A program made the translations under genes and the position numbers. Shown in pieces: positions 1 to 41,500 of a stretch of DNA of 41,500 bases. The DNA lies in assembly GCA_035438505.1 (NCBI GenBank), contig DAORIM010000003.1, positions 1 to 41,500 of the forward strand. The letters are read 5' to 3'. The stretch comes from Minisyncoccota bacterium. GTDB lineage: Bacteria; Patescibacteriota; Minisyncoccia; Phycocordibacterales; Phycocordibacteraceae. The notes under the pieces were generated by a model that was given only the letters and a program-made list of their open reading frames with translations, was not told where the DNA came from and did no database searches. Position 1 is the stretch's first letter. Every line of letters begins with the position of its first letter.

Positions 1-905
1 AGCGCATGCTTGTGAGAAAACTTTTCAAAAGCTTCCTCGAGTCCTTCGAGCCACACACGCTCAATGGCAGCGCTCTCTTCGCCAAAGACTTGGTTTGCGG
101 ACGCGCTGAGCATTTCGGTTATGCCAAGATGCGCGCGATGCCCGGCCTTGCGAGCAGCTTCGAGGAGATCGTGGATGCCGTGCGGTACGGATTCACTGTG
201 GGTAAGGAGCCCGTGCTTAACGAACGCGATATCTGTAGCGGTGCCGGACACGTCAAGGACTATGAAATCCTTCTGGTGCGGGTAGAGGTCTCGAAATACG
301 GTGTAGGCAACTGGTGCAAAGGCTGTGAGTGAGATTTCTCCGGTATGAAATGTCCGGCGCAGAGAGGTTTCAATAGCATGAGCCGCCGCCTTGTCGAGCG
401 ACGACGTTAGGACAGTGAGATCTGCGCGCGTAACGCGCTTTCCAAAGGGATTCGCTGTTTCGTAGCCATTGAGCACCGTTGCAATAACTGTCCTTCCGCT
501 TGCTATACGGTCCTTCGGGAGCACAGTCTTTCCAACAGCGTCTAAATGAGCGCGTGTGAATAGAAAAGGACGCTTTTCTGCTATGTGCGCAGTTTCTATG
601 TGTGTATCCTGCCAGGGCGACGCTACGGAGACGAGTACATTGTCTACTGCGCCGCTTTTCGTCTCCCGATGAAGCGCCGGAGCACCTTCTTCTATCATGA
701 GGCGCTCAAGGAACGAGAGGGACCGGAGCATGCTCTCAGTTATTGTCTCCCCTTCACGCGGCTCGATAGTTACGCGGGCAGTGTAGTAGATAATCGGCTG
801 CGCGCCCTCAACAAAATGCGCGTATGCTCCGCCAACAGAGGCGGATCCGATGTCGATTAGCGCAACGGAACGTGCCTGCTTCTTTCCCGATGAAAAAAGA
901 CCCAT
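1..905 (-). CDS. actin/HSP70-fold ATPase (FtsA/PilM/MreB-superfamily-like), C-terminus cut by window edge
   Basis: Not in the ORF track because there is no stop inside the window. My translation from ATG at 905 stays open to nt 3: MGLFSSGKKQARSVALIDIGSASVGGAYAHF...DFIVLDVSGTATDIAFVKHG... DIGS and LDVSGTxTD resemble actin-fold phosphate-1/phosphate-2 motifs. Plus-strand ORFs 6..332, 64..285 and 585..860 are antisense shadows. Confidence 0.6.
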   Translation of the reverse strand, partial: MGLFSSGKKQARSVALIDIGSASVGGAYAHFVEGAQPIIYYTARVTIEPREGETITESMLRSLSFLERLMIEEGAPALHRETKSGAVDNVLVSVASPWQDTHIETAHIAEKRPFLFTRAHLDAVGKTVLPKDRIASGRTVIATVLNGYETANPFGKRVTRADLTVLTSSLDKAAAHAIETSLRRTFHTGEISLTAFAPVAYTVFRDLYPHQKDFIVLDVSGTATDIAFVKHGLLTHSESVPHGIHDLLEAARKAGHRAHLGITEMLSASANQVFGEESAAIERVWLEGLEEAFEKFSHKHA

Positions 906-911
906 GGAGGG

Positions 912-920
912 AGTATATCA
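912..920 (-). promoter_or_regulatory. extended -10 box TGATATACT, 6 nt upstream of ATG 905 (leaderless-type)
   Basis: Minus-strand TGATATACT followed by CCCTCC then ATG. Confidence 0.4.
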
Positions 921-952
921 GGATGCGCTGCTATTCATGATGCTCGATACAG

Positions 953-958
953 TATTAT
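953..958 (+). promoter_or_regulatory. -10 box TATTAT, 6 nt upstream of ATG 965
   Basis: TATTAT gagtgc ATG; no Shine-Dalgarno. Confidence 0.35.
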
Positions 959-964
959 GAGTGC

Positions 965-1288
965 ATGACGACGAAACTTTCCGCAGGCACCGTGCACACG
1001 CTTCCTCGGGATATGAAGGACGCCCTAGAGGCAAGCAAGGCTGCTAAAGCACTCTGGCAGGGACTAACGCCGCTTGCGCGTAACGAGTGGATTTGTTGGG
1101 TTACCTCAGTTAAGAAAGCTGAGACAAGGAAGGATCATATAAAGAGGTTGGTCTTCGAGCTTAGGGAGGGCAAGCGACGCCCTTGCTGCTGGATTGGGTG
1201 TATACACCGAACTGATAAGGAAATCAGTCCTTCGATTAAAGGGATACTCTCTAAGCGAGCGAAAACGGCAAAGAAGGGAGGAGAATAG
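965..1288 (+). CDS. YdeI/OmpD-associated (OmdA-like) family protein
   Basis: TPLARNEWICWVTSVKKAETRKDHIKRLVFELREGKRRPCCWIGCIHR matches my memory of the YdeI/OmdA C-terminal domain. Confidence 0.7.
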   Translation: MTTKLSAGTVHTLPRDMKDALEASKAAKALWQGLTPLARNEWICWVTSVKKAETRKDHIKRLVFELREGKRRPCCWIGCIHRTDKEISPSIKGILSKRAKTAKKGGE

Positions 1289-1406
1289 CGAGCTTTTGTG
1301 CTAGAAATAGCCCCTGTTATACTTGACAAATCACTATAAAATGTTAACTTAGTACCAACGCTCGCGGGACTTCCCCGACGGAGCTTGGTTCTAAAGGAAG
1401 AGCGCA

Positions 1407-1694
1407 ATGGAAAATATCGATTGGGTGTGGGTGGGCGTCGGTGCCCTGTGCATCGCCGGCAGCGCGGCTTCCATCCAGCTTATGATGGCCGCGAACAGCG
1501 TTTTTGCCCAGATGTGGCACTTCGTATACGTCGCTCTGCTGGGGGCTGTGGGTTGCATCACCTTCTTCACAGGCCTCGGTCTCGCCCACGGCGATTCCAG
1601 GCCCTCAGAGCATGTTGGTTGGCTGCTCATCGGAGGCAGTGCCTACGCAGCCTACTGCCTGGTGATGGTCACCTTGCGGCACTTCCGCAAATAA
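1407..1694 (+). CDS. small membrane protein (about 3 TM), GC-rich orphan
   Basis: 95 aa, hydrophobic segments. AAGGAAG RBS 8 nt upstream, own TTGACA -35-like box at about 1323 and an intrinsic terminator downstream. Codon third positions are visibly G/C-rich compared with neighbours. Confidence 0.6.
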   Translation: MENIDWVWVGVGALCIAGSAASIQLMMAANSVFAQMWHFVYVALLGAVGCITFFTGLGLAHGDSRPSEHVGWLLIGGSAYAAYCLVMVTLRHFRK

Positions 1695-1706
1695 ATTCGA
1701 CTCACA

Positions 1707-1739
1707 GGCCCGTTGACGCGTTGCGTCACGGGCCTTTTC
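1707..1739 (+). terminator. rho-independent terminator between convergent genes
   Basis: GGCCCGTTGACGC-GTT-GCGTCACGGGCC (12 bp with one bulged T) followed by TTTTCT. Confidence 0.7.
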
Positions 1740-1787
1740 TATTACTTGGGACTAGTCTGAAGCAGACTATTTGAGCCATCACTCAAC

Positions 1788-2240
1788 CTATTCTGGAAAG
1801 GAAAATATCTTTGCCGCGCCGTTAGATTCAATATGTCCCATCAAATCCTCCTGGCATAGGAACTTAGGGAGAATAGAGGTTGTTCTTGGATCTAAGAAAT
1901 CGATGCTTTCGATTTCCTCTGCTGCGTGCGTTGTGTTCTCTAGGTCTACTTCTAGATAATCAGCAGGATTTGCTATGTGGAAGAAGAACTCAAGCTGATC
2001 ATTTTCCTTAAATTGAAACTGATGGACATACAGCAGGTTTCCAATCTCCGGCGCCACCCCAGTCTCTTCGAGCATCTCGCGTACAAGAGCTACTTGTAAC
2101 GGCTCACCATCATCAACTGTTCCTCCAGGAAGACATCGCCAACCGCCTTCTAGTGCAGCCATCTCGTTGTACGGCTTCAACTTAACGCACAGAAGCTTCC
2201 TTTCGTGTACCGCGATGCCTCTTACGGAAACTCTTCTCAT
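1788..2240 (-). CDS. Nudix hydrolase
   Basis: Complete Nudix box GTVDDGEPLQVALVREMLEETGV (G-x5-E-x7-REUxEExGU). Confidence 0.85.
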   Translation of the reverse strand: MRRVSVRGIAVHERKLLCVKLKPYNEMAALEGGWRCLPGGTVDDGEPLQVALVREMLEETGVAPEIGNLLYVHQFQFKENDQLEFFFHIANPADYLEVDLENTTHAAEEIESIDFLDPRTTSILPKFLCQEDLMGHIESNGAAKIFSFPE

Positions 2241-2247
2241 GCTCGGA

Positions 2248-2256
2248 ACGATACCA
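2248..2256 (-). promoter_or_regulatory. extended -10 box TGGTATCGT, 7 nt upstream of ATG 2240
   Basis: Minus strand TGGTATCGT TCCGAGC ATG. Confidence 0.4.
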
Positions 2257-2265
2257 CGATTTTCG

Positions 2266-2281
2266 GGCAGTCTGGAACGAT
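2266..2281 (-). repeat. stop-proximal motif copy 1 (ATCGTTCCAGACTGCC)
   Basis: Lies 8 nt after the TAG of 2290..2877. It is 15/16 identical to copy 2 and related to copies 3 and 4. Confidence 0.5.
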
Positions 2282-2289
2282 ACCGAAAT

Positions 2290-2877
2290 CTATATAAAGA
2301 TTGTAGGAGGCTCGGCTACTAATTGATAAGTCTTCTTACCTGTCTTAGTTAGATAGTCACCTACTAATTTGAATCCAAGTGAATATCCTCCCCATTTTGG
2401 TAAACCCTCAGTCTCTGAACCTAAAAGCCAGGCATTGTTGTTGGAGTCTCGAGAATCAAATATAGGGCGCGCCCTAATCTCGAACTCTTCAAGTTGCATG
2501 CCACTCAGTGCAACAGACCAAGGACGAGGCCCTCCCCCATTTACTTCTATGTCGAAGTGATCCGCTAGTCCTTCGGTTATCATCGCTCCAAGCAGCGAAT
2601 CTTTTTCCCAGTTAATTGCTCTATTTCTTACTGCGTGATGGTACTCGTGTGTAACGGTACTACGAATTTCCCTTTCAAGGTTCTGCTGGAGGTTTATGTT
2701 CTCTGGATCTATATATATGAAGACGCTGTGGGAACTTGGAGTAAATCCGCCTGCTCCGGTTTGTGGAATAACAAATTCTGGATTGACTTCAACAATTATT
2801 TCAACATCGCTTACTCCGAAAATAGACTCAGCAACTTCCCTTGCACTCGCAGCCACCTTTTCAGCCTCTTCTTTCAT
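2290..2877 (-). CDS. putative Zn-dependent peptidase, HExxH (DUF2268-like)
   Basis: THEYHHAV HExxH motif followed by EGLADHF. Start trimmed from the track start 2883 (a TTG) to ATG 2877, which sits 6 nt after a -10 box. Confidence 0.55.
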   Translation of the reverse strand: MKEEAEKVAASAREVAESIFGVSDVEIIVEVNPEFVIPQTGAGGFTPSSHSVFIYIDPENINLQQNLEREIRSTVTHEYHHAVRNRAINWEKDSLLGAMITEGLADHFDIEVNGGGPRPWSVALSGMQLEEFEIRARPIFDSRDSNNNAWLLGSETEGLPKWGGYSLGFKLVGDYLTKTGKKTYQLVAEPPTIFI

Positions 2878-2883
2878 AATCAA

Positions 2884-2892
2884 ACGATATCA
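2884..2892 (-). promoter_or_regulatory. extended -10 box TGATATCGT, 6 nt upstream of ATG 2877
   Basis: Minus strand TGATATCGT TTGATT ATG. Confidence 0.4.
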
Positions 2893-2909
2893 CGAAGCAG
2901 AATACGGCT

Positions 2910-2925
2910 GGCAGTCTGGGACGAT
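2910..2925 (-). repeat. stop-proximal motif copy 2 (ATCGTCCCAGACTGCC)
   Basis: Lies 21 nt after the TAA of 2947..3363. Confidence 0.5.
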
Positions 2926-2946
2926 GTTGGAACTTTTACCAAGCAC

Positions 2947-3363
2947 TTAAGCCGCAGTTGCTAAATAATCCTTCAGTCTCTCCTGCAGCCTGGGGACAGC
3001 GTTCTCGTGAGCAATAAATTCCTCTGGTTCCATAAACTGCCACCTCTGACCTTCTTCTCCAAAGGAAATCGAATCGACGTCCTTCTTGCTTATTCTTGCT
3101 ACAAAAAAATGCGCGCGGCCGCCGGGGATATCAGTAGAGGGATACTCTTTTGTCCACACCACAGATTCAGGATCTAGATATATACCGAACTCCTCAATCA
3201 ATTCTCGCTGGACACACTCGATAGGGGTTTCGTTATCTTCTCGCCCTCCTCCAGGCAAATCCCACATACCAGCGAAATTAAGACCTGGCTTATCGTCTCG
3301 CAAATAGACTACCAGTTGATTCTCGTAATACAGAGCGATTTTGCAGCCAGTAAATGCAGTCAT
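2947..3363 (-). CDS. Nudix hydrolase
   Basis: Nudix box GGREDNETPIECVQRELIEEFGI. Confidence 0.85.
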   Translation of the reverse strand: MTAFTGCKIALYYENQLVVYLRDDKPGLNFAGMWDLPGGGREDNETPIECVQRELIEEFGIYLDPESVVWTKEYPSTDIPGGRAHFFVARISKKDVDSISFGEEGQRWQFMEPEEFIAHENAVPRLQERLKDYLATAA

Positions 3364-3370
3364 TGGCGCT

Positions 3371-3376
3371 AGTATA
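3371..3376 (-). promoter_or_regulatory. -10 box TATACT, 7 nt upstream of ATG 3363
   Basis: Minus strand TATACT AGCGCCA ATG. Confidence 0.35.
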
Positions 3377-3392
3377 CTCTCCTTTTATTGCT

Positions 3393-3411
3393 GGCAGACT
3401 AGGGATCGAAC
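3393..3411 (-). repeat. stop-proximal motif copy 3, tRNA T-arm-like (GTTCGATCCCTAGTCTGCC)
   Basis: Abuts the alaS TAG stop (3412..3414). The 16-mer 3396..3411 is identical to 19978..19993. Confidence 0.55.
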
Positions 3412-5328
3412 CTACTCAAGCACTGCCTTGATTCTGCGAATGCCCGCAGCAACAGCCTCCTCCTTCTGAATACGGAACTTCCTTCCCCCTGCGTGTATTT
3501 CAGACGTATTCGTAACATGCGGACCGCCACAGAACTCTAGAGAGAATGCGTTCGGAATGTCCGGATTCCCTTCTACAGCATGAGCAGGACCAACGGAATA
3601 CACCGAGACCATATCCGGGTACTTAACACCAAACTCCATCTGTGCTCCAAGCTTCTCAGCCTCGTCTCGCGGCATAACCGTGCGGGTAACGGGAAGATCC
3701 TGGTACACCACTTCGTTAACGATTCTCTCTACTTCAGCCTTCTGCTCGTCCGTCATCTTTCCTGGAGACGCAAAGTCGATGCGCAACCGCTCGCTCGTAA
3801 TGTTTGAGCCGCGCTGCACAACTTCGCTTCCAAGTACCATCTGAAGTGCCTTGAGAAGGATGTGGTGTGTAGTGTGGTATCGAACAGTCTGTTCTGAGTG
3901 GTCTGCGAGTCCGCCTGCGAACTTCTGCGCCGCTCCTGCGCGGGACTGGTCCTGGTGCTCCTTCATCTTTTGGGCAACTGCTTCAGTATCGAGCGTAAGT
4001 CCGCGCTCTTTTGCGAGCTCTTCCGTGAGCTCAATAGGGAAGCCGTAGCTTGTAAACAAAACGTATGCGTCTTCCGGCATAATCGCGCTCTTTGCTGCAA
4101 GCTTCTCAAACTCTTTAAGGCCTGTTGCGAGCGTCTTCCTAAACTTCTCTTCCTCCTTTGCTAGCTCTTCGCGTATTGTGTCAGCGTTCTGAAGTACGTA
4201 TGGGTATTGATCCGCATACGCTTCCCCGTATCCCTGAGCAACGTAAGCAAGTACGGCGTCCTTAATACCGAGTCTGTCTGCTTCGCGAATAGCGCGGCGA
4301 ATAAGACGGCGAAGCACATACCCTGCCTCAGTGTTGGAAGGCTTGATGCCTTCTGCAAGCATGAAGGATGCCGCGCGCATGTGGTCGAGGATGATGCGGA
4401 ATGCCTTGGTTGTAGCAGCATCAGATCCATAGGCAACGCCAGATCGCCCCTCAAGGACCGCTTTCGCTGCATCAAATACGTCAATCTGGAACACGTCAGA
4501 CTCGCCCATGCTTGTCGCCACAATGCGTTCAAGGCCGCCGCCGAAGTCCACGTTCTTCTTTGGAAGCTCAGAGAAGCTGCCGTCTGCATTCTTCATGTAC
4601 TGCATGAATACGGAGTTCGCGATCTCAACAAAGCGTCCGCAATCACAGTTAACGTGACAGTTCTCTCCCCACGAAGAGTCGTGCGGCGTGCCGAAGTCAT
4701 AGAAAATCTCTGAGTCCGGGCCACCGGGCTCTCCTGCTGGTTGCTTGGACGGTGCACCGGCGCGGCTCCACCAATTCTTGTCGCCGTACGCAAATATGCG
4801 CTCGCCTGCTTTCATGCCGCGCTCGTATCCTTCTTCTTCAGTGCCGATATGCGCAAACTCTGCATCGATACCCTTCTCTTTGAAAAGATCCTTCCAAAGC
4901 GCAACCGCTTCCATGTCCGCTTCAATGCCTGTAGCAGGGTCTCCGGAAAAGACTGTTACGTACAAGCGCTCAGGATCAAAGCCGAGTCCCTCTTCCTTGC
5001 TGGTTAGAAATTCAAATACCCACGGAAGCTGCTCCTGCTTGAAATAGTCTCCAAGAGACCAGTTTCCGAGCATTTCAAAAAATGTGGTGTGGCGATTGTC
5101 TCCCACTTCCTCAATGTCTCCGGCGCGGAACGAAAGCTGGGAATCAACCAGACGCGTTCCTGCCGGATGCTGCTCTCCTAAGAGATATGGCACCAACGGC
5201 TGCATACCCGACGACGTGAAGAGCGTCGTAGGATCGTTCCCGGGCACAATTGGCGCCGAAGGAATAACGGCGTGCCCGCGCTTCTCATAGAACGCAAGAA
5301 ATCGAGATCGTACTTCTGAAAGCCTCAT
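3412..5328 (-). CDS. alaS: alanine--tRNA ligase, short form without C-Ala domain
   Basis: N-terminus MRLSEVRSRFLAFYEKRGHAVIPSAPIVP..DPTTLFTSSGMQ. Editing-domain motifs HTTHHILLKAL and CGGPHV. Only 638 aa. Confidence 0.92.
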   Translation of the reverse strand: MRLSEVRSRFLAFYEKRGHAVIPSAPIVPGNDPTTLFTSSGMQPLVPYLLGEQHPAGTRLVDSQLSFRAGDIEEVGDNRHTTFFEMLGNWSLGDYFKQEQLPWVFEFLTSKEEGLGFDPERLYVTVFSGDPATGIEADMEAVALWKDLFKEKGIDAEFAHIGTEEEGYERGMKAGERIFAYGDKNWWSRAGAPSKQPAGEPGGPDSEIFYDFGTPHDSSWGENCHVNCDCGRFVEIANSVFMQYMKNADGSFSELPKKNVDFGGGLERIVATSMGESDVFQIDVFDAAKAVLEGRSGVAYGSDAATTKAFRIILDHMRAASFMLAEGIKPSNTEAGYVLRRLIRRAIREADRLGIKDAVLAYVAQGYGEAYADQYPYVLQNADTIREELAKEEEKFRKTLATGLKEFEKLAAKSAIMPEDAYVLFTSYGFPIELTEELAKERGLTLDTEAVAQKMKEHQDQSRAGAAQKFAGGLADHSEQTVRYHTTHHILLKALQMVLGSEVVQRGSNITSERLRIDFASPGKMTDEQKAEVERIVNEVVYQDLPVTRTVMPRDEAEKLGAQMEFGVKYPDMVSVYSVGPAHAVEGNPDIPNAFSLEFCGGPHVTNTSEIHAGGRKFRIQKEEAVAAGIRRIKAVLE

Positions 5329-5335
5329 TATGATG

Positions 5336-5344
5336 ACGATACCA
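5336..5344 (-). promoter_or_regulatory. extended -10 box TGGTATCGT, 7 nt upstream of alaS ATG
   Basis: Minus strand TGGTATCGT CATCATA ATG. Confidence 0.4.
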
Positions 5345-5351
5345 CAACCGC

Positions 5352-5357
5352 TATACT
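5352..5357 (+). promoter_or_regulatory. -10 box TATACT, 9 nt upstream of ATG 5367
   Basis: TATACT agaggctat ATG; divergent from the alaS promoter. Confidence 0.35.
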
Positions 5358-5366
5358 AGAGGCTAT

Positions 5367-7340
5367 ATGGCAAAATCCAAGGCCTCGTGGGGATTCGATA
5401 TTTCTGAGCTTGAGCCGAAAATTCGGCCCCAGGACGACTTCTATCATCACGTCAGCGTGAAGTGGATGAGAGCCAATCCTATACCAAGCACGGAAGCATG
5501 CTGGGGCTCGTTCCTTTCACTTCGTTACGACATTGAGAAGCAGCTCAGGACTCTTGTTGAGGAACTCGCTGCAAAGAAAGGTCTCCAAAAAGACAGCGCG
5601 GGGCGCATGGTTGCTGATTTCTACCGTTCTGGGATGGGTCGTGATCGAAGGAATGCGCTTGGTCTTACTCCGCTTGCAAGCTACTTAGAGAAGATGGAGA
5701 GAATTCGCAACATCGCAGATTTACAGAAAGTACTCGCCGAACTGCATTCTATTGGAGTTGGAGTGCTCTGGGGTGCTGATGTTGATCAGGATATGAAGAA
5801 TAGTGATGCGTATGCGCTCTATCTGGGTCAGGGTGGCTTGGGGATGCCTGATCGTGAGTACTATCTCAAGAATGATGCGGAGTCGACTCGAGTGCGCACT
5901 GCATACGCCAAGCACGTGGAAAAGCTCTTCACACTCATGGGCAAGTCTCTGTCCGAAGCACGCATGGCACGCGAAACGATACTGAAAATTGAAACTGCGC
6001 TTGCTGCAGCGTCTATGAAAAAGGAGGACATGCGTGATCCTGACAAGATCTACAATAAGTTGACCCTTGCGAAGCTCCAGAAGCTTGCGTCCCGTATCGA
6101 CTGGACACTCTATTTGAAGCGCATCCGTGCTGCAAAAGCGCCATACGTGCTTGTTCTGCAGCCAGACTTTTTCAGCGCAGTAAGCGAAATGCTCGAGTCC
6201 ATACCTCTTGAAGAATGGAAGGTATACCTCAGCTACCACGTCGTTAATGACTTCTCTGGAGCGCTCTCAGAGGACTTTGAAGCGCTCGCGTTCTCATTTT
6301 ACGGAAAGGTCCTTACCGGAAAAAAGACCATGAAGCCTTTGTGGCGCCGATCGCTTGCTTCAGTGAATGGCGGCCTCGGAGAAATACTCGGGAAGCTGTA
6401 CGTGGAGAGGCACTTCCCACCTGAGGCCAAGAAGAAAATGAATCTCCTGGTCGACGATTTGTTTACTGCGTACGAAGCACGCCTCAAATCGCTCACCTGG
6501 ATGACTCCGGCCACAAAAAAGAAGGCTCTCCTGAAGCTGAAGACCTTTACCCGAAAGATTGGATACCCAGATACGTGGCGCAACTACAAGGGACTGCGTA
6601 TTGAAGCGGATGAGTATGTAGGGAACCTTATTCGTACGAACGAGTACGAGCACGCGCGACACATGCGCAGACTTGGAAAGCCAATGGATAGAAACGAGTG
6701 GCTTATGTATCCGCAGACGGTTAATGCGTACTACCAGCCAACCATGAACGATATTGCGTTCCCTGCAGCAATTCTGCAGCCTCCATTCTTTAGCCTCACG
6801 AATGACGACGCGCTTAACTACGGAGCCATTGGTACAGTTATCGGCCACGAAATAACACACGGATTCGATGATGAGGGCTCCAAGTTTGACGCTAAGGGCA
6901 ACTTGAAGAGCTGGTGGACCTCTGAAGATAGGAAGCGCTTCATGGCGAAGGCTTCAAAAGTTGAGAAGCAGTTTAACCGCTACACGGTAGCTGACGGACT
7001 TCACGTGAACGGTAAGCTGACGCTTGGCGAGAATATTGCCGACCTTGGCGGCCTTTCTATTGCGTACGATGCGTATCAATTGCAGCTAGCGCGCACAGGA
7101 AGAAGCGACATTGATGGTCTCTCGCCAGAACAGCGATTCTTCGTTGGCTTTTCTCTTTTTGAGCGGGAGCACGCGCGTCCTGAGTTTACAAAAACACAGG
7201 TACTAACCGATCCGCACTCCCCGGGAGTATTTCGCATTAACGGCCCTGTTTCGAATTTCGAGCCGTTTTATAAAACCTACGGCGTTAAAAAAGGTGATGA
7301 GCACTTCCGTACACCAGGCGACAGAGAGATGGTGTGGTAA
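5367..7340 (+). CDS. pepO: M13-family zinc metalloendopeptidase (neprilysin/PepO-like)
   Basis: VIGHEITHGFDDEG (HExxH) and GENIADLGG motifs; 657 aa. Confidence 0.88.
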   Translation: MAKSKASWGFDISELEPKIRPQDDFYHHVSVKWMRANPIPSTEACWGSFLSLRYDIEKQLRTLVEELAAKKGLQKDSAGRMVADFYRSGMGRDRRNALGLTPLASYLEKMERIRNIADLQKVLAELHSIGVGVLWGADVDQDMKNSDAYALYLGQGGLGMPDREYYLKNDAESTRVRTAYAKHVEKLFTLMGKSLSEARMARETILKIETALAAASMKKEDMRDPDKIYNKLTLAKLQKLASRIDWTLYLKRIRAAKAPYVLVLQPDFFSAVSEMLESIPLEEWKVYLSYHVVNDFSGALSEDFEALAFSFYGKVLTGKKTMKPLWRRSLASVNGGLGEILGKLYVERHFPPEAKKKMNLLVDDLFTAYEARLKSLTWMTPATKKKALLKLKTFTRKIGYPDTWRNYKGLRIEADEYVGNLIRTNEYEHARHMRRLGKPMDRNEWLMYPQTVNAYYQPTMNDIAFPAAILQPPFFSLTNDDALNYGAIGTVIGHEITHGFDDEGSKFDAKGNLKSWWTSEDRKRFMAKASKVEKQFNRYTVADGLHVNGKLTLGENIADLGGLSIAYDAYQLQLARTGRSDIDGLSPEQRFFVGFSLFEREHARPEFTKTQVLTDPHSPGVFRINGPVSNFEPFYKTYGVKKGDEHFRTPGDREMVW

Positions 7341-7343
7341 TCG

Positions 7344-8006
7344 CTACCACGCAATTGGTTCTTGTCCTGTACGTGCGAGATACTCGTTCGCCCTGCTAAA
7401 CGGCTTGCTGCCAAAGAATCCGTTTGTAGCTGAAAATGGAGACGGGTGTGCGGATTCAATAACAAGATGCTTTGCGCGGTCTATACGCGCTCCCTTGGCG
7501 CGCGCGTAATTGCCCCAAAGTATGAATACGAGGTTCTCCTTTTCTTTGGAGAGTGTGTCTATAACTGCGTCCGTAAACTCCTCCCATCCCTTTCCCTGGT
7601 GTGATCCAGCAAGGCTTGCGCGCACCGTGAGCGTTGCGTTTAAAAGCAACACGCCTTGCTGCGCCCAACGGGAAAGATCTCCGTGCTTCAATACCGGGTT
7701 CCCAAGATCGCTCTCAAGTTCCTTGTAGATATTGCGCAGGGAAGGCGGAAGCGTAACTCCCTCCTCTACTGCAAAGGAAAGTCCTATGGCCTGCTTCGGG
7801 CCGTGGTATGGATCCTGTCCCAAGATAACCACCTTCACTTCGTCAAACGGCGTTAACTCAAACGCTCTGAATATGTGCTTGGGGTTCGGATATACATTCC
7901 CTTGCGCGTACTCTTCCTTAACGAACGCGGAGAGCTCCTGAAAGTACGGCTTATCGAACTCATCCGAAAGCCGTTCTTTCCATGATTTCTCTATGCGCAC
8001 ATTCAT
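7344..8006 (-). CDS. ung: uracil-DNA glycosylase, family 1
   Basis: GQDPYHGPKQAIGLSF and HPSPFSA motifs. Confidence 0.92.
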   Translation of the reverse strand: MNVRIEKSWKERLSDEFDKPYFQELSAFVKEEYAQGNVYPNPKHIFRAFELTPFDEVKVVILGQDPYHGPKQAIGLSFAVEEGVTLPPSLRNIYKELESDLGNPVLKHGDLSRWAQQGVLLLNATLTVRASLAGSHQGKGWEEFTDAVIDTLSKEKENLVFILWGNYARAKGARIDRAKHLVIESAHPSPFSATNGFFGSKPFSRANEYLARTGQEPIAW

Positions 8007-8009
8007 ACG

Positions 8010-8813
8010 CTACTTTTTATTCTTCTGGTGGAGCGCAAGTAGCTTCTTTCCCGCAGCCTCTCTATACGCGCAGTACTCGCAGGTTTCGCCTGATGCGGGA
8101 ATTGCTTCGCTCTCAAGCACCTCTTTGATCTTCGGAAGCACCGCATCAATCCAATCCGTCTCTCCTTCGCACGGAACCACCGTTACTTCAAATTCAAGCT
8201 TCCCGTCAAAAGCTTCGTTGTCTGCGCTCGCATTGGCGTACACAAAGTACCCTGTTGGCGAGACGGTAAAGCCGTTCTTTCGCAGTAGCCACTGATACAC
8301 GCCCATCTGCCGGCGATACTGCTCGTTCCAGCTCGAATCGTCGAGCGTCTTTATAGTTCCAGGCTTTGAAGTAGCCTTGTAATCAACAACAATCAACTCG
8401 CCTTCCGGATTCACCCAGACGTCGTCAACCGCTCCTGAGATCGTGAAGCCAGTTTCCTTGTCCTTATACTCAACGCCCTCAAAGTTCTCCCGCCAGGTAT
8501 CCATGGACTTGTGCTGGTACGGTACGGCATTAATCCCGTACTCGGTCATGAGCGGGTGCGCAGAAGCGTTTGCGCGGTGCACATCAAACTCCTTTTTAAA
8601 TAGCTGGTCTACCGCCTTATTAAGCGTAAACTCGGGGTATTTGGGACGTGCAGTCCCAAGCTTGTTGTCTACATAAAAACAGCGCGGACATTCCACGAAA
8701 TACTCAATCTTGGAGCGGGACAGACGCCACTTCTTTCCGCCATAGTTCCAGTCGCTATTCCTGTTTGGGTTGTATCGCTTGTAGTCAGCCATGCTTATGA
8801 AATATTTGCGCAC
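8010..8813 (-). CDS. PD-(D/E)XK nuclease family protein with 4 Cys (Cas4/RecB-exonuclease-like)
   Basis: CPRC near the N-terminus and CEYC near the C-terminus. Core GAVDDVWVNPEGELIVVDYK (D...D/ExK). Confidence 0.6.
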   Translation of the reverse strand: MRKYFISMADYKRYNPNRNSDWNYGGKKWRLSRSKIEYFVECPRCFYVDNKLGTARPKYPEFTLNKAVDQLFKKEFDVHRANASAHPLMTEYGINAVPYQHKSMDTWRENFEGVEYKDKETGFTISGAVDDVWVNPEGELIVVDYKATSKPGTIKTLDDSSWNEQYRRQMGVYQWLLRKNGFTVSPTGYFVYANASADNEAFDGKLEFEVTVVPCEGETDWIDAVLPKIKEVLESEAIPASGETCEYCAYREAAGKKLLALHQKNKK

Positions 8814-9628
8814 AGCGTATTCGTTTCAGCGACAACCGTGCCGATGCGCTCAGGCGTAAGCCCAATACTGCGCAGAAGGTCGCGATGCTCGCGAATCTGC
8901 TGGCAGGTTACGATTCCCTGATCAATGAGAAGACGCTTCTCTGCCTTGCGGAGCGTCGTAAGCGCAGTAACCGGATAAAGTCCGGACGCTACGATGCGGT
9001 CGTACAAACTACTGCCGTGCGGATAACTCCAGCCAAGAAGCTGCATTCCGGAACACGTCGCGTAGTCTATCGCCTGCTTCGTGAATTTGGTGTTCGTAAT
9101 CAAGAACCCAACATCAACAGGGCAGGTCTTCTTGCTCGGGTCGCACTGCCAAATATCGTCAAATCGCGCCTTAACATAGAGCGCTACTTTTACATCTGTC
9201 TTGTATCCCGGACTGTTGTGATACTTAAGCTCGGCAACCAAGTGCTCGTTATTGCGCTTTGCGTACACATCCACTTCGTGCGGAACGCACTTTCCCGGAA
9301 TAACCTGTCGTCCCTCAACCGTCCAGCCCTCCTTCTTAAACAGTTCCGCTATAAAGTCCTCAAACGGGTGTCCCGTAGGTCCAAGGTCAAAGAGTGCCCG
9401 GCGCAGGCTGTAGCGTGCTGCTGCTGGCCGAGCATCGAGGCGAAGCATTTGAAAGGCACGGCGATAGATCTCAGAACTCTCTGCAAGAGGACCCATTGAT
9501 GCCTCAATGGTGTGCCGGATGCGCTCAGCAGTCTTGTCAGTTGCTCCGGCGCGTCGCAAGGACGTTTCTAGCTTTATGCCGTCGAATACTTCTACGGTTC
9601 CGTCTGCTTTGATGATTTCAGGCTTCAT
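8795..9628 (-). CDS. ATP-cone domain fused to Mrr-type restriction-endonuclease-like domain
   Basis: N-terminus IIKADGTVEVFDGIKLETSLRRAGATDKTAERIRHTIE (ATP-cone-like). Then FEDFIAELFKKEGW...HEVDVYA...VAELKYH (PD-(D/E)xK, Mrr_cat-like). Overlaps the next gene by 19 nt. Confidence 0.6.
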   Translation of the reverse strand: MKPEIIKADGTVEVFDGIKLETSLRRAGATDKTAERIRHTIEASMGPLAESSEIYRRAFQMLRLDARPAAARYSLRRALFDLGPTGHPFEDFIAELFKKEGWTVEGRQVIPGKCVPHEVDVYAKRNNEHLVAELKYHNSPGYKTDVKVALYVKARFDDIWQCDPSKKTCPVDVGFLITNTKFTKQAIDYATCSGMQLLGWSYPHGSSLYDRIVASGLYPVTALTTLRKAEKRLLIDQGIVTCQQIREHRDLLRSIGLTPERIGTVVAETNTLCANIS

Positions 9629-9637
9629 GCGTGTCGT

Positions 9638-10654
9638 TTACGCAATGATACCACCTCCAATAACCGTGTTGTCCTTGTAGAGAACGAGGGACTGACCCAA
9701 GGCAATTGGCTCAGGAAGGGAACCGAGCGGGGTAAACACATTCGTATACTCGCCTTCCAGTATTGGCCCATGGTAGCGAAACTGCGCTTGTACGGTGCCC
9801 TCTGGCTTCATAAACCAGTTCTGCTCCCTCAGTGTTAGCGAATGTGTCTTCGTAACACGTTCCTTCGATACAAAGAGCTCGTTCTTCTCCATATCTTTCC
9901 CTACGACGTACCAGGGCCCCGGTATCGCGTCCTCAAGCGCTACCCTGCTGCCGAGCGTATGGAAGAGTGAGCCGGTATGCGTTCCAACGATGTTCCCTTC
10001 CGCATCCTTAGCGCTTCCACGCTCCTGCTCTCCAAACTCGCTTCGCAAAAAGTCCTCAACCGAAATGCTTCCCAAAAAGCAGATGCCCTGGCTATCCTTC
10101 TTCTGCGCATTCGGAAGACCGTATTTACCAGCAAGACGCCTTGTTTCGTCTTTCCGTTTGTCTCCAAGGGGCATAAGCGTTAGGTCGAGCGCTTCCTTAG
10201 GAACGGCCCAGAGGAAGTAGCTTTGATCCTTCGCTGGATCAATTCCGCGCATGAGCATGCCGTTCTCAACGCGTGCATAGTGTCCTGTTGCCATATAGTC
10301 CGCGCCTTTTTCCTTCGCGAATCTGTAGAAGGCACCGAACTTAACCTCACGATTGCACATAATATCCGGGTTTGGTGTGCGGCCAGCCTTATATTCAGCG
10401 AGAAGATAGTCTATGACGCCTTGCTTGTATTCAAGAGACGCGTCGAGCGTATGAAAAGGAATCTGCAGGTGCGCAGCTACGCGCATTGCGTCTCGACGAT
10501 CCTCAGCCCAGGTGCACGGCATTCCAGGCGGGTACCAGCCCTTTATAAAGACGCCAATAACTGTCGCGCCTTGCTCCTGGAGCAAGGCTGCTGTTACCCC
10601 CGAGTCAACGCCTCCTGAGAGGCCTACGAATACGCGCTTTCCCTTGAGATTCAT
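9638..10654 (-). CDS. mnmA: tRNA 2-thiouridine(34) synthase
   Basis: PP-loop VGLSGGVDSGV and overall MnmA-like sequence; 338 aa. Confidence 0.9.
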   Translation of the reverse strand: MNLKGKRVFVGLSGGVDSGVTAALLQEQGATVIGVFIKGWYPPGMPCTWAEDRRDAMRVAAHLQIPFHTLDASLEYKQGVIDYLLAEYKAGRTPNPDIMCNREVKFGAFYRFAKEKGADYMATGHYARVENGMLMRGIDPAKDQSYFLWAVPKEALDLTLMPLGDKRKDETRRLAGKYGLPNAQKKDSQGICFLGSISVEDFLRSEFGEQERGSAKDAEGNIVGTHTGSLFHTLGSRVALEDAIPGPWYVVGKDMEKNELFVSKERVTKTHSLTLREQNWFMKPEGTVQAQFRYHGPILEGEYTNVFTPLGSLPEPIALGQSLVLYKDNTVIGGGIIA

Positions 10655-10660
10655 AGTGAA

Positions 10661-10669
10661 GATATAGCA
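10661..10669 (-). promoter_or_regulatory. extended -10 box TGCTATATC, 6 nt upstream of mnmA ATG
   Basis: Minus strand TGCTATATC TTCACT ATG. Confidence 0.4.
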
Positions 10670-10687
10670 CGTTCTTCAGCAAACGAA

Positions 10688-12064
10688 CTATGTAGGAAGA
10701 TTGCTTGGCGCCTCGCTTGTCGTGGACTGGATGCGTGGAAGGCTCGGCGTCGTGATAGAGCTCGATGGGATGTGATAAAGGGTCGCAAGCTCTTCAATAC
10801 TCATCACGTTGTAATCGCCCACGTACGGCGGATGGAAGAACGCGCGCATACGATAGAAATGGAGCACGTCATGATTCATGTGCGCCGTGTGGTGTCCGTG
10901 GCGATCCTCCCACGGATAATCGTTGTAGTGGTTAGACCAGCGGCCGTCAGCAGGCATCAGTGAGTTCGCGTTCTCCGAGTTAAACGGCTTAAAGAGGTTC
11001 GCAACAACACCACCCATAGTTCCCTGTGCTGCGTCCTTGGGCGCCAGATAGATAGCGCGAATACCCACGTCGTACGCTTGCTTCCCGGTATTCTTTTCAA
11101 TAGCTTCAATACGCCCAGACATAGCGCGCGTAGGGTTCGGATACGAGACGGTCGTGCGCTTTACGCCGGTAGAATCGACGTACTCGCTTTCCACCTTATC
11201 TTCTTCGCGAAGCTCGGTAATAACATCCTTCGCCCGCTTCTTCCATTCAGCAGGCTTTGCGTCCCACGGCTTTCCCTGGTGCACGCGTACCACATACTGA
11301 AGCCATAACTGCTCCTTAGGGCCTAGAGATCCCATAATCTCAAGCATCTGCGCCAAAGGATCAATCTGCTCCTCGGGCTTCTGTACTTTGTCGAGTCCGT
11401 AATCAACGTACGTTTTCAAAGGATATGGATCATCCTTAACTTTACGGAACTCAAACGCCGTCATGGTGTACGGAGCATGGGACGGATCAACGAGCCGGCT
11501 ATAATCTGATGCTTCGATTATTTCTACACCCGGGTACTGAGCATACATATAGCTTTCCAGCGCACGGCGCCATCCGCTGCGAAGCCAGACGAAATAGTGG
11601 ACGCGGCCGCCTATAGACGCCATTTCGTAGGAATACCAGGGTCGTGCGCGTCCCTGAAGAATGCGCTTGTACCACGTGTTCTCGCCTCCGCCGATGTGCA
11701 TACTCGAAAACACTGTCTCCATAGCAAGCGGCGTACGGCGCGTATCGCGCGGCAACTTAATTTCAAGCAGAATAGTGTCCTGCTTGATAATCCAGGCGAC
11801 CTTATTGGCGTCAATGAAGCGACGCAGCGCAAAGTTAAAGAGCACAACGGGAATCCAAAGCGGCGACAGGAACAGGAGGAACTGGAAGTTCGTTATAGTC
11901 TGCGTAGGCGCAATGAAAAGAAAGGCGATAATCTCTGCTGCAAACGCAATAAGGAGCGGATTAAGTTCGATAGAACTTCCGCCGTCCGAGTGCGCTTTGT
12001 GCATCCAGTCCTGGATTGCCGAAAGTCCTGGAAGTCCGCCTCCGCCGTGTCCGCCTGATGACAT
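10688..12064 (-). CDS. membrane-anchored protein of unknown function
   Basis: 458 aa. Gly-rich N-terminus and 2-3 TM segments (aa about 35-85), then about 370 aa soluble domain with no motif I recognise. Confidence 0.65.
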   Translation of the reverse strand: MSSGGHGGGGLPGLSAIQDWMHKAHSDGGSSIELNPLLIAFAAEIIAFLFIAPTQTITNFQFLLFLSPLWIPVVLFNFALRRFIDANKVAWIIKQDTILLEIKLPRDTRRTPLAMETVFSSMHIGGGENTWYKRILQGRARPWYSYEMASIGGRVHYFVWLRSGWRRALESYMYAQYPGVEIIEASDYSRLVDPSHAPYTMTAFEFRKVKDDPYPLKTYVDYGLDKVQKPEEQIDPLAQMLEIMGSLGPKEQLWLQYVVRVHQGKPWDAKPAEWKKRAKDVITELREEDKVESEYVDSTGVKRTTVSYPNPTRAMSGRIEAIEKNTGKQAYDVGIRAIYLAPKDAAQGTMGGVVANLFKPFNSENANSLMPADGRWSNHYNDYPWEDRHGHHTAHMNHDVLHFYRMRAFFHPPYVGDYNVMSIEELATLYHIPSSSITTPSLPRIQSTTSEAPSNLPT

Positions 12065-12070
12065 GTGCTA

Positions 12071-12076
12071 AGTATA
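12071..12076 (-). promoter_or_regulatory. -10 box TATACT, 6 nt upstream of ATG 12064
   Basis: Minus strand TATACT TAGCAC ATG. Confidence 0.35.
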
Positions 12077-12089
12077 CTCGACGTATGAA

Positions 12090-12117
12090 GAATGCCCCGG
12101 AGTTATCCGGGGCATTC
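12090..12117 (-). terminator. hairpin terminator after 12130..13236
   Basis: GAATGCCCCGG-6 nt-CCGGGGCATTC (11 bp); weak U tract on the minus strand. Confidence 0.5.
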
Positions 12118-12129
12118 TCTGTGTATTCG

Positions 12130-13236
12130 TTAGGCGATGGTGTAGGTGCCGTCCTTCTGTCGCTTGAAGTGGCGCGTGTCGCCGAGGTTAACGAGAATGG
12201 TGTTGTCCTTCACGTAGCGGACCTTCTTTACCTCTTCGATAATCTTGTCGCGCGTAAGGGGTCCGTTCTTTTCAAGAACTTCCCGCACAACATCGCGTAC
12301 GACGCCTGGGTGGTATCCCCACTCAGCAAGCGCGTAGAGGCCGCGGCCTACGAGCACGAAGCGGGAATCCTTGATGAGCTCGTTATGCGTCGTTGCAACA
12401 TGCGCCTTTTTGTTGAAGACCTCAACAATAGAGGTGGCAACGTCAGCAAAGTGCATAGGCTCGCCCTTCTGCTTGATCACGAGGTACGCGTAGTCGCGAA
12501 TGCCCTTTGTGCGGATTGCAGGAGCATGTGCGCGTCCCCACTCAGAAAGAGGGTTCGAGTTAATAGTCTTAGAAATCGTGAGCCAGCGCTTCAGAACCTC
12601 TTCGTTCTGGTATGCAGCATTCACGCCCTTCAGCTCGTCGAGGAAGCGGTTAACGATATCTCCTTCAGAGAGAACCTCGATATCGTCGAGTGTTTCGTAT
12701 AGGCGAGAAAGCGCGGAGTGCACAGCCTCTGCAGTCTTATGATCTACGTGCCAGCGTGCATAAAAGTCGTCGGTCTCCCGCTCGCGGAAGAAGGCGCTGC
12801 CAACAACAAGAAGGAAGCGGAAGCGATTCTTTGCCTTTTCGTCAGCAGCAAGTCCTGCAAGAAGGATATCTTCAGGAACAATGGCGCCAAGCAAGTGAAT
12901 GTGCGCAGCAAGCTCGTCAAACGCGTCCTGGGAGTCCTTGAATGCCTTTCCATTACGGATAGCTTCAATACCGGCAGCCTCAATCTGGCGTACGCGCTCA
13001 CGCGTGATGCTCCAGCGCTCGCCGATTGCCTCAAGAGTCTCGCGACGGCTAGCCGTACCGAGTCCAAAACGGAGTACGAGCACCTCGCGGGCGCGCTCAG
13101 GAACCTCCGCAAGGAGGCGCTTAACGAGCGCTGTGGAGTCGAACGAGATGGAAGCGGTTGGCTTTAGCGCCTTTGCTTTCTTTGCAGCTACTGCCTTTTT
13201 AGGGCTCGCAACCGTCTTTTTCGCTGATTTCGCCAT
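12130..13236 (-). CDS. DNA-binding protein with sigma-70 region-4-like HTH and C-terminal HARE-HTH-like domain
   Basis: Lys/Ala-rich N-tail. VLVLRFGLG...ETLEAIGERWSITRERVRQIEAAGIEAIR (sigma r4-like). C-terminus MHFADVATSIVE...LIKDSRFVLVGRGLYALAEWGY (HARE-HTH-like). Confidence 0.6.
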   Translation of the reverse strand: MAKSAKKTVASPKKAVAAKKAKALKPTASISFDSTALVKRLLAEVPERAREVLVLRFGLGTASRRETLEAIGERWSITRERVRQIEAAGIEAIRNGKAFKDSQDAFDELAAHIHLLGAIVPEDILLAGLAADEKAKNRFRFLLVVGSAFFRERETDDFYARWHVDHKTAEAVHSALSRLYETLDDIEVLSEGDIVNRFLDELKGVNAAYQNEEVLKRWLTISKTINSNPLSEWGRAHAPAIRTKGIRDYAYLVIKQKGEPMHFADVATSIVEVFNKKAHVATTHNELIKDSRFVLVGRGLYALAEWGYHPGVVRDVVREVLEKNGPLTRDKIIEEVKKVRYVKDNTILVNLGDTRHFKRQKDGTYTIA

Positions 13237-13253
13237 ATAAGTAGTGTGGTATT

Positions 13254-13282
13254 CTTATACCAGATTGAGGTTTATACGTCAA
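13254..13282 (-). promoter_or_regulatory. sigma-70-type promoter TTGACG-N17-TATAAG (with TGG extension)
   Basis: Minus strand TTGACG tataaacctcaatctgg TATAAG, 17 nt before ATG 13236. Confidence 0.5.
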
Positions 13283-13283
13283 A

Positions 13284-16157
13284 TTACCTTATAACCAGGT
13301 TGAGGATACGGCCAGGTACATACACGGTTTTCTGGATTGTACCGGTCTCAAGCGCGTCTTGCACAGGCTTGAGCTCCTTGGCCTTATTCAGCGCTTCTTC
13401 ATCTGAATCTTCATGAAGAAGCTGCAGCTCCGCCCTCTTTTTTCCATTGATCTGCACGATAACGAGCACGGTATCCTCGCGCACCGCTTCGCGCTCTGGC
13501 CACGAAGCCTGATGCACTGACCCTTCAGCCCCGATCTGCTCCCAAAGCTTCTCTGCAAGATGCGGCGCGTACGGCGCAAGCAGCTGCAGAAGCTCCGTAT
13601 ACGCTTCATGCGACACCGCAGGGAGTGCTTCGAGATCGCGCACGAGCACCATGAGCGCTGAAAGCGCTGTATTGAACTTAAAGCGCTCCGTATCCTCCGT
13701 TACTTTCCCTCCAGCCTTTGCGAGCGAGCGCGCTTCGTCCTCCGATACCTCGCCAGCAACAACTTTGTCTCGCAGCGTATAGACACGATCGAGGAATTTG
13801 CGCATAGCAAACACGCCGTCAAGATTCCACGGATACGTGCCCGGCTCGTTATATGGACCAATGAAGGCGAGGTACATGCGCACGGCGTCCGCGCCGTACT
13901 CCTTCACAACCGCATCCGGATTCACTACGTTCCCCTTAGACTTCGACATCTTTGCGCCATCAGGACCCAGAATAAGGCCGCGATTGAAGCGCTCTATAAA
14001 CGGCTCGGACGTTGGCGCGAGCGCCAAGTCATACAGCGCCTTATAGAAGAAGCGCGCATACAGAAGATGCATGGTGGTGTGCTCGCTTCCGCCTGAGTAG
14101 CGGTTAACAGGAAGCCAGCGTTTGAGCATAGTCTGGTCAGTGAAGTCGTGATCGTCCTTAGAGTCCAAGTAGCGCATGAAATACCACGACGAATCCACGA
14201 AGGTATCGAGCGTATCGTACTCAGGAGTCCATCCTTCGCCGAAGATGCGCGTTACCCGCTCCTTAAGCTCAGTAGAGGTCGCAAGCGGCGACTTGTCTGA
14301 AGGAGAGAAATCGACATCCGTTGGGAGTAGCCACGGAAGATGTTCTGCGGGAATAGGATGCGGCATCCCTTCAGGGTCATAGACCACAGGAATAGGACAG
14401 CCCCAATACCGCTGACGTGATACCAGCCAATCGCGCAGACGGTAATTAGTTACCGGCTCCCCGCCGACAAATGCGACGATCTCCTGTATTGCTTCGCGGT
14501 TATTGCGGCCGTCGAACTCTCCTGAATTCCTGAGCAAGCCGTCTCCGGCGTAGGCGCCTGGGCGCATAAAGCGCGCGAGCGTATAGAGGTGCTGGTCGTC
14601 ATGAATGTCTCGCTGCGCGTCCTCAACCGAGACCCATTCAACCGTAAACTTGCCCTTCTCATTCTCCTCAAGCTCAGGCTCCTTCTGCGCGTCGCTTGTA
14701 AGACGGAAATGCAGGAGCGTTGTGTGTGCGAGCGTTGCCTGATTCTTTGAGAACGCGAAGTATCCGTGATGCACCATCTCATCTGCGCGCTCAACGAGCT
14801 CTATGTCAGTGTATCCAGTTTCCTCTGTTATCTCACGCGCAGCAGTAACGGCAGGATCTTCGTCCTCTTCAACCGTTCCTCCTACAAGCAGACGTCCACC
14901 GAGCTCAGGCTTCCAGTGTATGGTGAGCACTTTCCCTTCGTACTCCACCACGGCAACTATCTTTCCCTTGTGCGCAGGATTCTCCTGCTCTTCGCCGGTT
15001 ACCGGATCAATTACATACGTAACAGGGAGGTCCATCATCTTTGCGAACGCGAAGTCGCGCTCGTCATGCGCAGGTACGGCCATAACGGCTCCTGTGCCGT
15101 AGGATGCGAGCACGTAGTCTGCGATAAATACGGGAATCTCCTGCTTGGTTGCAGGATTTATCGCCATAACGCCCTCAAGGCGTACACCGGTCTTTGTCTT
15201 GTTCTCAAGACGCTCACGCTCGCTTTTCTTTGCAGTAGCTTCTACGTACTTAGCTACTTCGCTCTTATTCTCAACCACGTCGTCGTTATCAGTGTCCCAA
15301 ATGGCACGCACCCACGGATGCTCTGGCGCGAGTACAAGATAGGTAGCGCCGAATATGGTATCCGGACGTGTTGTAAACACTTCTATGCGTGCAGGATTTC
15401 CCTCCTGATCCTCCCAATCATTGTGCTCTGGATGCTTTACAAAAGAGAGTGAGAAGGGGATTTTTGCGCCCTCGGACTTTCCTATCCACGCCCGCTGCGA
15501 TTCTTTTATCTCTTCGCGCCATGGGAGCGGATCGAGGTCAGCGAGCAGGCGGTCCGCATACTTGGTAATGCCCATAAACCACTGTGTGAGCTTCTTCTCC
15601 TCAACCTCTGTGCCGCAGCGCTCGCATGCGCCGTCAACAACCTGCTCGTTTGCGAGCACCGTTTGATCCTTCGGACACCATTTAACAGCAGCTTCCTTGC
15701 GGTATGCAAGCCCATGATCATAGAGCTTGGTGAAGAGCCACTGCGTCCACTTGTAGTACTCAGGGCTTGAAGTAACAACTTCCTTGCTCCAATCAACTGA
15801 GGTTCCCATAGAGCGCACCTGCTCGCGCATCGTCTCCATGTTCTGCAGCGTCCAGGCTGCAGGATCTTTTCCGTACTTAATAGCAGCATTCTCTGCAGGA
15901 AGCCCAAAGGAATCGAATCCCATAGGAAACAGCACGTTCTTCCCCTGCATGCGCTTCAAGCGTGCAAAGATGTCGGTAAGCGCGAACGCATACCAGTGGC
16001 CTATGTGGAGATCTCCAGAGGGATACGGGAATTCAAACAGCAGGTAGTACGGATCCTTGTTCTCGTCCGCAAGATCAACTTCGTATAAGTTGAGGCTCGC
16101 CCATTTCGCCTGGGCTTCGTGCTCTATCGCTGCGTGATCAAAGCGTTCCTTGGCCAT
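13284..16157 (-). CDS. leuS: leucine--tRNA ligase carrying an internal Nudix-domain insertion
   Basis: HIGH (aa 51-54), CP1 editing motifs TTRPDT and GTGAVMAVPAHDERD, YRLRDWLVSRQRYWG, KMSKS. 957 aa. Confidence 0.93.
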   Translation of the reverse strand: MAKERFDHAAIEHEAQAKWASLNLYEVDLADENKDPYYLLFEFPYPSGDLHIGHWYAFALTDIFARLKRMQGKNVLFPMGFDSFGLPAENAAIKYGKDPAAWTLQNMETMREQVRSMGTSVDWSKEVVTSSPEYYKWTQWLFTKLYDHGLAYRKEAAVKWCPKDQTVLANEQVVDGACERCGTEVEEKKLTQWFMGITKYADRLLADLDPLPWREEIKESQRAWIGKSEGAKIPFSLSFVKHPEHNDWEDQEGNPARIEVFTTRPDTIFGATYLVLAPEHPWVRAIWDTDNDDVVENKSEVAKYVEATAKKSERERLENKTKTGVRLEGVMAINPATKQEIPVFIADYVLASYGTGAVMAVPAHDERDFAFAKMMDLPVTYVIDPVTGEEQENPAHKGKIVAVVEYEGKVLTIHWKPELGGRLLVGGTVEEDEDPAVTAAREITEETGYTDIELVERADEMVHHGYFAFSKNQATLAHTTLLHFRLTSDAQKEPELEENEKGKFTVEWVSVEDAQRDIHDDQHLYTLARFMRPGAYAGDGLLRNSGEFDGRNNREAIQEIVAFVGGEPVTNYRLRDWLVSRQRYWGCPIPVVYDPEGMPHPIPAEHLPWLLPTDVDFSPSDKSPLATSTELKERVTRIFGEGWTPEYDTLDTFVDSSWYFMRYLDSKDDHDFTDQTMLKRWLPVNRYSGGSEHTTMHLLYARFFYKALYDLALAPTSEPFIERFNRGLILGPDGAKMSKSKGNVVNPDAVVKEYGADAVRMYLAFIGPYNEPGTYPWNLDGVFAMRKFLDRVYTLRDKVVAGEVSEDEARSLAKAGGKVTEDTERFKFNTALSALMVLVRDLEALPAVSHEAYTELLQLLAPYAPHLAEKLWEQIGAEGSVHQASWPEREAVREDTVLVIVQINGKKRAELQLLHEDSDEEALNKAKELKPVQDALETGTIQKTVYVPGRILNLVIR
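14562..14975 (-). other. Nudix hydrolase domain inserted within LeuRS (aa about 395-532)
   Basis: Complete Nudix box GTVEEDEDPAVTAAREITEETGY within 14811..14882. The insert lies between AHDERDFAFAKMMDLPVTYVI and LLRNSGEFDG, a spacing of about 20 aa in E. coli LeuRS as I recall it. Confidence 0.75.
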
Positions 16158-17129
16158 TTAAAACATCGGCTTCTCGAAGAGCGGGTACCGCTCAGGATCG
16201 ATTGTGCGCGTGAAGCACGTTTCGCCTTCTTCGTGCTGCCAGTTCTCGTCTGCATGCACAGCTGGGTACGACATATCGCGGCCTGCGTACGCACCCTTTC
16301 CATCCATGTCTGGCGTTGCGCGATTAAAGACGGCACAGAGCTCAAAGGAGAGCGGACCCGTTACCGCGTACCTGTACGCTTCGCCGGTCTGTTCGTCCAC
16401 AGGAGTCATAAAGCTTGAAATCGGATCATTCAAGTATTCAAGGTCCGCAGGAAGCGATCCCTTCTGCTGGTAGTAGTTAACTACTTGATACTGAATGCTC
16501 TGGAGGTCGTATACCTTCTGCTCGTCGTAGCGAATCATACGTAGGTCCGTTGGCGACCCGATGATAAAGAAGCCGGCAACAACAGATACGAGCGCAAGGA
16601 CGCCAACACCGATACCTACGAGGTTTGCCTTGCGTGCGTGTGTTATCCAGTACCCCTTCAGGTCTGCAAGGAAGTGCATGAATACGCCAAGCGCAATGAG
16701 AAGCACAACTGCAACCTTAAGACCGAATCGAACGGAGAGTTCGCCGCCAAGGAAGGTTGTGATCAGCGTAATGAGGTCAACGAGGATAACGGCAACCGCA
16801 ATAAACACCGTGAGCACGAGTGCCCAGCGGCGCACCCATACCTCAGCCTTCCCTGCATCTTTCTCAATTGACTTGCGAATGATGCGAAGAAGAATCAGTG
16901 TCGTAGGCACGAGCACGATAACGCCAGCCATAGCAGCGCGCACTGCACCGCCGTACATATCTCCGCTATACGCGAGTGGATCCGGAAACGCGTGGTTTAC
17001 GTACTCAAAGAGGAGTGTGGTAAGAGAGATAACCGATCCATAAAGCGCAATAACGGCACCTGCCCACAAAAAGAAATCGCGGGGAGTGGTCTTCGAACGG
17101 CTTGGCGCTACAACTGGTGCTGTTTCCAT
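16158..17129 (-). CDS. multi-pass membrane protein with C-terminal extracytoplasmic domain (DUF5671-like)
   Basis: Start trimmed to ATG 17129 (METAPVVAPS...), which avoids overlap with the MgtC gene and sits 9 nt after TGGTATAAT. Its TAA stop directly abuts the leuS ATG. Confidence 0.6.
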   Translation of the reverse strand: METAPVVAPSRSKTTPRDFFLWAGAVIALYGSVISLTTLLFEYVNHAFPDPLAYSGDMYGGAVRAAMAGVIVLVPTTLILLRIIRKSIEKDAGKAEVWVRRWALVLTVFIAVAVILVDLITLITTFLGGELSVRFGLKVAVVLLIALGVFMHFLADLKGYWITHARKANLVGIGVGVLALVSVVAGFFIIGSPTDLRMIRYDEQKVYDLQSIQYQVVNYYQQKGSLPADLEYLNDPISSFMTPVDEQTGEAYRYAVTGPLSFELCAVFNRATPDMDGKGAYAGRDMSYPAVHADENWQHEEGETCFTRTIDPERYPLFEKPMF

Positions 17130-17138
17130 ATAGACGTG

Positions 17139-17147
17139 ATTATACCA
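17139..17147 (-). promoter_or_regulatory. extended -10 box TGGTATAAT, 9 nt upstream of ATG 17129
   Basis: Perfect extended -10 consensus on the minus strand. Confidence 0.5.
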
Positions 17148-17158
17148 CGTCTTTCGCG

Positions 17159-17578
17159 TTACACCTTTCCGCCCGTGTGCGGGATGCGCGGTACGAGCGC
17201 GCCAACAACAGCCGCAATTATGGCTATGCCGTAAAAGCCGTAACCAAGTGCCATACCAATAGCAGCTGCGTACCAAACGCTTGCTGCAGTCGTGAGATTG
17301 CGCACAGTTACTCCGTCCTTAAGGATGAGTCCAGCTCCAAGGAAGCCCACACCCGTAACGATGCCCGAAGAGATGCGCGACGTAGAAAGCGGATCAACAA
17401 CTGCCGAGAGGAGCGTAAACACCATTGATCCGGCGATAACCAGCGTGTGCGTGCTAATGCCCGCGTCTTTATGGCGAAGCTCTCGTTCGTAGCCGATTAA
17501 ATAGCCCAGGAATATCGAAAGCACGATGCCGATAAGAAACTGAATCTCGATCGTTCCAAAGAAAGCGCTGGTATCCAT
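17159..17578 (-). CDS. MgtC/SapB family membrane protein
   Basis: LGYLIGYERELRHKDAGISTHTLV...GIVTGVGFLGAGLILKD...AASVWYAAAIGMALG. Start trimmed from GTG 17629 to ATG 17578. Confidence 0.8.
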   Translation of the reverse strand: MDTSAFFGTIEIQFLIGIVLSIFLGYLIGYERELRHKDAGISTHTLVIAGSMVFTLLSAVVDPLSTSRISSGIVTGVGFLGAGLILKDGVTVRNLTTAASVWYAAAIGMALGYGFYGIAIIAAVVGALVPRIPHTGGKV

Positions 17579-17586
17579 ATAGATGG

Positions 17587-17595
17587 AGTGTAGCA
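17587..17595 (-). promoter_or_regulatory. extended -10 box TGCTACACT, 8 nt upstream of ATG 17578
   Basis: Minus strand TGCTACACT CCATCTAT ATG. Confidence 0.4.
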
Positions 17596-17678
17596 GGCGT
17601 GCATAACGAAACTCGCTACCTATCAACACAAGAAAGTACGATGACCCTTAGCTCACTAGTTTTCTTCTTCTTGTGTAC

Positions 17679-17706
17679 TTGACGTATTAAAAATAGAAGG
17701 TATATT
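17679..17706 (+). promoter_or_regulatory. sigma-70-type promoter TTGACG-N16-TATATT
   Basis: Followed by GGAGAAG RBS and ATG 17739. Confidence 0.5.
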
Positions 17707-17738
17707 AGATTTAAACCTTCAACTGGAGAAGTAAGAAA

Positions 17739-18158
17739 ATGCCCTTCGCAAAGATCAGCTTTCACACGGTTATGACCTGGGTGATTCTGGCGGTTGTCTT
17801 CATGGCCGGTTCCATGATTGACCACACCTACGGCGACGCTTGGGAGACCCAAGGCTGGAAGATCATTCCCGCCATGCTGTATGTCTGCGGTGCAGCCTAC
17901 AGCTTCATCTGGCTGATTCAGCTAGGGAACGACCCGACCAAGGACAGCGACTTCGAACGTCGCGCCGCCCGATCGGTCATCGTCGGAGCTGTCGGCTTCA
18001 TGGTGAGCTGGTTCGTGCTCGCCTACCTTGGCGACAGCGGCCGCCTCAACCTCAACCACTACGGCTGGTGGCTGCATGGCCTGTCGGTGGCCTGGGCTTT
18101 GATCGCTGTGGGGCTGTACTACTTCACGCGCTGGTGCCACAACATGGGAGGGCGCTAG
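17739..18158 (+). CDS. small membrane protein (4 TM), GC-rich orphan
   Basis: 139 aa. Strong G/C third-position bias unlike neighbours. The C-terminal TM resembles that of the 1407..1694 product (HYGWWLHGLSVAWALIAVGLYYF vs HVGWLLIGGSAYAAYCLVMVTLRHF). Confidence 0.6.
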   Translation: MPFAKISFHTVMTWVILAVVFMAGSMIDHTYGDAWETQGWKIIPAMLYVCGAAYSFIWLIQLGNDPTKDSDFERRAARSVIVGAVGFMVSWFVLAYLGDSGRLNLNHYGWWLHGLSVAWALIAVGLYYFTRWCHNMGGR

Positions 18159-18178
18159 CCAGCAAAACCCCCTCCCAA

Positions 18179-18207
18179 GCGGCCCGGAAACCTTGTTTCT
18201 GGGCCGC
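18179..18207 (+). terminator. GC-rich hairpin after 17739..18158
   Basis: GCGGCCCGGAAAC-CTT-GTTTCTGGGCCGC (13 bp with one G-U); no clear U tract. Confidence 0.45.
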
Positions 18208-18260
18208 GTCCATATATTAGCTTTGAAACTGTAGTGCACCCTTTTCCTATACCTTAGGTT

Positions 18261-18803
18261 CTACGGCTGGAAAAGATCCTCCGGTGTAAACGAGACCTCT
18301 TTAACCTCTGGGAACTGCAGCGCTGTTGCGCGCACCTGAGACCAGAGCACTGCTGCACGGCACGAACCGCCGCCAGTTCTATTCTCCGGATCGCTCAGAG
18401 CGATCGTAAGCTTGCCGTCTGCGCTAAGCGCTACAGAAGCGAGCGAAACACCCGGAAGCGGATACTCCGTGGTGATGCCTTGCGCGCGCTCTGCTTGCGT
18501 AAGGTCTCCAGACAAAAGAAGACGGATAGTCTCTTCAATCGGTGTCTTTGTCGCTATGGTGCGCGAGACAGCAACGAGTCCCTTTTCAGTACACATGATA
18601 TTCCCCTCTGCATTCATATCGCGCGAGGGATCGTAGTAGAAGAGACTAACTGTGCGCTCGCCTGGCGCTTCCTCGGTCTCAATCTGTTCTTCGAGCATTG
18701 GCTCAGGGGTAGCAGTTTCTGGGTTAGAAGCAAAGAAGAGATAGCCGCCAACGCAAAGAACGAGTAGCAGCACTATGGCGATAGCAAGAGTTGTTTTGTT
18801 CAT
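18261..18803 (-). CDS. GerMN-domain-like secreted or membrane-anchored protein
   Basis: N-terminal TM/signal anchor MNKTTLAIAIVLLLVLCVGGYLFF, then VSLFYYDP...IEETIRLLLSG pattern. Start trimmed to ATG 18803. Confidence 0.55.
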   Translation of the reverse strand: MNKTTLAIAIVLLLVLCVGGYLFFASNPETATPEPMLEEQIETEEAPGERTVSLFYYDPSRDMNAEGNIMCTEKGLVAVSRTIATKTPIEETIRLLLSGDLTQAERAQGITTEYPLPGVSLASVALSADGKLTIALSDPENRTGGGSCRAAVLWSQVRATALQFPEVKEVSFTPEDLFQP

Positions 18804-18809
18804 ACGTAC

Positions 18810-18818
18810 AGTGTAGCA
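18810..18818 (-). promoter_or_regulatory. extended -10 box TGCTACACT, 6 nt upstream of ATG 18803
   Basis: Minus strand TGCTACACT GTACGT ATG. Confidence 0.4.
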
Positions 18819-18886
18819 AATCATGAATTCCGAAGAACTCGTGCCGGGCTATACTATCTATACGTTTCGAACCATAACTTCCCACC

Positions 18887-19363
18887 ATGACACCAAAAAA
18901 TACTATCTGTCTCTGGTTTGATAAGGATGCAGAAGAAGCAGCTAACTTTTATGCAGCGACCTTCCCTGACAGCAAAGTGAATGCAGTCTTTCATGCTTCA
19001 GGAGACTATCCTGACGGAAAGAAAGGCGACGTACTAACCGTTGACTTCACCGTCTGCGGAATTCCCTGCATGGGTCTTAATGGCGGACCAACGTTTCCAC
19101 AAAGCGAAGCGTTCTCCTTTCAGATAGCTACTGACGACCAAGAGGAAACGGATCGGTACTGGAACGCCATTGTTGGAAATGGCGGCCAGGAAAGCGAGTG
19201 CGGATGGTGCAAGGATCGCTGGGGCGTTTCGTGGCAGATCACACCGCGCACCTTGATCGATGCGCTCGCAGCAGGCGGCACTGAAGCAGAGCGCGCTTTC
19301 AAAGCCATGATGACGATGAAGAAAATTGATGTGGCTGCGATTGACGCTGCGCGAAGGGGGTAA
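18887..19363 (+). CDS. VOC/glyoxalase-superfamily protein (PhnB / 3-demethylubiquinone-9 methyltransferase-domain-like)
   Basis: ICLWFDKDAEEAANFYAATFPDSKV... and CGWCKDRWGVSWQI are typical of this family as I recall it. Confidence 0.7.
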   Translation: MTPKNTICLWFDKDAEEAANFYAATFPDSKVNAVFHASGDYPDGKKGDVLTVDFTVCGIPCMGLNGGPTFPQSEAFSFQIATDDQEETDRYWNAIVGNGGQESECGWCKDRWGVSWQITPRTLIDALAAGGTEAERAFKAMMTMKKIDVAAIDAARRG

Positions 19364-19395
19364 GAACAGCGTTGTTGCAACTTTTATGCAACATA

Positions 19396-19404
19396 TGCTA
19401 ATCT
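19396..19404 (+). promoter_or_regulatory. extended -10 box TGCTAATCT (with TTGCAA 18 nt upstream)
   Basis: 33-nt leader with GAGGAA/GAAGG RBS before ATG 19438. Palindrome GTCCAGAACTGGAC (19407..19420) lies just downstream. Confidence 0.4.
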
Positions 19405-19437
19405 CTGTCCAGAACTGGACCAATGAGGAATTGAAGG

Positions 19438-19917
19438 ATGCACAGAGAAGAAATTCTTGCTGAAAAAGCGAAAGAAATCCAAAAGCAACTTGAGGACTGG
19501 CTCCTCGAAGAAAAGGTGCTGAACGCGGGAGAGGAAATCATCTTCTCTTTGAGAATTGAGCCGTCCGGAAGTCTTGTCAGACGGGACCCTCAAGATGGGT
19601 CTACTGGACTAGCGCCTATTAAAATCTCTGGTCAGGCGCTAGCGTCTTTCAAAGGGCAACTTGTTCGTCCCGCCCAACTCAGCGACGACGATCTGCGCGA
19701 ACTGCTTAGACGCGTTCCTAGCGGACGAGCGTATGACCAGATGCACAAATTGCTGGTAGAGAATGGCAATAGGCTTACTTACGTCTACGGCAGTGTGCGC
19801 GGCAGCGTCAACAAAGTGCTGCGTGAACCCCTTTCAGAAACTCACTATCGCCTCATGTCTGGCTCTCAAGGCGCTAACGTCTTTGGAAGTCAGTTATGGG
19901 AAATCCTGCCAGAATAG
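19438..19917 (+). CDS. hypothetical protein
   Basis: 159-aa ORF with promoter, RBS and strong terminator; no recognisable motif. Confidence 0.55.
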   Translation: MHREEILAEKAKEIQKQLEDWLLEEKVLNAGEEIIFSLRIEPSGSLVRRDPQDGSTGLAPIKISGQALASFKGQLVRPAQLSDDDLRELLRRVPSGRAYDQMHKLLVENGNRLTYVYGSVRGSVNKVLREPLSETHYRLMSGSQGANVFGSQLWEILPE

Positions 19918-19939
19918 TATATAGGTTGTAATGACTTAA

Positions 19940-19970
19940 CCACTGCGCAATGCGCAGTGGTTTTATTTAT
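19940..19970 (+). terminator. rho-independent terminator
   Basis: CCACTGCGC-AAT-GCGCAGTGG followed by TTTTATTTATT. Confidence 0.75.
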
Positions 19971-19977
19971 TACTAGA

Positions 19978-19993
19978 AGACTAGGGATCGAAC
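19978..19993 (-). repeat. stop-proximal motif copy 4, T-arm-like (GTTCGATCCCTAGTCT)
   Basis: Identical 16-mer to 3396..3411. Overlaps the first base of the ychF TAG stop (19993..19995). Confidence 0.55.
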
Positions 19994-21102
19994 TACCCGT
20001 GCAAAAACACCATCACGTCGCCGTCGTTAACTACGTACGGCTTTCCTTCTGTTTTGAGGTGTCCCTTGTCACGCGCTGCGCTCCATGAGCCGTCTGCAAG
20101 CAGCGTATCCCACGGCACCACTTCTGCACGGATAAACTTCTCCTTGAAGTCGTTATGGATCGCTGCGCCAGCTTCGGGCGCTGTTGCTCCGCGCGTAATA
20201 GTCCAGGCGCGCGATTCCTTGGGGCCTGTGGTGAAGAACGTAATGAGACCGAGCGCTTCGTACGCACCGCGAATAAGCGCATCGAGTCCGTCTACCTGCA
20301 CACCAAGCTCCGAACGGAACATGTCTTTGTCTTCGTTCGCAACGTCGTTCAGCTCGTGCTCGGTGCGAGCATCCACTTCTACATACTGGCTTCCCAAGGA
20401 CTCTACGAGCTCGTACGCGGCCTGTGCGCGCCCGTCACTTATCTCTGAAAGATTATGCCCTCCAGCTTTCCCGTTAAAGGAGTAGAGGATTGGCTTTCGG
20501 GTGAGAAGGTTGAGCGATTTAATGCGCTTCGCTTCTTCTTCCTCAAGAGATACCGTGCGGGCGAGCTTTCCAGACACCAGCGCCTGCTCTATTTTCGCGA
20601 GTACTGCGTCCTCTGCAACCGCGTCTTTGTTATTCATCTTCACGTCGCGCTGCAGCTTCTCCCTACGACTCGATACAGACTGCTGATCCGCAAGAATAAG
20701 CTCGAGGTTGATAATCTCGATATCGCGCACCGGATCAACTTCTCCATGCACGTGAATAATGTCAGGATCGTCAAAGAAGCGAACCATCTGCAAGATTGCA
20801 TCCACTTCGCGAATATGGGAAAGGAACTGGTTGCCAAGTCCTTCGCCCTCGCTCGCACCCTTCACGAGTCCTGCAATGTCCACGAATTCAATAACGGCAG
20901 GCAGCGTCTTCTCAGACTTTGAGAGCTCTGCGAGCTGGTCAAGGCGGGCGTCCGGCACGCCAACAACACCCACGGAAGGGTCAATAGTGCAGAACGGGTA
21001 ATTCTCCGCAGGGACTGCGGCCTTGGTAAGCGCATTAAAGAGGGTGGACTTCCCGACGTTCGGGAGTCCTACGATGCCTATCTGTAGTTTTGAACCAGCC
21101 AT
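19993..21102 (-). CDS. ychF: redox-regulated ATPase YchF (Obg-like GTPase family)
   Basis: IGIVGLPNVGKSTLFNALT P-loop and conserved C-terminal TGS-like region GKPYVVNDGDVMVF. Confidence 0.92.
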   Translation of the reverse strand: MAGSKLQIGIVGLPNVGKSTLFNALTKAAVPAENYPFCTIDPSVGVVGVPDARLDQLAELSKSEKTLPAVIEFVDIAGLVKGASEGEGLGNQFLSHIREVDAILQMVRFFDDPDIIHVHGEVDPVRDIEIINLELILADQQSVSSRREKLQRDVKMNNKDAVAEDAVLAKIEQALVSGKLARTVSLEEEEAKRIKSLNLLTRKPILYSFNGKAGGHNLSEISDGRAQAAYELVESLGSQYVEVDARTEHELNDVANEDKDMFRSELGVQVDGLDALIRGAYEALGLITFFTTGPKESRAWTITRGATAPEAGAAIHNDFKEKFIRAEVVPWDTLLADGSWSAARDKGHLKTEGKPYVVNDGDVMVFLHG

Positions 21103-22678
21103 TAGAAGATTTGATTGGGATGAATCCGGTGACCAGGAGACTTTCCTGGGAGCCGACGATTTTCTCCACGGTATTCAACACTATGGCCCGTTTCTGCTCG
21201 AAACTCAAGTCAGCGAGCGTTGCACCCGCTTCTTTTGCGAAAGCGTGTACCTCTTCAATCGTCGGAAGGATGTCTACTCCCAGACGCTGCGCCTCCTCAC
21301 GAGCCTTGAATACGAGCGCTTCGAGGTTAGCCACCTTCTCACGTACAGGGGTGGTGTATTGTTTCAACTCCTCAAGAGTAAATACACCTGAGCCATACGC
21401 CTTGGTATAGCGCTCTTCTTCTTTCTTAAGCTTCTCAATCTCCTTCTGGGTAGCTGTAGTATCTCCAATGGCATTCTTGGACTTCGCCTTTCGTGCATTC
21501 ATCCAGCGCTCTGCCTGTTCAAGAAGTAAATCTGGGTTACTCATGAGATCAGACAACGTTGCCCACACGAGAGGGTCTGCGTTGCCTGCACTAATAGGAT
21601 TCTCGAAGCACGTTCTTGGAAGAGGGAAGCAATACGCCTTGTCGCAACAATCGTAGTAGAGATACTTCCCACCCTTGCGTGCTGCGCCAACGCGCTTGCG
21701 TCCACAGACACATTCAACTTTTCCGCTGAGCAGGTAGTCATACTTACGACTCCGAGGGTTGAGGGCCACATGAGCTTCCAGGCGTACCCGTACCCGTTCA
21801 AATATCTCATCATCAACGATCCGAGGTACCGGAACACTCAACCACTCCTCCTTGGGACGAGCCTTGCGACTACTCTTCTTGTTCTTGCGATACTTCTCTT
21901 TATTGATAGGGTTCTCAGGAACTATTGCGATAGAACTCCGGTAGTGAGCATGTCCTACATATGCACCGTTGCGAAGCATGGAGGTCAGGGTGCTTGTAGC
22001 CCACACACCCCGTACACTTTTCCTAGGCTTAACTCCCTGCTCCCCTAGTCGCTGTACGACCTGACGAATAGTTAGACCCTCATCACCAATCCACGTGAAT
22101 ATCTTACGGACCACCGCAGCCTCTTCTTCGTTGATTTCGTAGTACCCGTGCTGCTTATCTCGCTTGGGGATGTAGTTGAACCCATACAAGGGTGAGCTCA
22201 CGAGGATGTGTCCTTCACTAATCTTGCGCAGCTTACCGAGACGAAAACGCTCTCCGATCTTTGCACGCTCATACTCTGCGAAGAGACCACGAACACCGTG
22301 CAGAATCTTGTCCTCGCTGTTCTTCGGCGCCTCTATGGTTACAAAGAGTGTTTCGATTCCGGCATCACGCAGATCATCCATGATAAGTGCCTGGTATGAG
22401 TACCTCCGAGCGAGACGGTCAGGATCGTATGAAAGCACCGCATCCCAGAGCTTCGCTTTAACATCCTGCCTCAGAGCGTCGAGCGCTGGACGAGCCAACA
22501 CGTCGCCACTCCAACCGTCGTCTGTGTACTCACGAACAATCGTAAGGTTGTTCTCCTTTGCGTATGCACGTACCGCAGCGAGCTGTGTCTCAATTGTTCC
22601 ATCTTCTTCTTGGCGTGCAGTTGATACACGTCCATAGACAGCAACAAGACGTCCTGGAGGCAATTCTTTACTAGGCAT
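21035..22678 (-). CDS. large serine recombinase (integrase)
   Basis: N-terminal resolvase domain LVAVYGRVSTARQEEDG (catalytic Ser), recombinase domain, Cys-rich zinc ribbon (CVCGRK...YYDCC) and a coiled-coil tail. The last 22 codons overlap the ychF 5' end. Confidence 0.88.
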   Translation of the reverse strand: MPSKELPPGRLVAVYGRVSTARQEEDGTIETQLAAVRAYAKENNLTIVREYTDDGWSGDVLARPALDALRQDVKAKLWDAVLSYDPDRLARRYSYQALIMDDLRDAGIETLFVTIEAPKNSEDKILHGVRGLFAEYERAKIGERFRLGKLRKISEGHILVSSPLYGFNYIPKRDKQHGYYEINEEEAAVVRKIFTWIGDEGLTIRQVVQRLGEQGVKPRKSVRGVWATSTLTSMLRNGAYVGHAHYRSSIAIVPENPINKEKYRKNKKSSRKARPKEEWLSVPVPRIVDDEIFERVRVRLEAHVALNPRSRKYDYLLSGKVECVCGRKRVGAARKGGKYLYYDCCDKAYCFPLPRTCFENPISAGNADPLVWATLSDLMSNPDLLLEQAERWMNARKAKSKNAIGDTTATQKEIEKLKKEEERYTKAYGSGVFTLEELKQYTTPVREKVANLEALVFKAREEAQRLGVDILPTIEEVHAFAKEAGATLADLSFEQKRAIVLNTVEKIVGSQESLLVTGFIPIKSSNGWFKTTDRHRRTPERREVHPL

Positions 22679-22868
22679 GCTCCGTGTCGTTAGCGTGCTT
22701 CCGTAGGAAGTTCTTCAACTCAACCTCAGGGATGCGCCAGAGAGATGTCTTTCCGTTACCTAACTTGTATCCCTTTAGACTACCGTTCTTTAGCCAGCGT
22801 TCGACTGTGCGAATGTTTACACGCAAGAGCTGCGCTACCTCATCACGTGTCAAAAATGTCTCCGCCAT
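22671..22868 (-). CDS. excisionase-family / MerR-like HTH DNA-binding protein
   Basis: LTRDEVAQLLRVNIRTVERWLKNGSLKGYKLG...WRIPEVELKNFL. 8-nt overlap with the recombinase start. Confidence 0.75.
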   Translation of the reverse strand: MAETFLTRDEVAQLLRVNIRTVERWLKNGSLKGYKLGNGKTSLWRIPEVELKNFLRKHANDTEHA

Positions 22869-22877
22869 ATGTACCTA

Positions 22878-22883
22878 ATTATA
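22878..22883 (-). promoter_or_regulatory. -10 box TATAAT, 9 nt upstream of ATG 22868
   Basis: Minus strand TATAAT TAGGTACAT ATG. Confidence 0.4.
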
Positions 22884-23046
22884 CTAAGCTGTCATTGATA
22901 ATACTTGTGGATAATTCACGGCGACGCATAACCTCCTCAAAGAGAAGGTCATACGCTGTTTCAAGCTCCCGTGCATGCTCGTGGATAGACTCTGACTCCT
23001 GATACACAACATCAGGGCCTGGCTTCTTCCCACGAACACCGGTCAT
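22879..23046 (-). CDS. possible small ORF (55 aa), hypothetical
   Basis: Below the ORF-track size cut-off. My translation is MTGVRGKKPGPDVVYQESESIHEHARELETAYDLLFEEVMRRRELSTSIINDSLV. It fills the gap between the primase and the HTH gene; no RBS. Confidence 0.3.
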   Translation of the reverse strand: MTGVRGKKPGPDVVYQESESIHEHARELETAYDLLFEEVMRRRELSTSIINDSLV

Positions 23047-23060
23047 AACTAGCTACGCGA

Positions 23061-25076
23061 CTACTGCAAGTCGCGAACCTCCTCGCCACGGTCGACCTCC
23101 GCAACGTCTTCTTCGTCAGGTTCCTGCGCCGGTACGTATCCTGGCAACTCCCAAACCCACCCATCGCTGAATCCAGTTTTTACCGGATCAATGCCTAGCT
23201 TCTCGCGAGCACTTCGAAAGCACTTGTCACTAATGAAATTGTCGTGGGCCACCTTCCACATTTCTTTAGCGGTCTTAGGTCCAGACGCAAGTTCACCCTT
23301 GATTATTTTGAGTGCTAGTTCTGTTTCAGACTGCTTACCAATCGGCTCTGAATCAGCTAGCATTTCATCACGAGGGACAACGATCGCATCCTTTTCCCAT
23401 TCGATCATCGGCATGCCGTTCGCTGCTGTGTTAACGGAATATGCGAGACCTAGGGTATCCGCAGCAATATTGTTCTTGACCGGAAGCATGAGTCGGCGGT
23501 CAGTGTTATCTTTGTCGCGAACAACCACGAAGCAAGCACGTGCTGCCGCAACGAACGCAAGCGAGCCCATTGCGCGATACATTGGATTCTTATTCGTACC
23601 GTCCTTGTTCAGATGGCTCACAGCAACCAACGCAACGCCGAAGCGCGCCGCAACCTCACTAAGCGGTGCAAGTAATCCACGAACATCGGTATTGTTGTGG
23701 CTATTTGAGCCACCCATGTAAGCAGAGATTGGGTCGATGATAACCAGCACCGGATTCGGCAGTGACGCTAGAACTTCTGCAAGCGTTTCGACATCTTCCT
23801 GAAGGGAGAACATGCGCTGGCTCTGAGTACCATCTCCATTCGTCTTCAGCACAGACTGGAGAATATGTACGCGGCTGGCATCTACTCCTGCTGCGTCGAG
23901 ACGAGGGCGGATAGTGTCTGCCGGATCGTCTTCAGCAGAGATGAATACCACATCACCAAGCGGTGCAGGGACTCCATCTACTGGCCAAGGTGCTCCTACC
24001 GAACTTGTCGCCGCAAGAGAAACCGTAACCAGACTCTTACTAATGCCTGGGTCACCAACAATCAGCGTTACCTTTCCTCGCGCTATGCGTCCAGGCCAGA
24101 GCCAATCGACAGGCTTGGGATGAATGTCCGCGAATGATGTAAGGAGTGCTTTGCGATCTCCTGTGTGAGGTGTCTTAGGATTACGTGTCTTTCCTTCTCC
24201 TTTGTAAGTCTCTTTAGTGAGAGCTAGTGCGTTATCGATGGTGCGCTTACGATAGTCAGGACGATCTTGTGTCTTATCTCGAGAACCGAGAGGCGACTCG
24301 AGCCACGCCGCCTCGACGCGTGCGAAGTCCGCTCCAAGCCAAAATGCTAGGTGAGCACACAAGGCGGAATCTGCCCGGGAATCATCACCTTCATATTCGG
24401 AAATGTCTCCTTCGTAGAGAGCCTTGATCTTAGCTCCATTCTTAGATGTGAACATGCTTTCGAGGATCAAACGATCCTCAATTTGTGTAATGTGCTTAGC
24501 GATCTTCGCTGCAGACTCATACTTGGACTCATCCTCAGACTTCTTACTCCATGGGTAGCCTAGAATTTTGAGTAGTTCAAACGCCTCATGTGGGGTCACG
24601 GTGCGAATGGGACTTGATACCTTCCACGCCTTTCCGGTGACGGTAAAGAAACGTCCGGATGTGTAGCACTCGTAGTTGCCCGAGCGATTACGGGTAAGTT
24701 CCATTCGCTCTGTGAGTCGCAGGTACAGATGTAGGCCAGTGCCTGAGGGTGAAACCTCTGTATAAGTTTTGGCCGCTTTTACAATCTCCTCAATCTCTGG
24801 CGGCAAACTCCCGTCTTCTCGAATGCAATGATCAAGATCGATGCCGAGAAGATCTCCATTGAACACAATCCCAATACCGTCAAAGCCCCCTACAGCCTCA
24901 ACAACTTCCTCATAAGTGCTCCATAACTCAGGATTTGTCGAAGATGCCATCGCTCCCTGAGGGGTATAGGGCACCTTCGTCTTCTTTCCCTCGCGTTCCA
25001 CAAAGCGCCAGTTAACCCACGTCTTCGTGCCATGCTTTGCTAATGAGCGTACATTCTTAATTTCTTCTGCGTTCAT
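23061..25076 (-). CDS. replication protein: bifunctional primase-polymerase N-terminal domain plus RecA/AAA (RepA/AAA_25-like) NTPase
   Basis: GIGIVFNGDLLGIDLDHC and EVSPSGTGLHLY (prim-pol motifs). Walker A VGDPGISKS and Walker B VLVIIDPISAY. Confidence 0.75.
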   Translation of the reverse strand: MNAEEIKNVRSLAKHGTKTWVNWRFVEREGKKTKVPYTPQGAMASSTNPELWSTYEEVVEAVGGFDGIGIVFNGDLLGIDLDHCIREDGSLPPEIEEIVKAAKTYTEVSPSGTGLHLYLRLTERMELTRNRSGNYECYTSGRFFTVTGKAWKVSSPIRTVTPHEAFELLKILGYPWSKKSEDESKYESAAKIAKHITQIEDRLILESMFTSKNGAKIKALYEGDISEYEGDDSRADSALCAHLAFWLGADFARVEAAWLESPLGSRDKTQDRPDYRKRTIDNALALTKETYKGEGKTRNPKTPHTGDRKALLTSFADIHPKPVDWLWPGRIARGKVTLIVGDPGISKSLVTVSLAATSSVGAPWPVDGVPAPLGDVVFISAEDDPADTIRPRLDAAGVDASRVHILQSVLKTNGDGTQSQRMFSLQEDVETLAEVLASLPNPVLVIIDPISAYMGGSNSHNNTDVRGLLAPLSEVAARFGVALVAVSHLNKDGTNKNPMYRAMGSLAFVAAARACFVVVRDKDNTDRRLMLPVKNNIAADTLGLAYSVNTAANGMPMIEWEKDAIVVPRDEMLADSEPIGKQSETELALKIIKGELASGPKTAKEMWKVAHDNFISDKCFRSAREKLGIDPVKTGFSDGWVWELPGYVPAQEPDEEDVAEVDRGEEVRDLQ

Positions 25077-25181
25077 GTCTGTTTGCTAGTGATTAACCCT
25101 CTCTTTACCCAGCCAGTCCTGAACGCTAGACAGACCGGGTAAGCAAAGGGCTACCTAGGTTTGCGTTCATGCATGCCAAAC

Positions 25182-25206
25182 AAAAAAGGACCCCTTGAGG
25201 GTCCCA
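25182..25206 (-). terminator. rho-independent terminator after 25235..26032
   Basis: Minus strand GGACCC-TCAAG-GGGTCC followed by TTTTTT. Confidence 0.6.
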
Positions 25207-25234
25207 TTTGGGCTAGTGAGTCACCGTAGAGTCA

Positions 25235-26032
25235 CTAAAAATTTCTTCTGAGAGTCTTCTTTTGCCACGTTATTAGGTCCTCATCTGTGTTTAGTTCCTT
25301 CTTAATGCGTTTGTTCAAAGCGTAGATTGCGTCCTTAACAGTTTGAGATTCCTGCTGTGGAGTCCTCCTTCCAGGCCCTTCTTCCCTCGTATCCGAACCT
25401 CTCGGATCATAGACCTCATATACCTCAGACCACTGGATTATCTCTCCGATCCCATGAGAGAACGCTACGCGAGCCAAGTCGTGCTGATTCTTGGTAGGAG
25501 CAAGGTGTACGAATGTATTGCCAATTATGATGTTTGCAGCCTTATCATCGAATCTCACAACTGACCCCGCTAGAGTTACCTTCCTTGCACTGACAGCCTC
25601 TCTAAGTAACGCCTCGTAGGTCGTTTGATAGGCAGACGCAAGTTGGCCCAGATGTGACGCTGATTCTTCCAAGGTTTCGGACACCGGTATCTCTTTGAAC
25701 GAATCTGGGAAATACAATTCAGATGTATCGAGTCTTCCATCGTCGAGTCTAATCACGACAGCTAGTGCATGCCTGTATAGATCCTCAGAGGCTTTATTAA
25801 AGTTTTTATACGCCTCCTGAACCGCATCCTTGTCGAATGAAAATACTGCACTGTCCTGTATCTCCCTTCGGTAAGCAGCATAGCTCTTTGCGTAGCCGGC
25901 AAAGTAACGAGGGAAGCTGGTCTGCATCTGATGTACGAAGTCACGTACCTGAGACTCAGGAAGGAACTCCTGAAGGATCTGCAGTCTTTCCTTGTCGGTA
26001 TACGCTACCGACCCACGACGTTCAGCGTTCAT
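25235..26032 (-). CDS. hypothetical protein with C-terminal winged-helix (OmpR/PhoB Trans_reg_C-like) DNA-binding region
   Basis: The C-terminal about 100 aa (IIIGNTFVHLAPTKNQHDLARVAF...VKDAIYALNKRIKKEL...ITWQKKTLRRNF) follow the wHTH effector-domain pattern. The N-terminal domain is unknown. Confidence 0.45.
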   Translation of the reverse strand: MNAERRGSVAYTDKERLQILQEFLPESQVRDFVHQMQTSFPRYFAGYAKSYAAYRREIQDSAVFSFDKDAVQEAYKNFNKASEDLYRHALAVVIRLDDGRLDTSELYFPDSFKEIPVSETLEESASHLGQLASAYQTTYEALLREAVSARKVTLAGSVVRFDDKAANIIIGNTFVHLAPTKNQHDLARVAFSHGIGEIIQWSEVYEVYDPRGSDTREEGPGRRTPQQESQTVKDAIYALNKRIKKELNTDEDLITWQKKTLRRNF

Positions 26033-26038
26033 GTCCTA

Positions 26039-26044
26039 ATCGTA
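26039..26044 (-). promoter_or_regulatory. -10-like box TACGAT, 6 nt upstream of ATG 26032
   Basis: Minus strand TACGAT TAGGAC ATG. Confidence 0.3.
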
Positions 26045-26128
26045 GCGCAACGCCATGGAAATACATATTTGACAAAAGTTCGTGAAAAATTAAGCGTAAT
26101 TTTTTTGGCACCTCAGCGTTTTCATCCC

Positions 26129-26205
26129 CAGGAGTCCCATTTTTGAAAAGGAGTCCCGACCGCGTGCGGATACTCTTCCCTAACATCCCCGGCACCCCAG
26201 GGACT
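26129..26205 (+). repeat. iteron/operator-like repeats: AGGAGTCCC x2 direct (26129, 26148) and GGGACTC inverted (26199)
   Basis: Exact 9-mers 19 nt apart plus an inverted 7-mer core, next to an A/T-rich tract (26085..26106) in the divergent intergenic region. Confidence 0.5.
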
Positions 26206-26268
26206 CAAAATCAAGACTACTCCCCACCCCGCTTACAACTCGGTCTTTTGCATTACTCATAACCAGAA

Positions 26269-26472
26269 ATGCATATGACTATCGAGCCGATCATGGCGCA
26301 GGTGTGGTGCGAGCATGCGGAGGAGTATATAGATACCTACTCCCTATCTCATTACGAAGTTCGAGGGGATGACGGCACCCTTCTTGGGTCTGGTGAGACT
26401 CGCGACGAGGCGCTGAGCGCTGCGCGAAGCTTCCTCGTGCTCCCTACTCGCAGACTAGCCCCTATCTCATGA
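26269..26472 (+). CDS. hypothetical protein (island operon gene 1)
   Basis: 67 aa; ATGA overlap with the next gene. Confidence 0.5.
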   Translation: MHMTIEPIMAQVWCEHAEEYIDTYSLSHYEVRGDDGTLLGSGETRDEALSAARSFLVLPTRRLAPIS

Positions 26473-26723
26473 GGGCCGCTGCTACACGCATTCGCGTACG
26501 GAGTCTGGAGCATCTGAAGGCATTGTGCGAGAACGGTTCCGCAGACTTCGTTATCGCTCTGGGTGGTGGTGCTCGTAGCAGCAAGCACATCTCTTGGGAC
26601 GGGGAGGAGTTCGCTATCTTTAGCGGTATCAGCGGCACCTTTAGGAGCTACACGCCTGAGAGCCTGCAAGAGAGCTTTGTCGGTATCGCCATAGAGTCAG
26701 GAGCTCTGTACACAGACATATGA
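26469..26723 (+). CDS. hypothetical protein (island operon gene 2)
   Basis: 84 aa; ATGA overlaps on both sides. Confidence 0.5.
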   Translation: MRAAATRIRVRSLEHLKALCENGSADFVIALGGGARSSKHISWDGEEFAIFSGISGTFRSYTPESLQESFVGIAIESGALYTDI

Positions 26724-27163
26724 GCCGCGCTTCAACCTATGCTCTCATGTCTGTCTTCGAGGATACCCTTAACATGCGAATCGAGGTTTCATTCGAAGAG
26801 GCGCTCGGCTTCTTCAGTCTTCTGAGGTCGTACAATCAACTAGAAGGGGCAAGGGTGCATGAGCTACTACATGCGATTGACGATGCAATTCCTCGGACTG
26901 CATACCCTGACACAGCAGCTGGTGCTAACCCCAATAATGGCAAACGTGCTTACAGCATCTGTGTAGGGCGTGAAGGCTCCCCTGTGCTCTACATAAAGCG
27001 ATACGTGCACGAGAAGGAGGATCCACTGCCAACGGAACGTGTTCGTCTGATTAAACGGGCAGCTAGGAAAGCTCTTGCTGATGAGATCGACTATGAAATG
27101 GAAGATGTCGGTATTCCTGGCTACGGAGTGCGTATTGAGCAATTCCGGTTCTGGTGGGATTAG
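26720..27163 (+). CDS. hypothetical protein (island operon gene 3)
   Basis: 147 aa; no recognisable motif. Confidence 0.55.
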   Translation: MSRASTYALMSVFEDTLNMRIEVSFEEALGFFSLLRSYNQLEGARVHELLHAIDDAIPRTAYPDTAAGANPNNGKRAYSICVGREGSPVLYIKRYVHEKEDPLPTERVRLIKRAARKALADEIDYEMEDVGIPGYGVRIEQFRFWWD

Positions 27164-27214
27164 AAGGCTCCTCATCCTGCATCTGTACTCACGGATGCGG
27201 GGACGAGGGGCTTT

Positions 27215-27237
27215 GGGAGGAGCATGCTTGTCCTCCC
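27215..27237 (+). terminator. hairpin downstream of the three-gene operon
   Basis: GGGAGGA-9 nt-TCCTCCC; poor U tract. Confidence 0.3.
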
Positions 27238-27347
27238 TACCCTTCGCGTCATTCAGGTACGGGTTGCTTTGCAGTTTTGCTTTGAACGGGCCTCTAGGTG
27301 TTATCAAAGCCGGTCGCGGTATGAAAGGAAAGCTGTAGTTCTTGACT

Positions 27348-27371
27348 CTACTCCTGATGCATCAGGAGTAG
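27348..27371. terminator. perfect 10-bp palindromic hairpin between convergent operons
   Basis: CTACTCCTGA-TGCA-TCAGGAGTAG, 10 nt after the stop of 27382..27600. Confidence 0.45.
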
Positions 27372-27381
27372 GTATGAGGAA

Positions 27382-27600
27382 CTAAAACAGACCCTTTGTG
27401 ATCAAGGGAACAAGAATACCTATTCCAATGATTGCCACGAGAATCCCAACAAGCTTGAAGAGTTCGCTCTTTTCTCCTTTCATTAGCTTTTTACGATTGA
27501 GGTACAGAAACATACCTATGAGAACAACGGCTATGATCATGAGGTATGTCGGCACATCTCCGCAGCCCTCACCTCCATATAAATCGCAATGACTATACAT
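27382..27600 (-). CDS. small 2-TM membrane protein, translationally coupled to hsdR
   Basis: 72 aa. Cys-containing N-terminus MYSHCDLYGGEGCGD followed by two hydrophobic helices. Its ATG overlaps the hsdR stop by 8 nt. Confidence 0.55.
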   Translation of the reverse strand: MYSHCDLYGGEGCGDVPTYLMIIAVVLIGMFLYLNRKKLMKGEKSELFKLVGILVAIIGIGILVPLITKGLF

Positions 27601-30559
27601 ATGTTTTCTCTCGTGTGATAACGTCCGGATCGTCGTATGTCATGGTGAAAACGGTATCAGCCATCCAGCGTTTGAACTGCGGATTATCACTGAACTGCTT
27701 AAGAAGTTCCTCGTCGTCTTTCAGCACAGCACGCATCACACGCACTAGTGCCTTATCGTGCTCGATGCGTGCATTCTGACGGTCAGAATTTACTACGGCA
27801 TTTCGATATGCCTTGTCTTCAACGACACGTGAAGGTATCTCTTCGGTAATGAGACGACGAATGCGATCCTTATCACTCCAATCAATACCTCCAAACTGAT
27901 CATTGAAAGATTTTATGATGTTTGAGAGGCGATCAAGTTCAGGTTCAGCTTTATGGCCCCCTCCCGACGTTGGCACAGGTTCTATCTCGGTATCCTTATC
28001 CGCTAACAAGATACGTGCCATTTCTTTCTTCTCAAGTCGGTAGCTATCCATGTCTATCGACTGAAGAATCCCCTTTGATAGATCCTCTTCGATAGGCGCA
28101 GGGAGCTTGGATACTAGGAAGTTCAAATATATGGAAAGCTTTTCCCACTCTCCATTAGTATATGGAAGAATCGCTGACAGGAATCCGTAGGTACGTACAA
28201 ATGTCTTGGCCTTCCCTTTGAAGTCTACCTGGCCGTCCTCATCAAGATGTTCGAGGTAGGTTGCCACTGAGCCGTCTAGGATAGGGTCGAGAGTGTCACG
28301 CTCTGCTCCGCTGATGTATAGGTGCACGAACCTATCCACGTCATCAGAGAAATATACCTGATATGCATCAAGCGCTGCCTTTAGATCATGCAGTTTATTT
28401 GGGTCGGTCTCTTTGCTAAGGATAGTGGTCCTGTAATACGGAGTGAAGGAATCCTCGATAGTTTGCATATCATTCGAGAAATCCAGCACAAAGGTATCGT
28501 GCTTCTGTGGGTGTGCTCGGTTAAGACGAGAGAGAGTCTGTACCGCCTTTATGCCGGAGAGAGTCTTATCCACGTACATGGTATGCAAGAGAGGTTCGTC
28601 GTAACCGGTTTGGAACTTATCTGCACAAATAAGGAATCGATACGGATCCTCCTTTACTTTGTCCGGAATAGAATTGCTTGGGAAGCCGTTGAGTGACGCT
28701 TCGGTTACCTTTTTGCCTTGATATTCTGGCTCTCCGGAGAAGGCAACGATTGGCTTGTATGGGCTCTTTATCTCTGACAAGTAAGTCTTGAAGGCATAGA
28801 AATACTGAATGGCCCGCTCAATGCTGCCGGTTACCACCATAGCCCTAGCTTCTCCACCCACCTTCCTTTGACCTGCAACCTGTTCCATAAAGTGGTCGAC
28901 CATGACCTGAGCCTTTACCTCAATCGCATGGTCATGACTCTCTACGTAATAGCGAAGCTTTTTTGCAGCTCTCTTGATATCGAACTCCGGGTCGTCCTCT
29001 ATCGTCTTGATAAGCTTGTAGTAGCTATCAATCGGTGTGTAGTTCTTAAGAACATCAAGAATGAAGCCTTCCTCTATAGCCTGCTTCATCGTGTAGCTAT
29101 GGAACGGTCGATGCTTGATAACATCTCCGTCCGGCACTGACTCTCCGAAAAGTTCCAGGGTCTTGTTCTTAGGAGTCGCGGTAAAAGCGAAGTAGCTTGC
29201 ATTAGTAAGCATCTTCTTCGCCTCCATGATCCGATTGATCTTGTCTTCAAGTGTATCCTCATCTCCCTCTCCAACCTCTGAGAGCGCGGTACTGAGCGCC
29301 GCAGAAGTACTTCCGCCCTGGCTTGAGTGCGCCTCGTCGATGATGATTGCGAACTTCCGGTCTCGATGACTGCTACCGATTGCATCAAGAATGAAAGGGA
29401 ACTTCTGAACGGTGGAGATTATGACTTTTTTGCCGCTCTCGATATAGGTCGCAAGCTCGCGTGAACTTGTAGCGTGCCCTACGGTTGCGCCAACCTGTCT
29501 GAATCCTTTAATAGTCGTATTAAGTTGACTGTCGAGGATACGTCGGTCAGTAACTACGATTACGGAATCAAAGACCTGGCTCTCATCCTTTTGCAACGTC
29601 ACAAGCTGATGCGCTAGCCATGCGATTGAGTTCGATTTACCGCTACCGGCCGAATGCTCGATGAGATAGCGTCTGCCAGCTCCGTATGCGGAAACGTCAC
29701 CCAGAAGCTCTCGAACTACAGCGAGCTGGTGGTAACGAGGGAATACTTGTTCCAGCTTTTTCTTTCCTGTTTTCTCATCCTTGAGTTCAACCATCTGAGC
29801 GTAGTTCTCAATGATGTCTGTGATGCTCCTTGGTGTCAGTATTTCCTTCCAGAGATAGTCGGTCTTCACTCCATCTACGTTCACCGGATTACCTGCACCT
29901 CCATTCCACCCCTTATTGAATGGTAGGAACCACGAAGACTTGCCGCGGAGAGCGGTACAGAAACGAACTTCGTGATCATCAACAGCTAAGTGAACCATGC
30001 AGCGGCCGTGCTCAAAGAGCATTTCGCGAGGACTTCGGTCACGCTTATACTGCTCGACAGCATCATCTACCGTTTGCTTAGTCAGACTATTCTTAAGTTC
30101 GAACGTTGCTAACGGAAGTCCATTTATGAAAAGTGCCATGTCGAGAGCTCGCTGAGTCTCGTCAAGGCTATAGCGGAGCTGGCGCGTGACGCTAAATCGA
30201 TTCTGAGTAAACTTTGTAGCCGCCTGCACGTTACCAGCGGTCGGGCTTGCGCAGAACAACTCAACAGTATGCGCACCATGCTTTACACCAGTACGAAGCA
30301 CATCAATTACACCACGCTTAGCTACCTCACCCTGTATCCGAGCGAGAAACTGCTTTCGCTTGGTACTGTCGTTATTAAGGTCAAATGCCTCTATCAAGGG
30401 CTCCTGAGTAGCGTACAGGAAGGCTTGAAGCTGCTTTAAGTCGATTGCATAAGAGCGATCGTAATCGTGTGGATGGCCCTCGATCCACCCACCTTCGGCG
30501 GATGCCATATGACTCACTATGAGGCTTTCTAGACCTTTTTCACTCGTGTCAGTTTTCAT
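27593..30559 (-). CDS. hsdR: type I restriction enzyme, R subunit
   Basis: N-terminal nuclease core ALDMALFINGLPLATFELKN, helicase motifs GSGKS and IIIDEAHSSQGG. 988 aa. Confidence 0.9.
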   Translation of the reverse strand: MKTDTSEKGLESLIVSHMASAEGGWIEGHPHDYDRSYAIDLKQLQAFLYATQEPLIEAFDLNNDSTKRKQFLARIQGEVAKRGVIDVLRTGVKHGAHTVELFCASPTAGNVQAATKFTQNRFSVTRQLRYSLDETQRALDMALFINGLPLATFELKNSLTKQTVDDAVEQYKRDRSPREMLFEHGRCMVHLAVDDHEVRFCTALRGKSSWFLPFNKGWNGGAGNPVNVDGVKTDYLWKEILTPRSITDIIENYAQMVELKDEKTGKKKLEQVFPRYHQLAVVRELLGDVSAYGAGRRYLIEHSAGSGKSNSIAWLAHQLVTLQKDESQVFDSVIVVTDRRILDSQLNTTIKGFRQVGATVGHATSSRELATYIESGKKVIISTVQKFPFILDAIGSSHRDRKFAIIIDEAHSSQGGSTSAALSTALSEVGEGDEDTLEDKINRIMEAKKMLTNASYFAFTATPKNKTLELFGESVPDGDVIKHRPFHSYTMKQAIEEGFILDVLKNYTPIDSYYKLIKTIEDDPEFDIKRAAKKLRYYVESHDHAIEVKAQVMVDHFMEQVAGQRKVGGEARAMVVTGSIERAIQYFYAFKTYLSEIKSPYKPIVAFSGEPEYQGKKVTEASLNGFPSNSIPDKVKEDPYRFLICADKFQTGYDEPLLHTMYVDKTLSGIKAVQTLSRLNRAHPQKHDTFVLDFSNDMQTIEDSFTPYYRTTILSKETDPNKLHDLKAALDAYQVYFSDDVDRFVHLYISGAERDTLDPILDGSVATYLEHLDEDGQVDFKGKAKTFVRTYGFLSAILPYTNGEWEKLSIYLNFLVSKLPAPIEEDLSKGILQSIDMDSYRLEKKEMARILLADKDTEIEPVPTSGGGHKAEPELDRLSNIIKSFNDQFGGIDWSDKDRIRRLITEEIPSRVVEDKAYRNAVVNSDRQNARIEHDKALVRVMRAVLKDDEELLKQFSDNPQFKRWMADTVFTMTYDDPDVITREKTYV

Positions 30560-31974
30560 ATGGCAGTATCTTCCGTCTCAATTTCTGCGATGGAATCAGT
30601 CTCCTCTATATCATCGTCATACCCCAAATCTTGACTTTCGTCCAGTAGATTAGTGTTCGCTAAGATTTCATCTGGAATAGCGTCTGCAAAGTGTAAGGCG
30701 CTTAACCTTCCCAGCACCAGATCTTCTATCAAACGACCGCGATACTCCTTTAGGAGCATAATTTCTCGAGTAATCTTTTCTGAAACTGTTCGATTCGTTG
30801 TGGTAGCCTCCTGAACATAAGCAACGATCTTCTCTTGTTCATCAGGAGGTGGAACAATTACTGGGATTCGTTTCATTCCGTCAATTGATAGATCCCACTG
30901 CCCTATACGCACACCTTCTGAAACTCGAGCGAACATCCCGACATAAGCGCTACTTCGCAGTAGCATTTCTGAGAAATCTCGATTCTCAACATTTAGCTGG
31001 AAAACATAATAAGCAGGACTAACTATTCCATCTTGTGGTGCTACTCCTAATGATCCCTGCCAGGCCTTCATCTTGTTTATTACCAAATCCCCACGACGTG
31101 CAACCTTATAGTTACTTAGATCATCGGGAATAAAATTGTGGTTCTCGTTCTTATTTAATGTGGAGCGAAGCACTACTCCCTTCTCACGTAATACAGAAAG
31201 GAGAGGGAGCTCGGCTGCCCCACGCTCACTCCGGGGCGTTAATAATGAGGCTAGACTACGAATCTCCCAGTGATCTGGGATGGTTCCTAACCAATCGGTG
31301 CCCGAGTACTTTCTCTTAGTATTAGGACTGCGAGATCCACTTAATGCACTTCTAATTATGCTCTGTCTTTGCTCATTCAAAAGACGAAGGAGTCTCTGCT
31401 TATTACCGATATATGTTGATAGCTTAATATCTACATAAGTAGCTAGCCTTGCGATTAGCAGTTGCTCATCAAGTGGAGGGACTGCGATCCTCATTCCGCC
31501 GATAAATGCCCACTCCGCTCGCGGCATTCTTGCGCCGAACGTTGAGCTATTTATTTCATTTATTACCTCTTTTGACCTAAGTAGATACTCAAGATACGTA
31601 CCATCAATTCTATTAATATCCGGTCGCAATACAAGGAACTCGCCAACACATGTTCCGGTATTTTTAGCTTGAACTACCTTCGCTAAATAGGGGCGAAGCT
31701 TGGAAAACAGAACATCCCCTGCTTTGTACTGCTTAACTACCGTACCAACCTCTTCCACTTCAATCTGACGTATCTTTCCCGTCCACGATTCAACATTCTC
31801 TAAAGCAAGGTAGGGTTGATCGCTATTCCAGACAATCTGCTTAGTTGTGTTTGAAACATAGTTCTTGAGTCTTTGTAGCGACCAGTGTGACGGCATCTCC
31901 GGAAGCCACGTGAGCCCTGTATCGCTATAAGCTCCATGTTTCTTAAGATCACTTATCATAGACTTTTGAACCAT
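30556..31974 (-). CDS. hsdS: type I R-M specificity subunit (two TRDs)
   Basis: Two repeated target-recognition halves with conserved spacer helices (PPLDEQ.., PPPDEQEKI). ATGA overlap with hsdR. Acidic C-terminal tail. Confidence 0.8.
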
Positions 31975-33752
31975 TCCTTCATCTTCAACGCCATTAGCTT
32001 CCGCCGACTTTCTAGGAAGTCATCGTAGGAAAGATTATCTCCATCGAGCATGCCGTCAGGGATGGAGTTTGCTCGAAGGTTTTCGCGCATCTCTACCTCC
32101 TCTGTAATGCCACCGTACTTTCTTGCCCCGCCCTTTGCTTGCTCATACAACTCTGCAAAATAGGTATCTGGAGCCTTATCACCAATGGCAATGTTCACCT
32201 CACTCTGTGTGAGTACAAAGTTTGCTATCTGGTTATAACGACCACGTGAGAGACCTTGTTTCTTTAGGAAGTTTTTAGGGAAAATATGATGTACGTCACT
32301 GCGATTGAGAAGAAGATCTCGCACTGTTATGTCCCGAGAAAGGAATCCTCGATCACCTAGCTGCACTTGAGCTGCCTGCCAAAGTAAGAAATACGGACTG
32401 GTTGCTGCGGAAGTATCCATCTGTTGCGGCAATAGGCTCTCCCAGAAGCTGTCCGACATTTCAGCGCTTATGACCGTGTCTGCGTGGACCTGCAACCCGC
32501 GTGTCATTACCGCACGGATGTCTACATCGAACGCAGTCTCAGGACTTCCGGCATAGCGGCCAGTTAGTACAGACATGATGTACCAACGACGAACAATACG
32601 TTCAAGGTCGGCAGCCGGAACATTGTCTGCCCTGCCTCTCAAATACAGTATGTATGCAAAGTTTACAGCGTTCCTTCCTCCGAAGAGATCGCGACTGATG
32701 AAGCCTGCAGATCTCAAAATCATGGAGAATCGGTCGAAGTGCGTCTCGTTTATAACGTTCATAACGCCTTGCTTAAGTCGTCTGAACGATTCTTCAGCTA
32801 TAACCTCTTCGTACTGCCTCGTCTCAAAGTTACGACCGGAAAGGAGTGCTACGAGATCCTGTAGTTTCCCGCGCGCGAACTCAGAAGTGAAAGCAACTCG
32901 AAGTACGTCCGTGTATGTGGGCTCATAGATAATGTCCGTGGCGTTACGGAGCCAGCGCATTTTCTGCAAGTATTCAGAGGCCGCAAAGTTAGTGTCGTGA
33001 GTCTCAATGTGTCCAAGAAACTCCGGCGCTTTGGCAAGATGACAGAAATAGTCGATTGCTTTGCGAAGCTCGTTGCCTCCATAGCTCTCATTAGCTGCGA
33101 TCTTCGACATTGCGAAATCAGCCTGACCTAGAGACGCACCCGCTGAGTTCACTCGAATGAATATCTTGGTGACTGTTTCAATATCGAGATCTTCAGCAAG
33201 CTCGATAACACCAAGTTGGTTGTTTGTTATCTTTCGTAGCTTTTCCAGAACTCGTGATACGAAGCGACGATCGGCATCAGGATTCGCCTCGACGTACTGA
33301 TCAGTGAGCTCGGTAATGCTGGCATCAGGCGAGAACACTGCTGCCACATCCGGAATCCACGACGAATCCTTACGTATAGCTGGGTTAGCCACTTCGAACT
33401 GCTCCTTGATTGGGTGAAAAGCGATACGTATTCGTACAGTATCGTAATTCTGTGTCAGTACTTCTTGTCCTAGAAGCGCTGCCATGAGCGCTGTCACACG
33501 CTGCTGCCCATCAATGAGAATACGCTTTCCTGCCGAAAGGGTGCCGTCCTTAAGCTTAACAGTGGGATTACGCCAAGCAATTAGATACCCAACGGGATAG
33601 CCCTCATAGAGAGAATCAAGCAAGTTGCGTACCTTAGATGCCTCCCAAACGAACGGGCGCTGAATCTCTGGTATTGCGATTTCTTTGGACTTGACCCAAG
33701 TCAATATGGTCTCAACTGGGTGCGGGGTAACGGAGTAGCGTTGAGTCGACAT
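31956..33752 (-). CDS. DUF262/DUF1524 (GmrSD-family, ParB-like NTPase plus His-Me nuclease) protein embedded in the type I operon
   Basis: [11 protein letters not shown] and [12 protein letters not shown] (DUF262). C-terminal [14 protein letters not shown]...[14 protein letters not shown] (DUF1524-like). Confidence 0.8.
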
Positions 33753-33754
33753 AT

Positions 33755-35935
33755 CTATCGTTTAATTATCTCGTCGAGAAGTCCGTCAGCTTCTTTCTCA
33801 AGCGCCAAGATGTCAGCCTGAATCTCCTCAAGCGAACGAAGCTGCTGTGGCTTGTAGAAATATCGGTTGAAGTTTATCTCGTAACCGATTTTCGTAGCGT
33901 CAATGTCCACCCATGCATCCGGCGTGTAAGCTAGCACCTCTCTAGTAATAAATCCTTCGATTCCTCCTTCTTCAAGCAATGGTACCTGTTCAGTGTCGCG
34001 AAGTTCAGTATCAGCCTTGTACTCAACTACACGCTTCTTTCCTTCAATCAAAGTCTCGAATAGCCCATGTATTGGGTCGGATATCGTTCCAACCTTATGT
34101 ATCTTCTTTATAACTGGCTCTGCCTCATCGTCACGCTCTGCAAGCGCGTCCTGCAATAATTTCTGTCTTCTGGCAGGGAGTTTGATTCCAAGATCCTTTG
34201 CAAGAAGCTCTATAGTCTCTGAGAAGATGTTGTAGTCAGTATGTGGACCTGCACCAAGCTTCTTAGCGACCCCGTCAACTAATCCTGGAAGCTGATCTTC
34301 ATTAGAATCAACGCACGCGGCTTTGAAAGCGTGAATCCTCTCTTCGCTTAGATTTACCTTGAGGCGAAGAGGTCGGTCCACTATCACTTTCTGATATCCG
34401 AAAGCTTCGTTTGGGAATATCTTGGACTCCTCTGTTTCCTTGAAATCAATAAGGGTACTGGTGATCCGGTCAATGTGCTCTTGTGCTAGTTCGCAGTTCT
34501 TCTGACCCAAATTCTTCCTGAGCGGCTTAGACCAGTTCGTTGCGTCTATAAGCTGAACCTTTCCTTGACGATGCTTCGCTTTTCGGTTTGTGAGGAGCCA
34601 GATGTAAGTTGCAATGCCAGTGTTATAGAACATGTTAGTGGGAAGAGCCACGATTGCTTCGAGCCAGTCGTTCTCCATAATCCAGCGGCGCACATTACTT
34701 TCTCCTTGACCTGCATCTCCAGTAAAGAGCGACGAGCCATTATGGATCTCAGCTATACGGCTACCAAGCTTTGTCCCGTGCTTCATCTTGGACAGCACGT
34801 TAGCGAGGAATAGCATCTGTCCATCGCTAGAGCGCGTCACAAGAGAGTATTCTGGATCACCCGCATGCTCGATGATGAAGCGCGGATCCTTAATACTTCC
34901 CTTTCCTCCCATGCGCTCCATATCGGTCTTCCAACTTTTGCCATAGGGCGGATTCGAGAGCATGAAATCGAACTCATGACTACGGAATGCATCATTGCTA
35001 AGCGTCGAGAACTCCGGACCACCATGGATATTCTCTGCCTCGTCTCCATCACCCTTTAAAAGGAGGTCGGCCTTACAGATAGCATAAGTTTCCGCGTTAA
35101 TCTCTTGTCCATACATGTGCATGACAACGTCCTTTCCTCGTTCAGAGGCAATCGTCTGAAGAGTCTCTTCGGCAACAGTAAGCATGCCGCCAGTGCCTAT
35201 GGCTCCGTCGTAAAGGAGATAGGTACTTGAATCAATGTCAGATGCTATGGGACGAAAGACTAGTTCAGCCATCACCTGAACAGCGTCACGAGGAGTCCAG
35301 TGTTCCCCCGCCTCCTCGTTATTGTCTTCGTTAAATCGTCGCACAAGCTCCTCAAAGATAGTTCCCATCCCATGATTATCGAGACGCTTGATACGTATCG
35401 AACCGTCAGGATTCTTAACGGATACAGGACTGACGTTAAGCGAGGGATCAAGGAACTTCTCTATAAGGGTTGCAAGCACATCGGCACGTGACAACTTATC
35501 TATCTGGTTCCTGAACTCAAAGTTGTTCAGTATCTCTTGAACGTTTGGAGAGAAGCCATCCAAGTAATGCTCGAAGTCAGCTTTGAGCTGCTGCTGGTTC
35601 GTACGTGACTGAAGATCCTTGAGAGTAAATTTTGAAGTGTTGTAGAAAGCCTGCTTTGAAGCATCACGGAGTGTGAGATCTTGATTGACGATTCCAGCGG
35701 CATCCAGACGACTCTTCGTATCAAGTACTGCCTGCTTCGTTTCAACTAGTACTGATTCAAGACGACGCAGCACAATCATTGGCAATATCACGTCGCGGTA
35801 TTTTCCTCGAGTGTAGACATCTCGAAGGACATCATCGGCAATACCCCAAATGAAATTGGCTATCCAATGAAGGTCACCGTTTCGAAGCGGTGGATCGTTT
35901 TCTGGTGCCCTATCTTTACTCATGATTACCTTCAT
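33755..35935 (-). CDS. hsdM: type I R-M DNA methyltransferase subunit (long form)
   Basis: [10 protein letters not shown] (SAM motif I) and [10 protein letters not shown] (NPPY). N-terminal HsdM_N-like region. The start could also be ATG 35923. Confidence 0.88.
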
Positions 35936-36026
35936 CCTAGCATCACCCCCACCATCCCTAATGGAATCATATGGGGACGCATACTTTCAGCATCAGTGTC
36001 TCGCGTGGTTCGTTCCATGCAAAACA

Positions 36027-36845
36027 TTACTCACAAAATACAACCTCTTCTACTGCCACCCCCAACTGCCCTGCAAACCATGCACGAGTGTCTTCCTGCC
36101 CTCCCAGCGCATCAATGAGCTTGTTCTCTAGTCCGAGTGCACCAGGCATTGAAGACCCGTCAGCGAGGCGTTTTACGTCCTCCAGAGCTATGCCACGATT
36201 CTCTGATACTTCCCGTACGAATATGTCGTGATAGATGTCGAGGTCGCGTTCCAGGAGAGCACGTTCCTCTTCGGTAAGACTCGCGTTTGGGTTCATGTAG
36301 TCCTTGAAGCGTGCAGACGAAAGGGACACGAAGTCTAGACCTTCCTGTTTGTTCTGCTCGACGTTCTCCAAGTACGACATGGTTACGCCGATACTCGCAA
36401 CGTCCGAGTATTCTGATGCGTAGATAGTGTCTGCGCCGGTCGCTGCGAGGTACGCACCTGAGGTTCCCATTTCACGAATCAAAGCCAGGGATGGTAACGG
36501 GAGAGATTTAAGAGCCTGCATTATAGTCTCTGACGCGACTGGAGAGCCTCCCCCTGAGTCGATCCGTAAAAGCACTGCCTTCACGTCCATGTCCGCCTCA
36601 GCCTTACGAAGCGATGCCACTACATCGTCCGCATTCACTTCCCCCTCAACAGCTCCAAACGGAACGATGTCGCCAGCTAAGGGAATCACTGCTACGTTGC
36701 ACCACCCGTCGCTGTATTCCAGGCTTGCGTTGAAACCTGTCCACTCGTCGTGCCATGCACCCCATATCCATAAGCCAATGAAGAACGTAACGAGAGCGGC
36801 TAGTGAGAGGAGTATTACCGCACCTGATTTTCGGAGGAATGTCAT
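36027..36845 (-). CDS. sppA: signal peptide peptidase SppA (S49 family, 36K type)
   Basis: N-terminal TM; IDSGGGSPVASE; GTSGAYLAATGADTIYASEYSDVASIGV. Confidence 0.8.
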   Translation of the reverse strand: MTFLRKSGAVILLSLAALVTFFIGLWIWGAWHDEWTGFNASLEYSDGWCNVAVIPLAGDIVPFGAVEGEVNADDVVASLRKAEADMDVKAVLLRIDSGGGSPVASETIMQALKSLPLPSLALIREMGTSGAYLAATGADTIYASEYSDVASIGVTMSYLENVEQNKQEGLDFVSLSSARFKDYMNPNASLTEEERALLERDLDIYHDIFVREVSENRGIALEDVKRLADGSSMPGALGLENKLIDALGGQEDTRAWFAGQLGVAVEEVVFCE

Positions 36846-36854
36846 ACGTTCATC

Positions 36855-37379
36855 CTACGCGAACAACGCCACTGAAATGAAAAATACCCACACCAGTGCA
36901 CTGAGGGTGATGATTACAAATTCGCCGGTTGATAGCTTCCTCTCCAACTCCTTATTCAGAGTATGTTCAGCGTATTCGTTTACGGTCTTCTGAAGCGGAA
37001 TGAGAGCAACGAAGCTTAGGTACGACACTATTGCCACGAGATACCCGAACCAGCCTAGCGCAGGTAGTGTGCTCAGCTTTCCAAGAATAACTAGGACGAC
37101 CCATAATACCGCTAGCCAAGTGGGCGAATACAGAACCTCGTGGTTATGCGCACGAAAGGATCGCACCATATGTCTGAAGAGCGGGTAGCAGTAGAAGATG
37201 CCGAAGAAGGCACGCCAGAATGGCAGGATCTCCCTCTCTTCAGCCTTCTGTATCGCCTTCCAGTTCCTATACATCCAGTACAGGTCATAGAGTCCGGCTG
37301 AGATAAGCGAGAGGAGGATAAGACGACGCAAGGATACGGCGTAGTACACGGGCTTCGGATGTTCAGAAGTCATTTCCAT
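36855..37379 (-). CDS. multi-pass membrane protein (DUF4234-like)
   Basis: LISAGLYDLYWMYRNWKAI motif and 4 hydrophobic segments. Confidence 0.55.
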   Translation of the reverse strand: MEMTSEHPKPVYYAVSLRRLILLSLISAGLYDLYWMYRNWKAIQKAEEREILPFWRAFFGIFYCYPLFRHMVRSFRAHNHEVLYSPTWLAVLWVVLVILGKLSTLPALGWFGYLVAIVSYLSFVALIPLQKTVNEYAEHTLNKELERKLSTGEFVIITLSALVWVFFISVALFA

Positions 37380-37384
37380 TCAGT

Positions 37385-38170
37385 TTAAGGTGCGAGGACA
37401 GACATCACTCTAATAATTTGAAGGATACGCTCAAAGAAGCTTTTACTCTCTACTGGTCCTTCTGCAGTATCAGTCTCTACTTCGACCTTTGGCAGAAACG
37501 GGTTCTCCCTGTCCATAGGCGTGAAGGCACTGAAGAGAGTCGGTGCCGGAGCTTGCTCTACCACTCTCGGCTGTATAACGGTCTCATTGGCTTCTACATG
37601 AGTCTGTACTGGGACCGGAGCGCATACGCCTCCCTGAAAGCCATAGCCTTCGGTGCAGGTGCATGTTGCCCCTCCGGATTCGTTGAGCTCACCTGTCCAT
37701 ATACTGAATGGCCCGTAGTTATTTCTGCATACATCAGCGTTGCTCAGTACAGGTGCGGGTGCCTGGACAGGAGTGGGTACCACTACCTGCTGTATCACGG
37801 TCTGAATACATACCCCGTCTTGTGCATAGGTTCCTGTAGGACAGCTCTGTGCTTGCGTTGGTTGCGCCACAGACTTCTCGGCATTGAGAGCTTTGCGCTC
37901 AAGGCAGTATTTGAGAGCACTGAAATAGGCCCCCGATGAAGGGGAGCCGCTATGGTCGAGGTAACCGCTACTTCGTAAGCAGGAGTAGTAATTCGTAAGA
38001 CCGTATCGCTGCTTCAAATCCTCTGTCTGATCTAAGTCATTGCAATAGATGCTGCTGCCTAAGCTGTCACAGCGAAAATCGGCCCGGGCTTCTAACGCAG
38101 GCATGAATAGAACTAAAAGCAGGAGAGCGAGAAGTGGCGCACGTATATTTTGAAATAGTGCCGAGATCAT
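37385..38170 (-). CDS. secreted Cys-rich protein, unknown function
   Basis: Start trimmed from TTG 38251 to ATG 38170, giving a signal peptide MISALFQNIRAPLLALLLLVLFMPALEARA. The mature part has multiple Cys and Pro/Val/Gln-rich linkers. Confidence 0.6.
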   Translation of the reverse strand: MISALFQNIRAPLLALLLLVLFMPALEARADFRCDSLGSSIYCNDLDQTEDLKQRYGLTNYYSCLRSSGYLDHSGSPSSGAYFSALKYCLERKALNAEKSVAQPTQAQSCPTGTYAQDGVCIQTVIQQVVVPTPVQAPAPVLSNADVCRNNYGPFSIWTGELNESGGATCTCTEGYGFQGGVCAPVPVQTHVEANETVIQPRVVEQAPAPTLFSAFTPMDRENPFLPKVEVETDTAEGPVESKSFFERILQIIRVMSVLAP

Positions 38171-38384
38171 TCGGGTGGTCGTTAGGCCAATAACCCCCGA
38201 AGTGGGTACGCAAAAGTCCCACCCCAAGGCCTGACCGAAGCCAGCATGCAAGTTTCCCTACATGGCCAAACAGACCACCCCAGGATGGGGCCTTTGCGTC
38301 TGTTTGGACTTAGTACTAGCGACCATACCGACGAATGAATCCGTACGGGTTAGGTCTCTTATTTAGTTGTTTCCCTCTGGTAAA
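38171..38384 (-). ncRNA. structured 5' leader or independent ncRNA (unclassified)
   Basis: Minus-sense features: a 10-bp hairpin CCAAACAGAC/GTCTGTTTGG enclosing CCCCA-TCC-TGGGG. An alternative 14-bp long-range helix GGTGGTCTGTTTGGCC/GGCCTAACGACCACC ends 4 nt before ATG 38170. There is a C(UUCG)G-capped stem CTGGC-UUCG-GUCAG. G-U pairs favour minus-sense RNA. Confidence 0.35.
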
Positions 38385-38393
38385 ACTCTATCA
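38385..38393 (-). promoter_or_regulatory. extended -10 box TGATAGAGT, candidate promoter for the structured leader
   Basis: Matches the TGnTAnnnT pattern seen at other genes. A purine/A-rich tract lies upstream. Confidence 0.3.
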
Positions 38394-38670
38394 CGCAGCG
38401 TTCCCCATAGTAAGGCTATTCCCAGCTTTTGGACTTTAGAATTTCTTTATCTTTTCTTCAGATTTTCTTGAGGAAGTTAGGTAGGCGAACTGCCAATATT
38501 CTGAGAATTATCCGCTCCCTGCTCGCCTATTGATCGAAAGGTAGACAAGTTTACATTTCCACGTCTGCACCAGTCACTAAGGAAGTGAGCGCTGTAGCTC
38601 CAGATAGCGTGGATAGTACAGAATAGGCTCATTCGATATAGCAGTCGGGAGATAATGCCCTTCCTGAGCA

Positions 38671-38709
38671 CGAAGATGCCCTCGTCTAACTTAAGCGAGG
38701 GCATCTTCG
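38671..38709. repeat. perfect 14-bp inverted repeat with 11-nt spacer
   Basis: CGAAGATGCCCTCG-tctaacttaag-CGAGGGCATCTTCG; no U tract on either strand. Confidence 0.8.
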
Positions 38710-38936
38710 TGGTTAAGTCTCTGCGCCTTCGGAACTGTACGACGATCTGGAGGTGGAAGCTTTATATGAAGCTTGAATGGTACAGCCTTTTGCTGGCTTC
38801 CATGGTGGCTGGTTGTGTTCTGACGATGCCGATCTTCATACCTGTACCCTAACGAGAAAGCGGATAAAACGCAAAATACAATTATCCCGTGTCCTTGGCA
38901 TCGTGTTGCTGTCTCGATCTGGCATGCTAGCGATTC

Positions 38937-38965
38937 TTGACCTTACCCCGAATACGGGATACTTT
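38937..38965 (+). promoter_or_regulatory. sigma-70-type promoter TTGACC-N17-TACTTT
   Basis: Followed by AAAGGAG RBS 7 nt before ATG 38995. Confidence 0.5.
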
Positions 38966-38994
38966 CATCGGGACTTTGTTGAAAGGAGTTTTCA

Positions 38995-39219
38995 ATGTTC
39001 AAGGTCACGAATAAGTACATTTTCGTCATCAGGCAGGCTATCGGATGGGGGCTCGCGCTCTTCCTACCCGTTTGGTTCGTGTTCGAACACACGTACTTAA
39101 CGTTTATGGAGAAGTGCGTATTTCTTCTTCTTATAGCCGCCTGTGAGATAGGCCTCTTGATAATCCGCAACGACTGGGAATCGTTCGCAATAATCAAGGA
39201 GGTCACTAAGGAGCACTAG
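38995..39219 (+). CDS. small 2-TM membrane protein
   Basis: 74 aa with a strong Shine-Dalgarno, its own promoter and two hydrophobic helices. Confidence 0.55.
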   Translation: MFKVTNKYIFVIRQAIGWGLALFLPVWFVFEHTYLTFMEKCVFLLLIAACEIGLLIIRNDWESFAIIKEVTKEH

Positions 39220-39225
39220 CTTCTT

Positions 39226-39276
39226 CAGAGCCTCGTATACACGCACGCATCGCCGTCACGTTTATGTGAGGCTCTG
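39226..39276. terminator. 9-bp stem with large loop between convergent genes
   Basis: CAGAGCCTC-33 nt-GAGGCTCTG followed by TTTAGTTT. Confidence 0.35.
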
Positions 39277-39282
39277 TTTAGT

Positions 39283-39867
39283 TTAACGAGCGCGCCTTGC
39301 AAGCCGCGCAACGCAGCGCTTCCAGCGCTCCTGCTTTTGTACTGACGCGTGCTCTGCGTGTCCGAACGCAGATACCCACGTGCGGAATCCTGCAAACTGG
39401 AGCAGGGAGCGCTTGATCGTTGCAGTGAAGTCGCCAAACGCGATGTGATCAAGAATCGCAGGGTTGCCGCAGGTTATGAGCACTCGCGCTGTACGTCCCT
39501 TGAGGAGTGCGTCCCAACCAAATCGATTCTTCCACATGCGAAACGCAAAGCGCGGAAGGAACATGCGGTCCCACATTCCCTTAAGAACCGCTGGCATGCT
39601 GCCCCACCAATTCGGGTACGCAAGCACAAAATGCTCGCACCAGGAAAGGTTCTCCTGTACGAGTTTTAGGTCTGGCTCAAGTTCCTGAATTGCTCTATAT
39701 CCTTTGTGCAGTGTTGGATCAAAAGAGAGATCAAAGATATTCATGCGACGCACTTCGTGTCCTGCAGCTTTCGCAGCTGCTTCATACGTATCCGCCAGCT
39801 GGCGGCTCATAGGCTCAGGACCAGAGTCCGGATGTCCAAGAAGGATAAAGATGCGCTTTGATCGCAT
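39283..39867 (-). CDS. NAD(P)H dehydrogenase (quinone)-like flavodoxin-fold protein (Flavodoxin_2 family)
   Basis: RIFILLGHPDSG...CEHFVLAYPNWWGSMPAVLKGMWDRMFLP. Confidence 0.75.
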   Translation of the reverse strand: MRSKRIFILLGHPDSGPEPMSRQLADTYEAAAKAAGHEVRRMNIFDLSFDPTLHKGYRAIQELEPDLKLVQENLSWCEHFVLAYPNWWGSMPAVLKGMWDRMFLPRFAFRMWKNRFGWDALLKGRTARVLITCGNPAILDHIAFGDFTATIKRSLLQFAGFRTWVSAFGHAEHASVQKQERWKRCVARLARRAR

Positions 39868-39869
39868 GA

Positions 39870-40100
39870 TTATTTCTGCATGAGCGCTGAAAGCTCGGTG
39901 CGGTACTTTTTCATAACCTCCATCGTTGCTTTCATCTGGGACTCACCGTTCTTTGCGCGTTTCTCTACTTCTTCCCCGATCTTCTTAAAGAGTTCCGGAT
40001 CCTTCTGCACGAGCGTCATAATCTGCTCCTGCTGTTCCTTCGGAACATCCTTCATCTTCCATTTCATTGCCTGCTTAAGCAGAAAGTCTTGAATAGCCAT
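39870..40100 (-). CDS. small helical hypothetical protein
   Basis: Start trimmed from TTG 40118 to ATG 40100 (MAIQDFLLKQ...), 8 nt after TGCTATACT. Lys/Glu-rich. Confidence 0.5.
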   Translation of the reverse strand: MAIQDFLLKQAMKWKMKDVPKEQQEQIMTLVQKDPELFKKIGEEVEKRAKNGESQMKATMEVMKKYRTELSALMQK

Positions 40101-40108
40101 ATGCGGTA

Positions 40109-40117
40109 AGTATAGCA
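40109..40117 (-). promoter_or_regulatory. extended -10 box TGCTATACT, 8 nt upstream of ATG 40100
   Basis: Minus strand TGCTATACT TACCGCAT ATG. Confidence 0.4.
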
Positions 40118-40146
40118 AAGTGAGTACTTAAGAGAAAACGACTCAG

Positions 40147-40527
40147 TCAACGAAGACCGAGTCGTTCTGCCACAAGGGCAAAGGTATCTGCTTGAATGTC
40201 CCTTTCGGTCATTCGTTTCGTAATAGCAATTGAAACCGCCTCATGGCTTCTGTTTTCCTCTTGAAACTGGCGCAGTAAAGTTTTGGAAGCTTTGATCTGG
40301 ATTGCTACCGGTCCGTGCTCAGTTTCGACAATGGCATCTATACCATTGCTGTCTTCAAACTCTGTCGCCAAACGGACTGACACAAACCAGGACGGATGTC
40401 GTGCTGCGGACTTTATCGCAGCATAGAACCGATTTTCCGCATTCAAGCCCTTGGCGTTGCTTCCAAAACCTCTTTTGTACTGAATTGCCTCCCACCTTTC
40501 GAGGCGCTGCATTTGCTTGCGACTCAT
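40147..40527 (-). CDS. hypothetical protein, possible minimal PD-(D/E)xK-like fold
   Basis: Start trimmed to ATG 40527 (MSRKQMQRLE...), which removes the overlap with atpC and has an AAGGGGG RBS. GIDAIVETEHGPVAIQIKAS resembles a D...(E/Q)xK core (weak). Confidence 0.5.
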   Translation of the reverse strand: MSRKQMQRLERWEAIQYKRGFGSNAKGLNAENRFYAAIKSAARHPSWFVSVRLATEFEDSNGIDAIVETEHGPVAIQIKASKTLLRQFQEENRSHEAVSIAITKRMTERDIQADTFALVAERLGLR

Positions 40528-40566
40528 GTGCGCCCCCTTATTGGAATTGCTGTTATGTCCGTCGGG

Positions 40567-40575
40567 AGTATAGCA
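40567..40575 (-). promoter_or_regulatory. extended -10 box TGCTATACT upstream of 40147..40527
   Basis: 39-nt leader with an RBS. Confidence 0.4.
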
Positions 40576-40585
40576 GTTCGGTTTT

Positions 40586-40833
40586 CTAGAGCAACACGGT
40601 TGCCTGGCCTCCCGAAACTTCCGCAATACCGCCTGCGTGGAGCGTGTACGAAGTCTCAGCACTGTCCGGAGTCTTTACAAGCGCTACACCCGCCTGAAGC
40701 GGCGTTACAAAGGCCTCATGCCCTGCCATAACCGTAAAGGTTCCCTCTACACCCGGAAGCGTCACCGAAACCGCCTCTCCTGAGAAGAGATTGTCTCCGA
40801 CGCTCGCAATAGTGAGATGGAAAGTCTTTGCCA

Positions 40834-40834
<1 letters not shown>
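40586..40834 (-). CDS. atpC: F1 ATP synthase epsilon subunit, N-terminal beta-sandwich only
   Basis: LTIASVGDNLFSGEAVSVTLPGVEGTFTVMAGHEAFVTPL. Only 82 aa. The start overlaps the atpD stop (TAATG). Confidence 0.8.

Positions 40835-41500
<666 letters not shown>

Follow-up and report, generated by a model that had tools for sequence, protein, structure and literature searches.

The leucyl-tRNA synthetase (LeuRS) encoded in the analysed window, a 41,500-nt stretch of a Minisyncoccota contig, carries a complete Nudix domain inside its CP1 editing domain, and the same architecture recurs among Patescibacteria as a cassette that close strains have exchanged or lost. The domain is probably an active accessory hydrolase that the synthetase can do without in aminoacylation. 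Aminoacyl-tRNA synthetases (aaRSs) rank with the most highly conserved proteins, and stable architectures are expected of them in bacteria. The versions of this cassette differ, or are absent, among close strains; in this respect it resembles an element of the flexible genome that is placed inside an essential gene.

The leuS open reading frame (13284..16157, minus strand) encodes a bacterial-type LeuRS of 957 aa with the Nudix domain nested in it. The LeuRS body matches TIGR00396 (leuS_bact) with 864.1 bits against a cutoff of 548.4, the match being split in two by the insert. In the PDB, phmmer finds the LeuRSs of Thermus thermophilus (E 1e-189) and Escherichia coli (E 1e-177), and the best Foldseek matches of the whole-protein AF2 model (pLDDT 84.9) are the LeuRS structures 5on2, 4aq7, and 2bte. 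On the minus strand, the HIGH signature of the class I catalytic core was read from the sequence at aa 51-54 (15996..16007). It is followed by the N-terminal part of the CP1 editing domain at aa 222-384 (15006..15494; Pfam tRNA-synt_1_2 spans aa 222-399), which contains the editing motifs TTRPDT (aa 262-267; 15357..15374) and GTGAVMAVPAHDERD (aa 354-368; 15054..15098). The C-terminal return of CP1, which begins with AYAGDGLLRNSGEFDG, occupies aa 535-571 (14445..14555, minus strand) and aligns with the T. thermophilus enzyme from residue 376 on. YRLRDW..RQRYWG is present at aa 572-586, and the KMSKS loop, also read from the sequence, at aa 736-740 (13938..13952, minus strand). The canonical 957-residue LeuRS described in the first-pass annotation is confirmed by the reading frame, the TIGR00396 match, and each of the motifs HIGH, TTRPDT, GTGAVMAVPAHDERD, YRLRDW..RQRYWG, and KMSKS.

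In 120 relatives, the residues of HIGH, TTRPDT, GTG..HDERD, and KMSKS are invariant or nearly so, whatever the state of the cassette. H51, G53, and H54 are unchanged in all 120, as are K736, M737, S738, and K739, and the final S of KMSKS is kept in 97. The leucine-specific domain is absent: residues 583-635 of T. thermophilus LeuRS have no counterpart, and across this gap the alignment passes straight from query residue 734 to 735. This domain occurs in E. coli and T. thermophilus, is not universal, and is not needed for membership of the bacterial LeuRS family. Judged from its sequence, the leuS gene of the window encodes a working LeuRS.

Together with its linkers, the cassette spans about 150 residues (aa 385-534; 14556..15005, minus strand). 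Its boundaries were set by alignment with three Nudix-less orthologues (P0080, P0110, and P0277), from which it is missing, and with T. thermophilus LeuRS. It stands in for 7 residues of the latter, where the aligned blocks end at 368 and resume at 376, and Nudix-less orthologues have 8-29 residues at the same site. Pfam, the T. thermophilus alignment, and the orthologue alignment all place the insertion point inside the CP1 editing domain, where the roughly 150-residue Nudix domain would take the place of the turn of a surface hairpin. GC content is the same in the insert as in the remainder of leuS.

The Nudix domain proper corresponds to the Pfam NUDIX envelope at aa 402-528 (14574..14954, minus strand), and the translation of 14562..14975 on the same strand gives the domain core. 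PF00293 scores 49.8 bits (E 4.6e-13) on the whole protein and 55.4 bits on the insert alone, with a gathering cutoff of 21.1, and the envelope covers model positions 7-132 of 134. The AF2 model of the insert (pLDDT 90.8) is an alpha/beta/alpha sandwich with the box on a loop-helix-loop. Its strands lie at aa 395-406, 409-415, 425-429, 452-468, 473-486, and 504-510; the Nudix helix, carrying REITEE, lies at 435-447, and further helices at 511-517 and 521-531. Foldseek recovered 524 matches to the insert in the PDB (E<=1e-3); the best 50 of the 524 are all Nudix hydrolases. The profile check proposed in the first-pass annotation returned a clear NUDIX hit, and its description of an entire Nudix fold, box intact, in the editing domain holds for Pfam, model, and Foldseek alike. 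The inserted segment it pointed out is also present, but at about 150 rather than about 135 residues, and the figure of about 20 residues that it gave for this site in E. coli-type LeuRS gives way to the 7 and 8-29 residues found here.

The Nudix box, GTVEEDEDPAVTAAREITEETGY, occupies aa 427-449 (14811..14879, minus strand) and contains the catalytic residues E442, E445, and E446. Translated on the minus strand, 14811..14882 yields GGTVEEDEDPAVTAAREITEETGY, an exact G-x5-E-x7-REUxEExGU Nudix box. Among 118 clusters with a cassette, G427, E442, E445, and E446 are conserved without exception, and G448 (115), R441 (111), and E433 (110) nearly so; the strict Nudix-box regular expression is matched by 110 of 120 relatives. 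Outside the box, K471 and W508 never vary, E500 is found in 116 of the 118 clusters, and position 466, which lies 17 residues past the box, is aromatic (Y, F, or W) in every cassette. The catalytic core is invariant although cassette types are only 20-45% identical. In 7 of 118 cassettes the first box Glu is replaced by Q, and in 7 of 118 the box Arg is missing, so some types may differ in activity. The insert is under purifying selection, with a non-synonymous divergence like that of the LeuRS body: pN is 0.09-0.25 for the insert vs 0.14-0.21 for the body, with pS at 0.54-0.94 and saturated in most pairs. On this signature, the nested Nudix domain is most likely catalytically active.

The first-pass annotation had treated the fusion as a singular oddity and had suggested a search for recurrence in related genomes. 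That search found the Nudix-in-LeuRS architecture in more than 130 clusters at 90% identity from NCBI, JGI, ENA, and Logan, on contigs of up to 795 kb, and all of these clusters are named Patescibacteria, Paceibacterota, or Parcubacteria. The architecture is widespread and diverse in Patescibacteria and has been sitting unremarked in public databases; in agreement with the first-pass annotation, literature searches found no paper describing a LeuRS-Nudix fusion. The cassette is by no means constant. Of the 120 nearest LeuRS clusters, 29 are without a Nudix domain, some of them with 97-98% body identity to Nudix-bearing ones, and related LeuRSs carry two to three Nudix domains in tandem, or HAD, Abhydrolase_6 (alpha/beta-hydrolase), or other inserts. 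An IleRS-like protein with inserted Nudix and His_Phos_1 domains was also found. At least two free-standing Nudix genes occur elsewhere in the window, which counts against the accessory reading of a third one tethered to LeuRS.

Body and insert identities among the clusters are uncorrelated (r=0.04). For example, one pair of clusters (P0035/P0091) shares 97% identity in the body vs 33% in the insert, and another (P0019/P0042) 95% vs 34%. The same pattern is seen in DNA, in three comparisons of close loci of 12-13 kb, where the cassette is the sole non-alignable stretch in two and one of two such stretches in the third. Over some 13 kb, loci L011 and L012 have a nucleotide identity of 94.6-98.2%, apart from about 500 nt of leuS giving no blastn match; L012 also has an extra sigma70_r4 gene relative to L011. 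Loci L013 and L014 are 97-98% identical except for leuS nt ~840-1740. Loci L015, with a Nudix domain, and L016, without one, are collinear and 94% identical, the site measuring 484 nt vs 49 nt. Grouped at 50% identity, the cassettes fall into at least 12 types, carried by backbones with 65% identity or more, and the synteny DUF5671-leuS-sigma70_r4 is held in all cassette states. The cassette is an exchangeable accessory module: close strains have swapped or lost the Nudix domain, with almost no change elsewhere in leuS. In this Patescibacteria clade, one and the same leuS backbone is found with this Nudix type, with unrelated-looking Nudix types, or without any. Swapping probably proceeds by homologous recombination through the conserved LeuRS flanks, AHDERD upstream and NSGxF..RDWLVSRQRYWG downstream. 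The CP1 return, in which G540 is invariant, is the downstream flank and the end point of the recombination tracts as judged by DNA breakpoints. Since near-identical LeuRS backbones carry another Nudix type or none, it is unlikely that the Nudix domain is obligatory for aminoacylation or editing; its dispensability is suggested by these natural variants.

As for the substrate, no characterised subfamily was reached with the RppH, NudB, MutT, and NudE models of NCBIfam (12-33 bits vs cutoffs of 98-259), and any assignment is consequently a guess; the similarities to RppH, NudB, and Ap4A hydrolase all stay below threshold. With the RppH/NudH models PRK00714.x, the window cassette scored 13-22 bits and other cassette types reached at most 31 (cutoffs 116-259), the NudB (dihydroneopterin triphosphate diphosphatase) model NF006961 gave 24.7-33.2 bits (cutoff 103), and MutT 8-oxo-dGTPase models gave 18-23 bits (cutoffs 98-148). 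ADPRases are marked by a Pro some 16 residues downstream of the Nudix box. The corresponding residue 465 is G, E, or S, not P, and PDB sequence matches to ADPRases (E ~1e-3) are confined to the box region. An aromatic residue (Tyr) about 17 residues past the box reportedly marks ApnA hydrolases, a rule said to go back to Dunn and colleagues in 1999. In Foldseek, the insert resembles the Aquifex Ap4A hydrolase 3i7u (TM 0.68/0.78, rmsd 2.6 A), with MutT-, ADPRase-, and RppH-type structures scoring similarly, and the Enterococcus faecalis MutT/nudix protein 2azw (TM 0.68/0.71); other neighbours are MutT1, the diadenosine polyphosphatase Rv2985, ADPRase, and RppH. A (di)nucleoside polyphosphate, an NTP, or an RNA 5'-end, as for an Ap4A hydrolase-, RppH-, or NudB-like enzyme, can be suggested as the substrate class, though with low confidence.

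The reading of the cassette as an active hydrolase that is dispensable for aminoacylation builds on the identity, fold, and insertion site of the domain, on the conservation of its catalytic residues, and on purifying selection and recurrence, together with the exchange and loss seen in the DNA comparisons. It adds one step, in which the tethered Nudix domain would hydrolyse a nucleoside-diphosphate-X compound as an accessory module outside the leucylation and editing machinery. A tighter link to the chemistry of the synthetase can be imagined. aaRSs make Ap4A, and the Nudix domain might clear the Ap4A/ApnN that LeuRS produces from Leu-AMP and ATP, or mis-activated adenylates, as a form of quality or alarmone control. 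Such coupling, which we regard as doubtful, would fit the physical tether to the editing domain, the aromatic residue at the ApnA marker position in 118 of 118 cassettes, and the Aquifex Ap4A hydrolase as the structure of lowest rmsd, with Rv2985 and RppH also near. The best NCBIfam similarities, all below threshold, likewise include RppH models, but at 12-31 bits these fall far short of their cutoffs of 116-259. Aminoacyl-adenylates are acyl-phosphate anhydrides rather than NDP-X pyrophosphates, which argues against adenylate clearance, and near-identical backbones without a Nudix domain, or with one of about 30% identity, speak against any integral role. Ap4A clearance alone would also hardly explain the two to three Nudix domains and the HAD and alpha/beta-hydrolase inserts of related LeuRSs. 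Alternatively, an ordinary house-cleaning Nudix enzyme may have settled in a permissive surface loop of a gene that is essential and constitutively expressed, which in a small genome would offer a harbour that ensures expression and favours recombination. This is a possible account but distinctly not the probable one. Many unrelated enzyme domains are tolerated in this CP1 region (tandem Nudix, HAD, and Abhydrolase_6, as well as Nudix with His_Phos_1 in the IleRS-like protein), presence of the Nudix domain varies at strain level, the LeuRS motifs are unaltered in every cassette state, and the genes adjoining leuS offer no functional hint. However, the cassette stands out as the non-alignable stretch in the close locus comparisons, and its repeated replacement by divergent types suggests that selection acts on the cassette as such and that its carriage is not neutral; the free-standing Nudix genes of the same genome indicate that fusion is not needed for expression.

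Selection of this kind could also arise from conflict, if the cassette shielded LeuRS or tRNA-Leu from a nucleotide-based toxin (an aminoacyl-nucleotide Trojan horse or ADP-ribosylation) or countered a phage or host factor, and diversified in an arms race. The invariance of the catalytic core amid a highly variable remainder would suit this idea, as would the at least 12 cassette types, swapped or variably present between contigs 94-98% identical. Yet we know of no Nudix enzyme that cleaves phosphoramidate aminoacyl-nucleotides. The case is wholly circumstantial: a search of viral contigs turned up no relatives, leuS has no toxin or defence gene beside it at the loci examined, and PADLOC-DB gave only weak matches (17-27 bits, E 1e-3 to 1e-6), to PDC-S07, a candidate defence Nudix model; these can probably be put down to the likeness of Nudix domains in general. 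In its favour, aminoacyl-nucleotide inhibitors of aaRSs are detoxified by the GNAT domain MccE2, by MccF, and by the HIT protein MccH, and agrocin 84/TM84 targets LeuRS (PMC8323819). An NCBIfam model, NF040702, moreover exists for a GNAT-containing IleRS. On balance, a role in conflict seems quite unlikely. Its broader form, in which the leuS Nudix cassettes would constitute a strain-variable immunity locus under diversifying or frequency-dependent selection, and the class Ia editing domains of Patescibacteria would serve as 'docking sites' for exchangeable hydrolases (Nudix, HAD, histidine phosphatase, alpha/beta hydrolase), is improbable. A structural or tRNA-binding appendage, for example one compensating for the missing leucine-specific domain, is very improbable. 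Nested domains in aaRSs are often RNA-binding, and the segment aligned to T. thermophilus 583-635 is indeed absent from the window LeuRS. However, a purely structural role does not require the metal-binding Glu residues that are invariant across highly diverged cassettes, and Nudix-less orthologues, judged by their lengths of 793-837 aa, also lack the leucine-specific segment, so the Nudix domain is not compensating for it. Finally, a mis-join creating an artificial fusion is effectively refuted: the window comes from a metagenome-type contig, but no positive support for a chimera was found, more than 130 independent clusters (90% identity) show the same architecture, and the reading frame is continuous, the GC content uniform, and the insert under purifying selection.

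A complete second enzyme, probably active, resides within the LeuRS proofreading domain across a large part of the Patescibacteria. If it acts on a nucleotide derived from the synthetase, such as Ap4A, it would represent a natural and testable example of an aaRS that keeps its own by-products in check; if it serves in conflict, it would reveal a new route by which defence accessories are lodged within core genes. The architecture also has practical effects. Because of the insert, the NCBI pipeline names these proteins only 'class I tRNA ligase family protein', and trees of candidate phyla radiation (CPR) bacteria built on LeuRS can be distorted by the mosaic cassette.

Among known systems, the LeuRSs of T. 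thermophilus (1H3N/2BYT) and E. coli (4AQ7) are like the window LeuRS in the catalytic core, the CP1 motifs (T-rich, GTG..HD..D), and the anticodon-binding and C-terminal domains, with Foldseek TM scores of about 0.7-0.8 for known bacterial LeuRS structures. Unlike the T. thermophilus enzyme, it has a 150-residue Nudix domain for a 7-residue CP1 loop and no leucine-specific segment. The cassette shares its box, alpha/beta/alpha fold, and size with small free-standing Nudix hydrolases such as 3I7U, 2AZW, E. coli RppH, and NudB (TM 0.65-0.79), but is only 12-23% identical to them and is nested in another enzyme. The NCBIfam 'exception' model ileS_w_GNAT (NF040702) likewise describes a class Ia aaRS with an extra domain that modifies small molecules, although the synthetase is IleRS rather than LeuRS and the domain GNAT rather than Nudix. 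NadM-Nudix (NCBIfam PRK05379; also in phages, PMC7824862) joins a nucleotidyltransferase of the HIGH superfamily to a Nudix domain in one polypeptide, as here. That protein is an end-to-end fusion with a known NAD/ADP-ribose logic, whereas the leuS Nudix domain is nested in an editing domain and shares no known metabolite with its host. Inteins offer a further parallel, since they too are nested in conserved essential genes, vary in presence between close strains, and have conserved flanks that aid transfer. A Pfam search of the window LeuRS (E<=1) found no Hint/intein or homing-endonuclease domain, and in contrast to inteins, the cassette folds as a conventional enzyme, evolves under purifying selection, and presumably stays in the mature protein.

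A first-pass annotation had proposed that a complete Nudix hydrolase domain lies inside the leucyl-tRNA synthetase (LeuRS) of the window, and profile searches bore this out. The leuS gene (13284..16157, minus strand) encodes 957 aa, in which Pfam recognizes a class I synthetase core, an editing domain (aa 222-399), an anticodon-binding domain and a NUDIX domain (PF00293; aa 402-528). The last matches model positions 7-132 of 134 at 49.8 bits (gathering score, 21.1), and the excised insert alone reaches 55.4 bits. The NCBIfam bacterial LeuRS equivalog matches with 864 bits (cutoff, 548) in two stretches, with the insert between them. As the defining features tested were found for both families, the protein belongs to bacterial LeuRS and to the Nudix superfamily. 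The interval 14811..14882 (minus strand) translates to GGTVEEDEDPAVTAAREITEETGY, the perfect Nudix box that had been anticipated; the wider interval originally proposed, 14562..14975, translates to the domain core, and all of the LeuRS motifs listed in that annotation were found. From alignment with Thermus thermophilus LeuRS and Nudix-less orthologues, the cassette, i.e., the Nudix domain with its linkers, spans aa 385-534 (14556..15005, minus strand), with no shift in GC content between it and the rest of leuS.

The insertion site was located by a phmmer search of PDB sequences, in which query residues 4-390 aligned with residues 2-368 of T. thermophilus LeuRS and 535-734 with 376-582. Thus, approximately 144-150 residues take the place of seven inside the editing domain CP1, at a point C-terminal to the GTG..AHDERD motif and N-terminal to the NSGxFDG strand. 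In orthologues without the Nudix, this position is occupied by 8 aa in P0080 (EGEAPGAD), 29 aa in P0110 and about 10 aa in P0277. AlphaFold2 modeled the insert as a Nudix fold placed in CP1 of an otherwise LeuRS-like protein: the whole-protein model, built from a 68-sequence alignment, resembles the Escherichia coli and T. thermophilus LeuRS structures and has a mean pLDDT of 84.9 (about 90 over the insert), while the insert modeled alone (pLDDT 90.8) shows the canonical Nudix order of strands and helices. Among the matches listed, Foldseek returned only Nudix enzymes for the insert model, including 2azw, MutT1, Rv2985, ADP-ribose pyrophosphatase, RppH and NudI; the Aquifex Ap4A hydrolase 3i7u matched with an rmsd of 2.6 Å and a TMt of 0.78. 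Two further peculiarities of the host enzyme were noted. Early in CP1, about 14 additional residues (aa 238-251) are present, and the window LeuRS and its relatives lack a segment matching T. thermophilus 583-635, in the region of the leucine-specific domain just before KMSKS; in leuS this gap falls at aa 734/735 (about 13950..13960, minus strand).

The fusion is real, reproducible and widespread. When the full protein was compared with 5.8 billion proteins, 118 of the best 120 clusters (60-81% identity) also contained PF00293. These clusters derive from four data sources (NCBI, JGI, ENA and Logan), lie on contigs of up to 795 kb and bear the names Patescibacteria, Paceibacterota, Parcubacteria or Kaiserbacteria; recurrence of the architecture across independent clusters rules out an assembly chimera. 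With a Nudix-less orthologue as the query, the 120 nearest LeuRS clusters split into 91 with the domain and 29 without it. When the insert was run with HMMER against 1.84 billion representatives, 156 matches at E<=1e-3 were obtained; local HMMs showed most of the 150 that were listed to be LeuRSs, whole or partial, in which the Nudix occupies the site seen in the window protein, and the nearest free-standing Nudix proteins among the matches listed were only about 30% identical to the insert. Against the 5.8-billion-protein index, the insert alone had a single match, P0121, a fragment of 154 aa with no start Met that represents the same region of another LeuRS. A single-protein scan of genome contigs gave six loci, labeled by their submitters as Patescibacteria, Saccharibacteria or Saccharimonadales, and one unrelated Bacillota Nudix. 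The first-pass annotation knew of no described LeuRS-Nudix fusion, and the literature searched likewise contained no description of such a protein. NCBI records use "class I tRNA ligase family protein" for proteins with the Nudix and "leucine--tRNA ligase" for orthologues without it, apparently because the insert keeps the annotation pipeline from assigning the specific name.

The Nudix domain is likely to be catalytically active, judging from its residue conservation. Across 118 Nudix-bearing clusters, G427, E442, E445 and E446 of the box are invariant (118/118), and R441 (111/118), E433 (110/118; Q in seven) and G448 (115/118) are nearly so. Beyond these, K471 and W508 occur in all 118 clusters and E500 in 116, and position 466 is Y, F or W in every one. 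The catalytic residues are kept despite 20-45% identity between cassette types, and an alignment of the inserts held no conserved stretch of the 7-10 columns sought. In a codon comparison of five genes of one cassette type, synonymous sites were saturated in most pairs (pS 0.54-0.94) and non-synonymous divergence in the insert (0.09-0.25) equaled that of the LeuRS body (0.14-0.21). Therefore, the domain is under protein-level constraint with its catalytic signature kept. The residues of HIGH, TTRPDT, GTG..HDERD and KMSKS are likewise invariant or nearly so in 120/120 relatives, whatever the state of the cassette; the host enzyme thus seems fully able to carry out both synthesis and editing.

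The cassettes themselves are exchanged between closely related LeuRS backbones. Body identity and insert identity are uncorrelated (r=0.04), and at least 12 cassette types, defined at 50% identity, occur on backbones at least 65% identical. In many pairs, near-identical bodies carry unrelated-looking inserts, with body and insert identities of 97% and 33% (P0035/P0091), 95% and 27% (P0031/P0088), 95% and 34% (P0019/P0042), 94% and 28% (P0029/P0103), and 94% and 30% (P0021/P0076). At the DNA level, contigs L011 and L012 align collinearly at 94.6-98.2% identity across about 13 kb, except for some 500 nt of leuS with no blastn match; the upstream break falls directly 3' of the AHDERD..LP codons, and on the downstream side identity returns some 70-100 nt past the cassette. 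Two contigs from unrelated samples, L013 and L014, are 97-98% identical over 12.8 kb, save for leuS nt ~840-1740. The presence of a cassette is polymorphic as well: P0277 (799 aa) has no Nudix, and its body is 98% identical to that of P0032 (944 aa). The two genes lie on collinear contigs of 94% identity, with 49 nt at the site in L016 (P0277) and 484 nt in L015 (P0032). The window and all three states (either of two Nudix types, or none) share the gene order DUF5671-leuS-sigma70_r4/HARE-HTH. Of three comparisons of closely related 12-13 kb loci, two have the cassette as the sole non-alignable stretch and the third, L011/L012, has it as one of two, the other being an extra sigma70_r4 gene in L012. 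This pattern suggests that selection acts on the cassette itself. The extra gene (L012 10911..11774; 287 aa) separates leuS from the conserved sigma70_r4/HARE-HTH gene; apart from it and the cassette, no structural difference distinguishes the two contigs, which are about 96% identical.

A hand-written neighbor-joining tree, accompanied by nearest-neighbor statistics, was star-like; exchange is therefore argued from the pairwise and DNA-level comparisons and not from topology. The simplest reading is that alleles replace one another by homologous recombination, which would run through the highly conserved LeuRS codons on either side of the cassette. No silent donor cassettes were found near leuS in the 12-19 kb loci, and the literature searched offered no case of an aminoacyl-tRNA synthetase (aaRS) whose nested enzyme domain is exchanged between strains. 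Given such replacement, the domain would be an accessory that LeuRS can dispense with. Variants that occur in nature without the Nudix, or with a swapped one, contradict an obligatory coupling of the Nudix to LeuRS.

Taken together, we consider it reasonably probable that the cassette is an exchangeable accessory module: a catalytically active Nudix pyrophosphohydrolase joined to the editing domain of LeuRS. Its substrate can be suggested only tentatively: the nearest structures, the weak profile matches and the aromatic residue conserved 17 positions beyond the box, a marker of ApnA hydrolases, hint at a compound resembling a (di)nucleoside polyphosphate, an NTP or an RNA 5'-end as the most plausible class. 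The Ap4A clearance initially proposed is possible, and hydrolysis of adenylates by a Nudix enzyme is chemically unlikely. No characterized Nudix subfamily was reached with NCBIfam, PDB sequences, PADLOC or Foldseek, and the protein is counted in none of them. The NudB model gave 25-33 bits (cutoff, 103) and RppH models 12-31 bits (cutoffs, 116-259), with MutT, NudE and ADPRase lower still; this weak pattern is the same for all cassette types, PADLOC gave only weak matches to a candidate Nudix model, and the Foldseek similarities do not discriminate among subfamilies. The neighbors of leuS (sigma70_r4/HARE-HTH, DUF5671, MgtC, YchF and MnmA) are housekeeping genes that offer no functional clue.

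A house-cleaning Nudix that LeuRS merely carries as a hitch-hiker is a rather doubtful alternative, on which the only other Nudix-coding DNA of the window bears in both directions. Two ordinary free-standing genes with intact boxes, encoding 150 aa (1788..2240, minus strand; Pfam, 49.6 bits) and 138 aa (2947..3363, minus strand; 47.9 bits), lie 11 kb from leuS and are about 30-40% identical to the cassette across the box region; with the cassette, they raise the number of Nudix domains within these 41.5 kb to at least three, and their presence counts partly for and partly against a passive passenger. A role in conflict or immunity would fit the diversification pattern of the cassettes and has an analogy in detoxifying enzymes that act on aminoacyl-nucleotide inhibitors of aaRSs (agrocin 84, for instance, targets LeuRS; PMC8323819), and we regard it as quite improbable; a scan of viral contigs recovered no relatives of the cassette. 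A non-catalytic appendage is unlikely, the box residues being kept across divergent cassette types. The tethered, active pyrophosphohydrolase remains the preferred reading.

Other features of the window were also recorded. The two free-standing Nudix genes, separated by a gene for a DUF2268 Zn-protease, lie directly downstream of alaS (3412..5328, minus strand), an adjacency not kept in L017, the one related contig recovered, which has no alaS upstream. The encoded AlaRS has just 638 aa, in which Pfam finds nothing beyond tRNA-synt_2c and tRNA_SAD; a typical bacterial AlaRS has about 870 aa, and the window enzyme may lack the C-terminal domain. A large serine recombinase of 547 aa (21035..22678, minus strand; Resolvase and Recombinase domains) adjoins ychF and may mark an integrated element. 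The sole Rfam match in the window is a LOOT RNA motif (RF03000; 38231..38356, minus strand; 51.9 bits, gathering score 46.4), and no tRNA genes were found there.

The phenomenon of nested domains is broader than the leuS of the window. Nine related patescibacterial LeuRSs (P0126, P0130, P0136, P0138, P0139, P0143, P0164, P0165 and P0235) contain two or three Nudix domains, some as tandem copies and some at a second insertion point that lies beyond the catalytic core and ahead of CP1. Other LeuRSs carry a Pfam-confirmed HAD domain before CP1 (P0227) or an Abhydrolase_6 (alpha/beta-hydrolase) domain N-terminal to TTRPDT (P0094), and P0014 has, just before its Nudix, some 220 additional residues that received no Pfam call and look HAD-like from their DFDGV motif. 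Inserts of at least 200 aa without an assigned family occur in the C-terminal half of P0194, P0221, P0238, P0256 and P0261, and the IleRS-like P0244 combines Nudix and His_Phos_1 (histidine phosphatase) domains. In the literature searched, no account was found of a LeuRS editing domain with a Nudix nested inside it; precedents for an extra enzyme domain on a HIGH-superfamily enzyme are provided by the IleRS with a GNAT domain modeled in NCBIfam and by NadM-Nudix.
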